Notes under the pieces: model-generated
The model's database searches: none
What the model was told of the DNA's origin: nothing
What the model saw: the letters and a program-made list of their open reading frames with translations, nothing else
Part shown: one piece after another, positions 1 to 64,000 of the stretch
Layout: each line of letters starts with the position of its first letter
Position numbering within the stretch: the first letter of the stretch is position 1
Source: an uncultured delta proteobacterium
GTDB lineage: Bacteria; Desulfobacterota; Desulfobaccia; Desulfobaccales; 0-14-0-80-60-11
Length of the DNA: 64,000 nucleotides
Direction of reading: 5' to 3'
Assembly (NCBI GenBank): GCA_963812015.1
Contig: CAWETI010000003.1
Coordinates: forward strand, 1,056,001 to 1,120,000
Program-made: the position numbers and the translations under genes

Positions 1-11
1 AAATATTCATT

Positions 12-1271
12 ATGAATAAAGATACTTTTTCAGCTAAATGGCAGGATATCGCGAATGATGGCAGCATAGATACATTTGCCCATTTAAATAATCTTTGTTC
101 TGAGAAACTGAAATTATCCAAAAACGATGCTCTCGTTATTCCTAATAATACATTTTTTACAAATAACTTATCAGATTATAATTTATTCTCTGAATGTAGT
201 AAAAATGTAATTCAGGTATTTAATGAAGGAGGAATTAAAGCGCAACTGTATTCTGATGAGAAGGAAAAAAGGGAACTAATACTTAAATCTACCGATATTG
301 TCTTGCCAATTCTTTTATTTTTAGGTTCAAATGTAGTCAATCTTGGCTTAAATATATTAGCTAATATGATTTATGATAAATGGGTAAAAAATAATGTAGC
401 AAAAATACCAAAATTAAAAGCTGAGTATTTAGAAATTGATAATAATGGTTCCATCATTAGGTGGCGCAAAATAGAAGGAGCTGCTAATGAAGTGCAAAAA
501 CTGCTAATTGAGGAGTCACAGAATTTAAAAAAAAAGACATATAAAATTGATAAGACTATTAATAATCGTAAAGATGAATCATGGTGGATTGCCCATTGCG
601 ATAAAATGGCAAAAGAGGCGATAATAGAAGCCAAAAAATTAATTAGAGAGTCTTCTGACGCTACCTCAGAAAATGAAAGAGACAATTGCGAAGAACTTTT
701 AAGAAAAAGTTTGGTAAAAATTCGTGAAGCAGTGCTTTGGAAACCTGATGTTGAATCGTATAAGATATATCTCCATCAAGTTGGACACAAAATTCATGAT
801 ATTTTCGGATGTAAACTTGATTATAGAGAAGAAATGTATTGGGTGACATGCCCTGTATTATTGTCACATTCAAAATGAGTATTTAGTGTTGGCGGTTCTG
901 GAAAAGCTATTTGTTCAATATGTGGAAACAATATCATTGATTGTGATCATGTTAAGGGGGAAATATATAATAATGTAGTTGCGAGGCATTTTGATGAAAT
1001 TTGTAATATTTGCGGAACCCATGAATGTGAACATATTGATGGAAATATTTACAATAAAGTAAACGCATTTGCCATAATATTGGAAGCTAACCTTGATCAT
1101 GTATCATTTGTTGAAAATCCTGCAAATCCGTTATGCGTTGTCCACAAGTATTCTCTCACGAAAACAGATCTTATGAAAATGCTTCCCAAAGATGAGATCG
1201 ATCAATTTATATATGGAAAATCAATAGTTACATGTCATCATTGTTTAATCTGTAATGAAATTAACGGATAA
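12..1271 (+). pseudogene. AT-rich ~419-codon gene interrupted by one in-frame TGA (876-878); Cys/His-rich C-terminal region resembling phage prohead-protease/Zn-binding domains
   Basis: ORFs 12..878 and 1080..1271 share a frame, and the frame is open from 879 to TAA at 1269-1271 (VFSVGGSGKAICSICG...CDHVKG...HVSFVENPANP...CHHCLIC). Markedly lower GC than the flanking genes. Confidence 0.65.
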
Positions 1272-1284
1272 TATCAAAAAATTT

Positions 1285-2151
1285 ATGAAACTCATCGACC
1301 TGCACGTTCATTCCACGGCCTCGGACGGCTCGTTTGCGCCGGCGGAGGTGGTGCGCCAGGCTAAAGAAGGGGGCCTCACGGCCATGGCCCTCACCGACCA
1401 TGACACCGTGGACGGCCTGTCCGAGGCCGTGGCCGAGGGGGAGAGAATCGAGCTGGAGGTCATCCCCGGGGTGGAGATCAGCGCCCAGTTCCCCGGCGGC
1501 ACCATGCACATCCTGGGCCTGTTCGTGGATTACCACAACGGCCGCCTGGACGAGCGCCTGGCGGTACTCAAGCAGGCCCGGATCGACCGCAACCCCCAGA
1601 TCATCGCCAAACTCAACACGCTGGGGATCCCCGTCACCATGGCCCGGGTGGAGGAAATCTCCGGGGGCGGCCAGGTGGGCCGGCCCCACATCGCCCGGGC
1701 CCTCCAGGAAGCGGGGTTTGTCACCAGCATCCAGCAGGCCTTTGATATTTACCTGCGCAAAGGCGGTAAGGCCTACGTGGGCAAGTTCCGGTTTCCCCCG
1801 GGCCAGGCCCTGGCCATGATCCGGGAGGCGAAAGGCATCCCGGTCCTGGCCCATCCCTTCACCCTGGGCCTGGGCTCGGCCTATGCCCTGAAGAACCTGG
1901 TCATCGAACTGAAAGGCCTGGGGCTGGCGGGACTGGAGGTCTTTTATTCGGAGCACACCCGGGAGCAGGAAGCCCTGTACCTGAAGCTGGCCCAGGAATT
2001 GGGTCTGTTGATCACCGGCGGCTCCGACTACCACGGCCTCAACAAGCCGGAGATCACCCTGGGGAACATGCCCTGCCAGGAGAAGCTCACCTACAACCTG
2101 GTGGAAGCCCTGAAGGCCTGGCACCGGCAAGCGTATCCTTTGCCCCGGTAG
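1285..2151 (+). CDS. PHP-domain metal-dependent phosphoesterase (YciV/TrpH-like)
   Basis: DLHVHSTASDG, TDHDT, AHP and GGSDYHG motifs; ATG 1285 coincides with the switch to GC-rich sequence. Confidence 0.9.
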   Translation: MKLIDLHVHSTASDGSFAPAEVVRQAKEGGLTAMALTDHDTVDGLSEAVAEGERIELEVIPGVEISAQFPGGTMHILGLFVDYHNGRLDERLAVLKQARIDRNPQIIAKLNTLGIPVTMARVEEISGGGQVGRPHIARALQEAGFVTSIQQAFDIYLRKGGKAYVGKFRFPPGQALAMIREAKGIPVLAHPFTLGLGSAYALKNLVIELKGLGLAGLEVFYSEHTREQEALYLKLAQELGLLITGGSDYHGLNKPEITLGNMPCQEKLTYNLVEALKAWHRQAYPLPR

Positions 2152-2180
2152 CGGCCTCCGGCCGTCCACCGACAATACTC

Positions 2181-2209
2181 TTGACAAATCGCCCCATCCG
2201 GAGTAAAAA
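2181..2209 (+). promoter_or_regulatory. sigma70-type promoter of the Ni/Co transporter leader
   Basis: TTGACA-N17-TAAAAA. Confidence 0.55.
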
Positions 2210-2261
2210 AGGGATAATCCGGGGATGAACCCCGGGAAGTCAAGAAGATCGACACGTCCAG

Positions 2262-2314
2262 AAAGCCACGAAGGCACAGGTGCTTGAAAGCGCCGGGTAG
2301 TCGTGGTTTTTTTT
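2262..2314 (+). promoter_or_regulatory. Leader terminator/attenuator-like RNA motif, copy 1
   Basis: AAAGCCACGA/TCGTGGTTTT stem, inner GGTGCT-TGAA-AGCGCC hairpin and U-tract, lying between promoter and cbiM; a similar copy is at 5584-5643. Confidence 0.65.
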
Positions 2315-2419
2315 GTTCCTGCACCAGGGGTTGCCCAGCCACCGGGCTGGGGAGCGGCCGGGCCGGCCGCCTGAAGCCGGGGGCGCAACCCTCATATACC
2401 GATTTAGGGAGATTTGCTT

Positions 2420-3454
2420 ATGCACATGGCGGATGCCTTGATATCCCCCGCAGTGGGCGGCACTATGTGGGCCGCCACCGCCGGGCTCACCTTATACAGC
2501 GCCAGGAAGCTCAAGCAGGACATGGACGACCGCAAGCTCCCCCTCATGGGGGTCCTGGGGGCCTTTGTCTTCGCGGCCCAAATGATCAACTTCACCATTC
2601 CCGCCACCGGTTCCAGCGGCCATCTGGTGGGCGCCATTATTCTGAGCATCTTGTTGGGACCTTATGCCGCCTTTATTACCCTGGCCTCCGTCATCACGGT
2701 GCAATGCCTGTTTTTTGCCGATGGCGGCTTATTGGCCCTGGGGTGCAATATCTTTAACATGGGATTTTTTGCCTGTTTCATCGCTTATCCGTTCATTTAT
2801 AAAAAGATCGCGGGAGACCGACCGGCCCCGGGCCGCATCCTGCTGGGCGCCATGGCCGCGGCCCTCGTCAGCGTGGAGCTGGGCGCCTTCTCGGTGGTTA
2901 TCGAGACCTTGCTGTCCGGCATCTCGGAATTACCCTTTTTCACCTTTGTGCTCTTGATGCTGCCGATCCACCTGGCCATCGGCGTGGTGGAAGGCCTCAT
3001 CACCGCGGCGGTGGTGACCTTCGTCTGGAAGGCCCGCCCGGAGTTGGTGGAGGCGGCGCCAGCCGCGGCGCCGGGCGCGCCGCGCTCCTTTAAACCGGTC
3101 ATCCTGGGGTTGGTGGCCCTGGCCATTTTCACCGGCGGCCTCCTCTCCTGGTTCGCCTCCACCCACCCGGACGGCCTGGAGTGGTCCGTCAAGGGCGTAA
3201 CCGGCAAGGAGGAGGTTCAGGCGCCCAAGACCGGGGCCCACGGGGCGCTGGCTGCGCTCCAGGAGAAGCTCGCCTTCCTGCCGGACTATGACTTCAGGAA
3301 GCCGGCAGGCGAAAAAGAGGCCAAGAAAGAAGAGAGCTGGCCCGAGGTCAATCCCGGCAAATCCCTGGCAGGGGTGCTGGGGGCCGGCATTACCCTGCTC
3401 CTGGCCGGGGCCATCGGCTTTGGCCTGAAAAGGTATGCTTCGCGCCACGGCTGA
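2420..3454 (+). CDS. cbiM: Ni/Co ECF transporter S component, fused Nik(MN)/CbiM with PDGLE domain
   Basis: N-terminal MHMAD metal-binding start, GSSGHLVG, HPDGLEWS, multiple TM helices. Confidence 0.9.
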   Translation: MHMADALISPAVGGTMWAATAGLTLYSARKLKQDMDDRKLPLMGVLGAFVFAAQMINFTIPATGSSGHLVGAIILSILLGPYAAFITLASVITVQCLFFADGGLLALGCNIFNMGFFACFIAYPFIYKKIAGDRPAPGRILLGAMAAALVSVELGAFSVVIETLLSGISELPFFTFVLLMLPIHLAIGVVEGLITAAVVTFVWKARPELVEAAPAAAPGAPRSFKPVILGLVALAIFTGGLLSWFASTHPDGLEWSVKGVTGKEEVQAPKTGAHGALAALQEKLAFLPDYDFRKPAGEKEAKKEESWPEVNPGKSLAGVLGAGITLLLAGAIGFGLKRYASRHG

Positions 3455-3533
3455 TCCCGGGTTTTCCCGGGCAGGCACATCCGGGGCGGGGTGCGCAGTT
3501 CGGCCCCGCCCCCGGTCTTGCTAAGGCGGCAGC

Positions 3534-4346
3534 ATGGGCACCATCGAAAATTCTCTCTATAATATCGGCTATCTGGAGACGCTGTCCTACCAGGCGACCG
3601 TCATTCACCGGCTGGACCCCCGGGTGAAACTTTTGACCGCCATGGTCTTTATTGTCGCGGTGGTCTCCTTCCCCAAGTACGCCGTCGCGAGCCTGATTCC
3701 CTTTTTTCTCTATCCGGTGGCGCTCATCGCCTTGGGCAATGTGCCCCTTAAGTACCTGGGGAAGAAAATCTTGATCGCCGCGCCCTTTGCCTTTTGCATC
3801 GGCATCTTCAATCCCCTGCTGGACCGGCAGGTCATGGTGCACCTCGGGCCCCTGGCCATTTCCGGCGGTTGGGTCTCCTTTGCCTCCATCATGCTCCGGT
3901 TCATCCTGACGGTGAGCGCCGCCCTGATTCTGGTGGCCGTCACCGGCTTTCACAAGGTCTGTTTTGCCATGGAGAGGCTGGGGATGCCCAGGGCCTTCGC
4001 GCTCCAACTCTTGTTCCTCTACCGCTATCTGTTCGTGCTGGGGGACGAAGCCGCCCGGATGGTGCGGGCCCGGGCCTTGCGGACCTTTGAGGGCCGCGGC
4101 TTGGGCTTTGGGGCCTACAGTTCTATGCTGGGCCACCTGCTGTTGCGCACCCTGGACCGGGCCCAACGCCTGCATCAGGCCATGCTTTCCCGGGGGTTTG
4201 ACGGCGAAATCCGCCTGCTCCGGCCCTTACACCTGAACCGCCGGGATGTCGGGTTTTTCCTGGGTTGGTCCGGTCTGTTCGTGCTGCTCAGGCTGTATAA
4301 CATCTCCCAATGGTGGGGGACCTGGGTAATGGGGCTGGTAAAATGA
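3534..4346 (+). CDS. cbiQ: Ni/Co ECF transporter T component CbiQ/NikQ
   Basis: IHRLDPRVKL, YRYLFVL, AMLSRGF motifs; operon position. Confidence 0.9.
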   Translation: MGTIENSLYNIGYLETLSYQATVIHRLDPRVKLLTAMVFIVAVVSFPKYAVASLIPFFLYPVALIALGNVPLKYLGKKILIAAPFAFCIGIFNPLLDRQVMVHLGPLAISGGWVSFASIMLRFILTVSAALILVAVTGFHKVCFAMERLGMPRAFALQLLFLYRYLFVLGDEAARMVRARALRTFEGRGLGFGAYSSMLGHLLLRTLDRAQRLHQAMLSRGFDGEIRLLRPLHLNRRDVGFFLGWSGLFVLLRLYNISQWWGTWVMGLVK

Positions 4347-5095
4347 GTCACCATATCATTGAGTTGGAAGATCTGTGCTATGCTTACCCGGATGGCAACC
4401 AGGTTTTAAAGGGGATCTCATTCCGGATCACCCATGGGGAGAAGGTGGCCCTGGTGGGGGCCAACGGCGCGGGCAAGTCCACCCTGCTCCTCCAGTTCAA
4501 CGGCTGCCTGCTGCCGGAGTCCGGGCGGGTGCGCATCGGCGATTTGCCCGTGACCAAAAAGACCCTGACGCACGTGCGGCGCACCGTGGGCCTGGTCTTT
4601 CAGGACCCCGACGACCAGCTGTTTATGCCCCTGGTGTTTGACGACGTGGCCTTCGGCCCCTTAAACCTGGGCCTGAGCCCGGAGGAGGTGGAAAGGCAGG
4701 TGACGAAGGCCCTGTCCGCGGTGGGCGCCGTCCATCTGAAGGACCGCCCGCCTTACCACTTGTCCGGCGGGGAAAAACGGGCGGTGGCCATCGCCGCGGT
4801 GCTATCCCTGACCCCGGCCATCCTGGTGATGGATGAGCCGAGCTCCAATCTCGACCCCAAGACCCGCCGCCAACTCATCGAGCTTTTAAAGACCTTCGAG
4901 CACACCCTGATCATCGCCACCCACGACCTGGACCTGGTCCTGGACCTCTGCCCCCGCACCCTGGTGCTCAAGGAAGGCCGTATCGCCGCGGACGGCCCCA
5001 CCCGAGAGATCATGCAGGACGAAGACCTGCTGGAGTCCTGCAACCTGGAGAAGCCCCTGAGGATGCAGGGCTGCCCCCTGTGCCACCCGGCTTGA
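4343..5095 (+). CDS. cbiO: Ni/Co ECF transporter ATPase CbiO/NikO
   Basis: GANGAGKST, FQDPDDQLF, LSGGEK, MDEP; ATGA overlap with cbiQ. Confidence 0.9.
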   Translation: MSHHIIELEDLCYAYPDGNQVLKGISFRITHGEKVALVGANGAGKSTLLLQFNGCLLPESGRVRIGDLPVTKKTLTHVRRTVGLVFQDPDDQLFMPLVFDDVAFGPLNLGLSPEEVERQVTKALSAVGAVHLKDRPPYHLSGGEKRAVAIAAVLSLTPAILVMDEPSSNLDPKTRRQLIELLKTFEHTLIIATHDLDLVLDLCPRTLVLKEGRIAADGPTREIMQDEDLLESCNLEKPLRMQGCPLCHPA

Positions 5096-5157
5096 TTCGG
5101 GCCAGTTGCTGGTGGTGTGTTTCAAATTAAAGTAACAAGGTAAAAAACGGTCTTTTA

Positions 5158-5240
5158 CCCCCCCTTCCTGAAGGGGGGCCAGGGGCGGGTTATAAGCGTT
5201 TGAAATCCCCCTAAATCCCCCTTTTTCAAAGGGGGATTTA
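5158..5240. repeat. Palindromic CCCCCTT..AAGGGGG repeat (family B)
   Basis: AAATCCCCCTAAATCCCCCTTTTTCAAAGGGGGATTT; related to 12015-12106. Confidence 0.7.
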
Positions 5241-5329
5241 CCTGCCAAGTCCGGTGCTCCGACCCCGATTTTATGTCCTGTTAATGGTGAAACGCTCCAA
5301 TAGTTCCGCTGGTTTAGGCTGGGTTCGTA

Positions 5330-5358
5330 TTGACGACAAACGGACTAATGCTTATTTT
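5330..5358 (+). promoter_or_regulatory. Putative sigma70 promoter of the His-rich peptide
   Basis: TTGACG-N17-TATTTT. Confidence 0.4.
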
Positions 5359-5394
5359 TATTTAATAGATAAGGAAAAGGGAGGTGAATCTTAG

Positions 5395-5556
5395 ATGTGT
5401 TGCCACGACAAAGACAAGCATGAGCACGAGCATAGCCACGAAGGTTGTAGCCACAGCCATGACGGGCACGAGCATAAGCACGAGGCCGGGGTCCATAGTC
5501 ATGAGCATACCCACGCTGATGGGCACCATCAGCACGATCACAAGTGCTGCCATTAA
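5395..5556 (+). CDS. 53-aa His/Cys-rich metal-binding peptide (Hpn-like composition)
   Basis: GGAGGTG SD; MCCHDKDKHEHEHSHEGCSHSHDGHEHKHEAGVHSHEHTHADGHHQHDHKCCH (19 His, 5 Cys); downstream of the Ni/Co transporter. Confidence 0.85.
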   Translation: MCCHDKDKHEHEHSHEGCSHSHDGHEHKHEAGVHSHEHTHADGHHQHDHKCCH

Positions 5557-5583
5557 CGGAAAGCCACGGGTCCGCTAACCATC

Positions 5584-5643
5584 AAGCCACGAAGGCCGTA
5601 TCCGGTGTGAACGCCGGAGAGAGCGTTCGTGGCTTTCTTTTTT
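5584..5643 (+). terminator. Terminator-like RNA motif, copy 2
   Basis: AAGCCACGAA/TTCGTGGCTT stem, inner TCCGGTG-TGAA-CGCCGGA hairpin, then TCTTTTTT. Confidence 0.65.
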
Positions 5644-5724
5644 GCCGTTCCGTATCGTTTTCTCGAAGGGGGTGGCGCCAGGCCGGCGTGAGGCCGGGGC
5701 CGCCCTCCGCCGTGTGGTCCGCCC

Positions 5725-6133
5725 TCAGCCCCCCAGGGGATGGGGCACGGTTTCGGGATCGGTGGGGCCGGGGCCGGCAACTTCTCGCCAGGCCATGAGG
5801 TGGAGGATCCCCGGCCCGGGGTTGGTGATGGCGTGGGCGCAGCCCGGCGGGATGCGGATCAGGGTGCGGTCCCCGGAGATGATGCGCTCCCGGACCTGGC
5901 CGGAGGCGGTTTCCCAGGTGAAGACGCCGACGCCGTGGAAGGGGTAGAGCCACTCTTCATGACCGGGGTGGAGGTGGTGTCCCCGGGTCTGGCCCGGAAT
6001 GGGTGGAGATCAGATGGAAGGTGGACAGCACCCCCCCGGGGACCTTCCGCCGAGCCTGCCAGGGGAAAAAGCTCATGCCCCGGGCGTCGGCCTTGATTTC
6101 GCCGCTCAGATCGATGAAATGAACTTCTGCCAT
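5725..6133 (-). pseudogene. Cupin-fold protein (FdtA/WbjC C-terminal-like) with a 1-bp frameshift near 5998
   Basis: MAEVHFIDLSGEIKADARG...FHLISTH continues in another frame as PGQTRGHHLHPGHEEWLY...IPPGCAHAITN...; span is 409 nt (3n+1). Confidence 0.75.
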
Positions 6134-6263
6134 CCGGTCTCCCCCCTCAAGCCACTCCGGCTGAAACTCCTTAATCTTGCATTTTTGCCGTGATTTGGTA
6201 GAGTGATGCCGCCGGTCCATGCTGAAGAAAAATTCCGGGCCGGCCAGCCGCGAACAGACAGCT

Positions 6264-6566
6264 ATGGCCACGATCAACGATTTAGTGCTGGTCCACCTGG
6301 ACCGCAAACCCGCGTTTTACGCCCGCATCAACGATGTTAGCCCGGACGTCAAGCGGGGGTGGTATCAGGTGGAATTTCTGGTGCTCTCCCTGCCCTCTCA
6401 GACCCTGGTATGGATCCTGGAAGAGTCGCACCTCCAGGGAGAAGAGTTCAGCATGGGGGGGCGGCCGGTGCAACTAACGCTTATTCCCCCCAAAGCCCCA
6501 CCCCAACCGGGCTCGCCCCCTCCGGCAGGCAAGGCCAAGGTGATCCCCCTGGTTCGGAAGACCTGA
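6264..6566 (+). CDS. Hypothetical protein
   Basis: Protein-like ORF (FYARINDVSPDVKRGWYQVEFLVL) with GC-rich codon usage. Confidence 0.7.
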   Translation: MATINDLVLVHLDRKPAFYARINDVSPDVKRGWYQVEFLVLSLPSQTLVWILEESHLQGEEFSMGGRPVQLTLIPPKAPPQPGSPPPAGKAKVIPLVRKT

Positions 6567-6575
6567 GCCCGGGGT

Positions 6576-7478
6576 TCACCGGCCGGACTCCCGCGGCTGG
6601 TACATCCAATATTTCTGCCACCAGGGCATTTTGCGCCAGATGAACAGCAATTTCAGGTAATAGAGGTGCCGGTGGCGGGCAATGGCCCCCATGACCTGCC
6701 GGGCCACCCGGGGGTCCACCCCCGGCTGGGTGGGGGGGCCGGGTCGGGCCAGCACCTGGAAGGCATCCCGGCGCCACACCTGAAGCTGGTGCTGTTGCCA
6801 ACCGGCCTTCAAGAGCAGCCAGTCAAGGGTTTGGGGGGCGAAGTAAAAGTTGTGGGCCGGGGAAAACATCCGCCGGAAGCTGACCTTTGGGGCCAGGATG
6901 TTGGGGGTTTCCAGGAAGAGCCAGGTTTCCGGGTGGGCATAGGTCCGGGCCTGGCGCAAGAAGGCCAGGGGGTCGGGAAAATGCTCGATCACGTGGGAGG
7001 CCAGGATCAGGTCGAAGGGTCCAGCTTCGAAGGCCGCGGCCTCGAACCGGCCCGGAAAAACCGTCAGGCCGAAGTGATCCCGGGCATGGGCGGCCTGATC
7101 CGGGTCGGGCTCCACCGCCCGCACTTGGGCCCCCAGGCTTTTCAGCCTGCCGCCCACCAGGCCCAGGCCGCAGCCGACCTCCAGGATACGCCAGCCGGGT
7201 TGGAAGAGAGGCTGGAGCATGGGCCATTGCAGGTTCCAGCGTTTCTCCAGCTTGCGGAGTTGGCGGGGCAACCCCGCATCACCCGTGTGCCAGGTTCGAG
7301 GACTCACATCCAGCTCGAGGCGATCCTGATCCTCGATCACGGGGTTGTGATAGACGAGGCCACAATCCCGGCACCCCACCGTGGTGACGGTGAGGCCCCG
7401 TTCCCGACGCCGGACCACCAAGGCGGTGTGGTCATGCTCACAGAGAGGGCAAAGGATAGTACGCATAGGGTCATCCAC
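6576..7478 (-). CDS. Class I SAM-dependent methyltransferase with N-terminal Zn-binding motifs
   Basis: CPLC...CRDCG, ILEVGCGLG, SHVIEH. Confidence 0.85.
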   Translation of the reverse strand: MDDPMRTILCPLCEHDHTALVVRRRERGLTVTTVGCRDCGLVYHNPVIEDQDRLELDVSPRTWHTGDAGLPRQLRKLEKRWNLQWPMLQPLFQPGWRILEVGCGLGLVGGRLKSLGAQVRAVEPDPDQAAHARDHFGLTVFPGRFEAAAFEAGPFDLILASHVIEHFPDPLAFLRQARTYAHPETWLFLETPNILAPKVSFRRMFSPAHNFYFAPQTLDWLLLKAGWQQHQLQVWRRDAFQVLARPGPPTQPGVDPRVARQVMGAIARHRHLYYLKLLFIWRKMPWWQKYWMYQPRESGR

Positions 7479-7627
7479 AGAGATGTCACCATATATGCCG
7501 ATAACGGCCCTGAAGTCAACCTTGCACCGGCTGGGCCGGAATCTTATAGGTTGTAGTTAACTGACGATTTTCATAAACTAACTACAGAGATGGCTTGCTG
7601 CCCTGGTTTTTGCGGCCGGAGTTTTTC

Positions 7628-8941
7628 ATGAGAGTTTTACTGGTTCAACCCACTACCAAATATTCTCATCTAAAACCCCTGCGCAGTAAAACCCGATGGC
7701 TGGTGGGAATCACCCTGCCGTATCTGGCGAGTCTTACTCCCAAAGGCATCCGGGTGGACCTGGTGGATGACCGCCTGGCGCCGATCCCCTACCACCGGGA
7801 ATATGACTTGGTGGGAATCACCGCCACCTGCGCCACGGCGGAACGGGCTTACGAAATTGCCGCGGAGTTCAGGCAGCGAGGCCGGCAGGTAGTGATGGGC
7901 GGGTTTCACGTGTCTCTCCATCCGGAAGAGGCCCTGCCGCATTGCGACGCGGTGGTGGTGGGTGAAGCGGAGACGGTGTGGACGGAAGTGTTGGCGGATG
8001 CCCGGGTCAAACGCCTGAAGCCCCGTTATCAGACGCCGGGGTTTCACGATCTGGCGGGGCTCCCCCGGCCGCGCCTGGAGCTGGTAGATTACCGGAGCTA
8101 CCGGGTCAAGATCATCCCTACCCAGACCTCCCGGGGCTGCCCCTATCACTGCGCCTTCTGTGAAGTCCCCATTGTATACGGCCATACCTACCGCCGCCGG
8201 CCCCTGGGCGAAGTGATGGAAGAGATCAAGGCCAACGTGCGGATTACCGGCTTGAAGAAGATATATTTTATTGACGACAACCTCACCGGCCACCGGGAGT
8301 ACGCCAAGGACCTGTTCAAGGCCCTGCAGCCCTTGAACCTGAAGTGGAGTTGCCTCTGGACCATCAACACCGCCCGGGACGAAGAGCTGCTGGACCTGGC
8401 CAAGGAGTCCGGCTGCAACCACGTCAATATCGGCATCGAGAACGTCTGCCCGGAGAGCATCTCCTCCATCGAGAAGGTGCAGAATCCCGTGGCCGAATAT
8501 GAGTGGCTCCTGGGCCGACTGCGGCAACGGGGTATCTTCTACTCCCTGAACTTCATGTTCGGCCTGGATGGGGACCACCGGGAGCTGTTCGACGAAACCC
8601 TGGCCTTTTTGGACAAGATCAAGGCGCCCATGGCCTTCTTCAACGTGGCCACGCCGCGGCGGGGCACTCCCATGTGGGGCCGGCTCAAGACTGAAGGCCG
8701 GGTTCACAACCCGGACGCGGAGAGGTATCTGGGGATGGTATGCAACTTCTTTCCCCGGCACATGACGCCCGATGAGTGCGAGGCTGGAGTCTGGCGCTGC
8801 TTTCAAAAATTTTATTCGTTTGCCTCCATCTTCCGCCGTCTGTGTATGCCACCGACCCGCTATATCTTTCAGGGATTGCCCAGCAACCTTTTTTTCCGTT
8901 GGTCGGCGATGCGCAAGATTGATCCGGTGGATTTTTATTAA
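7628..8941 (+). CDS. B12-binding-domain radical SAM protein
   Basis: GGFHVS/VVGEAE N-terminal domain; SRGCPYHCAFC; FIDDN; GIE. Confidence 0.9.
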   Translation: MRVLLVQPTTKYSHLKPLRSKTRWLVGITLPYLASLTPKGIRVDLVDDRLAPIPYHREYDLVGITATCATAERAYEIAAEFRQRGRQVVMGGFHVSLHPEEALPHCDAVVVGEAETVWTEVLADARVKRLKPRYQTPGFHDLAGLPRPRLELVDYRSYRVKIIPTQTSRGCPYHCAFCEVPIVYGHTYRRRPLGEVMEEIKANVRITGLKKIYFIDDNLTGHREYAKDLFKALQPLNLKWSCLWTINTARDEELLDLAKESGCNHVNIGIENVCPESISSIEKVQNPVAEYEWLLGRLRQRGIFYSLNFMFGLDGDHRELFDETLAFLDKIKAPMAFFNVATPRRGTPMWGRLKTEGRVHNPDAERYLGMVCNFFPRHMTPDECEAGVWRCFQKFYSFASIFRRLCMPPTRYIFQGLPSNLFFRWSAMRKIDPVDFY

Positions 8942-8942
8942 G

Positions 8943-9246
8943 CTAGTGATGCAGGAAAGGGAAGGCCGCGCCCAGGCCCTCGAGGAAGAATTGCACCGCC
9001 AGGGCGGCCATGATCAGGCCATGAGCCGGGAGAGCAGGAGAAGCGCCCCACCACAATGAACAGGGCCAGGATGAGGAAGGCGTAGAGGCAGGCCCGCCAG
9101 GCCAGGCCCCGGGCAATGGCGGGGGCATATCCCTCCGACAGGGCCAGATAAGGAAAGATGTTGCCCGGCGGGTCCATAATGATGAACAGAGAGATCAGGC
9201 TGGTGATGAGCAAGGCCCCTGTAGGACCGAGAAAACTATGTTCCAT
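8943..9246 (-). pseudogene. MarC-family membrane protein remnant (internal deletion plus frameshift)
   Basis: N-terminus SLFIIMDPPGNIFPYLAL is joined almost directly to C-terminus (SRLM)GLIMAALAVQF in another frame; about 100 codons versus about 200 typical. Confidence 0.75.
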
Positions 9247-9279
9247 GAGTGAAATCGCCTCGCGGCAGAAGGGTAAATT

Positions 9280-10488
9280 ATGGCCAACTACCAAGTGAAT
9301 AAAACCTACCAGGAAATTAATGACAAAATTAAGCAAGGGCAAGCGGTGGTGGTCACCGCCGAAGAGATTATCGATATCGTCCGCCGCAAAGGCGCGGTGG
9401 CCGCGGCCCGGACCGTGGACGTGGTGACCACCGGGACCTTTTCCCCCATGTGCTCTTCGGGCGCCTTCCTTAATTTCGGCCATGCCAAGCCCCCCATCAA
9501 GGCCTCCAGGGTGTGGCTCAATCACGTGCCGGCCTACGCCGGCATTGCGGCGGTGGATATCTATCTCGGCGCCACCGAGCCCTGCGAGGAAGACCCCCTG
9601 AACAAGGTCTACCCCGGGGAGTTCAAATACGGCGGCGGCCACGTTCTCCAAGACCTGGTGTCCGGCAAGTCCGTTCACCTGGTGGCGGAGGCTTACGGCA
9701 CCGACTGCTACCCCAACAAGCGCCTGGAGCGGGATATCACCCTGAAGCAGATGACCAACGCCATTTTGTGCAACCCCCGGAACTGCTATCAGAACTACAA
9801 CGTGGCGGTCAACCTGTCGAACCGGACCATCTATACTTATATGGGGCCGCTCCGGCCCGGGGCCGGCAACGCCAATTACTGCACCGCGGGGGAACTCAGC
9901 CCTCTGTTCAATGATCCCTACTACCGCACCATCGGCATCGGCACCCGTATTTTCCTGGGAGGGGGGGTGGGCTACGTGGCCTTCCCCGGCACCCAGCACA
10001 ATCCGCAAAAACCCCGGGCCGAAAACGGGGTGCCGTTGGGTCCGGCTGGGACCCTGATGCTGGTGGGGGACATGAAGCGGATGGACCCCCGCTACCTGGT
10101 GGGGGTGAGCTTTTTGGGTTACGGCTGCTCCCTGGCGGTGGGGGTGGGGATCCCCATCCCCCTGTTGAATGAGGAGATGGCCCACTTCTGCGGGATCAGC
10201 GACGCCGATCTCCTGGCTCCCATCGTCGATTACGGCGGCGATTATCCTGCCGGCACGGGTCAGACTTTGGGGCAGGTGAGCTATGCCCAGCTCAAGAGCG
10301 GCACGCTCACCCTGAACGGCAAAGAGGTGCCCACCGTGCCTCTGTCCAGCATGGTCCGGGCCCGGGAGATCGCCCAGCACCTGAAAAAGTGGATCGAATC
10401 CGGCCGGTTCCTCCTGGGGGAACCGGTGGAGCCCCTGCCCCTGAATGATGAGGGCCCCTGGCTCAGCACCGCCGGCCACGATAGCTGA
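9280..10488 (+). CDS. Homocysteine biosynthesis protein (DUF39, aspartate-semialdehyde sulfurtransferase-like)
   Basis: VDVVTTGTFSPMCSSG, NPRNCYQNY, GELSPLFNDP, GTRIFLGG. Confidence 0.85.
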   Translation: MANYQVNKTYQEINDKIKQGQAVVVTAEEIIDIVRRKGAVAAARTVDVVTTGTFSPMCSSGAFLNFGHAKPPIKASRVWLNHVPAYAGIAAVDIYLGATEPCEEDPLNKVYPGEFKYGGGHVLQDLVSGKSVHLVAEAYGTDCYPNKRLERDITLKQMTNAILCNPRNCYQNYNVAVNLSNRTIYTYMGPLRPGAGNANYCTAGELSPLFNDPYYRTIGIGTRIFLGGGVGYVAFPGTQHNPQKPRAENGVPLGPAGTLMLVGDMKRMDPRYLVGVSFLGYGCSLAVGVGIPIPLLNEEMAHFCGISDADLLAPIVDYGGDYPAGTGQTLGQVSYAQLKSGTLTLNGKEVPTVPLSSMVRAREIAQHLKKWIESGRFLLGEPVEPLPLNDEGPWLSTAGHDS

Positions 10489-10529
10489 GGGAAGCGGCGC
10501 AGCGTCAGGGGTATGGTCCGGGAGATGAG

Positions 10530-11285
10530 GTGGTCAATCCTTTAGAAGAATATCTCCGGCGCCACCGGCGGGCGGCCCTGCTGTTCTCCGGGGGGCTGGA
10601 TTCCAGTCTCCTGCTGGCGGCGGCGGCGAAGGTATTGGGACCGGGGTTGACCGCCATCACCTTTACCGGGCCTCACACCGTGCCGGGGGAGTTGGCCGCA
10701 GCCTGGGCCCTGGCCCGGCGCTGCCGGGTCGACCACGTGGTGCGGAAGTTTGATCCTTTGGCACTGCCGGAATTCCGGCATAACCGCCGGGAGCGTTGCT
10801 ATGCCTGCAAACAGGCCATTATTACCCGGGCCTGGGAGATTGCCGCCGCCCGAGGGCATGCGGTGCTGTGGGACGGCACCAACGTCGACGATTTGGCCGA
10901 TTTTCGCCCGGGGTTCCGGGCCCTTCGGGAACTGGGGGTCGAGAGCCCGCTGCTCACGGCGGGACTGGGCAAGGCGGGGATTCGCGCCCTGAGCCGGGAC
11001 CTGGGCCTCGATGACCAGCGCCCGGCCCAGAGTTGCCTGGCCACCCGCTTCCCCTATGATACCGAATTAACTGAGGCAGACCTGGCCCGGGTGGGCCGGG
11101 GGGAGGCCTGGCTCAGGCGGCGGGGCTATTCCCGGGTGCGTCTGAGGGTCCGGGGGGACCGGGCCCGCCTGGAACTGGCCCCGGAAGAGTGGCCGGCCTT
11201 CATGGCCCCGGCCGTGCGCCGCCGCTTCACCGCTCTTATAACGGGTCTGGGTTTCACGGAACTTTGCCTGGATGGGACCAAGTGA
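10530..11285 (+). CDS. larE: LarE-family ATP-dependent sulfur transferase
   Basis: SGGLDS PP-loop, RCYACK, DGTNVDD, FRPG, SCLATRFPY. Confidence 0.8.
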   Translation: MVNPLEEYLRRHRRAALLFSGGLDSSLLLAAAAKVLGPGLTAITFTGPHTVPGELAAAWALARRCRVDHVVRKFDPLALPEFRHNRRERCYACKQAIITRAWEIAAARGHAVLWDGTNVDDLADFRPGFRALRELGVESPLLTAGLGKAGIRALSRDLGLDDQRPAQSCLATRFPYDTELTEADLARVGRGEAWLRRRGYSRVRLRVRGDRARLELAPEEWPAFMAPAVRRRFTALITGLGFTELCLDGTK

Positions 11286-11365
11286 ACCGGAGTTAAGGCC
11301 ATCGCCTGACCTGGCGGATCTCCGGCGCAGGAATAACCGACCGAGGCTTGGCCTCGGGGGGTGTC

Positions 11366-11788
11366 ATGCTCAAAGTCCTCTTTCTGTGCACCGAAAACGC
11401 CTGCCGCAGCCAGATGGCGGAAGGGCTGGTGAACCACTTCCTGGCCGGGAAGGTGGAAGCCTTCTCCGCCGGGGTGGCGCCCAAAGAGGTCAATCCCCGG
11501 GGCATCCGGGTGATGGCGGAGTTAGGCGTTGATCTCAGCCGCCACCGCGCCAAGTCGGTCTCCGAGTTTGCGGGGCAGCAGTTCGACCTGGCCATCACCC
11601 TGTGCGACTCGGCGCAGCAGCAGTGCCCGTTTTTCCCCGGGGCGGCTCAAATGCTCCACGTCGGTTTTCCCGACCCGGGGCGGGCCCAAGGCACTGAAGA
11701 TGAGATTATGGCGGTCTTTCGCCGGGTGCGGGACGAAATGCGGGAGAAGCTCATACCCCTGCTGGCAGAACACGTGGCCCATCCTTGA
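11366..11788 (+). CDS. arsC: Arsenate reductase (LMW-PTP family)
   Basis: FLCTENACRSQMAEG, ITLCD...CPFFPG, FPDP. Confidence 0.9.
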   Translation: MLKVLFLCTENACRSQMAEGLVNHFLAGKVEAFSAGVAPKEVNPRGIRVMAELGVDLSRHRAKSVSEFAGQQFDLAITLCDSAQQQCPFFPGAAQMLHVGFPDPGRAQGTEDEIMAVFRRVRDEMREKLIPLLAEHVAHP

Positions 11789-12014
11789 GCAGTGCGGCCC
11801 CAAGGAAGACCAGCCCCGGCCAGGCCGGTTCGGGGCGCGCCGGTACCCCTTTCCTGACTTTCCGCGTTGAGACGTTCTCCCCAGGCCGCCCATCTCCCCG
11901 GTCCAAACAAGCGGGAGGGCAGGGGGGAGAAATTTTTCAGGCTTTACGGCTGGACCTCTATCTTATAGGAAATGCCAAAAGTTTTTTCCGTTATGACACA
12001 TGCTCTAAGAACCC

Positions 12015-12106
12015 AAATCCCCCCTAACCCCCCTTTTCCAAAGGGGGGAACTTAGCGAAATTCCTTTGAAAGTCCCCCTGTGAAAAAGGGGGATTTAGGG
12101 GGATTT
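12015..12106. repeat. Palindromic repeat (family B), inverted pair
   Basis: AAATCCCCCCTAACCCCCCTTTTCCAAAGGGGGG ... CCCCCTGTGAAAAAGGGGGATTTAGGGGGATTT. Confidence 0.75.
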
Positions 12107-12186
12107 AAAAACCAGCAATCAGAAGGAATTTTTGGCAAACGCTCTATGAGCAACTACCCTTACGGTAAATCGAAGTTACCTTGACC

Positions 12187-13170
12187 ATGACCAAGATCAT
12201 CCGGGCCCTGGGGCTCTTTTCCGGAGGGCTGGACAGCATGCTGGCCGCGGCGGTGCTGCGCGACCAGGGCATCGACGTCACCCTCATCTGTTGGGTGACG
12301 CCGTTTTTCGGGGCGGCCCGAGCCCGGGAATCCGCCGCCCACCTGGGCCTGCCCCTCCTGGAGGTGGACTTCAGCGACAAATTTCTGCCCCTGATCTATG
12401 ATCCGCCCCATGGCTGGGGCCGGGGCCACAACCCCTGCATCGACTGCCATATCCTCATGCTCCGGGAGGCCGGGGCGCTCATGCGGGCGGGGGGATTTGA
12501 TTTTCTCTTCACCGGGGAAGTCTTGGGACAGCGGCCCATGAGCCAGAACCGGGGCTCCCTGAACCTCATCGCCCGGGAATCGGGGTTTGCCGACCTGGTA
12601 CTCCGGCCGTTGAGCGCCAAATCCCTCAAGGCGACGGCCCCGGAGGTGCAGGGCTGGGTGGACCGGGAACGACTGCTGAATCTGAGCGGCCGGGGGCGCA
12701 CCCGCCAGATGGCCCTGGCCGAGGCCCATGGCATCACCCGGTATCCCGCCCCGGCCGGGGGGTGTTTGTTGACCGATCCGAGGTATGCGGTCCGGCTCAA
12801 GGAGTTGCTGGGCCACGTTCAGGTGGCTTCCCGGCAAGATCTGGAACTGCTCAAATGGGGCCGGCACTTTCGCCTGCCTGGCGGGGCCAAAGTGGTGGTG
12901 GGCCGCACCGAGCGTGAGAATGACGCGATCCTGGCCTTGAAGTTGCCGGGGGATGTGCTGCTGAAAGTGGATGACTATCCCGGCCCGCTGGTGCTGGTGG
13001 GCGAGGCTGCAGCCGGGGAAGACCTGGAGAAGGCGGCGGGGCTGGCTGCGGCCTACAGCGATGCGCCCCCGGGGGCTCCGGTGACGGTGACCACGGAACC
13101 GGCCGGTGAGGGCCGGGTCTTTCGCCTCACCACCCCCGGGAAAGACCGGTTTAAACCCTGGCTGGTGTGA
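12187..13170 (+). CDS. ThiI/MnmA-like PP-loop tRNA sulfurtransferase with DUF814-like C-terminus
   Basis: FSGGLDS, NPCIDC, TGEVLGQRPMSQ, PAGGCLLT, GRHFRL. Confidence 0.8.
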   Translation: MTKIIRALGLFSGGLDSMLAAAVLRDQGIDVTLICWVTPFFGAARARESAAHLGLPLLEVDFSDKFLPLIYDPPHGWGRGHNPCIDCHILMLREAGALMRAGGFDFLFTGEVLGQRPMSQNRGSLNLIARESGFADLVLRPLSAKSLKATAPEVQGWVDRERLLNLSGRGRTRQMALAEAHGITRYPAPAGGCLLTDPRYAVRLKELLGHVQVASRQDLELLKWGRHFRLPGGAKVVVGRTERENDAILALKLPGDVLLKVDDYPGPLVLVGEAAAGEDLEKAAGLAAAYSDAPPGAPVTVTTEPAGEGRVFRLTTPGKDRFKPWLV

Positions 13171-13200
13171 TGGGCAGAGAGCGAGACGACCGGAAGAAAG

Positions 13201-13271
13201 TTGAGGGGGTGATGGCCGGGGGACATTTTCGTCATTTTCGTCTTTTCGTAAGGGTCCCCCCCCTCCCCTCA
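13201..13271. repeat. Half copy of G/C-tract palindromic element (family A)
   Basis: TTGAGGGGG...GGCCGGGGGAC...TTTTCGTAAGGGTCCCCCCCCTCCCCTCA. Confidence 0.6.
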
Positions 13272-13285
13272 GCTTGCAACTGCGG

Positions 13286-13501
13286 TTAATGTGCCGTGAC
13301 GGGCTGATAGAAGGCCAGGTCCCGGTCACGCCAGGTCAGGGCGTAACGCACCCCCTCCAGGGAGATATTGTGGGTCACCATCAGCATAAATCGTTCCACC
13401 AGCCGGCCGTGGATGGGATGCGGGAAGATCGCGGTGATAAAATTCACGGCCTCGGGAGATTCCGGGCCATCTTCAAGGCTTTGACCAGTCTCAGTTAACA
13501 T
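13286..13501 (-). CDS. Small hypothetical protein (71 aa)
   Basis: AAGGA SD before ATG; fills an intergenic gap. Confidence 0.5.
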   Translation of the reverse strand: MLTETGQSLEDGPESPEAVNFITAIFPHPIHGRLVERFMLMVTHNISLEGVRYALTWRDRDLAFYQPVTAH

Positions 13502-13705
13502 CAGTTTATCCTTTTCAGCGCACCTGAATCCAGGTCCACTTTCTCGGTGAGATTATCTTCCGCAGCCAAAAACCCTGCCGGGGAAGATATCAGGTTCGCC
13601 TTTCTTTATTATATACAATAATCATCGGGACCGGCAGGCGCCAGCGGGCGCCTGGCGATTTTTCGCCGGGATGATTGAGTCTAAGCCATCTCAAAACCTG
13701 CTTTG

Positions 13706-13779
13706 TTGTCATCCTGAACGGCGTGAAGGATCTCAACTCATTAAAAATACGATATTCTTCGCTCCGCTCAGAATGACAA
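13706..13779. repeat. TGTCATCCTGA...TCAGAATGACA palindromic element (family C)
   Basis: Terminal inverted repeats TTGTCAT/ATGACAA with an imperfect internal palindrome. Confidence 0.7.
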
Positions 13780-13954
13780 TTCTCTATCAATCCAGGTTTG
13801 GCAATGGCTTCTCATGTTCTGGGTGGTTGGCCCAGGGGGGCGGCGCTCAGCCGGGCACACCCTTCGGGGCGCGCCCTCATGAAAAACATGAAAAAAACCA
13901 GGAATTGGGGGTTCAAGGGGAGGGGCGGGGTTTCCCCACCCCTACTATTGGTGC

Positions 13955-15382
13955 TTATCGGCCTTTTCCGCCCAAGGCTTCACAGAGGCGGACCACCAGG
14001 TGGTCGAAGTCGCCGTTGGACATCACCAGAACGACGTCGCCGGGGCGCAGGGTCCGGAGCAGGCCCTGCAGGAGCGCATCGGTGTCGGGGAAATAGAGGG
14101 CTGCCTGGCCTGCGGCCGACAGGTCCGCCACCAGTTGCCGGGAGGAGAACTGTTCTTCGGGTTCAACTTTCCACAGGTCCGGGGGTTCCCGCAGCAGGAT
14201 GAGGTCCGCATCTTTAAAGGCCCGGGCGTAGGGCTCCTGAAAGATCTTGCGCCGGGAAGTGTTGGTGCGGGGCTCGAACGCGGCCACCAGGCGCCGGGTT
14301 GGGTAGGCCTGGCGCACCGCGGCCAGGGTCACCCCCACCGCGGTGGGATGGTGGGCAAAGTCTTCCACCACCAGCACCCCCTGGAATTCCCCGGCCACCT
14401 CCTGGCGCTTCCTGACCCCCTTAAACCCGGGCAGGGCTTTTTGTAAGGGCGGGGCCGCGGCCCCCACCTCAGCCAGGACCGCCAACGCCGCCAGGGCGTT
14501 CAGCACGTTGTGCTCACCCACCATTGGCAGGAAAAAATCGCCCCACCGGGCGCCCTCCTTCAGGACAGTGAAGTTCATGCCGCCGGGGACGGGGGTGATG
14601 GCCGCGGCCTGCCAGGCGACGTCGCCGCCAAGACCATAAAAAGAAACCGGGGCGTGGTTCCGCCCGCAGACCTCACGGATCAGGGGGGCATCCCCCCAGG
14701 CGAAGACCCGGCCGCCGGGAGCGACGGTGCCCAGAAAGGTCTCGAAGGCCTGGATGATGACGTTGAGGTCCGGGTAGATGTCGGCGTGGTCGAACTCGAT
14801 GGAAGTGAGCACCGCCACCCGGGGGTGAAAATGGACGAACTTGGGGCGCTTGTCGAAAAAGGCGGTGTCGTATTCGTCCCCTTCCAGGGCCACAAAGCGG
14901 CCGCTCCCAACCCGGTAATTGGTCTGGAAATTTTTGGCGATGCCCCCCACCATGAAGCCGGGGTCCAGCCCCAGGGCAAAGAGCAGCCAACTGATGAGGG
15001 CCGTGGTGGTGGTTTTGCCGTGGGTGCCGGCCACCACCAGGCTTTGGCGGTCTCCCACCAGGAAGCGGTTCAGGGCCTCGGGCAGGGAGAGGCGGGGGAG
15101 GTTCTGGGCTAGCACCGCCTGGGCCTCGGGGTTGTCCCGGCGGATGACGTTCCCCACCACCACCAGGTCGGGAACGGGGTCCAGGTTAGCGGGGCTGTAA
15201 CCGTTTTGGATGGTTATCCCCAGGCCTTCAAGTAAGGTGCTCATGGGCGGGTAGACGTGTTCGTCGGAGCCGGTCACCCGAAAGCCCTGTTCCTTCAGGA
15301 TGCCGGCCAGGGCGGCCATGCCGGTGCCGCAGATGCCCAGGAGGTGGACGTGGGTTGCAGAATGCTTTGACATTTCAGACAT
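13955..15382 (-). CDS. mpl: Murein peptide ligase Mpl (MurC family)
   Basis: GICGTGM, YPPMST, GTHGKTTT, EGDEYDTAFFDK, DFAHHPTA, FEPRTNTS. Confidence 0.9.
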   Translation of the reverse strand: MSEMSKHSATHVHLLGICGTGMAALAGILKEQGFRVTGSDEHVYPPMSTLLEGLGITIQNGYSPANLDPVPDLVVVGNVIRRDNPEAQAVLAQNLPRLSLPEALNRFLVGDRQSLVVAGTHGKTTTTALISWLLFALGLDPGFMVGGIAKNFQTNYRVGSGRFVALEGDEYDTAFFDKRPKFVHFHPRVAVLTSIEFDHADIYPDLNVIIQAFETFLGTVAPGGRVFAWGDAPLIREVCGRNHAPVSFYGLGGDVAWQAAAITPVPGGMNFTVLKEGARWGDFFLPMVGEHNVLNALAALAVLAEVGAAAPPLQKALPGFKGVRKRQEVAGEFQGVLVVEDFAHHPTAVGVTLAAVRQAYPTRRLVAAFEPRTNTSRRKIFQEPYARAFKDADLILLREPPDLWKVEPEEQFSSRQLVADLSAAGQAALYFPDTDALLQGLLRTLRPGDVVLVMSNGDFDHLVVRLCEALGGKGR

Positions 15383-15556
15383 GGTTGGGATCAATTCGCC
15401 AAAAATATGGAGTAGCGGCGGAACTGTGGGTCCGCCGGAATCGGGCGCGCCGCCGATACTGATAAGCGTCAGGGCGCATGATATGGCGCCCTAAAAAGGC
15501 GTGATAAATTCCGCCCTTACAAAAACAGAAACTGGTGTAACTGAGGCCCTGATAGG

Positions 15557-16672
15557 CTAACAGAGACCCAAGGCCCGGGAGGCGGCCTCGTGGAAGCGGG
15601 GGCGGAAGGCCTGAATTTTGGTCTTATCATCCCGGCCCAGGTGTACCCGGTTCGTCAGTAAGACTACCATCTGGCCGGTCTCCAGGTCCAGCCAAAAAGA
15701 GGTGCCGGTGAAGCCCAGGTGCCCGACGCTCCTGGGGGAAAAGTACCGCCCGGCGGCCCGGAGGGCCGGGTCCGGGCCGGGGGTGTCGAAGCCGTAAGCC
15801 CGGTCGGCGGTGGGGGGAACCGTTAAAAAGAGCTGTACCGCCTCCGGGGTGAGGGGGCCGGTCTTTTCTCCACGATAAGCCTGCCAGAGGCTGGCCACCA
15901 TACGAAAGACCTCACGGCCGGGGCCGAAGAGGCCGGCATGGCCCGCCACCCCACCGGCGGCCCAGGCGTTTTCGTCGTGGACTTCACCCCCGCCGGGGCG
16001 TCCCGGGATGAGGCCCGGCTCGGTGGCGGCATAAAGGCGGTTTTCGGTTGTCGGAACAGTTTGGCCCGGTTTGGGCAAGGGGATGAAGCCCAAGGTGTTC
16101 AGCCCCAGGGGTCGGTAAATTTCTTCCCGGCAGAACTGATCCAGGCTCTCCCCGCAGACTATCTCCACCACCGCTTTGAGCAGCATGAAGCCCAGGTCGC
16201 TGTATAGGGTTGCCGTGTCCGGGGGGTGCTCCAGGGGGGTGGCCGCGGCCAGGCGTTCCAACAGGGTAGGGCGGGCTTCAGGCGGGGCCGCCAGCAGTTC
16301 CTGGTAAAAGGGCCGCCAGGCCGGCAGCCCGGCCCGGTGGGTGAGGAGGCTTTTGAGGGTCAGGGGCTGCTTGTCCGGGGGGAGCCAGGCGGAGGGCAGA
16401 ATCTCTCCCAGGGAGGCGGCCGGGTCTAGCCGCCCCCGGTCCATCAGGACCATCAGGGCCAGGGCCGTGGCCAGGGGTTTTGTCAAGGAGGCCAGGTCGA
16501 AGACCGTGTCCAGGGTCGCGGCCGCCGCCCCCGGGTCTTGGGACAAGGCCCCCGCAACGCCTTCCCACCGGAGTTTTCCCCTAAGCCCCACCAGGGCCAC
16601 CGCCGCGGTAAAGACGCCCTGGCTGACGCCAGCTTCCAACAGCTGCTGCAGGGGGGGCCAACGGTCCGACAT
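15557..16672 (-). CDS. Serine hydrolase, beta-lactamase class C-like
   Basis: FDLASLTK (SxxK), LLTHRAG, YSDLGF, VHDENA, GHLGFTG. Confidence 0.85.
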   Translation of the reverse strand: MSDRWPPLQQLLEAGVSQGVFTAAVALVGLRGKLRWEGVAGALSQDPGAAAATLDTVFDLASLTKPLATALALMVLMDRGRLDPAASLGEILPSAWLPPDKQPLTLKSLLTHRAGLPAWRPFYQELLAAPPEARPTLLERLAAATPLEHPPDTATLYSDLGFMLLKAVVEIVCGESLDQFCREEIYRPLGLNTLGFIPLPKPGQTVPTTENRLYAATEPGLIPGRPGGGEVHDENAWAAGGVAGHAGLFGPGREVFRMVASLWQAYRGEKTGPLTPEAVQLFLTVPPTADRAYGFDTPGPDPALRAAGRYFSPRSVGHLGFTGTSFWLDLETGQMVVLLTNRVHLGRDDKTKIQAFRPRFHEAASRALGLC

Positions 16673-16698
16673 GGGGAGCCTCGCTAAACAATGTTGAT

Positions 16699-16836
16699 GG
16701 GGGAAGGGGCTAGGGCCGAAGCCCCTACCCCTTCCCCCAAACCCCCATCCCCAAGCCCTTATAGGGAGTTAGGAGGGGAGTTTGAGGGGAGGGCGGGGGA
16801 ATTTTTCGTAAGGGCTTCCCCCGGCCCTCCCCTCAA
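16699..16836. repeat. G/C-tract nested palindromic element (family A, full copy)
   Basis: Closely similar to 39076-39204 and, inverted, to 58507-58651. Confidence 0.8.
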
Positions 16837-16850
16837 ATTTATCCACTCAA

Positions 16851-17783
16851 CTACTCTTTCTCCAACGCCAGGGTGATCAGGGTGTCCAGGAGGGTGGGAA
16901 AATCGATGCCCGCGGCCTTGGCCCCCTGGGGGAAGAGGCTGGTGGCGGTCATGCCGGGAATGGTATTGGTTTCCAGGACAAAGATCTCCTGGTCCCGGAT
17001 CATCATATCGGTGCGGGAATATCCCCGGCAGCCCAGGGCCCGATGGGCGGTAAGGGCGCACCCCTGGGCGCGCCGGGTCAGTTCCGGGTCAAGTCTGGCC
17101 GGGCAGATCTCATGGGAAGCCCCGGGTTGGTACTTGGCTTCGTAATCGAAGAAGTCATACTTGTCGGTGGGGATGATCTCCACCAGGGGCAGGGCCTGGA
17201 GGATAGCGTTGCCCAGCACCCCGCCGGTAACCTCGGTGCCCTGGATGAACTCCTCCACCAGCACCCGGTTATCCAGGGCAAAGGCGGCGGCCAGGCCGGT
17301 TTTTAGGGCCTCCGGGGTCGTGGCCTTGGAGATGCCGATGCTGGAGCCTTCGTTGACCGGCTTGATCACCACTGGCAGTCCCAGGCCTGCTTCGATTTCC
17401 CGGGGAGAGGGCGCCGCAACTCGGTCAAAGGTGAGGGCCCGGGGCACCTTAAGGCCGGCCTGTTGATAAATGGTCTTGGTCAGCTCTTTGTTCATGGCCA
17501 GGGCCGAGGCCAGGACGCCGGAGCCCTGGTAAGGGACCTCCAGGAGGTCCAGGAGCCCCTGCATGGAGCCGTCTTCCCCGCCCCGGCCGTGCATGATGAT
17601 GAGGGCCACGTCAAGCTCTTTGGCCTCCCGCACCAGGGCCTCCAGATCGGACAGGGGATCATAGCGCCGGATGTCGTATTTGTTTTGATTGAGGGCCTGA
17701 TAAACCTGGTTGCCGCTTTTCAGCGAGACTTCGCGCTCCGAGGATTTGCCCCCGGCGATGAGGGCCACCCGCAATTTTCCCAT
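16851..17783 (-). CDS. ddl: D-alanine--D-alanine ligase
   Basis: GGKSSEREVS, HGRGGEDG, KPVNEGSS, YEAKY, ETNTIPGMT. Confidence 0.95.
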   Translation of the reverse strand: MGKLRVALIAGGKSSEREVSLKSGNQVYQALNQNKYDIRRYDPLSDLEALVREAKELDVALIIMHGRGGEDGSMQGLLDLLEVPYQGSGVLASALAMNKELTKTIYQQAGLKVPRALTFDRVAAPSPREIEAGLGLPVVIKPVNEGSSIGISKATTPEALKTGLAAAFALDNRVLVEEFIQGTEVTGGVLGNAILQALPLVEIIPTDKYDFFDYEAKYQPGASHEICPARLDPELTRRAQGCALTAHRALGCRGYSRTDMMIRDQEIFVLETNTIPGMTATSLFPQGAKAAGIDFPTLLDTLITLALEKE

Positions 17784-18358
17784 GATTCCCTCCGGCTGTG
17801 GTTGAGGTGCAACAGGTTGGCTGGATCGACGGCCAGGGAGGCGAAGATTTTCTCCTCCAGGGCCCGGCTCTTGACTGCCGTGGCAGCGATGCGGGCCAGG
17901 GCCTCGGGAGTGCGCCCGTAGCGCACCTTGAGGTCGGCAAAGCGGACCTCAAGGGTGACCACCTCTTCGTGGAGCACCCGCTTGTCGGCGTAATTGACCA
18001 CCTCGGCCTCCCGCAGCGGCCTGGGGTCAATGATGTTGACGTCGAGATAGACGTGTTCCCGCACCACCTGGGCCACGTGGGGATAGCCCAGGGTGTCCAG
18101 GATGCCGGCCCCCAACTCGGCGTGATTCTCCAAAGTCCCCAGGCACGGGGTTTTGCCCAGGTCGTGGAGAAGGGCGCCGATGGTAACCAAGGGCAGGTGC
18201 AGATCGAAGCCGGCCGCCGCCAGGGCCTCGCCCAAAAAGACCGCCACCTCCATCACCCGGAAGCTGTGCTCCCGGATATTGGGCAGCATGCCGTGGGCGG
18301 CCATTAACTCCACGCATTGATTATGAGAAGGAAGGAGTATTGAGTCTCGTTTTTCCAT
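17720..18358 (-). CDS. HD-domain (HDIG) phosphohydrolase
   Basis: EHS...LLHDLGK...H...YADKR; 3' end overlaps ddl by 64 nt. Confidence 0.8.
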   Translation of the reverse strand: MEKRDSILLPSHNQCVELMAAHGMLPNIREHSFRVMEVAVFLGEALAAAGFDLHLPLVTIGALLHDLGKTPCLGTLENHAELGAGILDTLGYPHVAQVVREHVYLDVNIIDPRPLREAEVVNYADKRVLHEEVVTLEVRFADLKVRYGRTPEALARIAATAVKSRALEEKIFASLAVDPANLLHLNHSRRESWENCGWPSSPGANPRSAKSR

Positions 18359-18465
18359 CGGTGTTATTTTAGGGCGAAAAGGGGAAAAGGGTAAAAGGCG
18401 AAAGGGGAAAAACCAGAACCCCATTTTTACTCCTTTGCGCCTTTTCCCCCGTGATCAAATTAGGT

Positions 18466-18939
18466 TCAGGTTTTCGTAACCAGGACCACCGCATACGCGG
18501 CCATGCCTTCGCTCCGGCCGGCGAAGCCCATGTGCTCGGTGGTGGTGGCCTTGACATTGACGTCGGCCGGGGTCAGGCCCAGGATGGGGGCCAGGTGCGC
18601 CTGCATCGCCGGGATGTGGAGGGCCAGCCGGGGCGCTTGGGCCACGATGGTGGCGTCCACATTCACCGGGGCAAAACCCCGGTCCCGTACCACATTCATG
18701 ATCCGTTCCAGCAGGATGAGGCTGGAAATGCCTTCGTAGGCCGGGTCCCGGTCGGGGAAATGCGTCCCCAGGTCGCCGGCCCCCACCGCGCCCAGGAGGG
18801 CGTCGCCGATGGCGTGGCTCAGGACGTCGGCATCGGAATGGCCCAACAGCCCCTGGGCATGCGGGATTTCCACCCCGCCCAGGATCAGGGGGCGTCCCGC
18901 CACTAGCCGGTGGGCGTCATACCCCAGGCCGACTCGCAT
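18466..18939 (-). CDS. ispF: 2-C-methyl-D-erythritol 2,4-cyclodiphosphate synthase
   Basis: GYDAH, GHSDADV, GDLGTHFP, KATTTE. Confidence 0.95.
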   Translation of the reverse strand: MRVGLGYDAHRLVAGRPLILGGVEIPHAQGLLGHSDADVLSHAIGDALLGAVGAGDLGTHFPDRDPAYEGISSLILLERIMNVVRDRGFAPVNVDATIVAQAPRLALHIPAMQAHLAPILGLTPADVNVKATTTEHMGFAGRSEGMAAYAVVLVTKT

Positions 18940-19639
18940 GTTTTTTCCTCCGCCGCATAGAAAAGATGGCCTCGGCCAGCAGCAGGTCTTCCGGGGTGGT
19001 GATCTTCAGGTTAAAGGGCGACCCGGTTACCACCGCCACCGGCTGGTGCAGTTCCTCGAGCAAGGAAGCCTCATCGGTGCCATAGAAATCGCGGCTGTAG
19101 GCCTCGGTGAAGGCGCGCCACAACAGGGGCGCCTGGAAGGCCTGGGGGGTCTGAATCTGCCAGATATCCGTGCGTTCCAGGGTCTGGTGCACCTTGCCTT
19201 CGGGAGTTACTCTTTTCAGGGTATCATGGGCCGGCAGCCCCAGGACCGCGCCCCCATGCCGGCGGGCGGCGTCGATGACCTGGCGGATCTGCTCCGGGGT
19301 CACAAAGGGCCGGACCCCGTCGTGCACCAGGATGATTTCCAGCTCATCCTCGTTTTGCAAGGCCTTGAGGGCGTGATAGACGCTGTCCTGGCGTTCTTTG
19401 CCGCCGGGCACCAGGCGCAGGACCTTCTTGAGGTTGTAGGGGGCGATGACGGTTTCCTGGCAGTAGTCCAGATCTTCGGGGTGGACCACCACCGTGACCT
19501 CCCGGATTTCGGGCATGGCCTCGAAGATTTTCAAGGTGTGGGCCAGGATAGGTTTCCCGGCCAGTTGGAGATAAGGCTTGGGGATGTGGTGCCCCATGCG
19601 CTTTCCCACCCCGGCGGCGGCGATAATTGCGGCAATCAT
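18917..19639 (-). CDS. ispD: 2-C-methyl-D-erythritol 4-phosphate cytidylyltransferase
   Basis: AAGVGKRMG, GGKERQDSV, VHDGVRP, QTPQAF, KITTPEDL. Confidence 0.95.
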   Translation of the reverse strand: MIAAIIAAAGVGKRMGHHIPKPYLQLAGKPILAHTLKIFEAMPEIREVTVVVHPEDLDYCQETVIAPYNLKKVLRLVPGGKERQDSVYHALKALQNEDELEIILVHDGVRPFVTPEQIRQVIDAARRHGGAVLGLPAHDTLKRVTPEGKVHQTLERTDIWQIQTPQAFQAPLLWRAFTEAYSRDFYGTDEASLLEELHQPVAVVTGSPFNLKITTPEDLLLAEAIFSMRRRKKHASRPGV

Positions 19640-20559
19640 GAGGGACGCGCCTCTGGTAATCCCTGGCAGGAGACGTAACCGGCCCGCCCGGGCAGACGTT
19701 GGGAGTTGACCTGGGCCACCGGCAGGCCGGCCGGTTCCTTCAGAAGTTCCCGGGCCCAATCCTCCAGCCGGAAAAACTCCACCCGCCGTTCCCGGCAGCG
19801 GGCCAGGAGCCGGGCAAATTCACCCAGGAAGGGCCCGCCTTCCACTTCGGCGTGGATCGTCAGAACCTGGGGCAGCCCATTGTCCAGGCGGGAGAGGACC
19901 AGGCTGGTAAAATCCTGGGAGCGGCAGCCGTGAAAACCCAGGAGTTCATCCAGGGTGGGTAGGGTGGTGGGGATTTCCAGGACCGAGGTCACCGTGTCCC
20001 CGAAAGCGGGAAAGTACGGGGCGGCGCCCCGGGTGTCGCTGGCGTAAAGAAAATTTTGAGCCGCCAGATTGGCGCGGCTGCTCAAACTGCACTGCCAGCC
20101 GGGCGCGGCAAAAGAATAGGCCCGGCGTCCCATAAAGGAAGTATAGGCGTCCTGGGCCAGCGTGATCTCCTGGGCCACCTTGGCCGGGGGGAGGTTGTAA
20201 AGGTGATCGTGCCAGCGCACGTGGTCGTAGCCGTGCAGTCCCACCTCGTGGCCTGCCGCGGCCAGGCGCGGCAGCAGGTGCGGGGCGGCGGCGCCGATCT
20301 TGGGGCCCGGCAGCAGGGTGCCGTAGCACATGGTCTTGAAGCCGTAAAGGGCCGGAGCCCGGGTGCGCCACATCTTTTCCAAAAAACCTCGCTGCCGGAA
20401 GACCCGGAAGATGGCCCGGCCGGAGTGGTCCGGGCCCAGGGCCAGAAAGAAACTGGCCTTGACCTCATGATTGGCCAGGACCTCCATGAGGGCGGGCACC
20501 CCCTTACGAAAACCCTCCAGGGTGTCCACGTCGATTTTTAAACCCAACCGAGGGGCCAC
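19636..20559 (-). CDS. arnD: Undecaprenyl-phosphate-L-Ara4FN deformylase (polysaccharide deacetylase family)
   Basis: LKIDVDT, GPDHSGRA, YGTLLPGP, HGYDHVRW, IPTTLPTLDE, HAEVEG. Confidence 0.85.
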   Translation of the reverse strand: MAPRLGLKIDVDTLEGFRKGVPALMEVLANHEVKASFFLALGPDHSGRAIFRVFRQRGFLEKMWRTRAPALYGFKTMCYGTLLPGPKIGAAAPHLLPRLAAAGHEVGLHGYDHVRWHDHLYNLPPAKVAQEITLAQDAYTSFMGRRAYSFAAPGWQCSLSSRANLAAQNFLYASDTRGAAPYFPAFGDTVTSVLEIPTTLPTLDELLGFHGCRSQDFTSLVLSRLDNGLPQVLTIHAEVEGGPFLGEFARLLARCRERRVEFFRLEDWARELLKEPAGLPVAQVNSQRLPGRAGYVSCQGLPEARPS

Positions 20560-20585
20560 ATTATCTCCTGCCGGGCTTCTCCCCG

Positions 20586-20614
20586 GTAGGGGCGGGTTTT
20601 AAACCCGCCCCTAC
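20586..20614. repeat. GTAG-type REP palindrome
   Basis: GTAGGGGCGGGTTTTAAACCCGCCCCTAC. Confidence 0.75.
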
Positions 20615-20615
20615 G

Positions 20616-21647
20616 CTATACCGGCGCCGTCTTGGCCTCTTTGAGGAAGGCGTCCAGGGTGATCTGAAGCGACGTGGTCAGGTCGGTAACGGGCTCCCAG
20701 CCCAGGAGTTCCCGGGCCTTGGCGATGGACGGCTTGCGGCTGGTAATGTCCTGGTAGCCTTTGCCGTAATAGTCCTCATGGCGCGTCTCCACGATCTCCG
20801 AGTAGCCCCCGTCATGCTTATGGTCCGGGTGAGCCTTGAAGAGGTCTCGTAAGAGATGAGCCAGCTCTTTGACCGAGGCTTCGTTCTCGGGGTTGCCGAT
20901 GTTGAAAATCTGGCTATCGGCGACGCCGCCCGGGTTTTCGATGATCCGCATCAGGCAGTCGATACCGTCTTCCACATAGGTGAAGCAGCGTTTCTGATGG
21001 CCGCCATCCACCAGCAAGATGGGCTCCCGCTGGAGGAGGTTGAGGACGAACTGGGTCACCACTCGGGAACTCCCCTCTTTAGCGGCGTAGAGGTCGTCCA
21101 GCTTCGGGCCGATCCAGTTAAAGGGTCGGAAAAGGGTGAACCGGAGCTGCCCGGCCTCGCCGTAGGCCCAGATGACCCGGTCCAGGAGCTGCTTGGAACA
21201 GCTGTAAATCCAGCGCTGCTTGTGGATGGGACCCAGCACCAGGGTGCTGTGGTCTTCGGAAAACTCCGCGTCCGGGGACATGCCGTAGACTTCGGAGGTG
21301 GAGGGAAAGATGATGCGGGTGCCATATTTGACGCACTGGCGGACGATGCGCAGGTTTTCCTCAAAGTCCAGCTCGAACACCCGCAGAGGCTGCTTGACAT
21401 AGGTCATGGGGGTGGCGATGGCCACCAGGGGCAGGACTACGTCGCACTTCCTGATGTGATATTCGATCCACTCCTTGTTGATGGCAATGTCGCCTTCCAG
21501 GAAGTGGAACCGGGGGTGGTCCAAGGACTCATCCAGCTTGTTGGAGTGGAGGTCCATGCCATAGACCTCCCAGTCCCGGGTAGTGAGGATGCGCCGGGTC
21601 AGGGCGTTGCCGATGAAGCCGTTGACGCCTAAGATCAGGATTTTCAT
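20616..21647 (-). CDS. arnA: UDP-glucuronic acid oxidase/decarboxylase (stand-alone ArnA C-terminal domain)
   Basis: [43 protein letters not shown]. Confidence 0.9.
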
Positions 21648-21672
21648 GCGTTCCCTATTCAATTGTAGTCAT

Positions 21673-21765
21673 GTAGGGTGGGCACTGCCCACCCTACATT
21701 TTCTTTTGTAGCGGCGGACCCATGTGTCCGCCCTTTTGAGGGCGCACCCGCGGGTGCGCCCCTAC
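21673..21765. repeat. Cluster of GTAG-type REP palindromes
   Basis: GTAGGGTGGGCACTGCCCACCCTAC; GTAGCGGCGGACCCATGTGTCCGCC; GGGCGCACCCGCGGGTGCGCCCCTAC. Confidence 0.75.
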
Positions 21766-22703
21766 GAAAAATTTTGCCCCACCAGGTGTTCCCAGGTGGC
21801 CAACACCGGCCCCAAAAATTCCGGTTCGCCCTCCCATTGGGCCTGGGTGATGAGGAAGTGCCCCGCGCCCGTGGCCACCAGCAAGCCCTCTCCCGGCACC
21901 CCGGCCGTCACCTGGCCGGGCTCAACCGGCCCCGTGACCGGGGCTGCCATGATCTGGCCGGCCCAGACCAAGAGCTTCCGGCCCTGGAAAAAAGTAAAGG
22001 CGCCGGGGTAGGGATGGGTCACGGCCCGGACCAGATTATAGGTTTGCAGGGCCGAATGCCGCCAGTCAATGAGGCCGTCCCCGGGGGTGCGGCCGCCGTA
22101 ATAGGAGGCCCGGGCGTGGTCCTGGCTCAGGCGAGGGGCGGCGCCGGCCCGCAGCAAAGGGTAGGCTTCCCGCATCAGCGCCTGGGCCGCCACCGTCATT
22201 TTGGCGAACAGGGTCAAGGCCGTGTCTTCGAAGGTGATGGGGACGCGCTGAAAGCCCACGATGTCGCCCTGGTCGGCCTTGGCCTCCATATAGTGGAGGG
22301 TCACCCCGGTTTCGGCCTCGCCGTGGACCAGGACCCAGTTGAGGGGGCAGCGGCCCCGGTACCGGGGGAGGAGGCTGCCGTGGAGGTTCAAGGCCCCCAG
22401 GCGGGGGAGGTCCAGCAGGGGCGGTTTCAGCATGTGGCGATAATAGCACGAAAAGAGCCAATCTGGTTGTAAAGCCTGCATGACGGCCACGAAGGCCGGG
22501 TCATTGGGATTGGCCGGCTGGTAGACCGGCAGGTAGTTCTCGAAGGCCAACTGCCGCACCGAGGCGAACCAGATATTTTCCTTGGGGTCGTCAGCGTGGG
22601 TGACCACCGCGGCGATCTCATCGCCTAACCTGCGGCTCAGCTCGATCAAGGCTTCCAGGCAGACATAGCCGATATTGTGGTAACCCATAAAGATGATGCG
22701 CAT
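21762..22703 (-). CDS. arnA: UDP-L-Ara4N formyltransferase (stand-alone ArnA N-terminal domain)
   Basis: FMGYHNIG, ENIWF, NLHGSLLPRYRG, RAVTHPYPGAF. Confidence 0.9.
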   Translation of the reverse strand: MRIIFMGYHNIGYVCLEALIELSRRLGDEIAAVVTHADDPKENIWFASVRQLAFENYLPVYQPANPNDPAFVAVMQALQPDWLFSCYYRHMLKPPLLDLPRLGALNLHGSLLPRYRGRCPLNWVLVHGEAETGVTLHYMEAKADQGDIVGFQRVPITFEDTALTLFAKMTVAAQALMREAYPLLRAGAAPRLSQDHARASYYGGRTPGDGLIDWRHSALQTYNLVRAVTHPYPGAFTFFQGRKLLVWAGQIMAAPVTGPVEPGQVTAGVPGEGLLVATGAGHFLITQAQWEGEPEFLGPVLATWEHLVGQNFS

Positions 22704-22841
22704 GTGGCGATAAGTCTCCGGTCGGATGGTGAGGGCACCGCTGGGGTTAAGGAGAAGCGCTGCCCCTTACGTGTCCCGGCCATGGCTGCGATCTTCGCCC
22801 TTATTATACCGGATTTTATGGCAGGGGAAAGCAGAGATTCC

Positions 22842-23813
22842 TCAGGGCTCCGGTCCTAGGGTCTGGCGGATGATGAAGCGGGGGCGGCCGCGCACCTCCC
22901 GGTAGATGCGGCCGACGTATTCACCGATGAGGGCCAGGGCCAGGGTGTTCAAGCCCACAAAGACGAAGAGGATGGCGAAAAGAGTGAACACCCCGCCCAC
23001 TTCCGGTCCCACGAAGATCCGCCGGATGATCAGGAAGAGGCCGAAGAGCAGCCCCAGGAGGGCGATGGCCATCCCCATGAACCCCACCAGGTGAATGGGC
23101 AGATTGGAGAACCCGGTCATCAGGTCGAAGTTGAGGCGGAGGAGCTTGAAGAGGCTGTACTTGGACTGGCCCCGCTCCCGCTCGGCGTGGCCCACGGGGA
23201 TTTCCGCCACCCGGTGGGAAAACAGGTTGGCCAGGGCGGGGATGAAACTGGAAGATTCCTGGCACTGGTTGATGCTGTCCACCACCCCCCGGCGATAGGC
23301 CCGGAGCATGCAGCCGTAGTCCCGGAGTTTGACCCCGGTGACCCGGGACATGACGTAGTTCACCAGTTGGGACGGAAGTCTCCGGAAAAGGGAATCCTGG
23401 CGGTCCTCCCGCCAGCCCCCCACGGTATCGTAGCCCTCTTCCAGCTTGGCCACCAGGCGGGGAATCTCCTCGGGGGGGTTTTGCAGGTCGGCGTCCAGGG
23501 TGACCATCACCTGGCCCCGGGCCGCCTGAAACCCGGCAAATATGGCCGGGTGCTGCCCGAAGTTGCGGTGGAATTGCAGGGCCCGGATGTACTGCGGATA
23601 TTGTCCGTTCAGCTCGGTCAAGAGTTCCCAGGAGCGGTCGGTGGAGCCGTCGTCCACAAAGATAATTTCAAAGGGCCGGCCCATGCCGGTGAGGGTGCGG
23701 ATCAACCTCTCCCCCAACTGCCGGAGATTGTCTTCTTCGTTGAACACGGGGATAACCACGGAGATATCCGGGAGAGGGGAAGGCTCGCTCAAGGGGAGGA
23801 TTTGAGTGGACAT
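22842..23813 (-). CDS. arnC: Undecaprenyl-phosphate L-Ara4FN transferase (GT2)
   Basis: VDDGSTD, RNFGQH, DADLQNPPEEIP, DYGCMLRAY; two C-terminal TM helices. Confidence 0.85.
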   Translation of the reverse strand: MSTQILPLSEPSPLPDISVVIPVFNEEDNLRQLGERLIRTLTGMGRPFEIIFVDDGSTDRSWELLTELNGQYPQYIRALQFHRNFGQHPAIFAGFQAARGQVMVTLDADLQNPPEEIPRLVAKLEEGYDTVGGWREDRQDSLFRRLPSQLVNYVMSRVTGVKLRDYGCMLRAYRRGVVDSINQCQESSSFIPALANLFSHRVAEIPVGHAERERGQSKYSLFKLLRLNFDLMTGFSNLPIHLVGFMGMAIALLGLLFGLFLIIRRIFVGPEVGGVFTLFAILFVFVGLNTLALALIGEYVGRIYREVRGRPRFIIRQTLGPEP

Positions 23814-23957
23814 GGCTCCTTACCTTTTCGGACCGGATGAGGAACTGGGAGACCGATTTCTCCGCAAGGCGGCCGGGCCGCCGCCCCCACCAAGGGGAAT
23901 GCTTGCATCTTATGCGGCGGAGGGCTTCATGTAAAGGGGGAACCGGTTTTCAGTCCG

Positions 23958-23991
23958 AAAAAAAAATCCACCGGCACTGATGGACCGGTGG
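23958..23991 (-). terminator. Intrinsic terminator after rnpB
   Basis: CCACCGG..CCGGTGG stem followed by a T-run on the minus strand. Confidence 0.7.
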
Positions 23992-24003
23992 TCCCAAAGG
24001 AGG

Positions 24004-24368
24004 CGCGAAGCAGGCCGTAAGCCGAGTTCTGTCCCGGGTTGCCCCGGTGATGATCATTCCTCTAGGACCCCGGTTACCCGGGGCCTCCAGCAACCTACCC
24101 GGGAGCTTCGGGCGGGCCACCCTCAAACGCTCCCCTATTTGGTCTTGCTCCAGGTGGGGTTTTCCAAGCCGGCAATGTCGCCACTGCCGCTGGTGAGCTC
24201 TTACCTCACCCTTTCACCCTTACCGTGGACGTACCACGGCGGTCTGGTCTCTGAGGCACTTTCCCTAGGGTTGCCCCCGCTGGGCGTTACCCAGCACCCT
24301 GCCCTGTGGAGCTCGGACTTTCCTCCGGCGGCTCAAAGGCCGCCGGCGATCATCTGGCCTGCTTCGCG
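24004..24368 (-). ncRNA. rnpB: RNase P RNA (bacterial type A)
   Basis: GAGGAAAGTCCGAGCTCC and ACAGAACTCGGCTTA conserved boxes; paired ends CGCGAAGCAGGCC/GGCCTGCTTCGCG. Confidence 0.97.
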
Positions 24369-24424
24369 ACCCTGTGGGGTCAAAAATTTCGGGGCGCCGG
24401 GAAAAATTACCCCATTATTATATT

Positions 24425-24976
24425 TTACCTCACCGCCGCCTTTTGGTCAATGGCCCGGTTAGCCGCCTCGTCGGCCAGGCGGTTTTCCTCCCGGGGCACA
24501 TGGGCGATGGCATAGGCGGCAAAATTTTTCAGGGCCTGGAGAGCTTCGTGCCACAAGGGGAGGAGGTGGGGGCTTTTCACCCGGTAACGGCCGGTGAGTT
24601 GCTTCACCATGAGTTCGGAATCGGCGAAGATCCGGAGCTTCTGCACTTCCAGCTTCCGGGCTTCTTCCAGGCCCAGGAGCAGGGCCTGGTATTCCGCCAC
24701 ATTGTTGGTGGTTTCTCCCAGGTAGCGCCCGGTGTCGACCCGGAGGCGCCCCTGGGGGTCATGCAAGACTATCCCGGCGCCGGCGGGCCCGGGATTGCCC
24801 CGGGAGGCCCCGTCACAGTGGAGGCGCCAGAAGCCCTCCTCCCGCACCCGATAGAGATCGGCGGCATCCCGGAACAACTCCTGGAGAGTTTCGGGGGTCA
24901 GTCCGAAGCGCTCCCGGACCCCGGCAAGGTCCAGTCCCTGGGCCAGCGCGGCAAAGATGGCGGCGCGCTTGCTCAA
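24425..24976 (-). CDS. rnhA: Ribonuclease HI family protein with N-terminal extension
   Basis: DGASRGNPGPAG, TNNVAEY, DSEL, HVPREENRLAD. Confidence 0.85.
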   Translation of the reverse strand: MSKRAAIFAALAQGLDLAGVRERFGLTPETLQELFRDAADLYRVREEGFWRLHCDGASRGNPGPAGAGIVLHDPQGRLRVDTGRYLGETTNNVAEYQALLLGLEEARKLEVQKLRIFADSELMVKQLTGRYRVKSPHLLPLWHEALQALKNFAAYAIAHVPREENRLADEAANRAIDQKAAVR

Positions 24977-24994
24977 CCCGCCTCCCTGGCCGCC

Positions 24995-25738
24995 TCAGGA
25001 GGCATGCTGTTCGCTAGCTTCCCCTTCTTCGCCCTCATCGGCCCAGTAGAGGATGCGCTGACAATGGGGGCACTGCAAAATCTCCAGCCCTTTCTGCAGG
25101 TCAATGAACTGCTGGGGGAGAATGTTCATGTGACAGCCCAGGCAGACGCCTTCATGCACCGGGGCGACGGCGTTGCCGTCGCGCCGCTGGCGGATGAATT
25201 CATAGCGTTTCAAGAGGGAGGCGGGCACCCCTTTGCGCTGCTTTTTGCGCTTTTCCTCCAGTTTGGCGAGCTCCCGCTGCAATTCGCCCAACTGGGCCGC
25301 CACTTCCTGGCGAAGTTTGGCCAGGACCGTATCCTGTTCCTCCACCTGGCCTTGCAGATCGGCGATGAGGCGGTTCTGGGTTTCCATGAGATCCATGAAT
25401 TCCAGGAGCCGGGTCTCCCGCTGGTCCCGCTGATCCTCTTTAAAGGCGATCTCCTTGATCATCGCTTTGTATTCGATGTTGCTCTTGATCTCCATGAGGC
25501 GCTGGCGGCTGGTTTTGATGCTTTCCTCCATTTCCGCCATTTCCATTTCCGTGTCCCGGCGCCGGGCCTTAATATCCTCCAACTCCTGGAGCAGAGCGGC
25601 CTGCCCGGCTTTCAGCTCTTCTAAGGCTGCCTCGCCGGCCTTCAGTTCTTCAGGGAGCCGTTCCAACCCCTGGGTGACTTCCCGGATCACCTTGTCGATT
25701 TCCTGGACATCGATGAGTTTACTTAACTCCGTAAGCAA
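24995..25738 (-). CDS. Coiled-coil C4 zinc-ribbon protein (DUF164)
   Basis: Long coiled coil, then CLGCH...CPHCQRIL; nif3-DUF164-rnhA-rnpB order. Confidence 0.85.
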   Translation of the reverse strand: MLTELSKLIDVQEIDKVIREVTQGLERLPEELKAGEAALEELKAGQAALLQELEDIKARRRDTEMEMAEMEESIKTSRQRLMEIKSNIEYKAMIKEIAFKEDQRDQRETRLLEFMDLMETQNRLIADLQGQVEEQDTVLAKLRQEVAAQLGELQRELAKLEEKRKKQRKGVPASLLKRYEFIRQRRDGNAVAPVHEGVCLGCHMNILPQQFIDLQKGLEILQCPHCQRILYWADEGEEGEASEQHAS

Positions 25739-25856
25739 GTTTCAACCTCCGTATTTCGTCACGCTGTTTGGCATTATTCCCCGGTGGGGCCGGGCGCTGG
25801 GGGCGCGGCCGCCGGAAATCATGGTTACAGTCATGGTTATCAACAATAGGGTCGCC

Positions 25857-26975
25857 TCACCGGTAGCAGCATGGGGGGGCCTGGGTGGCCGCCACCATGA
25901 CCTCGAGCCGCAGGTTCGCCTCCTGGAACAGCTCCCGGAGCTGCCGGGTCCAGGGTTCCATAAACACCACTTCGCTGGCAAAATGGCCCACCGCCACCAC
26001 GGCAAAGTCCTCGGCAAGCCCCGGTGGGACTTGGTGATGGCGGACTTCCCCGGTCAGGTAGATCTGGGCGTCCCGGCCCAGGGCGTCGGCCAGGAGGTCG
26101 CCGCCACTGCCGCTGCACAACGCCAGGCGCTGCACCTGTTGGGGGGGGCTCCCCCAGACCTGCACGGTTTCAACCCCGAAAATCTGCTTCACCGCGGCGA
26201 TCACCTGGGAAAACGGCCGTGGTTCGGGCCAGGCGCCGATGCGGCCCAAACCCAGGGGGGTGCCTGGATGCCGCACGGGATAGAGGTCGTAGGCCACTTC
26301 CTCGTAAGGGTGGACCTCCTTCAGGCGCGCCAGGGCCCCGGGCAGCAGGGACTCGGGGGCCAGGATTTCCAGGCGGAACTCCTCGGCCCGGGATAGTTGC
26401 CCGACCTCGCCCTGGAAGGGCTGCGCCCCCGGGAGGGGACGATAGGCGCCCTGTCCCGGAGAGGTAAAAGAACAGTGGGAATACCGGCCGATGACCCCCA
26501 GGCCGGCGTCCCCCAGGGCCTGGCGGACCCGGTCCTCATAGCCCGCCGGCACGAACACCACCAGCTTGTACCAGGGGTCCCGGGTGGTGGGCGTCAGGAC
26601 CTCCACCCCGGTCAGTTCCAGTTTCTGGGCCAGGTAGTCGTTGAGCCCGCCGGGGGCGATATCCAGATTGGTGTGGCAAGACACCATGGCCAGCCCGGCC
26701 CGGAGCAGAGCGGCCAGCAGCCGGCCCCCGGGGCGATCTTCCCGTACGTCTTTAAGGGGCTGGTAGAGGAGGGGGTGGTGGGTCAGGAGCAGTTGGGCGC
26801 CCCTGTGGCCGGCCTCGGCGACAATGGCCGGGGTGGCCTCCAAAGCCACCAGGATGGCCTCAACCTGGTGCCCGGGATGTCCCACTTCAAGCCCCACCCG
26901 GTCGCCGGTTACGGCCCACGCCGATGGATAGCGGCTTTCCAGCAGGTTGACGATGTCTTGCAGCAGCTCGCTCAT
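25857..26975 (-). CDS. Nif3-like dinuclear metal-center protein (YqfO type)
   Basis: THHPL, HTNLD, HPYEEVAYD, GHFASE. Confidence 0.9.
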   Translation of the reverse strand: MSELLQDIVNLLESRYPSAWAVTGDRVGLEVGHPGHQVEAILVALEATPAIVAEAGHRGAQLLLTHHPLLYQPLKDVREDRPGGRLLAALLRAGLAMVSCHTNLDIAPGGLNDYLAQKLELTGVEVLTPTTRDPWYKLVVFVPAGYEDRVRQALGDAGLGVIGRYSHCSFTSPGQGAYRPLPGAQPFQGEVGQLSRAEEFRLEILAPESLLPGALARLKEVHPYEEVAYDLYPVRHPGTPLGLGRIGAWPEPRPFSQVIAAVKQIFGVETVQVWGSPPQQVQRLALCSGSGGDLLADALGRDAQIYLTGEVRHHQVPPGLAEDFAVVAVGHFASEVVFMEPWTRQLRELFQEANLRLEVMVAATQAPPCCYR

Positions 26976-26982
26976 AGAACAT

Positions 26983-27009
26983 AAAAAAGGGGTGCGCAAA
27001 GAGCACCCC
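26983..27009 (-). terminator. Intrinsic terminator after tRNA-Ile2
   Basis: GGGGTGC..GCACCCC followed by TTTTTT on the minus strand. Confidence 0.65.
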
Positions 27010-27074
27010 CGGGGATAAACCCCTGTGGAATTGCGGCTCTAGATTGTTCTCGCAAAATACTGCTCCCGGAAGCC

Positions 27075-27150
27075 TGGTGGGCCCACCCGGATTTGAACCA
27101 GGGACCGTCCGGTTATGAGCCGGTTGCTCTAACCGCTGAGCTATGGGCCC
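27075..27150 (-). tRNA. tRNA-Ile2 (CAT anticodon, lysidine type)
   Basis: GGGCCCATAGCTCAGCGGTTAGAGCAACCGGCTCATAACCGG...GGTTCAAATCC...CCCACCA; lies downstream of rpoD. Confidence 0.9.
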
Positions 27151-27224
27151 GCGTATGGCAGTCACCGGGGGGGCACCCCTTCAGGGTCTGGCCCATGTGC
27201 CTGCGTCTGCCCCCCACCTGAGTT

Positions 27225-27252
27225 ATTATACCTCTCCTCCCCAATTCTTCAA
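27225..27252 (-). promoter_or_regulatory. sigma70 promoter for the tRNA
   Basis: TTGAAG-N16-TATAAT. Confidence 0.6.
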
Positions 27253-27278
27253 GAGCAAGACCCTAGTCAGGGGCAAAA

Positions 27279-29006
<1,728 letters not shown>

Positions 29007-29022
29007 CCATTCTCTCCTTTTG

Positions 29023-30777
29023 CTATACAGCCGATAGGTCTTTCAATTGCTGATCGATTGCCCGCCACTGAACCTGCAAGGCCACCAGGTCGTCATCCCC
29101 GAGCGCCTTTGCCATCATGGCTTTCAACCTGGTCTGGGCATTCTTGAGGTGCCTTAACTTAAGATTCCGACGCCATTTGTCGGCCAGAAAATCCCCCAAG
29201 GGACCGCGTGAGTCGTCCTCCTCTAAGGTCAGCGCACAGATGTGCTGCCGTTGGGTTTCTCCCGGCGCCTGCTGGACCAGGAGGCCATGATCCAATCTGC
29301 CGTGTTCCCGATAACTATTGATGATTAGTTCTAAAAGCCCTTTTAAATCAAGGTTCTTGAACTCCGCAACCCACTCTTCCAACTCCTCCGGGGTCACGGC
29401 TTCCGGGTGGCCCAGGACCCATCGCAGCAGCTTTCTCTCCTGGTCTACGAGAATGCCCCGGGTTGGGTCCAGCCGGGCGGCCGAGATGGGGGCCAGGGAG
29501 GTGAGGCTCCGGCGCAGGGCCGCCTGGTCCACCCCCAACCGCTCGCCGGCCTTCTTAAGCCACAGGTCCTGTTCCACCGGGTCCGTCAGGGCCTGGACGT
29601 AGGGGCGCAGTTCCTCCAAGACCCGCACCCGGCCTTCGATATCCAGGCCGTGGGTGGCGATGAGGTCTTCCAGGAGGTAGCTGAACCAGGGGTGGGCCGA
29701 CTCCCAGGCCGTGCGGAATAATTCCGCCCCGTGGGCCTGGGCGTAACTGTCCGGGTCCAGCCCGGCCGGCAGGGGCAGGGCCCGCACCGCCAGGTTCTCC
29801 TGGGCGAACAGGGGGAAGGCCCGCTTCATGGCCCGGGCTCCCGCCGCGTCGCCGTCATAGACCAGCACCACTCTTTCCGCCAGGGACTTCAGGAGCCGGG
29901 CCTGCTCCCGGGTCAGGGCCGTGCCCAGGGTGGCCAAAACATTGCCGATGCCGTGCACCTGGAGGGCGATGAGGTCGAGATACCCCTCCACCACCAGGGC
30001 CACCCCGGTGGCCCGCAGGGCCTCGGCCGCCTGGGGTAGCCCATAGAGGGTGCGCCCCTTGGAGTACAAAAAACTTTCCGGGGAGTTGAGGTACTTGGGC
30101 TCACCCTCGCCGATGATCCGGCCGCCGAAGGCGATGACCCGGCTCTGCCGGTCGAAGATGGGGAAGATGATGCGGTTCCGGAAGCGGTCATAAAAACCGC
30201 CATGGGTCCGGGGCGCCAAGAGCCCCACTTCCTGGGCCAGCTCCAGGGAGATGCCCCGGTTCTGGAAGTGGCGGCGCAAAGCGTCCCACTCATCCAGGGC
30301 ATAGCCCAATTGAAAGGCCCGGATGATCTCAGGGGTGAGGCCGCGTTTTTTGAGATAGGCCCGGCCCGGGATGCCCTGGGAACTCGCCAGGGTGGCGGCA
30401 TAGAAGGCCGCGGCCGCGGCGTTGGCCTCATACGCCTGGGTGCGTTTTTTGGCCTGCTGGGCCCCCTCCGGGCCCAATTCCTTTAAGGACAAAGGGATGC
30501 CGTAGCGCCGGGCCAGCTCCTGGACCGCCTCGGGGAAGCTCAGGCGGTGGTACTGCATGAGAAAGGAAAAGACGTTGCCGCCGGCGCCGCAGCCGAAACA
30601 GTGGAAGATGCCCTTCTCCGGCGCCACCGTGAAGGAGGGGGCGGTGTCGGCATGGAAGGGGCAGAGGCCCAGGAGATTTTTGCCCTTTTGGGTCAACTTG
30701 ACGTACTGGCCCACCACCTCCTCGATGGAGGCGGCGTCTTTGATCTCCAGGAGCTTGTCTTCCGGGATGAACGCCAT
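29023..30777 (-). CDS. dnaG: DNA primase
   Basis: CPFH...CFGC, FGGR, KYLNSPE, EGYLD, DGDAAG. Confidence 0.96.
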
Positions 30778-30816
30778 GGTTAGTTGCCAGTATTCAGTGG
30801 CCAGTGGCCAGTTGAA

Positions 30817-30913
30817 GGGGCGGGGTAACCCCGCCCTTACGGGGTTCCTGTTTCTTCTTGGTGGGTCGGGCCTCCGTGCCCGCCTCATCAATGGTGGGCA
30901 GTGCCCACCCTAC
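30817..30913. repeat. Two REP-like palindromes
   Basis: GGGGCGGGGTAACCCCGCCCTTAC and GGTGGGCAGTGCCCACCCTAC. Confidence 0.7.
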
Positions 30914-31286
30914 ATCTTAATATCCTCTTCATCTTTATTTTCGTTTCCAAGCACAGCTTGGGAACCAGGGGTGAAATTTCATTCTTTTCTGGTCATGATT
31001 GATCCGGGTTATCACCCGAGCACAATGACCGATCATGAAATAAACTAGTCTATCTCTGTTGGTCTTTCTGAACAAAATCCCTACTTGACAATTACATCGG
31101 ATGAATCGTGAGCTATCTTTAGTACTGAATATAACCTTATCAAAAATAACTTTGCTACTTTTTTCTGGTCTGATAATATCTCTTTCACCGCGCCATTAAG
31201 GAGCTCATCATTGCTTTGGTCTCTCAAACAGGAGCATGGAACACAGGGTTAAGCAGGTGGCGTTTGCTTCCTCTTCGCCTTTCCCC

Positions 31287-33638
31287 CTATTCTTTCAAAT
31301 CCACCACCGTCACTCCGGGGTTGGCGTCGGCGTGGAGTTCCTTCACCAGACCGTGGTTCTTCAGGTGGTCCCAGACGGCCCGTTTCAACCGGCCGGTGCC
31401 CACCCCGTGGATGATGTCCACCTTCTCCTGGCCGTGGAGCACCGCCTGGTCGATGAGCCGGTCCACCAGGGGCAGGGCCTCGTCCACCCGGAGGCCCGCC
31501 AGGTTGAGGCTGGGGAGCCAGGCCGGGGGCCGGTGGTAGCCCGAGGCGGTGCCGCCTCGGATGGCCTTGGCCGCGGCGCCCCCGACGGGACTGACCTCTT
31601 CCGGGCTGACCCGGAGTTTGACATTTCTTGCCTGGACCTCCAGGCGGCCGTCCCGGGGGTCAATGGCCAAAATATTGCCGGTCAGGCCCAGGGCCGGCAG
31701 GAACACCTGCTGGCCGGTCCGGAACCGGGGCATTGCGACCGGGGCCGGGGCGGGTCCGGGGGACAGGTCCGCCAGCAAGCGGGCTTGGTGTTGGGAAAAC
31801 TCCTGGCGCAGCTTACCCCAGGGCTCACTGCCGGCTTTGAGCCTCCGGACAATAGCTTTGAATTCGGCCTCGGCTTCCTTGATGCGCTCCAGGGCCGCCT
31901 GCCTGGCTTCGTTGACCAGCCGGGCGCGCTCCGCCTCTAACTCGCTTTGTCGCGCTTCCAGCTCATGCTGATGCTGCGCCAGTTCCGCCTCCCGCGCCTG
32001 CAATTCCATCTCCTGGTGGGCCAGATGCTGCTGGGAGGCCTCCACCTGGGCCAGGAGGCGGTAGGCCCTGAGCTCGTCCTGGTTGAGATAGCCTTCGGCC
32101 ATCGTGAGGATCTCCGGGTCCAGACCCATCTCCCGGGCGAGCTTCAAGGCGTTGGAGGCCCCCACCACCCCGTAGGCCAGGCGATAGGTGGGCCGCCGGG
32201 TCGTCTCGTTGAACACCACCGCCACATTCTCAAATCCATCGGTTTTTTGGGCAAAACTCTTGAGGATGGGCAGGTGGGTGGTGGCGGCCCCATACGCCCC
32301 CCGCTGGTAGAAGGCCTGGAGCAGGGCCAGGGCCAGGGCGCCGCCCTCGGTGGGGTCGGTGGCCGTGCCCAGCTCATCCAGGAGGATGAGGGCTTTTTCC
32401 GGCAGATCGGCGAGCATGGTCAGGGCCCGCTTCAGGTGGGCCGAAAAGGTGCTGAGGCTCTGCCGCAGGTTCTGGGGGTCGCCGATATCGGCGAAGACCG
32501 CGGCGAAGGGGCAGAACTCGCTGCCTTCGTCCACGGGGATGGGGATGCCGCTCTGGACCATGAGGCTCAAAAGCCCCAGGGTCTTCAGGGCTACGGTCTT
32601 GCCCCCGGCGTTGGCCCCGGAGATGATGAGAAAGCGGCGTTCGGGGCTGAGCTCCAGATCAATGGGGACCACGTCCGGGGCCCCGGCATCGTCTCGCCGG
32701 TTTTTCACCAGGAGGGGATGGCGGGCCTGGCGGAAATCGACGCCGCCCTTGGTCCGCCAGATGGGTTCCCGGGCCCGGAACTCTTCGGCAAACCTGACCT
32801 TGGCCTGGATGGCGTCCAGTTCGGCCAGGGTCATTAGGGTCAGGCGAATTTCGTCCAGATGATTGCGCACCAGGTCGGTAAGCCTTCTCAGCACCGCCTC
32901 TTCCTCCCGCTTTTCCCGGTTGTGGAGGAGGTTGAGGGTGTTGTTGTGCTCCACGATGGCCAAAGGTTCCAGGTAGAGGGTGGCCTTGGTCTGGGACTGG
33001 TCGTGGATGATGCCGGGAATAACGCCCTTGTGGTCGGCCTTGATGGGAATGACGTAGCGGCCGTGGCGCTGGGAAATGAGGGGACTCTGGAGGACGTCCT
33101 GGTAGGCCGGTTGGAAAAAGGCCTGCTTGATCTGGCGGTTGACCTGTTCCCGGGTGTCGGTCAGCTCCCGGCGCACCTGGGCCAGGCCGGGACTGGCCTG
33201 ATCCAGGATAAAGTTGTGGGGGCTGATGCACTGGGAAATGGTTTCCGCCAGCGGGTTCAGGTCCTTGAGATCGACGGCCAGGGCGGCCAGCCGCGGGGTC
33301 AGATCGCCCCCTAAGCCGACGTAGTGTCTGAGGTGCCGGGCCAGGCGCAGCACCTGCAAGACGTCGTTAAAGGCTTCGGGAAGCAGTAAGCTGCCCCGGA
33401 CGGTGGCCTTGCTCAGCCAGGTAGTCAGCTGGGGAAAATCGGTGAAGGGCAGGGGGCCCTCCCGGTACTGGAGTTCCCGGAGTTCCTGGATTTGCCTGAA
33501 TGGCGCCTGGATTTGGTGGAGATCGGCGAGGGGAGCCAGCGCACCCAGAAAATCCCGCCCCGAGTCAGAGAGGGCGTAAGTCTGAACCACCAGGAGAAGC
33601 TCAGGAAACTCCAGGGCGGTCAAAGTTGGCTCTGGCAT
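31287..33638 (-). CDS. mutS2: Endonuclease MutS2
   Basis: GANAGGKT, DIGD.Q...SLSTFSAH, LDELG.ATDP.EG, C-terminal Smr domain IIHGVGTG. Confidence 0.95.
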   Translation of the reverse strand: MPEPTLTALEFPELLLVVQTYALSDSGRDFLGALAPLADLHQIQAPFRQIQELRELQYREGPLPFTDFPQLTTWLSKATVRGSLLLPEAFNDVLQVLRLARHLRHYVGLGGDLTPRLAALAVDLKDLNPLAETISQCISPHNFILDQASPGLAQVRRELTDTREQVNRQIKQAFFQPAYQDVLQSPLISQRHGRYVIPIKADHKGVIPGIIHDQSQTKATLYLEPLAIVEHNNTLNLLHNREKREEEAVLRRLTDLVRNHLDEIRLTLMTLAELDAIQAKVRFAEEFRAREPIWRTKGGVDFRQARHPLLVKNRRDDAGAPDVVPIDLELSPERRFLIISGANAGGKTVALKTLGLLSLMVQSGIPIPVDEGSEFCPFAAVFADIGDPQNLRQSLSTFSAHLKRALTMLADLPEKALILLDELGTATDPTEGGALALALLQAFYQRGAYGAATTHLPILKSFAQKTDGFENVAVVFNETTRRPTYRLAYGVVGASNALKLAREMGLDPEILTMAEGYLNQDELRAYRLLAQVEASQQHLAHQEMELQAREAELAQHQHELEARQSELEAERARLVNEARQAALERIKEAEAEFKAIVRRLKAGSEPWGKLRQEFSQHQARLLADLSPGPAPAPVAMPRFRTGQQVFLPALGLTGNILAIDPRDGRLEVQARNVKLRVSPEEVSPVGGAAAKAIRGGTASGYHRPPAWLPSLNLAGLRVDEALPLVDRLIDQAVLHGQEKVDIIHGVGTGRLKRAVWDHLKNHGLVKELHADANPGVTVVDLKE

Positions 33639-33671
33639 GGCACTCCAGGTTGTGGTTTGAGGGTGGAAGGT

Positions 33672-34118
33672 CTAAGAACTCAGACGCTGCCGCACGATCT
33701 CTTGGATCACCTTGCCATCAGCCCGGCCGGCGAGGCGGGCCATGACGTTTTTCATTACTTTTCCCAGGTCTTTGGGGCCGGTGGCCCCCAGTTCGGAAAT
33801 GACTCCGGATACTTCGGCTGCCAATTCTTCGGGGTTCAGTTGCGGTGGCAAAAAAGAGAGGAGGACACTAAGTTCCTCCTCTTCCTGTTTGGCAAGTTCG
33901 GGGCGGTTAGCCTTGGTGTACTCGGCTATGGCCTCCCGGCGCTGCTTGGCCTGGGTGTTAATGCAGGCTTGCAGCTCGTCTTCGGTGAGCTGGCGCCGCA
34001 CCTCCACCTCGCGGTAGCGGATAGCACTTTTCAACAGCCGCAAGGTGGAAGCCGCCACCGGTTGTTGGTTTTTGATGGCCTCTTTGAAGGCCTGATCCAG
34101 CCGCTGATAAAGGGTCAT
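33672..34118 (-). CDS. yqeY: GatB/YqeY domain protein
   Basis: KQRREAI, FLPPQL, DLGKVM, GRADGK; follows rpsU. Confidence 0.9.
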   Translation of the reverse strand: MTLYQRLDQAFKEAIKNQQPVAASTLRLLKSAIRYREVEVRRQLTEDELQACINTQAKQRREAIAEYTKANRPELAKQEEEELSVLLSFLPPQLNPEELAAEVSGVISELGATGPKDLGKVMKNVMARLAGRADGKVIQEIVRQRLSS

Positions 34119-34318
34119 TATGAGCCCTCAATTTTCCGCAGCTTCTTCAAAGCCCGCTTTTTGGCCGCCAAAATTTTCTTCTTTCGCTTAATGCTGGGCT
34201 TTTCGTAATGTTCCCGTTTGCGAATTTCAGAGAGAATCCCGGCCTTTTCGCACTGCTTTTTAAAGCGCTTTAAGGCGACCTCGAAAGGTTCGTTGGGTTT
34301 TACCCTGACGCCGGGCAT
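34118..34318 (-). CDS. rpsU: 30S ribosomal protein S21
   Basis: [28 protein letters not shown]. Confidence 0.97.
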
Positions 34319-34585
34319 CCATTTCGCCTCCCCCCGTAGTCAGATGGCACCTATCGTCCCTGCCCCCCTGGTCCGTTTACTTGTCAGGCCAAAAGGTGGG
34401 CAGGCCAATATGGTGATCGTTCTTGAAACGTTTATTGTTTATCATCTATTTCAAAACTGTCAAGAGGATTTCGCGAAGAAAGTTATGTTTACAGGAATCT
34501 CCCGCCTTCGAGAGAATTTTTTTGCCGCAGGACCCCTCCTTAGCGTATCATAGGGGCGCGAGAGAATGCACCTTGAGGGAGGGGT

Positions 34586-35524
34586 ATGTGGCGCACAAAA
34601 ATTAGCTGCCTGGGCTTATTGGCGGTCTGGCTGATGTTAGCGGCGGGCTGCGTTACCGTCAAGGTGAGCCTGTTTGAAGAGCCGGCCCCTTTGAAGGAGA
34701 AAACCATCTCGGGCTATGGCCGGGATAAGATCCTGCTCATGGAGGTCTCCGGGGTCATCCTGGAAGGGCCGCACCGCCTCCTGGGGCTGATGCAGGGGGC
34801 GACTTCCCCCAGCCGGATCAAGGAAGAACTGGAAAAGGCAGCCAAAGATGACCACATCAAGGCGGTGGTCTTGAAGATCAATTCCCCGGGGGGCACGGTG
34901 AGCGCCGCGGATGTCATTCTCCACGAACTCAAGGCCTTCAAGGCGAGCAAAGGCGTGCCGGTGGTGGTCTGCTTCCAGGGCCTGGCCGCCTCCGGGGGTT
35001 ACTACCTGGGCCAGGCGGGGGATACGATCATTGCCTACCCCACCTGCATCACCGGTTCCATCGGGGTCATCGCCATGAAGTTCAATTTCCGGGGTTTGAT
35101 GGACAAGGTGGGAGTTGATGATGACGTCGTCAAGAGCGGCAAATGGAAAGATTTCTGGTCCCCCTTCCGGCCCGCCACCCCCCAAGAAAAGGAGATGATG
35201 CAGCAGGTCATCGACGACTTCTACCGGAGGTTTGTGGACGTGGTGGCCCAGGGGCGGCATTTGAGCCTGAAAAAGACCCGGGAGGTAGCCGACGGCCGGA
35301 TCTTTACCGCTTCCCAGGCCCTGGACCTGGGTCTGGTGGATCAGTTGGGGTATCTGGACGATGCCCTGGAGTTGGCCAGGGTCAAGGCGGGCCTGGAAGA
35401 AGGCGCCAGGGTCATCACCTATCACCGCCCCGGCAGCTATAAGCCGACGATTTACTCGATGATGCCTGATCTGGACATGGTGGGGCCCCAGTTCTTATAT
35501 CTGTGGTGGGGGGGAGGCGCCTGA
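34586..35524 (+). CDS. sppA: Signal peptide peptidase SppA (36K type), lipoprotein
   Basis: AAGC lipobox, INSPGG, AASGGYY, TGSIGV, DGRIFT. Confidence 0.9.
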   Translation: MWRTKISCLGLLAVWLMLAAGCVTVKVSLFEEPAPLKEKTISGYGRDKILLMEVSGVILEGPHRLLGLMQGATSPSRIKEELEKAAKDDHIKAVVLKINSPGGTVSAADVILHELKAFKASKGVPVVVCFQGLAASGGYYLGQAGDTIIAYPTCITGSIGVIAMKFNFRGLMDKVGVDDDVVKSGKWKDFWSPFRPATPQEKEMMQQVIDDFYRRFVDVVAQGRHLSLKKTREVADGRIFTASQALDLGLVDQLGYLDDALELARVKAGLEEGARVITYHRPGSYKPTIYSMMPDLDMVGPQFLYLWWGGGA

Positions 35525-35556
35525 GGTTAGAGGCGCGGGCGCACCCCGACTTTTTT

Positions 35557-35583
35557 TCGAGGTCTACGTCCCGGGACCGATAA
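35557..35583 (+). promoter_or_regulatory. Putative sigma28 (FliA) promoter upstream of the flgM-like gene
   Basis: TCGAG-N14-ACCGATAA versus consensus TCAAG/TAAAG-N14-GCCGATAA. Confidence 0.45.
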
Positions 35584-35833
35584 GGAAAACAAGTACAGGT
35601 GAGCTTCCCGGGTAGGAGGCGAAGGTTACCGGCAGGCAACCTTTCAGACCCGGCGGCGCTTTACTTCGGCACATAACAATATTATATTATTTTATAATAT
35701 TCTGATAGGCTGATTGAGCCGGGTAAAAAGCAGGCGCACGATCTTTACTATGGCTTTCGACTTTCCAGCACCTGGCGCAGCAGGTCTGAAGAGGCAATGG
35801 ACGGACCAGCCGGCAGGTTGCAGGTAAATCAAG

Positions 35834-36133
35834 ATGAGCAAACCTCGGAATAAGGTTCCCGGCACCGGGTCGCGGCCGCCCGGCAAGAATGGCAAGGGCC
35901 TCGCTGACCCAGCGTCGTTGCAGGCCCGTCCGGCCCCGGCAGCCGACCCCAGCAGGAATGACCCAGTGATTGAGAAGGTTCGCCAGATTATCGCGGAGAC
36001 CCCGGAGATTCGACCGGAGAGAGTCGGTCCGCTGCAAGAGGCCGTGGAGCAGGGCGCCTACGAGATCGATGCCCGGAAGGTGGCCAATAGCCTCATTACC
36101 AAACTGATCCAGGACCCTGATACCCCGGTCTAA
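35834..36133 (+). CDS. flgM: Anti-sigma28 factor FlgM-like
   Basis: C-terminal PEIRPERV..LQEAVEQGAYEIDARKVANSLI; low-complexity N-terminus. Confidence 0.75.
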   Translation: MSKPRNKVPGTGSRPPGKNGKGLADPASLQARPAPAADPSRNDPVIEKVRQIIAETPEIRPERVGPLQEAVEQGAYEIDARKVANSLITKLIQDPDTPV

Positions 36134-36211
36134 ACCCACGAGTCCGCCTGTCTGCAAGCTCGCCCCTCTGGGTAATGCCCTCCGACCCTCAATCCCCGGC
36201 AATCCGCCAGC

Positions 36212-37348
36212 TTAGGTCTCGATCACGCCCCGGGGCAGGGTGCGCAGGCCCTGGAGCAGCATTGAGGCGGCCACCTCCACGTCGGCCCGGGTGGTGGGCC
36301 AGCCGACGCTGAAGCGCACCGCCCCCCGGGCCAGGCTCACGGGCACCCCCATGGCCGCCAGCACCGGGGAGATGGCCTCCCGACCGGCGTGGCAGGCCGA
36401 GCCCAGGGAGGCCGCCAACTCCGGCAGCCCCGCCATCAGCTCGCCCCCCGAGCGCCCCGGAAAAGAGACGTTCAGGGTGTTGGGGAGGCGTTCCAGCTCC
36501 GGGCCGTTGAGCACCAGGCCGGGGACCCCGGCGCCGAGAAGCTCATGGAGACGATCCCGGAGGCTTTGCAGGTGCGCGGTTACACCGGGGAGGCGCTCCC
36601 GGGCCAGGCGGCAGGCTTTTCCTAAGGCCACCATATAGGGGACGTTTTCGGTGCCGGCCCGGCGGCCCCCTTCCTGGGAAGCCCCGTGGAGCAGGGAGGT
36701 AAGGGCGGCTCCGGCCCGCACGTACAAGGCCCCGACGCCTTTGGGGGCGTAAAACTTGTGTCCCGCCACCGTCAGAAAATCCACCCCCAGATCGTCCACG
36801 TCCACGGGGATCTTACCTACGCTTTGGGCCGCATCGGTGTGAAATTTTACCCCCGCTTCCCGGGCCAAGTCGGCGATCTCTTTGAGGGGCTGGAGGGCGC
36901 CGGTCTCGTTGTTGGCATGCATGACGCTGATCAGGATGGTGTCCGGGGCCAGGGCCCGGCGCACCGCATCGGGGTCCAGCCGGCCGGTGGCATCCACCGG
37001 CAGAATGGTCAGCCGAAACCCCTGGGACTGCAAATAACGGCAGGGGGCCAGGACCGCCGGGTGCTCCGTGGCCGCGGTGATGATCTGCCCCCGGCCGTGA
37101 TGCGCGGCCACGCCCTTGAGGACGGTATTGTTGGCTTCGGTGGCGCCGCTGGTGAAAACAATTTCCTGGGGGCCGCAGCCCAGCAGGGCCGCGACTTCCC
37201 CCCGGGCCTGCTGCACGGCGTCCCGGGCCGCAAGACCCAGGGGATAATCGCAGCTGGGATTGCCGAATTCCCCTTCAAGATAAGGCTGCATGGCCCGGTA
37301 GACTTCCGGGGCCACGGGAGTGGTGGCATTGTAATCCAGATAGATCAT
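36212..37348 (-). CDS. Cysteine desulfurase (IscS/NifS family)
   Basis: YLDYNATTP, FTSGATE, HANNETG, GHKFYAPKG, GSACH. Confidence 0.9.
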   Translation of the reverse strand: MIYLDYNATTPVAPEVYRAMQPYLEGEFGNPSCDYPLGLAARDAVQQARGEVAALLGCGPQEIVFTSGATEANNTVLKGVAAHHGRGQIITAATEHPAVLAPCRYLQSQGFRLTILPVDATGRLDPDAVRRALAPDTILISVMHANNETGALQPLKEIADLAREAGVKFHTDAAQSVGKIPVDVDDLGVDFLTVAGHKFYAPKGVGALYVRAGAALTSLLHGASQEGGRRAGTENVPYMVALGKACRLARERLPGVTAHLQSLRDRLHELLGAGVPGLVLNGPELERLPNTLNVSFPGRSGGELMAGLPELAASLGSACHAGREAISPVLAAMGVPVSLARGAVRFSVGWPTTRADVEVAASMLLQGLRTLPRGVIET

Positions 37349-37536
37349 GGCCGGTTCCTCCTGGCAGTGGTAGGCCTGACCCTGGACTTTTCCCGGCTGG
37401 GCCCGATTGACACCTGAATTCGACCTCTGATATTGTAACCCGAAAGGTGGAATTTGGGTCGAAAGAGTTGCCGTGCAGGAGCGAGCCTCACAGGCTCGAA
37501 ACCCTGACCCGCTCCCGATGCCCGCAAATTGATCCC

Positions 37537-38166
37537 ATGAGCCGCTCTCTATCCCCAACCTCTTACCGCCTGGGCCGCTGGCTTTGCCGGCAGACCGTGG
37601 GACGCTATTGCTCACTGGAAGTTCAGGGCCTGGAGCACCTGCCGGCCCGGGGTCCCGCCATCATCTGCCCCAAGCACCAGCGCTGGGAAGACATCCCCCT
37701 CATCGGTATGGCCCTGCCGCCGCTGCTCCATTATATCGCCAAGGTGGAGCTGTTCCAGCAGCCGGTGGTGCGAGAGGTGCTGGGAGCCTGGGGCGGGGTG
37801 CCGGTAGACCGGAGAAACCCCCGGGCCACCCTGTCGTCCTTCAAGCGCCTGCTGCCCCTTTTGAGAAAGGGGGCGTTCCTCGTGCTGTTCCCCGAGGGCA
37901 CTTACGTCCCGGGCCGGGTCGGCCCCGGCAAACATCGCCTGATTCAACTGCTCCTCAAGTTGCAAGGGCAAGAGGGCTTGGGGTTCCTGCCGTTTGTGCC
38001 TGTGGGGGTGGCCTATGAGCCCCGGGCCTGGGGCTGGACGGTGCACGTCAAGCTGGGCCCGCCGCTCCTGGCCCCCGGCCCCCGCCAGGCTCCAGCCCTG
38101 ACCGACGCCCTCATGGCCCGCATCGCCCGGCTGTCGGGATTTCCAGAGACCTCCAAGGCCGGGTAA
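37537..38166 (+). CDS. Lysophospholipid acyltransferase (PlsC family)
   Basis: KHQRWED (HxxxxD), AKVELF, FPEGT. Confidence 0.85.
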   Translation: MSRSLSPTSYRLGRWLCRQTVGRYCSLEVQGLEHLPARGPAIICPKHQRWEDIPLIGMALPPLLHYIAKVELFQQPVVREVLGAWGGVPVDRRNPRATLSSFKRLLPLLRKGAFLVLFPEGTYVPGRVGPGKHRLIQLLLKLQGQEGLGFLPFVPVGVAYEPRAWGWTVHVKLGPPLLAPGPRQAPALTDALMARIARLSGFPETSKAG

Positions 38167-38440
38167 TCCTGAGTCGCCATCGCAGCGGTATTGGTTGCAG
38201 GCGCCTGCTTTGGTCTGCACAGATGGGCGCGCCCCACGCGCCACTTTCTGGTGCGTAAAACGCATCCTGCATTTCCTCAATCCAGGTAATTATTTTTTCG
38301 TAAAAAGAGGGCTCGGAGGGGTGATTTCTCTAAAAAGAGTATTAATTTCAAAAAAAAGTGAATAGTTAACCGCCGCTGGCGGGTTAAGTGGCCTTGGCGG
38401 CAAGCTGATAGCTGGCGGCTGCGATCTCAGAGGTGAGCCC

Positions 38441-38551
38441 ATGAGAACAGGGTGGCAATTTCTGTCATGGCGATGGTGGGTCGTTCATTTCCTGGGGTTC
38501 GCCCTGATCTACACCGCAGGGCGCTTGACCGCCACGTTATTGAAAAGGTAA
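38441..38551 (+). CDS. 36-aa single-TM peptide with a PsbE (cytochrome b559 alpha)-like His helix
   Basis: GAGGTG SD; MRTGWQFLSWRWWVVHFLGFALIYTAGRLTATLLKR; not in the ORF track. Confidence 0.7.
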   Translation: MRTGWQFLSWRWWVVHFLGFALIYTAGRLTATLLKR

Positions 38552-38554
38552 ACG

Positions 38555-38662
38555 ATGAACCGGTGGCTCCCCCACGTGATGTTTCCCCGGCCCGGCTGGT
38601 TTATCCTCCACGCCACCGTCATCGCCCTGATATTTTCCCTGGGCTATAGCGTGAAGTTTTAG
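38555..38662 (+). CDS. 35-aa single-TM peptide with a PsbF (cytochrome b559 beta)-like His helix
   Basis: Starts 3 nt after the previous stop, AAGGT SD; MNRWLPHVMFPRPGWFILHATVIALIFSLGYSVKF. Confidence 0.7.
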   Translation: MNRWLPHVMFPRPGWFILHATVIALIFSLGYSVKF

Positions 38663-38663
38663 G

Positions 38664-39068
38664 ATGGCCCCCATGTCAAGCCAACGCTGGCAACTCTGGG
38701 CGGCCCTGGTGGCTCTGGCCGTGGGCGCCACTATGCTGCATTATCGGATTCACACTCCGGGGGAGGACCCCACCGACCTGTGGCCCAATCTCTTTTCCCT
38801 GATCGACCTGGTCCTGGTGAGCGCCCTGTTCCTGTTCCGGCCCACGGCGCTGTTGGGGCTCTTGCTTAATAGCTTTCTGGCCTTCCTGGGGATCATCATG
38901 ATGGCGGATTTCTCCCTTGCCGCCACCCTGGCGGGCCAGGTGAAGGTCATGCCGGGCCAGAACTTCATCGGCTGGCTGCTGGCCACCACCTTCCCGGATA
39001 TCATGATCGCCCTGGCCGACTTCCTGACGGGCCTGGCCCTCTACCGGGCCATATTGGCAGAGAAGTAG
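38664..39068 (+). CDS. Hypothetical ~4-TM membrane protein with HYRIH motif
   Basis: Starts 1 nt after the previous stop; hydrophobic segments. Confidence 0.75.
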   Translation: MAPMSSQRWQLWAALVALAVGATMLHYRIHTPGEDPTDLWPNLFSLIDLVLVSALFLFRPTALLGLLLNSFLAFLGIIMMADFSLAATLAGQVKVMPGQNFIGWLLATTFPDIMIALADFLTGLALYRAILAEK

Positions 39069-39075
39069 ATTTTTT

Positions 39076-39204
39076 GGGGGAGGGGGCTAAGGGCGAGAGC
39101 CCTTACCCCCTCCCCCAAGCCCTCTCCCCCAATCCCTTACAGGGGGTTGGGAGGGGAGTTTGAGGGGAGGGCGGGGGACTTTTCGTCCCCCGGGCCTCCC
39201 CTCA
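39076..39204. repeat. Family A palindromic element
   Basis: Matches 16699-16836; lies between convergent genes. Confidence 0.8.
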
Positions 39205-39206
39205 TC

Positions 39207-40562
39207 TTATTTTAACCTGCCTCCCGCCAACAGGGCGTACTTCAGGGCCAGGGCTTTTTCGGCCACGGACATGGGGGTAGGTCCCAGGATGCGAATCATG
39301 GGTTCCTTGCCAAACTCTCCCCGGTCGTAGATCAGGTCCGGGGGCGGATCTCCGGGTTTGAGGACCGAGGCCACGCCCCAGGCCAGGGTGCTCCCTTCCC
39401 GGGCCTTGATCCCCGGGGGTTCGGCGCTCCGGTCGAAGCCGGCCACCCGCAGGTGGAGGAGGGGGGCCAGGGCATCCACGCCCTGGAAAAATTTCACGTT
39501 CATGGCGCTCCTCAGCTCAGGATGGGTGGCCATGGCGGTGAGGATGATGGCGGCGATGTGGCGGGATGCGCCGAAGGCCGGCGCTTCGGAAATCAGCAGG
39601 CCCTGGGGGCTGCGCCGGATGCGCCCGGGGAAGGCGGCCACGTCCTGGGGTCCTTCCGGATACGGGGTGGCATAACCAAAATTGGTCATGACTTCCGGGA
39701 TGAGGGGTTCGATGCCCTCTTTCTTGAGGCGGGCCGCGGCGGTTTGCAGTGCGGCCAGGACTTCCGGGCGGGCCAGGTCCCGGGCGAACGGGGCGTAGGG
39801 GTTCACGGGGCCGGCGCCCCGCCCCAGGGGCAGACCGTACTTGAGGGCCTGGGCCGTGAGGCTCCGGGCCCGGTTCACCGCCTCCGGCAAGGACAACCCC
39901 TGGGCCAGGCCGGCGGCGGCGGCCGAGGCCAGGAGGCAGCCCCCGCCGTGGTGATTGGGGGCGTCCAGACGCACGCCGGGCAGGTGGTAGGCGTTCTGGC
40001 CGTCGGTGAGCACGTCCACAGGCTCCCCCGGCAGGTGGCCGCCTTTGGCCAGGACCCAGCGGGGACCCAGGGCTTGGAGGCGGCGGGCCGCCTCTTCCAG
40101 GTCTTCAGGGGTTTGAACTTCCAAGCCGGTGAGCCGAGCGGCCTCCGGGGCGTTGGGGGTGAGGAGGTGGGCCAGGAGGAACAGCTCTTCCTTGAGGGCC
40201 TTGATGCCGTCTGTCGTGAGCAGCGGGAAGCCGCCACCCGCGGCCAGCACCGGGTCGAGCACCAGGGGCACGCCATCCAGGTCCTTTAACCGGTCGGCCA
40301 CGGTGCGGACAATCGACGGCGTGGCCAGCATCCCCACCTTGACCGCATCCACGGGAAAATCGCTCAGCACCGCGTCCAGTTGCGCGGCTACCACCTCCGG
40401 GGCCACCGGGTGGACGGCCAGGACTCCCTGGCTGTTCTGGATGGTGAGGGCCGTGACCACCGTGAGGCCGTAGGTCCCCAACAGGGTGGCCACTTTCAGA
40501 TCCTGTTGCAAGCCCGCGCCGGCGCCCGGGTCGGAGCCGGCAATAATCAGCAGGGTTTTCAT
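39207..40562 (-). CDS. thiD: Bifunctional HMP/HMP-P kinase with C-terminal ThiN (thiamine-phosphate synthase) domain
   Basis: IAGSDPGAGAG, VKVGML, KGGH; C-terminal LIPEVMTN, AAFPGRI, FGASRH, GKEPMIRI. Confidence 0.9.
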   Translation of the reverse strand: MKTLLIIAGSDPGAGAGLQQDLKVATLLGTYGLTVVTALTIQNSQGVLAVHPVAPEVVAAQLDAVLSDFPVDAVKVGMLATPSIVRTVADRLKDLDGVPLVLDPVLAAGGGFPLLTTDGIKALKEELFLLAHLLTPNAPEAARLTGLEVQTPEDLEEAARRLQALGPRWVLAKGGHLPGEPVDVLTDGQNAYHLPGVRLDAPNHHGGGCLLASAAAAGLAQGLSLPEAVNRARSLTAQALKYGLPLGRGAGPVNPYAPFARDLARPEVLAALQTAAARLKKEGIEPLIPEVMTNFGYATPYPEGPQDVAAFPGRIRRSPQGLLISEAPAFGASRHIAAIILTAMATHPELRSAMNVKFFQGVDALAPLLHLRVAGFDRSAEPPGIKAREGSTLAWGVASVLKPGDPPPDLIYDRGEFGKEPMIRILGPTPMSVAEKALALKYALLAGGRLK

Positions 40563-40655
40563 GAGTTATGCCATTTGTCCTTGCACATCCAACCAACCAG
40601 TAACGTATTGATAGTTTAATTTATTTTAACCGAAAACCGAAGACTGAAAACCTTC

Positions 40656-41651
40656 TTATAGCTTCCGCCCGTGGGCCAGGCAGCGCCGGGCTTCGGCTAT
40701 CAGTTCCCGGCGGTAGTTCCGGGTGAGATAGAGGTTTCGGGCGATGCGCAACTCCGCCAGGGCCATGTAAAAGGGGTTGAGGCCATAGACGCGGCGAGTC
40801 AAAGCGGGGTCAAGGTCCATGGCCGTCAGGTAGGCCCGGAGAAATTGCCGGATGCCTTCTTCGGCCCCATGGAAATTTGAGGTTCGCCAGCCCCAGGCAT
40901 GTTTCAGTTCCCCGGCCACCCAGGACAGGTCCCAGAGGCGGTCGGCGGCGCGCAGCCGCTCCAGGTCCAGGGCCACGGCCCGGCCGTCGGGGAAGAGAAA
41001 GTTGGTGGGGGTGGCGTCGCCGTGAATCAGCACCTGCCGGTCGGGAAAATCCCGGAAGCGTTCCTCCCAAGCGCCGCGCTCGTGGGCCAGGGCCCGGCAG
41101 TCATCCCGGCTCAACAGGCCCGCCGCCTCTAACTGCCCCATCACCTTGTCCAGATAGGCCAGGGCGGGGTCGAGCAAAACCGGGCTGACCGGCACCGGCC
41201 GGGAGTGAAAAAAGGCCAGCAGGTGGGCCAGTTTTTCCAGACCCCGGGAGAGGGGCGCCGGGTCCCCGCCGACACTGGCCTTGAGCACGAGATGATCCAG
41301 GTCCGGGCCGGGTACGGCCTCCAGCAAGAGGCCCAGGGACCTCTCTGGCCAGCGGCCCAGGAGCCGGGGTACCAGGCGGCGGCCGTTGCCGAGGCCCAGG
41401 GCGGGGAGTTCCATATAGTTGGCATATTCCCGGGCCAGGCTTACATCCGAGGCAAGCTGGGGGGGATAGGCGGAAAAAAATTTCCCCACCACCGCGTAGT
41501 CGCCTTCCGGGAAGGTGAAGCGCAGCACCCGGCGGGAGGACCGCAGCGGTTCGACATACACCTCCCCGGCCGGGGGGTGAGAATCAGCTTCAGGCCCCAA
41601 GAGTTGCCGGAGGGCCCGGGCCAGGGGATCAGCGGCGGGTAACCGGGTCAT
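40656..41651 (-). CDS. Aminoglycoside phosphotransferase-family kinase
   Basis: IHGDATPTNF, LDLE; ATGA overlap with the activase stop. Confidence 0.8.
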   Translation of the reverse strand: MTRLPAADPLARALRQLLGPEADSHPPAGEVYVEPLRSSRRVLRFTFPEGDYAVVGKFFSAYPPQLASDVSLAREYANYMELPALGLGNGRRLVPRLLGRWPERSLGLLLEAVPGPDLDHLVLKASVGGDPAPLSRGLEKLAHLLAFFHSRPVPVSPVLLDPALAYLDKVMGQLEAAGLLSRDDCRALAHERGAWEERFRDFPDRQVLIHGDATPTNFLFPDGRAVALDLERLRAADRLWDLSWVAGELKHAWGWRTSNFHGAEEGIRQFLRAYLTAMDLDPALTRRVYGLNPFYMALAELRIARNLYLTRNYRRELIAEARRCLAHGRKL

Positions 41652-42619
41652 GGCTGTTCCCGGGCCGCTTCCAGGGCGCAGCCCAAGGCGCCGTTGAATT
41701 GGGGGTGGGGCGGCACCACCACCTGATAATCGCCAAGGTCTCCCAACAGTTTCACCACGGCCCGGTTTTTGGCCACGCCCCCCACAAAGACCAGAGTGGG
41801 GCAGCGGTAGCGGCGTACCATGGCCAGGGCCCGGCGGGCCACGGAGGCGTTGACCCCGGCGGCGATGCGGGCGGGCGCCATCCCCTCCAGGAGGTGGCCC
41901 ACCAGTTCGGTTTCCCCAAAAATGGCGCAGGTCTGGGAGATGTCCGCCGGGTCCCGCCAGTGCCCCGCAAATTCCGTCAGGGGCATCTTGAGGAACCGGG
42001 CCATGTTTTCCAGGTAGCGCCCGGTGCCCGCGGCGCAACGGTCGTTGGTGAGAAAATCGAAGACCCGGCCCTCCCGGATATAGAGGACCTTGGTGTCCTG
42101 GCCCCCCATCTCCAACAGGATGAAGTGGTCCAGGCCCGTGACCCACCGGGCCCCCAGGAAATGGGCCCGGATTTCGGTGATGGTGGGGAAATGGGCCTTG
42201 AGGAGGTCCTTGCCATACCCCGTGGCCACCAGGGCCTCAGGGGGGGCCAGCCCCAGCCGGTCCCAATCGATGGACAACTGCCCTGCGGCCCGGACCAGAT
42301 AATCCCGGTAAAAGATGATGCTGTCCAGCTTCCGCCGCCCCCAAGCGCCCCGCCCCCGGGAATAGACCAACTTCACCGCCCGGCTGCCAAAGTCCAGGCC
42401 ATAGGTGAGCTTTTGAGAAGTGCGGGGGGAGGGGGCCAGGGGCGGACAGCCCCCTCCCCCGAGCCCCCTCCCCCAACCCCTTAAGGTTAGGCTTGAGCCG
42501 GAGAAGTCGGAGCCGACTTCTCCGGCGACCTTAAGCGGGTTGGGAGGGGGGATTGGGGGGAGGGGAGGGACCCCCGGTCCCTGGCCCTCCCCCCAAACTC
42601 TCTTAAGGCCGCAGGACAT
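41648..42619 (-). CDS. 2-hydroxyacyl-CoA dehydratase activase (HgdC/BadF ATPase family) with an in-frame 70-aa repeat-derived insert
   Basis: GLDFGS, ATGYG, EMGGQDTK, NDRCAAGTGR, TCAIFGE, GGVA. Confidence 0.85.
   Translation of the reverse strand: MSCGLKRVWGEGQGPGVPPLPPIPPPNPLKVAGEVGSDFSGSSLTLRGWGRGLGGGGCPPLAPSPRTSQKLTYGLDFGSRAVKLVYSRGRGAWGRRKLDSIIFYRDYLVRAAGQLSIDWDRLGLAPPEALVATGYGKDLLKAHFPTITEIRAHFLGARWVTGLDHFILLEMGGQDTKVLYIREGRVFDFLTNDRCAAGTGRYLENMARFLKMPLTEFAGHWRDPADISQTCAIFGETELVGHLLEGMAPARIAAGVNASVARRALAMVRRYRCPTLVFVGGVAKNRAVVKLLGDLGDYQVVVPPHPQFNGALGCALEAAREQP
42424..42594. repeat. Family A-related palindromic element with a 14-bp perfect inverted-repeat core, inside the activase ORF
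   Basis: GCCGGAGAAGTCGG-AG-CCGACTTCTCCGGC (42497-42526) flanked by G/C-tract arms. Confidence 0.75.
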
Positions 42620-43610
42620 CGACGAAGGCCTCCAGGCGCATACGGGTGCGGGAATCGAGGGGGGTAGGGCGGTCCCCTTCGATGGTCAGGATAGGGAGGG
42701 GCAGTTGGTCCCTGAGGATCTGGTCGAACATCTGGCGGAAGCAGAAGCTCTGGGTGTAGTGCACCAGGCCGTCCAGGCGGCGGGTGGCCGCAGCCTCCCG
42801 GAGGTCCGCCAGGCGGCCCCAGATATCGTAGGGATAGGTATAGCGCAGGTATTGGTCCACCAGGTCGGCAGTCTCATAGGGCATGCTGAATTGCCGGGGA
42901 AATTCATGGAAGACCACGGCGGCGCCCAGTTCTTCCAGGTAGGCCCACAGGTCGGTGAAGATGGGCGGGATGCCGGCAAACCCCAGGCGCACCCGGCCAT
43001 TGGCCGGCGGCCGGCGCTCCGCCTCCTGGAGAAAAGCCGTAAGCTGTTGCTCGTAGGCGGTAAGGTCCGAGGCAAAATCCGAGGTGGCGATGAGCCACTG
43101 AAAATTCTCCCGGCCGCTTACCTGGCCGGTCTCCCAGGTGAGGCGGTCCAGGCGGCGCAGCTGCCGGCGCAGCGGCGCCAGGCGGGCCTGCACCCGGGCC
43201 ACCGCGTCGGGGGTGGCGCCAAGGCGGGCCATCAGGGTGGTGATTTCCCGGGCCAGTTGCTCCCGGTCCCGGGGATAGGGGAACTTGAAGTGGATGACCT
43301 CGATGGCCTCGGCCGTGAGGATTTCTCCCAAGGCCTGGGTATTGGAGCAGTCCCCCTGGCAGGCGGCGATGACCGCCCGGATCTCCGGGTGGGCCTTGAG
43401 AGCGGCATAGATCCCCTTGATCCAGGCGCAGAGGGTGCGGGGCAAGCCGGCGGCCTCGGCCTGGCTCACCCGGGCCAGGGCCGCAGGATCGGCAATGAAC
43501 AGGTTGTTCAGATCCACCGGGGTCAGGCCCGCGGCCAGCACCACCTCCACCGGGATAGTAGTGGTCAGGCCCAGCCGGGCGCCGGGAACGAAAGGCGAGG
43601 ATTGGCGCAT
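42603..43610 (-). CDS. 2-hydroxyacyl-CoA dehydratase family protein (HgdB/FldB-like)
   Basis: TTIPVEV, LCAWIKG, GDCSN, HYTQSFCFR, IEGD...RLEAF. Confidence 0.85.
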   Translation of the reverse strand: MRQSSPFVPGARLGLTTTIPVEVVLAAGLTPVDLNNLFIADPAALARVSQAEAAGLPRTLCAWIKGIYAALKAHPEIRAVIAACQGDCSNTQALGEILTAEAIEVIHFKFPYPRDREQLAREITTLMARLGATPDAVARVQARLAPLRRQLRRLDRLTWETGQVSGRENFQWLIATSDFASDLTAYEQQLTAFLQEAERRPPANGRVRLGFAGIPPIFTDLWAYLEELGAAVVFHEFPRQFSMPYETADLVDQYLRYTYPYDIWGRLADLREAAATRRLDGLVHYTQSFCFRQMFDQILRDQLPLPILTIEGDRPTPLDSRTRMRLEAFVDVLRP

Positions 43611-43622
43611 GACGTCACTCTA

Positions 43623-44327
43623 TCAAGGCACTTCGCCTTCCTGCAAGTTAACTTCCTGCAAGCCTCCGGTTTCGGAGAGGCTGCGGATCACCTGCTTGAA
43701 AATTATCGTATCCTTGCTCTGCAGGTGTATGCGATAGGTCGTCAGGTTACTGGGCGGCTCCAGGGTATAGTTGATGAACTGGATGCTGATGCGATAGCTT
43801 TTGAGGATCTGCCTGATCCGGTCCAGGGGGTCCTCCACCCCGTGATATTTCAAGGTCAGGATGGTGAACAGATCGTGGGCGAAGATCTTTTTAATGAGGC
43901 GCAGGGCGTATAGGATAATTATGCTGATCATTGCGGCAAACAGGGCCGGGATGAGATACCCGGCGCCGATGGCCAGGCCGAGACCGGTGACCAGCCAGAG
44001 GCCCGCGGCGGTGGTCAGGCCCCGCACCGAGCCTTTGCCGGTGATGATGGCGCCGGCCCCGAGAAAACCCATGCTGGCGATGGCATAGGAGGCGATCCGG
44101 GCCGGGTCCAGCCGCACCACCGATTGGTCCACGGCCAGGTGCCGATGGATTTCCTCCATTTCCAGGGACAGCATCATCATGAGGCAGGAGCCCACGGCGA
44201 CCAGGATGAAGGTCCTGAGCCCCGCGGCCTGGCCATGGGCCTCCCGTTCAAAGCCGATGGCCGCTCCGACGAGAGCGGCGATGATCAGCCTGGCCAACTC
44301 CCAGGTAACATGGTTCAAGTCCCACAT
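43623..44327 (-). CDS. MgtC/SapB family membrane protein
   Basis: IGFERE...AGLRT, DPARIAS, GFLGAG, GLTTAAGLW. Confidence 0.9.
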   Translation of the reverse strand: MWDLNHVTWELARLIIAALVGAAIGFEREAHGQAAGLRTFILVAVGSCLMMMLSLEMEEIHRHLAVDQSVVRLDPARIASYAIASMGFLGAGAIITGKGSVRGLTTAAGLWLVTGLGLAIGAGYLIPALFAAMISIIILYALRLIKKIFAHDLFTILTLKYHGVEDPLDRIRQILKSYRISIQFINYTLEPPSNLTTYRIHLQSKDTIIFKQVIRSLSETGGLQEVNLQEGEVP

Positions 44328-44449
44328 AATCCACTCCTTGGCGTGCCATTGACATTAATCCCCGGAAGGGGAGGTAAAGGCGCAGGCGGGCAAAAAGGGG
44401 CGGCCGGGGTATTGATCCGAAGAGGGCAGGAAAGGGTTTTAAGCCGCAT

Positions 44450-45679
44450 TCAGATAAAACTCCGGCTACAGCAGCGGGCGCATCCGGGGAAGAGACGGCG
44501 GACAATGATCTGCCGGAAGCTGCGCATCTTGGGACCATTCCAAATCTCCTGAAACGGTTGGGTCGCGATATTGCCGGCCGCCAGGTGGAGGCAAGGCGAG
44601 ACGGTGCCGTCAGGCAAAATCCGTGAGCCCTTCCACGGGGCGCTGCACACCTGGGGGAAGGGATGGGTCAGGTCCAGGTAATAGGGTTCCAGGAGTTCCA
44701 GGGGCAGGTTCGGCAAAAAGAGGAGCTTCACCCGGCCTTTGGCCAGTCGCCGGACCTCCTGGAGCTTGTCCAGCAATTGTGGCAGGTCGGTGGGGGTGAT
44801 TGCGCTCTCATAGTATTCGCCTTCGGGGATGGAGGGGGGGGTCAGGTCCAGTCCCTGGCTGGCCGCAAACTCAGGGGACAGCGCCCGGTTGTGACGCTGG
44901 ACGTTGGCGGCGGTATTGAAGATGGTGTGCTGAATCTGGAGGATATCCGCCCCCAACTCGTGGGCCAGGGGGACCATCTGATCCAGGGTGGCCAGGCTGG
45001 CTTTGGAAATGACACAATTGACCCCGATGATGGGACCGGGGGAGCGCTGCCGGTTCCGGGCGGCCACCAAGGCCTTGATGCCGGCGCAGGTTTTCCGGAA
45101 GACCCCCTCCTGTCCCCGGATGGCGTCATGGACCTCGGGGGGGCCGTCCAGGGAGACCGTCACCAACTCCACGCCCTGGGACACCAGGGTGTCGGCCACC
45201 CGGTCCAGCAAGGTGCCGTTGGTCTGGAGCTGCACCACAAAGCCCCGCTGTTTGGCTGCCTTGATGAATTCAGGGAAATGGGGGTACAAGGTGGGTTCGC
45301 CGCCGGTGAGATAGAGCCGGGGCCGGAAGGCAGCCACCTGATCCAGGAGGTTGAGCCAGATGGAGAGGGGCAGCTCCTGGCGGGGGTCATACCAGCTCAG
45401 CCCGGTGGGGCCGGGAGTGTGGCGGTGCTGCTCGCACATGACGCATTTCAGGTTGCAGCGCCGGGTGAGGTGGAGGTTGAGATTCGCCGGCGGGCCGCTC
45501 CATCCATTTCGGAAGCGGCGGTCCAGGGCAATGCCGAAGTTACGGCGGTAGGCCTCCCTCAGCAGGTTGTAAACCCAGCGGGGGTTTTGCCACATGAGCT
45601 GCAAGGCCCGGGTGGACAGAGAGTGCCTGGGGGAAGCCGGGGCGGTTTGACGCCCCGGGTCTAATGGCCGAGTCGGCAT
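44450..45679 (-). CDS. Radical SAM/SPASM-domain protein
   Basis: CNLKCVMC, TGGEP, TNG, SLDG; C-terminal CSAPW...GTVSPC...CARCC. Confidence 0.85.
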   Translation of the reverse strand: MPTRPLDPGRQTAPASPRHSLSTRALQLMWQNPRWVYNLLREAYRRNFGIALDRRFRNGWSGPPANLNLHLTRRCNLKCVMCEQHRHTPGPTGLSWYDPRQELPLSIWLNLLDQVAAFRPRLYLTGGEPTLYPHFPEFIKAAKQRGFVVQLQTNGTLLDRVADTLVSQGVELVTVSLDGPPEVHDAIRGQEGVFRKTCAGIKALVAARNRQRSPGPIIGVNCVISKASLATLDQMVPLAHELGADILQIQHTIFNTAANVQRHNRALSPEFAASQGLDLTPPSIPEGEYYESAITPTDLPQLLDKLQEVRRLAKGRVKLLFLPNLPLELLEPYYLDLTHPFPQVCSAPWKGSRILPDGTVSPCLHLAAGNIATQPFQEIWNGPKMRSFRQIIVRRLFPGCARCCSRSFI

Positions 45680-45832
45680 CGGTTATCTCACCTCAATACC
45701 ACAAGTCATGGCCCGGGGGCCACAACCAAAGATGCAGCGATCTGGTGGCGGGCCCGGAAGCCCACCCCACCCTTAAAGGGCGGTATTCGCCGTGGAGACG
45801 GGCGTCCCTGGCCCCCATCCATCTGGAAAGCC

Positions 45833-46516
45833 TCACTGCCGCCGGCCGAAGATGGCGGTGCCCACCCGGACCAGGGTGGCCCCTTCTTCCACCGCGACCG
45901 CGAAATCGCCGGACATGCCCATGGAGAGTTCCGGCAGGGGCAGGCCGCTCAGGCCCCGCAGCCGGTCCCGCAGTTCCCGCAAGCTCCGGAAGTAAGGGCG
46001 CGCCGCCTCCGGATCGGAAAACCACGGCGGCATGGTCATCAGGCCTAAAAGACGCAGGTGGGGGAGCCGGGCGACCTCCTGGACCAGTTCCCTTGCTGCT
46101 TCCGGCGCCACCCCGGATTTCGTGTCTTCGCCCCCCTGATTGACCTGGATGAGGACGTCCTGGACCTTGCCCAGCCGGGCCGCGGCGCTATCCAGGGCCC
46201 GGGCCAGTTTGCCCCGGTCCACCCCGTGGATCAGGTCGAAGAGTTCCACGGCGGGTTTGGCCTTGTTGGTTTGCAGATGGCCCACCAGATGCCAGCCCAC
46301 CTGCCGCCCCAGGATGTCGATCTTGTCCTTGGCCTCCTGAAGATAGTTCTCCCCAAAAAGGTTTTGGCCCGCGTCAATGGCGGCCCGAATCCGGTCCAGG
46401 TCCACGGTCTTGCTCACCGCTACCAGGCGCACCTCGCCGGGGTCCCGGCCGGCTCGCCGGCAGGCCTCGGTTATGGCGTTCCGAACTTCTGCCAGATTTT
46501 GGGCGATTTGGGTCAC
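45833..46516 (-). CDS. yggS: PLP homeostasis protein
   Basis: LVAVSKT, FGENYLQE, GHLQTNK, LSMGMSGD, VRVGTAIFG. Confidence 0.95.
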   Translation of the reverse strand: MTQIAQNLAEVRNAITEACRRAGRDPGEVRLVAVSKTVDLDRIRAAIDAGQNLFGENYLQEAKDKIDILGRQVGWHLVGHLQTNKAKPAVELFDLIHGVDRGKLARALDSAAARLGKVQDVLIQVNQGGEDTKSGVAPEAARELVQEVARLPHLRLLGLMTMPPWFSDPEAARPYFRSLRELRDRLRGLSGLPLPELSMGMSGDFAVAVEEGATLVRVGTAIFGRRQ

Positions 46517-46603
46517 GGCAGTTCCGGCTCTTATCGTTCAGCCAAAAAGGATAGAAAATTGGCTAAGCGGTGGGGGGTCAGCTGAAATGACTTGCTAATG
46601 CAT

Positions 46604-47188
46604 CTACAAAATATAGGTATTTCCAAATTCATAGCCAATGAAATTAGAACCTCCATCGTGTTTTTCACCGACATGTAAAAGGCGCGGAGTCGGGAATAAC
46701 TCTCCTTCTTCAGCTTTTTCTTTGTAAAGATAAAGAACCATAATGAATAATCCGCTTACCGCATTAAGAGCATTTTTTAGATTGGCCTGATGATATTCAG
46801 CGTCCCTGTGATGTTTTATTTTGTTATAGGCAGTCCACCAGTCAGGTGGATTATTTGGCACATTCCAATTACTCCATGGGGCTAGCGTTAGGCCATATCT
46901 CGGCAGCAAAACTTTAAAATCAGGAATAGTAGGGTAAGATGCCAGGATTTCATTCTGGTAGGGGTGTATCCGGTCTGCAGAGGACCTTGGATTCAGTTTT
47001 TTACAGATTTGTTTGCACACAACGTCGACTTCTGCCCCCGATGTCAGTAAAATTCTTGAAATTTCTATTGAAAAACAGTCGAAGTTCCTTTCGTCAAACT
47101 CAATAAATCTGGATAAACGTCCCAAGTCACCTTCGATTGCAAGAAGGTAGTTCCAATGAGTTTCGATCTTTTTAAATGTGATAGCCAT
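46604..47188 (-). CDS. Hypothetical protein, lower GC than neighbours
   Basis: 194-aa ORF (HWNYLLAIE...WWTAYNKIKHHR) with AT-rich codon usage. Confidence 0.75.
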   Translation of the reverse strand: MAITFKKIETHWNYLLAIEGDLGRLSRFIEFDERNFDCFSIEISRILLTSGAEVDVVCKQICKKLNPRSSADRIHPYQNEILASYPTIPDFKVLLPRYGLTLAPWSNWNVPNNPPDWWTAYNKIKHHRDAEYHQANLKNALNAVSGLFIMVLYLYKEKAEEGELFPTPRLLHVGEKHDGGSNFIGYEFGNTYIL

Positions 47189-47209
47189 GATTTAAACTGC
47201 TCACATAAT

Positions 47210-47276
47210 GTAGGGTGGGCATCGCCCAACAATAATTGAAGACAGATTAATCTATGGCGGGCAGTGCCCGCCCTAC
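47210..47276. repeat. Inverted GTAG-REP doublet (REPIN-like)
   Basis: GTAGGGTGGGCATCGCCCAAC ... GGCGGGCAGTGCCCGCCCTAC. Confidence 0.7.
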
Positions 47277-48074
47277 ATATTCCTCTAAAACTTCTTCCTC
47301 TGTCAACCCGAAGACCGCCAGGGTATTCTCCCAGGTCTGAGCCGCCACCTCCTCCAGGGTCAGGCCCCGGATATCGGCCAGCTTCTGGGCCGTGGCCACC
47401 ACATAGGCCGGTTCATTCCGCTTGCCCCGCCAGGGTTGGGGAGTCAGATAGGGACAGTCGGTCTCCACCAGGATCCGGTCCAGGGGGACTTTCTGAGCCA
47501 CCTGGCGCAAAGGGTCGGCCTTGGGGTAGGTCAGAGGTCCGGCAAAGGAGAGGTAAAAACCCAGGTCCAGAAAGGCGTGGGCCTCCGTCAGACTCCCCCC
47601 GAAACAGTGCATGACGCCGCCGGCCAGGCGGCCTCGGTAATCCTGGAGGATCGACAGGGTGACGGGGGTGGCCTCCCGGGTGTGGATAACCACGACTTTT
47701 TTATGGGCGATGGCGAACTCCAATTGCTGGCGGAACCAGTACTGCTGGACCTCTTCCGGCGAGCGGCGCCGATAGAAATCCAGCCCGATCTCCCCGATGG
47801 CAACGACTTTGGGGTCCGCAACCAGGGGGACCAGGGCCTCCAGGTCCGCCTGGGTCATGGCGCCGGCGCCGTGGGGATGGACCCCGATGACGGCGACGAT
47901 GCCGGGAGACTGCTGTGCAGTGGCGATAACCTGGGGGGCGTCGGCCAGACCGATGGCCACGTTGATCACCAGGCGCACCCCGGCCTGCCGGGCCCGGCGC
48001 AGGACCGCGGCTTGGTCGGGAAAGTGATCCTCCAGATCCAAATGTGCGTGAGAGTCAGCCAGGCGGATAGTCAT
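47247..48074 (-). CDS. tatD: TatD-family hydrolase
   Basis: DSHAHL, GVHPH, IGEIGLD, IHTRE, HCF, ETDCPYL, RNEP. Confidence 0.92.
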   Translation of the reverse strand: MTIRLADSHAHLDLEDHFPDQAAVLRRARQAGVRLVINVAIGLADAPQVIATAQQSPGIVAVIGVHPHGAGAMTQADLEALVPLVADPKVVAIGEIGLDFYRRRSPEEVQQYWFRQQLEFAIAHKKVVVIHTREATPVTLSILQDYRGRLAGGVMHCFGGSLTEAHAFLDLGFYLSFAGPLTYPKADPLRQVAQKVPLDRILVETDCPYLTPQPWRGKRNEPAYVVATAQKLADIRGLTLEEVAAQTWENTLAVFGLTEEEVLEEYVGRALPAID

Positions 48075-48148
48075 ATCTTCAAGCTTGTGGACAATTTCCC
48101 TCTGCATGGTAAAATATACGAAATTTCTCCGGGCTGCAAGGAGAGGTA

Positions 48149-48985
48149 GTGGCCGCCAGGGTTTTTGCTCTTGTTGTTGTCGGATGGCTCGTGTTAGGGG
48201 CAGCTCTGTCAGCGGGGGCGGCGGGTTTGACGCATACCCCCGTTCAATGGCAGGCAATCGGCCGGGGGCTTAACCTTACCCAGGTGGAGGTCCTCCAGGA
48301 TGGTGAGGTGGTATCCGGCCTGGCGGTGGTAAAGATCGACCCCGCTTCCAATTCGTTCCGGGTGTTTCACGGCTCGCCCCGGCCCATAACCAAGTGGCAG
48401 GAGGGGATCCAGGCCCCCATCGTGTTTAATGCCAGCTATTATAAAGGCGACGGCCAGCCCTGCGGCCTCATGATTGCGGACGGCAAGCCCATCGGCCCTT
48501 CCCGCAACCCGCAGATGCGGGGGATGTTCGTGGCGGAACCCCAGGGCATGTCCCCGGACCTGCCCCGGGCCACTATCCTGGATTTGCTCACCACCCCGAT
48601 TGACCCGAAAAAATTACCCTGGACCCAAGGAGTGCAATCCTTTCCGTTGTTGCTGGACTATAAAGGGAAGATCAGGGTAAGAAACAGCGAGAAAAGGTCC
48701 CACCGCACGGTGATCGCCACGGACCGCAACGGTAATATCCTGGTGTTCAACACCTCCAACAGATTTTTTACCTTGTATGAGTTTGCCGAGTTCCTGAAGG
48801 GGAGCGCCTTCGCTATTGATTCCGCCCTGAACCTGGATGGCGGCACGGAAGCGCAACTCCTGATCAAAACCAAGGATTTTGAGTTTTATTCTCCCCCAAC
48901 CTGGGAAAAATCCATCGGCAACCTCATCGATGAGCAGAAGTTCTGGTTGCCCAGTGTAGTGGGGGTGTTTCCGCACCCGGATTGA
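48149..48985 (+). CDS. Phosphodiester glycosidase (NAGPA) family exported protein
   Basis: Signal peptide, FNASYY, RTVIA, ALNLDGG. Confidence 0.75.
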   Translation: MAARVFALVVVGWLVLGAALSAGAAGLTHTPVQWQAIGRGLNLTQVEVLQDGEVVSGLAVVKIDPASNSFRVFHGSPRPITKWQEGIQAPIVFNASYYKGDGQPCGLMIADGKPIGPSRNPQMRGMFVAEPQGMSPDLPRATILDLLTTPIDPKKLPWTQGVQSFPLLLDYKGKIRVRNSEKRSHRTVIATDRNGNILVFNTSNRFFTLYEFAEFLKGSAFAIDSALNLDGGTEAQLLIKTKDFEFYSPPTWEKSIGNLIDEQKFWLPSVVGVFPHPD

Positions 48986-48990
48986 TCCCC

Positions 48991-49650
48991 ATGGCCAACT
49001 ACCTTATTCTGGGGGCCGGAAAATTTGGCCGGCTGGCCCTCGAACGCCTGACCCGGCTGGATACCGCCGGCAGTTTCCTGGTGGTGGATCGCGACCCGGG
49101 GGTTGGGGTTGACGGCGGTCCGGGCCGGCAGTGGGTGCAGGCAGAGGCCATCGCCTTTCTGGTGCAGCATCTGGGAACCGACTGCCGGTGGGACTGGATC
49201 ATCCCCATGGTGCCGGTGCATGTGGCCTATGGTTGGCTCATGGCGGGCCCCCTGGCCGGGTCGGCCTGGCGGCCGGCGGCGGTGCCGGAGGCATTGGCGG
49301 GTTTGGTTCCCGGGGCCCGGCGCGGTCCGGCAGGTGAGCTTTTTCTGAGCCGGGCCCAACACCTGTGCCCGGATGACTGCGCCGAACCGGAGGTCTGTCC
49401 CGTTACCGGGGAATCCCGGGAACCCTCGCTTCACCAGGAACTGGCCTCTCTCAATCTGGCCGGCTGGGAGATCAGGGTGATTCCCAGCCGGCAACTGGCC
49501 CCGGGGGTGGGGGGGTATCCCCCAGGGCGGTTGTTGGAACTAGCCCGGGATGTGGCCGCCCTTGAGGACAAAGTTTTGATCGCCACGGCCTGCCGCTGTC
49601 ACGGGGTCATACAGGGTCTGGCCAAGAGGTCTTATAGGAAGAATGTTTAA
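48991..49650 (+). CDS. Rossmann (TrkA-N-like) domain protein with Cys-rich C-terminus
   Basis: [34 protein letters not shown]. Confidence 0.7.
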
Positions 49651-50590
49651 CTTTTCCGGTATCTTAGGGTCATCGCCGCGTATCCGGGAGATTTTCCAGC
49701 TCCTGGAGATGGTGGCCCCTTCTGAGGCCACGGTGCTGCTCCTGGGAGAAACCGGGACCGGCAAAGAGTTGGTGGCCCAGGCCATCCACCGGAATAGTCC
49801 CCGGGCGGCGGGTCCCTTCGTGGCGGTCAACTGCGCCGCCTTGCCCGAAACTCTGCTGGAGAGCGAACTCTTCGGCCATGAACGGGGGGCCTTCACCGGG
49901 GCCACCAGCCGCAAAGACGGACGCTTCCTCCTGGCGAACCGCGGCACTTTGTTTCTGGATGAAATCGCTGAACTCAGCCTGCCCATCCAGGCCAAGATCC
50001 TCAGGGTCTTGCAGGCCCGGGAGTTCGAACCCCTGGGGAGCAATCGCACCCTGAAGGTGGAGGTGCGTATCATCGCGGCCACCAACCGGGACCTGGAAAA
50101 AATGGTCCGGGAGGGCCGGTTCCGGGACGACCTCTATTATCGTCTCAATGTGTTCCCCGTGGTGATGCCGCCTCTGCGGAAGCGCCTGGATGACCTGCCC
50201 GCCCTGGCGGAATTCTTCCTCAAGAAATACGGCGAGAAGAACCGACGGAAAGTTATCTCCCTGGCGCCAGAGGTGCTTGAGGCGTTCCGGCGCTTCCCCT
50301 GGCCGGGAAACATCCGGGAGTTGGAAAACGTCATTGAACGAGGCGTGATCGTCTGCCAGGGGGACGTCCTCACCCTGGAGGATTTGCCCCCGGCCTTGCA
50401 GCAACAGGGCGGTTGGCCGGCGGCGGACGACGAAACCGAGCCGGGATTGCCCGAACTGGAACGGCAATTGATCAGCCGCACCCTGGAGCGGGTGGCCGGC
50501 CAGCGCCGGCGGGCCGCTGAAATCCTGGGAATCTCCCTGGATGAATTGAACCTCAAGATCAGGTCCTATGGGCTGCAGGAGCGAGGCTAA
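49643..50590 (+). CDS. sigma54-dependent activator lacking an N-terminal sensor domain
   Basis: [37 protein letters not shown]-terminal HTH. Confidence 0.9.
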
Positions 50591-50598
50591 ACCCGGCA

Positions 50599-51270
50599 AT
50601 GTTTTTTCCTCCGTTAATCTTCTTGCTGATGGTGGCTTTTTTCCTGGTGGCCCTGATCATGCTTCCTTTCTTGATGGTGGGGCTGATCGGCGAGGCCTTC
50701 ATGCGTCTGGGAATTTCCCCCGGCCAGATGTTCTGGCTCCTTATTCTGACCCTGGTGGGCAGCCTGGTCAACATCCCCATTTACACATTTGAGAACCGGG
50801 CGGTAGTGGGAGAGCAGGTGGTCTCCTATTTTGGCATGCGCTTTAAGGTGCCCCGGATGGAGCGGCCCCAGGTGACCGTGCTGGCGGTAAATGTGGGCGG
50901 GGCCTTGATCCCGATAGCCCTGTCGTTGTATCTTATGTCCAAAGGAAATTTCGGCGTCGGCCTGCCGATCCTGTTGGTGGTGGTGACCGTGGTGGTGAAC
51001 CGCCTGGCCCGCCCGGTGCGAGGCATGGGGATCGGGGTGCCGGGTCTGGTGCCCCCCCTGGTGGCGGCCCTGGGAGCTTACCTCTTGTGTCCTCCGGAGC
51101 TTCGGGCTCCCTGCGCCTATATCGCCAGCACCATGGGCATCTTGATCGGGGCGGATCTCCTGAACCTGGGGCAGATCCGGCAGTTAGGGGCGCCGGTGGC
51201 CTCCATCGGCGGGGCCGGCACCTTTGACGCCATCTTTCTCAGCGGGATTATTGCGGTGCTGCTCAGCTAA
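50599..51270 (+). CDS. DUF1614-family membrane protein
   Basis: GSLVNIP, AVNVGGALIP, GADLLNL, SIGGAGTFD. Confidence 0.8.
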   Translation: MFFPPLIFLLMVAFFLVALIMLPFLMVGLIGEAFMRLGISPGQMFWLLILTLVGSLVNIPIYTFENRAVVGEQVVSYFGMRFKVPRMERPQVTVLAVNVGGALIPIALSLYLMSKGNFGVGLPILLVVVTVVVNRLARPVRGMGIGVPGLVPPLVAALGAYLLCPPELRAPCAYIASTMGILIGADLLNLGQIRQLGAPVASIGGAGTFDAIFLSGIIAVLLS

Positions 51271-51324
51271 GGGCGGGCCGCCAGTCGCCGTGCGATAGTG
51301 CTATAAAAGGGAGGTAGACAGGCT

Positions 51325-51810
51325 ATGTATCAAGCAAAGATGAGTCAGGAACTTCATCCGGTCAAGGGTGGGCGCTCGGCCCGCCGCAGCTGGGGCCGGA
51401 TCGCAATGGTCCTCCTGGTCCTGCTGTTGCCGGGGCTCCTGGGCGCCTGGAAAATCATCAGCGGCGACACCATTGATAGCCGCCACGTGGAACGCATCAT
51501 AGACGGCCAGACGACCAAAAATGAAGTCCTCTTGCTGTTTGGCGATCCCCAGGAAATCGACCGCACCCCGGAGGGCGTCAACTATTTATATAAAAGCTTC
51601 AAGGATGCGCCGGCTTTGCCTTATAAGCCGGAAGAGCGCAAGATCAACCCCCAGTCCGACCAGCTTTACGTCATTGATGACTCAAAAGACACAAAGCAGA
51701 TTAAGAAAGCGCCGTTGAAGACCGAAGGCAAGATTTTAAAGAGCACCCTGCTCATTCGCTTCAAACCCGGCGGAGACACGGTGATGAGCCACGAATACAA
51801 AGAGTTCTAA
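51325..51810 (+). CDS. Exported hypothetical protein (SmpA/OmlA-like segment)
   Basis: Hydrophobic N-terminal segment; IIDGQTTKNEVLLLFGDP. Confidence 0.6.
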   Translation: MYQAKMSQELHPVKGGRSARRSWGRIAMVLLVLLLPGLLGAWKIISGDTIDSRHVERIIDGQTTKNEVLLLFGDPQEIDRTPEGVNYLYKSFKDAPALPYKPEERKINPQSDQLYVIDDSKDTKQIKKAPLKTEGKILKSTLLIRFKPGGDTVMSHEYKEF

Positions 51811-51821
51811 CGGGAGCCCGC

Positions 51822-53102
51822 ATGACGGCGTTTGCCGATTTGGCCCAGGCTACGGCCTGGGTCTTTGATTTACAGAAGTTCGGGATCAAGTTCGGCCTGT
51901 CCTCTACCCTGAGCCTGTTGGCCCGGCTGGGGCTGAACTACCAGGAGGGCCGCTATATCCACATTGCCGGCACCAACGGCAAGGGGTCGGTGGCGGCCAT
52001 GCTCAGCGCCATGTTGAGCCGGGCCGGCTATCCCGTGGGCCTGTTCACCTCGCCGCACCTGGTGAGCTTTAACGAGCGCTACCGCCTCGGAGACCAGGAG
52101 GTGTCGCCCGACCAGCTGCTGGCCTTGATCAGCGAAGTACGGGCCGCGGTGGACGACGCCGAACCCCCCACCTTCTTCGAGTTTGCCACGGCCATGGCCT
52201 TTCTCTACTTCCTGAAGGCCGGGGCCGCCCCCATTATCCTGGAGACCGGTATGGGGGGGCGCCTGGACGCCACCAATATCGTCCAGCCGCTGGTTTCAGT
52301 GATCACCAACATCTCCCGGGACCACCAGGAACATCTGGGCGAGGGGCTCTTGGCCATCGCCGGAGAAAAGGCGGGGGTCATCAAACCCGGGGCGCCGCTG
52401 GTCACCTACGCCCGGCAAAAACAGGTGCTCCACCTGTTCCGCAACCGCTGCCGGGAAGTGGAAGCCCCCCTCTACCAGGGCGGGATAGACTTTAAAACCA
52501 GGGGAAAATCCGGGGGGTCTTTCGATTATGCCGGCCTCCACCACCAGTTTTCCGGCCTGACCCTTAGCCTCAAGGGCCGGCACCAATATGGCAATGCTGC
52601 GGTGGCCCTGGCGGTGGTGGAATTGCTCGACCGGAACGGTTTCCCCGTGCCCGAGGCGGCCATTCGGGAAGGCTTGAAGACGTCCCGCTGGCCGGGCCGC
52701 CTGGAACAGTTGCCCCAGGACCCCCGGGTCCTGCTGGACGGGGCCCACAACCCTTCCGCCGCCTTGACCCTGGCCCAGAATCTGAAGCAGATCCACAAAA
52801 CCGGCCGTCTCATCCTGGTGATGGGAGTCATGGCCGACAAGGACGTGGACGCCATCTTGGCCCGGCTGCTGCCCCTGGCCCAGATGGTCATTTTTACCCA
52901 ACCGCAGTACTTCCGGGCCGCCACCCCCAGGGACCTGGCCCGACGGGCCCAACCCTACGGCCTGGAAATCCTCCAGACCCCCCGGGTGGCCGCGGCTGTC
53001 CAACAGGCCCAGTCCCTGGCCGGCCCCGAGGACCGCATCGTCATCACCGGCTCTTTGTATACGGTGGGAGAAGCGAAAGAGTATTTTGGGGGAGGGGGCT
53101 AA
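51822..53102 (+). CDS. folC: Folylpolyglutamate synthase/dihydrofolate synthase
   Basis: GTNGKGS, FTSPHL, ETGMGGRLDATN, WPGRLE, DGAHN, TGSLY. Confidence 0.95.
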   Translation: MTAFADLAQATAWVFDLQKFGIKFGLSSTLSLLARLGLNYQEGRYIHIAGTNGKGSVAAMLSAMLSRAGYPVGLFTSPHLVSFNERYRLGDQEVSPDQLLALISEVRAAVDDAEPPTFFEFATAMAFLYFLKAGAAPIILETGMGGRLDATNIVQPLVSVITNISRDHQEHLGEGLLAIAGEKAGVIKPGAPLVTYARQKQVLHLFRNRCREVEAPLYQGGIDFKTRGKSGGSFDYAGLHHQFSGLTLSLKGRHQYGNAAVALAVVELLDRNGFPVPEAAIREGLKTSRWPGRLEQLPQDPRVLLDGAHNPSAALTLAQNLKQIHKTGRLILVMGVMADKDVDAILARLLPLAQMVIFTQPQYFRAATPRDLARRAQPYGLEILQTPRVAAAVQQAQSLAGPEDRIVITGSLYTVGEAKEYFGGGG

Positions 53103-53137
53103 GGGCTTTTTCATAAGTGCCCTTACCCCCTCCCCCC
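53088..53137. repeat. Half copy of a family A element overlapping the folC stop
   Basis: GGGGGAGGGGGCTAAGGGC...GCCCTTACCCCCTCCCCC. Confidence 0.7.
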
Positions 53138-53168
53138 ACACCATCACGAGAAATCTTAAGAGGCACCC

Positions 53169-54119
53169 ATGCACATTTTTGTTTCCGGGTCATTGGCATT
53201 TGATCGGATCATGGATTTTCCCGGCCGGTTTGTGGATCACATCCTGCCGGAGAAGATTCACATCCTCAACGTCTGTTTCATGGTCAACGGGTTAACCGAG
53301 CGGTTCGGCGGCACTGCGGGCAATATCGCTTATAATCTGGCGTTGTTGGGGGAGAGCCCCTCTATTCTGGCCACCGCCGGGCGGGATTTCGGGCCTTACC
53401 GGGAGCGGCTGGGGGAGTTGGGTTTGCCCCTCACGGGCATCAAGGAGATTCCCCAGGAGTTTACGGCCGGGGCGTATATCACCACGGATTTATCCGACAA
53501 CCAGATTACCGGATTCAATCCCGGGGCCATGAAGTATGCGTCGGAATACCGCTTCGACAGTTTGGACCCGGCGGCCGCCCTGGCCATCGTGGCGCCGGGG
53601 AATCTGGAAGACATGCTGGCTTACACCCGGTTCTACAAGGGTGCGGGGGTGCGTTACATTTTCGACCCGGGGCAGAGCATCCCGGCCTGGGGGGGTGAAG
53701 AGCTCCGGGAGATGGCGGACGGCGCCCTGGCCCTCATCGTCAACGACTACGAGTTGGAGATGTTCCGGCAGAAGACCGGCCGGGAAGCCGCCGACCTCCT
53801 CAAGCTCACCCCTCATCTGCTCACCACCCGGGGAGAGCAGGGCTCCCTGGTACAGACTGACCGGGGCGTAGATGAGATCCCGGCGGTGCCGGCCAGCCAG
53901 GTGCTGGACCCCACCGGGGCCGGGGACGCCTACCGGGCCGGTCTCCTCAAGGGCCTGGCTCTGGGGCTGGGCTGGCCCGAAGCCGCGCGCATGGGGGCGG
54001 TGCTGGCCAGTTTCTGCGTGGAACAGCAGGGCACCCAGGAACACCGGCTGGAAGTTTCGGAGTTCTGGGGGCGCTTTGCCGAGAATTTCGGGCCTCCCCC
54101 GGAGGCGGCCGGTCGATAA
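53169..54119 (+). CDS. PfkB-family carbohydrate/adenosine kinase
   Basis: SGSLAFD, GGTAGN, FDPGQ, DPTGAGDAYRAG. Confidence 0.9.
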   Translation: MHIFVSGSLAFDRIMDFPGRFVDHILPEKIHILNVCFMVNGLTERFGGTAGNIAYNLALLGESPSILATAGRDFGPYRERLGELGLPLTGIKEIPQEFTAGAYITTDLSDNQITGFNPGAMKYASEYRFDSLDPAAALAIVAPGNLEDMLAYTRFYKGAGVRYIFDPGQSIPAWGGEELREMADGALALIVNDYELEMFRQKTGREAADLLKLTPHLLTTRGEQGSLVQTDRGVDEIPAVPASQVLDPTGAGDAYRAGLLKGLALGLGWPEAARMGAVLASFCVEQQGTQEHRLEVSEFWGRFAENFGPPPEAAGR

Positions 54120-54128
54120 CGCCCCGAG

Positions 54129-54542
54129 GTGGCGGCCGAGCTGCTGATGACGAACTCATTCCCAAGTCTGAAGGAGCATCATGAGGCGATGACTGCTGTC
54201 GACCGTAGTGCGAAAGATTCCCCGGCGGAGCTGCTGCGCCGAATCCAGGCGATGTTTCGAGATCGGGGCATCTTCGCATCCACCGTGACCCTGGCTTACC
54301 GGGGGGAGAACTATCTGGTGCGCTGCGATACCCACACCTTCGCGGTGTATCGCCTGGTGGAGTATGGTCATGTGCCTCCCGGCCGCCCCGGCTGGCCCGT
54401 CTGCCTGGTCACCGCCGAGGCCGTCGTGGATGAAGCCAGCCCGCCCCATCTGCCGGAAGACGAATTCGCTTCCGGGCTGGGCCTGGAAGAATGGTTGGAA
54501 TACATCAAGTCCCTTTACCCTCCCACCACATCGATCAGTTAA
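54129..54542 (+). CDS. Hypothetical protein
   Basis: Co-directional ORF after pfkB; start codon uncertain. Confidence 0.6.
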   Translation: MAAELLMTNSFPSLKEHHEAMTAVDRSAKDSPAELLRRIQAMFRDRGIFASTVTLAYRGENYLVRCDTHTFAVYRLVEYGHVPPGRPGWPVCLVTAEAVVDEASPPHLPEDEFASGLGLEEWLEYIKSLYPPTTSIS

Positions 54543-54840
54543 CCTCTCCGGCTGTAAACCGAAAACGAAAATCCCAAACAATCTCATCCCTTGAGGGGGA
54601 CAAAAGGCATTGCGCCTTCATGGGCATGATGAATTATATCTACAAGAGCGCAATGAAAAATCAGCTAGCGTTGCGTCCCAGGGCAGTGTATCAGTTTAAT
54701 TTTAATAAAGATATAAGGAGGTTATGTGCAAATGACTGAATCAACAGGTAAACAGGGTCATCTTGACAAAGAGGCTCTACCATGGGAGGGTAAAATAACG
54801 CGCTTTGGGAGTCTACTTTCCCAGACAGGAGCTTTAATTT

Positions 54841-55326
54841 ATGGACCATTGGGATTTTTGGGGTTGGATTGCTTATAGCTGTTTAGGCATCACGGCCATC
54901 GGTTTGGCAATCATGAGATTTTTGAAAGATTATTTGGTCATGTTTGAAAAGCTCCCTACCTTTCTTAAGAGCGGGAAATGGGCGTATGTGCCAGCGGCAC
55001 TATTTATTATTGCCACGATAACCCTCATTGCCCGACCTATGGTTAGTAAGTTTCCTTCCATCGTCGAATTAGAGCATGTCGCCAATCAAACATTTCGTAA
55101 CACGACAGTTGTACTTGATGGAAAATATTATGATAATTGTGTATTTGAGAATGTGACTATCCGGTGGGATGGTGGGGGTTATATGGTTGTTGGTGTGCAA
55201 GTAAATGGAGCAATCCTTCAAACAGCTAATAAAACAGTTATAAATACGGTTGATCTTTTGAAGGCCCTAAACTTGCTAAAACCAGAATTTAGTTCTGCCT
55301 GGAAAAAACATCAAGAAGCAAGATAG
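54841..55326 (+). CDS. Hypothetical membrane protein, lower GC
   Basis: AGGAG SD; two TM helices followed by VVLDGKYYDNCVFENVTI. Confidence 0.7.
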   Translation: MDHWDFWGWIAYSCLGITAIGLAIMRFLKDYLVMFEKLPTFLKSGKWAYVPAALFIIATITLIARPMVSKFPSIVELEHVANQTFRNTTVVLDGKYYDNCVFENVTIRWDGGGYMVVGVQVNGAILQTANKTVINTVDLLKALNLLKPEFSSAWKKHQEAR

Positions 55327-55458
55327 AATTAATCCGCCAAAGCCGCAATTTCCTCCAAGCTCCATGCATGGTCTGTAACCCCCGGGCCAGAGTGGGTAAA
55401 GGCGGGTCCACTCCGGCCCTCGATCCCGGGACGGCGGATTACCGCAGGCTGCCGCTGG

Positions 55459-57312
55459 CTATGCGGCCCGTTGCTCCTGGGGTCGCCGGAAATACCGGAT
55501 GTCGAACTCGAATTGGGGAAACAGCCGGGGCAGGCGCATCAGGTTGAAGACCATGACCCCTACGGAGATCCGGTCCAGCCAGGAAGACAGGGGCCAGCCG
55601 AAGTGGACCACCACCTGGCGGTCCGCCAGTTCATATTCCAGCACTTTGAGAAGATTGACGATGCGGTGATAGAGACTGATCTTGGTGAGAGGAAAGCGAA
55701 AATGATTGGGGGCATTTTTGGGGGGTATGCCGCCGACCCGGGGAGAATAGAAGGTGATGTAAGCTTCATTATCTTTGGGAACCGTCTGTTCCCGTTCCTC
55801 GGACCGGCGGAAATAAAGGTGGATCTCCGGGGCCTCGGCCTCGGCGAGATAAAGGACCATTTCCATTTCCGTGTCGGCCTGCTCGATATGCTTTAACTCC
55901 GGAGCCCGTTTCCGGGCCACCAGGAAACCCGAAATGAGCATCAGACCGGTTACCCCACCCCAGAGCATGGTGGCGTGAGGCTTATCTATGGCCAGAAAGA
56001 CAAAGCAGCTTACCAGGATGATCCAAAGTATGAGGGTGCCCAGGCGGCTGGTATAATACGTCATGCCTTCGGCAGTACCCTTGAAATACCGATAAATAAT
56101 CAGAGAACCCATGTTGATGCAGAAAGAAGCGACCAGCCCTAAGGCATACATGTTGGCCAATTCTTCCTGGCTGCCCATGGTGAGCACCACAATGATGGAG
56201 AAGAAGAAGGCGCTGGACAGGTGGATGCGATAGAGGGAATGGCGGCGGTTGACGGCGATGAACCAATGAAAACCATAGCGGTGGGCCACCCGTTCCAGCA
56301 GTTCGCTGGAGGCCACAAACGCGGTATTCACTGCCATGGTCAGGGTGAAACTGGCCAGGGCCGCTACGGCAATACCAAAAGCAACCCCGTTTAATAGGGT
56401 GGCGAAATGGGTGATGAGGTCCCCTTCGTGGGCCTTGAAATCGATGTTGGCCGATAATACCAGAGTGGCCATCAACGGGGTCACCAGGCCCACGGTGAGG
56501 GCCAAAAACCAGTAGGCTTTGCGAATCTCCTTCCAACTCCGGACAAATCCCGCCGTTTGGATAACGGATTCCACCCCGGAATAGGCCAGGATACAAAAGG
56601 CGATACTGGAGATAAAGCTGCCGTAGTCTCCTAAAATTCCGCCGCCGCTCACGCGTTTAACGGTCTGAGTCGCCGCCTGGTGAATCTGCCCCAGGGCATA
56701 AGCATCCAGGTGGAGCAGGCCGGAGATGATGAGATTGAGCATGATGACGGCGGCGGCCACAAAGATCAGGAAGGTAAACCGGGCGTTTTCCCGAATCCCC
56801 AAAATATTCAGGCCGGCCACGCCCCAGATGATGGCCAGCACGGTGAGGATCAAAGCCGGTTTGGAAAGCGGGAAGAAGGAGGCGGCGTTGGACACCGCAC
56901 TGACCGCGGAGATGCAGGCGGTGAGGATATAGTCCACCATGATGGAGGACACCGCCACAAATGACACCAACGGCCCCAGGACCAGGTAGGAAAAGGAGTA
57001 AACCCCGCCGCCGATGAGTTGGTGATGCTCCAGGATTTCGGCGATCTCGGTGAGCCGGGTGCTGATGAAGCGCACCAGCAGGCTGGTGATGGCGATAAAG
57101 ATGATGGCGCTCAAACCGATGAAGCGGTAAGATTCGGCGGGGGCGTAAAAGACCGAGGTGAATTCATCCATCAAGGTGATGATGCCTACGGCCAGATAAG
57201 TAAGCCAGATGCGGCCGTCCTGGTGATAGGAGAGCAAGTTTTTCCGGCGGAACAGATAGATAAAGAAAACTGCCAGGCCCAGATTGAGTATGGTCAGGAT
57301 GATGGGTTTCAT
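55459..57312 (-). CDS. APC-family permease (KimA/YdaO-like K+ transporter candidate)
   Basis: Many TM helices, GGGVYS, DYILTACISA, AYSGVES; c-di-AMP riboswitch upstream. Confidence 0.8.
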   Translation of the reverse strand: MKPIILTILNLGLAVFFIYLFRRKNLLSYHQDGRIWLTYLAVGIITLMDEFTSVFYAPAESYRFIGLSAIIFIAITSLLVRFISTRLTEIAEILEHHQLIGGGVYSFSYLVLGPLVSFVAVSSIMVDYILTACISAVSAVSNAASFFPLSKPALILTVLAIIWGVAGLNILGIRENARFTFLIFVAAAVIMLNLIISGLLHLDAYALGQIHQAATQTVKRVSGGGILGDYGSFISSIAFCILAYSGVESVIQTAGFVRSWKEIRKAYWFLALTVGLVTPLMATLVLSANIDFKAHEGDLITHFATLLNGVAFGIAVAALASFTLTMAVNTAFVASSELLERVAHRYGFHWFIAVNRRHSLYRIHLSSAFFFSIIVVLTMGSQEELANMYALGLVASFCINMGSLIIYRYFKGTAEGMTYYTSRLGTLILWIILVSCFVFLAIDKPHATMLWGGVTGLMLISGFLVARKRAPELKHIEQADTEMEMVLYLAEAEAPEIHLYFRRSEEREQTVPKDNEAYITFYSPRVGGIPPKNAPNHFRFPLTKISLYHRIVNLLKVLEYELADRQVVVHFGWPLSSWLDRISVGVMVFNLMRLPRLFPQFEFDIRYFRRPQEQRAA

Positions 57313-57424
57313 GAAGGCTGATCCCTATAATGTCACAAAATAAAAAGGCTGGGGAAAACCGCAAGCTACCATAACCGGTATAAAGCTTAATCTGATGGGA
57401 GTATTATCCACTGCCGATGGGTGG

Positions 57425-57580
57425 TTAAGGAGCATGGGCGGTATGGGTGACGGCCCCCGGGGCGAAACCAGGCCCGCCGGAGGGTTGGCCTGTCTGAACC
57501 GGAGGTTGGTATGTTGCGGGAAGGCGCCCGTTAGGTTTAAAAGAATGCGCCTCGGGCGCATCTATGCAGATGTCCGGCAT
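57425..57580 (-). CDS. Putative 51-aa upstream ORF immediately after the riboswitch
   Basis: GGAGGAGG SD directly before ATG; MPDICIDAPEAHSFKPNGRLPATYQPPVQTGQPSGGPGFAPGAVTHTAHAP. Confidence 0.35.
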   Translation of the reverse strand: MPDICIDAPEAHSFKPNGRLPATYQPPVQTGQPSGGPGFAPGAVTHTAHAP

Positions 57581-57584
57581 ATCC

Positions 57585-57722
57585 TCCTCCTGCCTGCGGG
57601 GTTAGCTGTCGGGCTCGGGCGGGAGGTTGCGTGCCCTACCGCATTTACGAAAAATGCGGATTCGCCCCAACAAAACGGGTCCCCCGCTTCTCCGATGGGG
57701 TATCGGAGAACTCGGCGGTCAG
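57585..57722 (-). ncRNA. c-di-AMP (ydaO/yuaA) riboswitch
   Basis: CGCCGAG...GCGGGGGACCC...GGGGCGAATC...GTAGGG...CCCGAGCCCGACAGCTAACCCCGCAGGC. Confidence 0.92.
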
Positions 57723-57910
57723 CCTCGTGGTGATTTGACTAACAAATAATAATAGTAATCTTTTTTTCAGAGAGGTCAATGAAAATTGACCCGAACCCCA
57801 CGGGTGGGTTACGTTTAAGAAAACGAGAATTAGCCGACGTCGCGGGACAAGATCACCTGGGTGTTCAAAGGATTAGTTGAACCACCACCATCCCATGCGG
57901 AGAACGATCC

Positions 57911-58510
57911 ATGCACTTCTGGTTGCCGCTTCTGTCCCTGGTGGGGTTGGGGGTTGTCCTGGGGGCCGCCGCCCCCCCCGCCCCCCTGGCGGTCAGGCTT
58001 ATCCCCGTGGGGTCCCTGCCTCCGGTCATCCTGGGCTTTCTGGAGGAGGGCCTCAGTCGGGAACTGGGGGCCATCGTCCGGATGGGGAAGAACCTCCCCT
58101 TCCCGGAATCCTGCCCTGAAGGCCGGGGGCAGTATCCGGCGGACGCTTTTCTGGCGGCGCTGGTGGACGCCCGCCCCCCCGGGGAGGAGGTGATCCTGGG
58201 GGTTACCGGGGTGGACCTCACGGTGCCGGTGCTTAACTTCGTTTTTGGCCTGGCCGATCCCCGGAGTCGCTGCGCCCTCATCTCCCTGGCCCGCCTCTAC
58301 CCGGAATTTTACGGCCAACCCCGGGACCCCCGCCTATTCAAAGAACGGGCTTTTAAAGAGGCGGTCCACGAACTGGGGCACCTTTTGGGCCTGGGCCACT
58401 GCCCCGCCCCGGCCTGCATTATGTTCTTCTCCAACTCCCTGGCCGACACCGACCAGAAGGGGCCCGGGTTTTGTCAGCGTTGCCGGGAGTTGTGGCGGAA
58501 ACAAAATTGA
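57911..58510 (+). CDS. Archaemetzincin-family Zn metalloprotease (M54)
   Basis: NFVFGLA, HELGHLLGLGHC...CIM, FCQRC. Confidence 0.9.
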   Translation: MHFWLPLLSLVGLGVVLGAAAPPAPLAVRLIPVGSLPPVILGFLEEGLSRELGAIVRMGKNLPFPESCPEGRGQYPADAFLAALVDARPPGEEVILGVTGVDLTVPVLNFVFGLADPRSRCALISLARLYPEFYGQPRDPRLFKERAFKEAVHELGHLLGLGHCPAPACIMFFSNSLADTDQKGPGFCQRCRELWRKQN

Positions 58511-58651
58511 GGGGAAGGCCGGGGGACGTTTTTCGCAAGGCTTCCCCCGCCCTCCCCTCAAACTCCCCTCCCAACCCCCTGTAAGGGTTTGGGAGAGGGG
58601 TTTCGGGAGGGGGTAAGGGCATCTTACGAAAAAGCCCTTAGCCCCCTCCCC
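58507..58651. repeat. Family A palindromic element (inverted orientation)
   Basis: Reverse complement matches 16699-16836 and 39076-39204. Confidence 0.8.
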
Positions 58652-58656
58652 ATAAC

Positions 58657-60381
58657 CTATCCCTCCAAAACAGCCAAGGCCCGGGCGGCGAAGTCCAGGC
58701 TGGGGTCCAGTTCCAGGGCCTGTTTGAGCACGTAGGCGGCTTCCTTGACATGGCCCAGGCGCTGCAGGTTGATCCCCAGGTTGGCGTAGTCGATGGCCGA
58801 GCCCGGGTCCAGTTCGATGACCTTCTCGAAGCACTCCACCGCCCGCTGATACTCCTCCAGCTTAAAGCAGCAGAAACCCAGGAAGTGGTGGGCCTCCTTG
58901 AGGTGGGGGTCCAGGGCCAGGGCCTGGGTGAAGGACTCGGCGGCCTCGGTGAAATACCCCAGGTCCTTCTGGCAGGTCCCCAGATGCACGTAAATGCTGG
59001 GCAGTTCGTGGGCCGGGGGATCGAGGCTCAGCGCCCGGCGGAAGTGCTCCAAGGCCTCGCCGGCGCGGTCCTGGTTTTCCAGGGCCAGGCCCAGGAAGAA
59101 GTGGACATCGAAGCGGTGGGGAAAGGCGGCGTTGAGTTCCCCCAGGGCGGCCAGGCCCTCGAGGGGGTGGGCATACAAGGCCGCGGTCTTGGCCAGGTGA
59201 AAGATGGCGTTGGTGTTGCGGGTGCGGTCCAGGAAATGGGTGCCGGGGACCAGCACGTAAACCACGGGGAGGTCCAGGCGGGGGTGGGTGACATTCACCA
59301 CAAAAACCTCCAGCCCCAGGCGGCCCAGGGCCTCAAGGCACAGGCGGATCTCGTCCTTGAGGTTGGGCCGGGAGAGGTTGGGAAGGCTGTCCAGGGGTTT
59401 CATAAAGGGGCCGGGGGCCATGAGATAGGCCGCCTCCTCCAGGGTCTCATACTTGGGAAGCGTGGGCCGGTAGCTGGTGCGGCGGTGAAAATCCCCGGCC
59501 AGTTGGGCCACCTCGGTCAAGGCCCGGACCAGGGACTTGGTGGGGTCGGTGGTGGTGCCGGCGGCGAAGACGATTTCGCTGTCCTGGGGGAAGGTGGACG
59601 GGTCGTAGGCCAGGGCCGCCACCGTGGGGATGCCGGTGTCCAGGGAAAAATCCCGCAGATGGAGGACGATGCCGTTGCGCCGGAATTTCTCCAGCAGCTC
59701 CCGGGCGGCGGGGTCGGTGACCGAATCGGGGTCGATGGCCGGGGTCGGGCGGCGCTCATGGCTGATGACCGAGCCCACGTGGCGCTCCACCACTTCGCCC
59801 AGGCCCTGGAGCACGGCCTCCTCCAGGCAGTTGCCCGCGGCCGGGCCGTTGTATTCCTCGATAAGGTAAAACCAATGGATGGGCAGATAGACCGCCTCTC
59901 CCCGGGTCAAGTTGGTGGCGGGCACGAAATACAGGGGCCAATCCTCGTATAGCCGGGCCGCGGCCGCCACCGTGGGAGAAGTGTCGAACAGGGAGCGGGC
60001 CAGGTAAGAGAAGGGCAGGGCCTTGCCGGCCAGATCCCGGGGGCAGCCGTAGTCCAGGGGGCCTTCATCCAGATACGTAAAAAAGCTGAAGCGCTCCACC
60101 AACTCCATGAGGGCGGAGGCTTCGGCCTGGACCGGAGTGGCGCCTTTGCCCATCTGCTTGTGGGTGGGCACCACCCGGCGGGCGTCCACGCCCAGGATGC
60201 TGAGGTACACGGGGATATCCAGACGGCCCGAGTCGATGCGCAAGGTCTCCTGGAGGAGCTTGAGGTCCAGGCGCCCCAGGCGGTCGCGCACCCGGCGGAT
60301 GGTTTCCTCCGGGGTCAGGAGCTTGTCCTGGTCGTAGGTATAGCCCTTCAGGGCGTCGGTGAGGTGAAGGGTTGGCAGCAT
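58657..60381 (-). CDS. YcaO-family protein with C-terminal TPR repeats
   Basis: MGKGAT..QAEASALMELVER, NGPAAGN..EEA..QGLGEVVER, RALTEVAQ; several TPRs. Confidence 0.9.
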   Translation of the reverse strand: MLPTLHLTDALKGYTYDQDKLLTPEETIRRVRDRLGRLDLKLLQETLRIDSGRLDIPVYLSILGVDARRVVPTHKQMGKGATPVQAEASALMELVERFSFFTYLDEGPLDYGCPRDLAGKALPFSYLARSLFDTSPTVAAAARLYEDWPLYFVPATNLTRGEAVYLPIHWFYLIEEYNGPAAGNCLEEAVLQGLGEVVERHVGSVISHERRPTPAIDPDSVTDPAARELLEKFRRNGIVLHLRDFSLDTGIPTVAALAYDPSTFPQDSEIVFAAGTTTDPTKSLVRALTEVAQLAGDFHRRTSYRPTLPKYETLEEAAYLMAPGPFMKPLDSLPNLSRPNLKDEIRLCLEALGRLGLEVFVVNVTHPRLDLPVVYVLVPGTHFLDRTRNTNAIFHLAKTAALYAHPLEGLAALGELNAAFPHRFDVHFFLGLALENQDRAGEALEHFRRALSLDPPAHELPSIYVHLGTCQKDLGYFTEAAESFTQALALDPHLKEAHHFLGFCCFKLEEYQRAVECFEKVIELDPGSAIDYANLGINLQRLGHVKEAAYVLKQALELDPSLDFAARALAVLEG

Positions 60382-60457
60382 GAGTCATAATCTCCTGGCG
60401 AGATTATGACCTCATCGCCGGATTTATGCAATCCGGGGCTAAAAGCAGGAGGTACCT

Positions 60458-60485
60458 GTAGGGGCGGTTCGCGAACCGCCCCTGC
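60458..60485. repeat. GTAG-type REP
   Basis: GTAGGGGCGGTTCGCGAACCGCCCCTGC. Confidence 0.7.
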
Positions 60486-60502
60486 GGCCTAACCAGACCA
60501 TC

Positions 60503-61783
60503 TCAAATCTCCGGGGTGGGCACGTCTTTCCAGGCGGTGCTTTTGGCCACCGGCCGCACATGGATGATGCGGCCGTCCTTGGCGTCCAGATCGATGAAGC
60601 CCACCGGGGTCCGGGTAACATTGCCGGCCAGGAGGTTTTCCCCGGATACCGTGGTCCCCGGGGCCGGGGTCACTTCCACCAGGATCACCCGGCGGATGTT
60701 GCAGGTATCGCAGTCCATACCCGCCAGGTTCAGCTCCACCGGGCAATGGTGCCGCCGGGCCACCGCGGGGTCCACCCCATGCATGGCCGCCATGTGGGCC
60801 GACGGTGGCCGCCTCAGATGGGCAAAGGGATGGAAGACCCAGTCGGTGATCAGGGCCACGGTGTGGTGGTGCTTGAAGAGGTGGGCCCGGTCCCCGGTAT
60901 CGGCGATCATCCCCTGCATGATGTAATCGGCGGGCATGACGTAGCCCAGGTAGGACTTATCCCCCTTGAGGAAGGGCACCTCGCCGGCGGTGGCGGCGGC
61001 GAAAATTTCGGTCAGGACTTGAGCCTCCAGGCCGTAATCCTCCGGCAGAATGGGCACCAAAGTGAGGTTGCCCGAAGTCGCCAGGGGCAGGGAGCGCAAA
61101 GTGATCTGCCGGAGCAGGACCCCGCTACCCATGACCAGGGTGACGATGAGGACCGGAATGGCCAGGTATTTTACGGTGGTGGAGGGGAACAGCCGGCGTC
61201 CCAGGGCGGCGAAGGGGGCCTCCAGCCACCGGGGCAGGAACATGCCGGTGCGCTCCTGGTAGCGCCGGTAGGATTCGTCATGCAGGCTCAGCATCCGGCG
61301 CTCTTCGTCCTTGGCCAGGAAGTAATAGAGGACGAACATGAGGGAGAGGGTGGCCAGGACGATGAACCGAGGCCAGAGGATGGCCATGCCGATGCCCCAG
61401 AGGCCCAGGGCCAGGTACTGGGGGTGGCGGATACGCCGATAGAGCCCCTTATCGGCGATGCCCCACGTAAAGATTTTGCCCAAATAGACCTGGAGGGCGC
61501 AGACTGTGAAGCTGGCCAGACCCAAGAGGAACAAGACCGACCCGGCCACCCGCACGCCCTGTAAAAACAGGGTGGGGGGGAGGATCATGTGGGGCAGAAA
61601 GAACTGGGTGGTCCAGCGGGTGGCGGCGTGGGCGCCCAGGAAATTGAAGACCGGGCTGAACACCGAATAGAAGAAAAAGGCGAAGGGGCTGATCATGATC
61701 ATGACTTCGAAGGCCATGACGAAGAAAAAGAGGATGCCGCCGGCGGCGGCGATCTTCTTGGCCAGGGGGTGTTCACCGGACAT
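60503..61783 (-). CDS. ICMT/PEMT-family membrane methyltransferase with a soluble C-terminal domain
   Basis: GLYRRIRHPQYL, EERRM...Y..YQERTGMFLP. Confidence 0.75.
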   Translation of the reverse strand: MSGEHPLAKKIAAAGGILFFFVMAFEVMIMISPFAFFFYSVFSPVFNFLGAHAATRWTTQFFLPHMILPPTLFLQGVRVAGSVLFLLGLASFTVCALQVYLGKIFTWGIADKGLYRRIRHPQYLALGLWGIGMAILWPRFIVLATLSLMFVLYYFLAKDEERRMLSLHDESYRRYQERTGMFLPRWLEAPFAALGRRLFPSTTVKYLAIPVLIVTLVMGSGVLLRQITLRSLPLATSGNLTLVPILPEDYGLEAQVLTEIFAAATAGEVPFLKGDKSYLGYVMPADYIMQGMIADTGDRAHLFKHHHTVALITDWVFHPFAHLRRPPSAHMAAMHGVDPAVARRHHCPVELNLAGMDCDTCNIRRVILVEVTPAPGTTVSGENLLAGNVTRTPVGFIDLDAKDGRIIHVRPVAKSTAWKDVPTPEI

Positions 61784-62346
61784 GGCACCGTCCTCCTGAG
61801 ACCGGATTGGGGCAAAGATGAGGGCTCTTGTTATCAATAACCCCGGGGGCGGAAAAATCCGGCGAGGGAAAAACGGGATGACCAATTTTCCCCAGCTCCC
61901 AAGCTCTCGGGTGGGAACCCAATGGGAGGCGACGCCCTGATTTGTCAGGCATTTTCTTCCAACCCCTCGATTTTACCAAATCCCCCCTCCCATAACCCCT
62001 TGCGTTATAACGATCATATATGCAATTAGTTGGTATTGTAGATAGATCAACTGATAGTGGCAAGTTATGTAACATCCCCCTGAGACCATAACCAGTAATA
62101 GTCAGGCCTTCCATTGATTGGTGGATCAAACGCCTGATTCAAAGTGAGGGGGATGATATTTCGAAAATCTGGGAAAAATTTCTCTTTTGGCAAGATTTTG
62201 CTATTATGCCTCCCAAGAAAAAATTTGGCCACAAAAAGGGGCACCTTTCGGGGTTGAACTCCGGGAGAGATGTCTACCAATGGCATTTTTAGATTTCGGT
62301 AGCCAAGGCTGCCGCATAATCTCGGATCAAGAAAGGGAGGTGAAGG

Positions 62347-63129
62347 GTGAGCGCACTGGCAATTTCTTTGGTCGCCTTTGCCTGCATCTTCGGCGGCACG
62401 CTGTTCGGTATGTTGGTTCGCACTATTCTGCCCGAACATCATGTGAGCGATGAGTCAAAGGATGCGGTGAAGCTGGGGATCGGTATGATCGCGACGCTGG
62501 CTGCGTTGGTCCTCGGCCTGCTGATCGCCTCGGCAAAGGGTAATTTTGACACGATGAGCAGTGAGCTCAGGCAGGCTGGGTCGCGGGTCATACTGCTCGA
62601 CCGCGTCATGGCCCATTATGAACCGGAGACGAAAGAAGCCCGCGATCTGCTGCGCCGCAGCCTCGCCTCCACGATCAAGCGAATATGGCCGGAAGACAAG
62701 ATTGGGCAAGCGATTACCGAGGTCCCCGAGGGGAGGGTCGATATCGAAACTATCCAGGACCAACTTCGCCAACTATCCCCACGGAACGACGCCCAACGCT
62801 GGCTTCAGTCCCGTGCCTTACAGATCAGCAGTGATATTGCCGAAGGGCGCTGGCTCCTCATCGAGCAGTTAGGGCAGAGGTCGCTGCCGATGCCGTTCTT
62901 TGTGATGTTGGTCTTCTGGCTCACCTTCATTTTCGCCAGCTTTGGCCTGTTCTCCCCCCGCAACGCCACGGTAATGACCGTTTTGCTCGTCTGCGCCTTG
63001 TCGGCCGCGGGCTCACTCTTTCTGATCCTGGAGTTGGACACCCCGTACGAAGGGCTGATAAAGGTCTCCAGTGCGCCGCTGCGCAACGCCCTCGCGCATC
63101 TCGGTAATCTTGCGCCGCTCCCGAAGTAG
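62347..63129 (+). CDS. DUF4239/bestrophin-like membrane protein
   Basis: GGAGGTG SD; ATLAALVLGLLI, LELDTPYEGLIKVS. Confidence 0.7.
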   Translation: MSALAISLVAFACIFGGTLFGMLVRTILPEHHVSDESKDAVKLGIGMIATLAALVLGLLIASAKGNFDTMSSELRQAGSRVILLDRVMAHYEPETKEARDLLRRSLASTIKRIWPEDKIGQAITEVPEGRVDIETIQDQLRQLSPRNDAQRWLQSRALQISSDIAEGRWLLIEQLGQRSLPMPFFVMLVFWLTFIFASFGLFSPRNATVMTVLLVCALSAAGSLFLILELDTPYEGLIKVSSAPLRNALAHLGNLAPLPK

Positions 63130-63570
63130 CAGGGTGGAACAGCCCCGTATATCTGCGATGTATGAGCACCTTAAATAAAATATTTAGCTGTTTATATGGT
63201 TATCAGAGCTGAATCTCATACCCAATCGGATGGTAAATTTTTTCTGCTTTTCAAGTTCCCTCTGGGGGACCGGCTCGGAGAGAAGGCTCTGCTTTGCAAG
63301 ACTGATTCGGGATGAGAAGGAATTTCCTGGTTTATTACAGTAGGTTGCCCAAGCAGGGCCTATGCCGAAAATTTGCTCTTTCGAGCAGTAATTCATGAGT
63401 CCTTGGCTCCCCCGAAATTATGAAAAGTTCCTGAGGCGCATACCCCTAACCTTGAACTTTGAACTTTGAACCTGGAACTTTTCGGAACAGGGGCTTGGGA
63501 AGAAGAGGGCAAAAGGGAAGCGGCTGGTGGCGTGGCGTGGTAGGGGTGGGGACCTTGGCTTGACGTGCTT

Positions 63571-64000
63571 TTATGCCAGGATCAAGGCCCCAGCCAGGAC
63601 CAGGATCTCCAGGACTTCGTTGGTGGCGCCCAGGACGTCGCCGGTGATGCCCCCCAGGCGGCGCTGGAAGTAGAGGCTCTCCAGCCAGACTATCGGGGCG
63701 GCGGCGCCGAAGAGCGCCAGCCCCGGGACGCCCAGGATCAGGAAGGCTAAAGCCCCGGCGCTGAGGCTGGCCCCGGCCAGGACCCGGGGGCTCACTCCCA
63801 GGGTCATGGCCTGCCCCAGGCCGCCTTCCGTCCGGGCGTAGGAGGAGAGATAAGCCAGGAGCACCATACCCCAACGGCTGACCACCGGGTAGAGCAGGAG
63901 GACTGGCGTTTTGCCGGGTTGGGCGGCCAGGGAGAGAAACAGGGAAAACTTCAGGATAAGCGCCAGGCTGAGGCTGATGACCCCAAAGGCCCCCACCCGG
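63571..64000 (-). CDS. cobS: Adenosylcobinamide-GDP ribazoletransferase (3' part; 5' end outside the window)
   Basis: GAFGV, YAR.EGGLG, RLGGITGDVLGA.NE. Confidence 0.85.
   Translation of the reverse strand, partial: RVGAFGVISLSLALILKFSLFLSLAAQPGKTPVLLLYPVVSRWGMVLLAYLSSYARTEGGLGQAMTLGVSPRVLAGASLSAGALAFLILGVPGLALFGAAAPIVWLESLYFQRRLGGITGDVLGATNEVLEILVLAGALILA

Follow-up and report, generated by a model that had tools for sequence, protein, structure and literature searches.

How does a bacterium that lacks the nickel regulator NikR control its uptake of nickel? Nickel enzymes are essential to acetogens, syntrophs and sulfate reducers, and about half of the 301 Desulfobacterota genomes in our survey are without NikR. 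The locus studied here poses the question in a concrete form. It lies in a 64,000-nucleotide stretch of DNA from an uncultured delta proteobacterium (assembly GCA_963812015.1, contig CAWETI010000003.1), which we call the window. A profile search with positive controls found no NikR_C domain in the source genome (G000), and there is no NikR box with three or fewer mismatches within 2101-2430, just ahead of the genes for a nickel/cobalt importer. The original prediction, made from the letters of the window, placed a metal-responsive attenuator RNA in this leader. The leader and the genes behind it contain the following features.

2181..2209, plus strand: candidate sigma-70 promoter, read from the sequence (-35 TTGACA at 2181-2186, 17-nt spacer, weak -10 TAAAAA at 2204-2209)
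2219..2235, plus strand: H1a, upstream hairpin of 6 bp with an AUGAA loop, -12.5 kcal/mol
2239..2249, plus strand: H1b, possible weak 3-bp hairpin, C-AAGAA-G, which is the family's commonest loop
2262..2314, plus strand: intrinsic terminator; the 57-nt stretch 2260-2316 computes as a terminator-type hairpin of -25.1 kcal/mol, z -4.3
2262-2272: 5' arm of the terminator
2265..2275, plus strand: H2, alternative hairpin of 3 bp around an ACGAA loop, -4.0 kcal/mol; proposed protein-binding site
2279-2294: H3, inner hairpin with a UGAA loop, within the terminator
2300-2310: 3' arm of the terminator
2307-2314: U-tract of the terminator, T8
2420..3454, plus strand: fused CbiM and PDGLE (NikMN-type) ECF substrate component, start ATG at 2420 (Pfam CbiM and PDGLE)
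3534..4346, plus strand: CbiQ/NikQ ECF T component (TIGR02454 over cut-off)
4343..5095, plus strand: CbiO/NikO ATPase (TIGR01166 over cut-off)

The candidate promoter sequence that had been described ahead of cbiM is indeed present, with a weak -10 element; it is absent from our consensus-scan promoter list. Judging from its position, transcription would start near 2216. The upstream hairpin with its ATGAA loop, placed by the original prediction at 2218-2236, is likewise present, at 2219-2235, and the arrangement around the inner hairpin held, except that the sequence quoted earlier falls short by 3 nt before and 6 nt after that hairpin. H1b shows no fold when computed alone (0 kcal/mol). Because H2 overlaps the 5' arm of the terminator, the two folds are mutually exclusive.

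Several observations bear on whether this arrangement could be fortuitous. The 12-nt core of the element matches five times at one or fewer mismatches in the 64-kb window, against 0.42 expected. Two of these matches are exact; the others are the 3' arm itself, a site inside a His-rich ORF and a site at 22485. An Rfam comparison of the leader, proposed along with the original prediction, matched no known family; none reached the gathering score, and at E values up to 10 there was nothing beyond two chance rows. From the core count and the fold z-scores, we conclude that the leader is a real element and not a product of chance. In four of 15 metatranscriptome runs, all with small shares, one contig of a relative spans 2191-2447 and another spans 2253-2548; such contigs show no ends, strand or level, and we give them no weight.

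Two further details of the region belong here. The one-mismatch copies of the core are at 5434-5445 and 22485-22496 on the plus strand, the former consisting of His-Glu-Gly codons of the His-rich ORF, with no hairpin kept in the paralogue. Additionally, the terminator is followed by a long GC-rich hairpin (2325-2391, plus strand) ahead of the ribosome-binding site; its z-score of -1.2 is not significant.

Related copies provided a view of how the two folds have been maintained. We compiled 174 non-redundant copies, namely the pattern matches in loci L001-L241 minus L153-L154 with chance matches kept. The variable pair of the terminator stem, CCAY/RTGG, was C-G in 146 copies, U-A in 17, U-G in 10 and mismatched in one; as the pattern restricts both letters of this pair, the counts show coupling and not identity. 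The bases flanking the ACGAA loop formed a Watson-Crick pair in 122 of the 174 copies, compared to 88 ± 5 (maximum 107) over 2000 shuffles. For the next H2 pair the count was 91, compared to 57 ± 6 (maximum 78). These shuffles do not keep the relatedness of the copies. The split between A-U and G-C at the H2 pairs is seen in every GC tertile. Since these pairs draw their 3' bases from outside the terminator stem, the covariation signal belongs to H2. Two mutually exclusive folds, both with compensatory changes, are supported by these data. They also correct an earlier reading of the AGGC internal loop as unpaired: it is conserved because GGY pairs with RCC in the alternative hairpin.

Across the family, the computed energy of H2 is about -4 kcal/mol and the median for the terminator is -27, so that H2 needs a stabilizer. 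The surrounding hairpins suggest what kind. An upstream hairpin with an (A)NGAA loop was found in 82 of 152 copies, compared to 14 in shuffles (maximum 26). An NGAA or NNGAA loop inside the terminator occurs in 45 of the 152, compared to 4 in shuffles (maximum 10), so that the TGAA loop, once listed among the conserved parts, varies within the family. By the same test, 49 copies have neither hairpin. The spacing of H1 varies across the family (mostly 42-90 nt), with H1 about 30-75 nt away from H2. The same loop thus recurs upstream and inside, as expected for repeated protein sites. A short repeated loop with variable stems and spacing fits a protein site and would be hard to square with a metal aptamer, for which the conserved part of about 11 nt also seems small. 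In the window, the AUG of the H1a loop opens a 20-codon frame that runs through the 5' arm. We rejected a leader-peptide attenuator, as the frame and its length differ in the other leader copies of this genome and the commonest H1 loop has no AUG.

These properties bear on the possibility that the RNA is itself a riboswitch for a metal ion or metal complex, with GAA loops that bind nickel or cobalt and DUF3842, a protein family discussed below, acting only as a co-regulated chaperone. The core sequence is strongly conserved, the expression platform is clear, and magnesium OFF-switches on uptake genes are among the systems described in PMC11672702. Against this, the conserved core is very small, the H1 spacing varies and there is no junction. 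We consider a direct riboswitch improbable, and the distribution of DUF3842, described below, argues in the same direction.

We next asked what genes the motif accompanies. The source genome holds seven copies, six found by a bipartite pattern and the seventh by a looser one, and all seven are at metal loci, which bears out the predicted association with metal genes rather than a genome-wide scatter. Five precede metal-uptake or outer-membrane genes: the window copy stands before the only CbiM-family gene of the genome (a single match), three copies precede TonB-dependent receptors, and one precedes a probable outer-membrane protein of 358 residues, without a Pfam match, just after cbiK. Each of these five leader copies has an upstream hairpin with an AUGAA loop. 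The other two lie 3' of paralogous genes for 53-residue His-rich peptides. The five cobalamin riboswitches of the genome lie outside the window, in which RF00174 has no match. One metal locus, G000:C2:743644-741878 (minus strand), has two RNA switches: a cobalamin riboswitch ahead of cbiK, and an attenuator copy that belongs to the gene after it.

Beyond this genome, a strict pattern matched 70 of the 301 Desulfobacterota genomes, and its reversed control matched one. A GTDB scan returned at least 122 stretches from Desulfobacterota, Clostridia, Peptococcaceae and Nitrospirota, some of them evident chance matches. We tallied the first gene for the first 80 GTDB loci among the matches listed, 79 of which have a downstream sense ORF (names at E 1e-8, tally by hand, all rows kept). 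It was a transport or uptake gene in 30 of the 79: CbiM in 6, DUF4198/NikK in 5, a TonB-receptor plug in 5, a family-5 binding protein in 3 and others in 11. The remaining first genes were FmdE (4), DUF3842 (3), SAM methyltransferases (6), tetrapyrrole methylases (2), other genes (12) and unnamed ORFs (22). Clustering the ORFs of 152 loci gave a similar picture, with CbiM in 30, CbiO-type ATPases in 27, TonB receptors in 23, CbiQ and DUF4198 in 19 each, CooT in 12 and DUF3842 in 10; these names come from cluster representatives, and 42 of the loci are only about 650 nt long. In some Clostridia (L103, L201 and L031), the gene behind the motif is not a transporter but encodes an iron alcohol dehydrogenase or a glycyl-radical (PFL-like) enzyme. 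Such targets point to neither nickel nor cobalt and are not explained by a pure nickel-uptake regulon.

One might still regard the hairpin as an ordinary constitutive terminator or a short repeat that does not switch. The terminator is the minimum-energy fold, about 8 kcal/mol below the fold forced to contain H2, and two copies in the source genome do end a gene. Nevertheless, its five other copies each have a promoter-like site on one side and a sense gene on the other, covariation backs the second, exclusive fold, and the context is metal-specific across phyla at a background of one reversed match in 301 genomes; we give this explanation almost no credence. The family is, with very high probability, an uncatalogued attenuator of nickel/cobalt uptake genes that spans several phyla. 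We found no description of the motif in the literature, including the main texts of PMC11109978 and PMC8632094, whose supplements may still list it. The earlier idea of a switch controlled by a ligand or protein thus survives in its broad outline, as a conserved attenuator at Ni/Co uptake genes, but the switching element is the ACGAA-loop hairpin that overlaps the terminator and not the internal loop.

The second copy in the window, at 5584-5643, was predicted to repeat the leader architecture. It is present and keeps the TGAA loop, on an inner stem of another sequence. However, it lies after a peptide gene and not in a leader, and it belongs to a different class, which we call class B.

5330..5358, plus strand: putative promoter for the His-rich peptide gene (9 of 12 in the consensus scan; similar sites upstream in relatives)
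5395..5556, plus strand: 53-residue His/Cys-rich peptide, with Cys-Cys-His at both ends
5558..5568, plus strand: segment X, a second complement of the 3' arm, 1 nt after the peptide stop codon
5584..5643, plus strand: class B copy with an interrupted U-tract, -33.8 kcal/mol, z -5.6 (H2 5586-5596, inner hairpin 5601-5618, 3' arm 5626-5637)

The peptide is probably a metal-binding or storage peptide; it has no match in Pfam or NCBIfam. A metagenome scan for the peptide end together with the core returned at least 120 stretches. Among the matches listed, most have the same 53-residue peptide and their own promoter-like site, the length and ends of the peptide are conserved in 79 distinct metagenome and window copies, and no conserved sense gene follows the class B copies. 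Segment X offers the 3' arm a second partner. With X included, the window copy is bistable, its two folds being computed at -36.7 and -37.2 kcal/mol. Among the matches listed, the spacing between the stop codon and X is 1 nt in 72 of 81 copies. Covariation between X and the 3' arm (58 vs 12 of 75 scored) is probably one event in one clade. The X-paired fold displays both H2 and H3 and differs from the terminator fold by only about 1 kcal/mol (median -1.0), and an X-like segment is found in only 3 of 183 leader-type copies. By its placement, the class B copy is a distinct 3' form that appears to regulate no downstream gene. A ribosome at the peptide stop codon would cover X, and class B might therefore act as a decoy for the regulator or control the 3' end of the peptide mRNA, gated by translation in either case. 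That the pyrimidine tail of class B pairs with the ribosome-binding site of the peptide can be set aside: own pairs gave -11.4 kcal/mol, compared to -11.0 ± 0.3 kcal/mol for cross pairs.

The surroundings of these elements have features of their own. Between cbiO and the His-rich gene, at about 5155-5245, is a REP-like repeat that has very high contig depth in RNA runs and is missing in some relatives (joint 5101-5311); a 21-mer of it matches 64 times in the genome at two or fewer mismatches. A gene at about 5725-6135 on the minus strand, which we take to be cupin-like, converges on the class B copy and is seemingly split over two frames near 6005. The relative L251 has one 148-codon frame at this place, and a 94-residue piece of the split gene has no Pfam match. 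At the start of the window (12-1271, plus strand), an AT-rich 288-codon ORF stops at TGA 876-878, after which the frame stays open for 130 further, CxxC-rich codons. This TGA could be either a nonsense change or a recoded stop; the first part of the ORF has no NCBIfam match. The window also contains three other RNA features.

57577-57727, minus strand: c-di-AMP riboswitch
24003-24365, minus strand: RNase P RNA
27078-27150, minus strand: tRNA

What, then, would stabilize H2? We profiled four candidate families across the genomes. Among the 301 genomes, DUF3842 is present in 117, CooT in 183 and NikR in 143. DUF3842 accompanies the motif in 67 of 70 motif genomes, the three exceptions being 80-90% complete, and the motif occurs in only 3 of the 184 genomes without DUF3842. 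NikR shows the opposite trend, with 7 of the 70 motif genomes carrying it, compared to 136 of the other 231, and NikR and DUF3842 are found together in just 15 genomes. The genomes are kin, and these counts overstate independence. By family, 28 of 98 carry the motif and all 28 have DUF3842, and families f32, f35 and f51 each contain NikR-only members beside members with the motif and DUF3842 but without NikR. A looser pattern matched 22 of 50 further DUF3842 genomes, compared to 1 of 30 without it; this control consisted of the first 30 of the 184 DUF3842-less genomes by handle, and its single match looks coding. Neither pattern matched 28 of the 117 DUF3842 genomes of the phylum.

Outside the phylum, all five motif genomes have DUF3842. 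In 151 Clostridia genomes the loose pattern matched 19, 13 of them with DUF3842 (one genome was unscored for it). By eye, 9 of the 19 are chance matches that are coding or have a short U-run. The remaining 10 all have DUF3842 and only four have CooT, which is found in 12 of the 151. Therefore DUF3842, and not CooT, is the common denominator. DUF3842 also occurs in 54 of 150 Clostridia genomes, 44 of which have no credible motif match; the protein may have another role there, or the RNA may diverge. In six loci (L083, L087, L105, L197, L177 and L181) the motif stands directly before DUF3842 itself.

This association is much closer than a mere target would be expected to show, given that DUF3842 is rare in NikR genomes (15 of 143), and it tells against a metal-sensing RNA with DUF3842 as a bystander. 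It also weighs on CooT, a small nickel-binding beta protein (PMC6006190), as the sole reader of the RNA. By hand count, CooT occurs in the absence of DUF3842 in about 69 genomes, just three of which have the motif; moreover, six of the roughly 10 credible Clostridia are without a CooT match, one of them carrying three copies of the motif. We judge it very unlikely that CooT reads the RNA alone. Taking the anatomy of the RNA together with the co-distribution of DUF3842, the attenuator is probably read by a protein and does not bind the metal directly.

Whether DUF3842 is itself that protein is less certain. Its predicted structure, a lone Rossmann-like domain (pLDDT 97), contains a glycine-rich loop, and no solved structure is a close relative (best Z 9.6); fold searches returned generic Rossmann-like matches, and the ESM Atlas returned only DUF3842 clusters. 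Conservation is highest at Gly, Asp, Glu, Asn and Met residues, and just two Lys are conserved, a pattern that seems more typical of enzymes or ligand-binding proteins than of classical RNA binders. On the model and this atypical conservation, DUF3842 may be either the reader or a required sensor. A complex prediction for DUF3842 with CooT scored 0.03, which speaks neither for nor against an interaction. There are six longer DUF3842 homologues; in one of them the same record also contains CooT, perhaps through a read-through artefact. In the literature we found DUF3842 only in one unrelated paper. Passages of a CooT deletion study in C. autoethanogenum describe CooT's neighbor as His-rich and do not name DUF3842 (PMC10230548).

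The structural features leave room for an arrangement in which DUF3842 senses the metal or handles a small signal and another protein reads the hairpins. The Rossmann-like fold and the acidic and glycine conservation would suit such a division of labor, and a reader could have escaped a survey of four families. Yet no other gene of unassigned function recurs near the motif, where after transporters CooT and DUF3842 are the most frequent in the 152 loci, and DUF3842 lies under the motif itself, as regulators often do. We regard a separate reader as a minority prospect, and from the gene distribution we lean towards DUF3842 as the reader of the putative attenuator, alone or in a complex.

We propose the following mechanism. 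By default, the nascent RNA would fold into the terminator and the nickel/cobalt importer would go untranscribed. Under nickel shortage, the (A)NGAA-loop hairpins, H2 being helped by H1 and/or H3, would be bound by a trans-acting factor, for which DUF3842, or a complex dependent on it, is the likeliest candidate. The bound factor would hold the 5' arm of the terminator in H2 and RNA polymerase would read through. CooT would be a frequent but dispensable sensor partner. In lineages without NikR, this system would do NikR's job. Nickel is favored as the signal by the near-exclusion between the motif and NikR, the NikR-type targets and the nickel-binding CooT. Cobalt may also be the signal: CobN, ChlI or tetrapyrrole methylases follow some of the copies, and the source genome has only one importer of the CbiM type. 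The uptake targets point to an OFF response to metal.

A bolder version of the proposal is tentative at best. It would make DUF3842, a bare Rossmann-like domain, a new type of RNA-binding antiterminator that is tuned by CooT, governs an entire nickel-uptake regulon through RNA and replaces NikR across several anaerobic phyla, with class B copies serving as ribosome-gated decoys through which translation of the peptide feeds back on the regulator. At either level, the motif and DUF3842 are a candidate answer to how nickel uptake is controlled without NikR, and they suggest a function for DUF3842 and a second role for CooT. We found no description of protein-read antitermination for a transition metal in the literature. 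In practice, the motif can mark nickel-related transporters for annotation, and it might be developed into a compact genetic part that responds to metal in anaerobes.

How does the motif compare to known systems? Like the NiCo (czcD) riboswitch, it would control nickel/cobalt-related transport by termination at the RNA level. However, the NiCo riboswitch is a four-way junction ON-switch before efflux genes, whereas the motif is a small hairpin set before uptake genes (PMC11672702, PMC9294342). The leader has neither a NiCo Rfam match nor a four-way junction, and the original prediction was right to see neither this riboswitch nor a cobalamin riboswitch here. The NikR regulon of delta-proteobacteria includes nik(MN)QO, nikK and nikL (Rodionov et al. 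2004, PMC545781), the same target genes as those of the motif. NikR binds a DNA inverted repeat with a 13-14-nt spacer, in contrast to the strand-specific motif with its variable paired interior and U-tract (PMC545781). The RAT elements of BglG and SacY share with our proposal a weak, terminator-overlapping hairpin that needs a protein to win, but RAT is a single 29-30-nt stem-loop with different targets (PMC3369931), and the motif has no Rfam match.

The closest parallel is with the targets of the ANTAR proteins EutV, NasR and AmiR, which consist of two hairpins, about 5-12 nt apart, whose six-nt loops have A1 and G4 (Ramesh et al. 2012, PMC3369931). As in those targets, the motif has small tandem hairpins with a shared loop, the last of which overlaps the 5' arm of an intrinsic terminator, and it has a conserved closing pair and an A first in the loop (PMC3369931). 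Unlike them, its loops are of 5 nt (ANGAA, with G at position 3) or 4 nt (NGAA), its linkers in the window are 29 nt (H1a-H2) and 15 nt (H1b-H2) and mostly longer in the family, a third loop lies inside the terminator, and the targets are in metal uptake and not nitrogen metabolism (PMC3369931). An ANTAR domain search gave no match in the source genome, which is 99.9% complete, and was positive in four of four Clostridia controls. The motif is thus ANTAR-like in its logic, and its loop, its linker and the protein complement of its host set it apart from the ANTAR targets.

Follow-up and report, generated by a model that had tools for sequence, protein, structure and literature searches.

Two single-helix peptides and a four-helix membrane protein, encoded side by side in a 64,000-nt stretch of DNA from an uncultured delta proteobacterium (hereafter the window), probably form a new cytochrome b559-like haem module that works as one membrane complex, a reading to which we give a probability of roughly 0.6 on comparative sequence grounds. 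The trio, whose products are termed P1, P2 and P3 in gene order, encodes a membrane module of three parts that is widespread and has gone unannotated. Cytochrome b559 is essential to photosystem II, and its function and origin are open. Outside photosynthesis no known sequence appears to come closer to cytochrome b559 than P1 and P2 do by their profiles, and they would be its first candidate relatives there.

All three genes lie on the same strand (Table 1), with a gap of 3 nt between P1 and P2 and of 1 nt between P2 and P3; the tight coupling of the ORFs and the GAGGTG element ahead of the first were found just as the original prediction had laid them out. P1 includes SWRWWVVHFLGFALIYTAGRL, with the motif R-W-W-V-V-H-x10-G, and P2 includes WFILHATVIALIFSLG, with the motif P-G-W-F-I-L-H-x10-G. 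These strings, the LHYRIH motif of P3 and the pattern of a His followed by x10-Gly in each peptide, which places a Gly at His+11 in both P1 and P2, are likewise present in the letters as they had been described. The candidate haem ligands are His16 of P1 (codon 38486-38488) and His19 of P2 (codon 38609-38611).

Table 1. Features of the trio and its surroundings, numbered from the first letter of the window
Feature	Position	Strand	Basis or remark
Anti-sigma-28 factor FlgM	35834-36133	+	PF04316, E 5.7e-10; upstream of the region
Class-V aminotransferase (cysteine-desulfurase-like), longest ORF	36212-37615	-	
Acyltransferase (PlsC-like) ORF	37447-38166	+	
Shine-Dalgarno-like GAGGTG	38430..38435	+	5 nt 5′ of the P1 ATG; letters read directly
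P1, 36 aa, type 1 (T1) single helix	38441..38551	+	ORF; conservation; pN/pS
P2, 35 aa, type 2 (T2) single helix	38555..38662	+	ORF; conservation; pN/pS
P3, four-helix-bundle membrane protein, 134 aa (131 aa from ATG 38673)	38664..39068	+	ORF; alignments; AlphaFold2
Three consecutive GC-rich hairpins	39073..39205		Between convergent P3 and thiD-thiN; fold statistics
Fused ThiD (phosphomethylpyrimidine kinase)-ThiN (thiamine-phosphate synthase), 451 aa	39207-40562	-	Convergent with the trio

P3 probably has its conserved start at the ATG of 38673, giving 131 aa rather than the 134 aa read from 38664, because codon 1 (38664) is a non-start codon in 6 of 20 related loci, codon 4 is Met in nearly all of them, and the public protein collection holds P3 in its 131-aa form. 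In a collection of 15 billion proteins P3 is present and the exact P1 and P2 sequences are absent; annotation pipelines therefore overlook both peptides, which fits the earlier remark that two of the three ORFs had been missed by the ORF track. A promoter scan at the trio found no sigma-70-like promoter. A riboswitch or leader RNA 5′ of P1 was considered and rejected, Rfam at E ≤ 10 giving only chance microRNA matches that fell on the downstream hairpins.

P1, P2 and P3 are real genes under purifying selection. With P3 as query, homologues turned up in 19 of the 61 genomes searched, namely G000 and 18 of its 60 relatives, which belong to a single family and to 4 of 27 genera, and tblastn placed P1 and P2 directly 5′ of P3, in the same order, in all 20 loci fetched from the 19 genomes. 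Three loci are damaged, with frameshifts in two loci of G014 and in one of G004, and one further related locus is cut by a contig end. P1 is kept in all 19 aligned relatives, where 17 columns including W12, W13, H16 and G27 are invariant, and P2 is kept in all 18, with G14, W15, H19 and G30 invariant. Summed over the 120 pairs of 16 sequences (L014, L018, L019 and L020, frameshifted or truncated, were left out of the count), the in-frame pN/pS of P1 comes to 0.28 and that of P2 to 0.37, and reading this DNA in its other two frames raises the ratio to 0.86–2.7. The original prediction had proposed tBLASTn as a check on the His residues and on the three-gene order, and had named a lack of conservation or of purifying selection as grounds for giving it up; both His residues proved invariant, the order is kept at every locus fetched, and the constraint lies in the coding frame.

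Beyond these close relatives, a family profile search of the phylum found the P3 family in 26 of 401 genomes, representing 21 of 254 genera. Within the family of the host the trio was not found in the congeners G001 (100% complete) and G002 (94% complete), nor in 18 of the 36 genomes of that family, though the flanking genes are syntenic elsewhere. The distribution is patchy, and the module is either dispensable or mobile. Short contigs from four wetland metatranscriptome runs, 85–99% alike, cover parts of P1, P2 and P3, and give a hint of expression that comes from relatives and may include DNA carry-over.

Around the trio the window holds genes for a class-V aminotransferase, a PlsC-like acyltransferase and ThiD-ThiN. 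The longest aminotransferase ORF overlaps the acyltransferase ORF by ∼170 nt. Its true start is probably an internal Met before IYLDYNATTP, because homology to relatives and the Pfam domain both begin near residue 89–91. No conserved functional neighbours of the trio were found, the plsC-like/thiDN synteny being confined to the family; in genome G022 the upstream genes differ and the trio is intact. Downstream, the stretch 39066-39210 folds with a minimum free energy of −111.2 kcal/mol (z = −9.0), and none of 200 shuffles was as stable; the hairpins there probably act as a terminator in both directions, or as a REP-like element, and close the transcript of the trio. Rfam returned only chance-level microRNA matches for this hairpin region, and its exact 31-nt hairpin core has a single occurrence in the window. 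Wetland metatranscriptome contigs pile up on 39118-39185 to a summed depth far above that on the genes, so that similar hairpin elements seem abundant in those wetland communities.

Three layouts of the module are seen among the 26 genomes with P3. The order found in the window, T1 peptide, T2 peptide and P3, occurs in 15; in 9, P3 is fused to a T1-type helix, which becomes its fifth helix, and a small T2 ORF follows; in the remaining 2, P3 is followed by a separate NOX-like Ferric_reduct/FAD/NAD gene, without helix peptides. P3 is accompanied by exactly one T1 and one T2 helix in 24 of the 26. Searched against 1.84 billion cluster representatives, the P3 profile gathered 99 proteins at E ≤ 0.001, at least 9 of which carry a C-terminal fifth helix with G-W-W-x-x-H that aligns with P1, and three further fifth-helix variants appear in the P3-family alignments. 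Domain fusions were present in 4 of 23 distant P3 homologues scanned: three join Ferric_reduct, FAD and NAD domains C-terminal to P3, and one joins Pyr_redox_2 and Rubredoxin_C. In one family member (P0195, 325 aa) two P3 domains stand in tandem, a W-W-R-F...H segment coming after each and the last of these containing a full GWWLIH helix; this protein is a natural duplication, head to tail, of the entire module.

Because a P1-type helix is fused to P3 in some genomes and separate in others (Rosetta-stone evidence), the peptides and P3 can be taken to work together, and the earlier suggestion that the peptides act with a third protein of about four transmembrane helices gains a functional tie from the T1-P3 fusion in 9 of 26 genomes. 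Because P3 stands beside or fused to ferric-reductase/FAD/NAD domains, the module is also tied to electron transfer. Directly upstream of the module, on the same strand, lie a cupredoxin gene at one locus (L036) and a SoxA/TsdA-type cytochrome c gene at another (L049), which suggests periplasmic partners; a P-type ATPase gene lies near the module at a third (L032). A search of 151 genomes of the cyanobacterial phylum did not find the P3 family.

P1 and P2 are paralogous single transmembrane helices. The pattern W-x3-H-x10-G is invariant in 23 T1 and 27 T2 sequences across 21 genera, and hhalign of T1 against T2 gave a probability of 97.1% (E 5.3e-11) with broad profiles and of 33% (E 4.5e-4) with narrow family alignments. 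T1 and T2 genes are neighbours at each of the 15 split loci, and at 9 others the T1 helix is fused to P3 with the T2 gene next to it; the fifth helix that P3 relatives carry as a fusion is a homologue of P1. Further T1-like proteins were sought with the C-terminal region of a natural fusion in a collection of 5.8 billion proteins, and no candidate was found.

The likeness of these helices to cytochrome b559 was met along several routes. In a PDB-wide hmmsearch (177,635 sequences; matches listed at E ≤ 10), all 14 matches to the broad T1 profile were cytochrome b559 (13 beta and 1 alpha, E 0.12–2.1), and all 5 matches to the broad T2 profile were b559 beta (best E 0.058). The narrow P2 profile had PsbF as the top two of its 5 matches (E 0.46), and the narrow P1 profile had no b559 among its 6. 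In both hmmsearch and hhalign the His of T1 and T2 aligns on the haem-ligand His of b559. With real psbE and psbF genes from cyanobacterial genomes as the comparison set, hhalign scored T1-PsbE at 29.1 (probability 89.7%), the PsbE-PsbF control at 26.4, and T1-PsbF, T2-PsbE and T2-PsbF at 20.9, 21.0 and 21.2, over an aligned region of only 16–24 columns. The observed scores all exceeded those of 60 column shuffles (null maxima 15.8–19.6); reversed profiles gave 6.8–11.4, and 26 windows of P3 helices gave 12.9 or less. The haem-ligating helices of ferric reductases (71 windows) scored up to 17.1 against PsbE and 18.5 against T1, so part of the b559 signal is generic to haem-binding helices; only T1-PsbE stands clearly above those helices, the other three pairs, at 20.9–21.2, being slightly above 18.5.

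Among Pfam families, PF00283 (cytochrome b559) is matched by 12 of 50 family members, all below its 30-bit gathering cut-off. It is the most-matched family for T1 (5 of 23 members, best E 0.0086) and the second most-matched for T2 (7 of 27, best E 0.0094); DUF4381 is matched by 8 T2 members with a best E of 0.28. The P1 and P2 of the window, which were to be scored against the b559 model according to the original prediction, match neither it nor any other Pfam family at E ≤ 10, and the sole NCBIfam match, on P2, is to an unrelated family at chance level (E 0.1, 11.8 bits versus a cut-off of 376). Run over the whole genome, PF00283 did not pick out P1 or P2, its best match lying elsewhere at E 1.78, and narrow-family HMMs (A2, A3) did not recover psbE or psbF from any of five cyanobacterial genomes at E ≤ 10. 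In the ESM Atlas, P1 lies closest to the cluster 'Cytochrome b559 subunit beta', whose score of 0.78 we treat as a lead only. A second Atlas match to P1 comprises 71 hypothetical proteins of ∼51 aa, mostly from Bacillota, 13% of which carry PF00283; going by this cluster, other non-photosynthetic bacteria may hold b559-like micro-proteins.

The relation to b559 that had been put forward stands in part. The resemblance is specific, b559 being the only PDB family found with the two broad profiles and four methods pointing to it, and nothing reaches a formal threshold, since the PDB E-values are all above 0.05 and the Pfam matches of the relatives are all below 30 bits. P1 and P2 thus seem to be b559-like in a specific and reproducible way, by descent or by convergence. 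The profiles do not single out the proposed assignment of P1 to PsbE and of P2 to PsbF: T1 matches 13 beta chains and 1 alpha chain, and T2 scores 21.0 against PsbE and 21.2 against PsbF. The caveat attached to that pairing was sound, comparison with the fetched psbE and psbF showing that the Pro which these have at His+5 is missing from both peptides; P1 is also without the lumenal tail of PsbE.

P3 is modelled by AlphaFold2 (50 sequences) as four long helices with a mean pLDDT of 93.9 and a pTM of 0.86, in agreement with the earlier description of the third ORF as a protein of about four transmembrane helices with an HYRIH motif; a natural five-helix P3-T1 fusion was modelled with a pLDDT of 84.5. 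In this family helix 1 ends with H-x-R-I-H and helix 3 carries an invariant Met. In 50 diverse members (131-aa numbering) no change is seen at H23 or M77, and H27, G73 and D109 occur in at least 90%; position 79 is Asp in the subfamily of the window and His in most others. P3 is without a known family or fold relative among the searches made here. There were 572 database matches, and the P3 part of the 23 scanned homologues carries no Pfam family. For both P3 and the five-helix fusion, Foldseek gave no match at E ≤ 0.001, and VIA-align gave generic helical bundles only (best Z 11.5 and 10.4, values common for bundles); the P3 family profile had one chance match among PDB sequences (E 0.93). 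DUF8051 (PF26225) possibly takes in proteins like P3, being carried by 22% of the members of a neighbouring ESM Atlas cluster (score 0.85).

Both ends of the NOX-type ferric-reductase domain, which has six helices, are cytoplasmic. Since P3 precedes such a domain in the fusions, its C-terminus would be cytoplasmic and, with four helices, its N-terminus too. H23, H27, M77 and D109 would then lie near the periplasmic face, and the His of a fused T1 helix about five residues from the cytoplasmic face, as do the b559 haem and the inner haem of ferric reductases. Cytochrome b559 is oriented with its N-terminus in and its His near the cytoplasmic or stromal face, and the trio peptides would likewise be N-in with their His near the cytoplasmic face. 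A complex prediction of P3, P1, P2 and haem, with P2 as the partner, reached a median score of 0.45 against 0.07 for the best control (contact agreement of at least 90% between runs, partner pLDDT of at least 67). Of 157 solved complexes 116 reach that mark, as do 2 of 215 mismatches; just 18 of the 157 pass with a score of 0.60 or less, the range in which both passing mismatches fall, and the result was set aside as weak.

The host genome, 99.86% complete, gave no match to the reaction-centre families PF00124 and PF00223, and it carries dsrA (545 bits versus a curated cut-off of 392.85); the host is therefore a non-photosynthetic sulfur-cycling bacterium, and the first reading, that no photosynthesis genes lie nearby, is borne out genome-wide for these two families. 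Literature searches on 'b559-like' gave nothing relevant, only cytochrome b6 assembly, and those on b559 with non-photosynthetic bacteria, b559 with Desulfobacterota, PF00283 and DUF8051 gave nothing relevant either. The b559 passages of PMC4773611 deal with where it fits in the assembly of photosystem II, without naming any relative elsewhere, and in PMC4582080 b559 occurs only in the reference list.

In the b559-like haem module that we favour, P1 and P2 would be adjacent helices whose N-termini face the cytoplasm, and P1 His16 and P2 His19 would hold one haem b between them on the cytoplasmic side, following the alpha/beta design of cytochrome b559. The pair would dock on the four-helix bundle of P3, where the invariant His and Met, together with the near-invariant His and Asp, may form a second redox or metal (or haem) site on the periplasmic side. 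Together these six helices would move electrons inside or through the membrane, much as a six-helix di-haem cytochrome of the ferric-reductase-domain type does, but split over three polypeptides; the direction and the partners of this electron flow are conjectural, and the window shows no evident partner. A b559-like pair in non-photosynthetic anaerobes would, if true, provide a simple system, expressible in Escherichia coli, for the holding and tuning of haem by two 35-residue helices. It would also give studies of PsbE and PsbF evolution an outgroup, and add a family of membrane redox complexes that is new and in which standard gene callers miss the two smallest subunits.

A possible but doubtful further step is to take helices of the P1/P2 type as genuine, if remote, kin of PsbE and PsbF, which would make these helices the first members of the b559 lineage beyond oxygenic photosynthesis. 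Photosystem II would in that case have recruited b559 from an older anaerobic membrane redox module, and the trio would be a previously unrecognised split, two-centre transmembrane electron wire, distributed patchily across sulfur-cycling bacteria and, by the Atlas lead, Acidobacteriota.

The conserved residues might serve metal instead of haem. The trio would then be a metal-handling membrane complex for the uptake, export or buffering of Cu, Fe or Ni, with His, Met and Asp binding the metal and the ferric-reductase fusions acting as metal reductases that feed a permease. The i/i+4 His pair of P3, with its invariant Met and conserved Asp, recalls copper and iron sites, and the Ferric_reduct fusions, the cupredoxin gene upstream at L036 and the P-type ATPase gene near the module at L032 would suit such a role. 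We nevertheless hold it to be unlikely: in the PDB the peptide profiles match b559 only and no metal transporter, T1 resembles a haem-ligating ferric-reductase helix, P3 matched no transporter family or fold, and one His per helix would make a poor ion path.

Small accessory single-helix subunits are common, and P1 and P2 could play a structural or assembly part in an enzyme or channel that is built around P3 and has some unrelated function, their His serving for packing or as a proton relay and their likeness to b559 being a convergence of short Trp/His/Gly helices. The similarity statistics, all below thresholds, and the short hhalign alignment of 16–24 columns leave room for this, but it must account for a W-x3-H-x10-G pattern that is invariant in both helix types across 21 genera, for b559 being the only family found by four different methods, and for the repeated fusion of P3 to electron-transfer modules, and we consider it improbable. 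Least credible by far is that P1 and P2 are chance, untranslated ORFs in a long 5′ leader of P3. Their absence from the public protein collection and the failure to find a sigma-70-like promoter would agree with it, but the data already contradict it: frames, starts and stops are kept at every related locus in 21 genera, pN/pS falls to 0.28–0.37 in frame only, a Shine-Dalgarno element precedes P1, and in 9 genomes a P1-type helix is part of a longer protein.

Compared with cytochrome b559 (PF00283), the trio shares adjacent genes for paralogous single-helix peptides and, in each helix, one His about five residues in, with Arg/Trp before it and Gly at +11. It differs in lacking the Pro at His+5, a lumenal domain on its first peptide, and psbL and psbJ; moreover its host genome is without reaction-centre genes, its partner is a four-helix protein not found in the 151 genomes sampled from the cyanobacterial phylum, and in many relatives one of the helices is fused to that partner.

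Ferric-reductase-domain cytochromes have six helices and two haems b. These cytochromes (NOX/FRE/MsrQ, PF01794) and the trio have in common a total of six helices and His ligands near the inner face, and T1 resembles the fifth ferric-reductase helix, which carries the inner-haem His (score 18.5). PF01794 has no match on P1, P2 or P3 and was met only as a fusion partner or neighbour of P3. The trio, in contrast to these cytochromes, is split into 1+1+4 helices with one His per small helix, where PF01794 has paired His 13 apart on two helices, and the putative second site on P3 (His/Met) is not a known ferric-reductase feature.

In succinate dehydrogenase a haem b is bridged between two membrane-anchor subunits, SdhC and SdhD. 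No search made here found sequence similarity of the trio to SdhC or SdhD, which are three-helix anchors on a large soluble enzyme, unlike P1 and P2. The putative arrangement in the trio is nonetheless the same in kind, with one His from each of two polypeptides holding a single intramembrane haem b.
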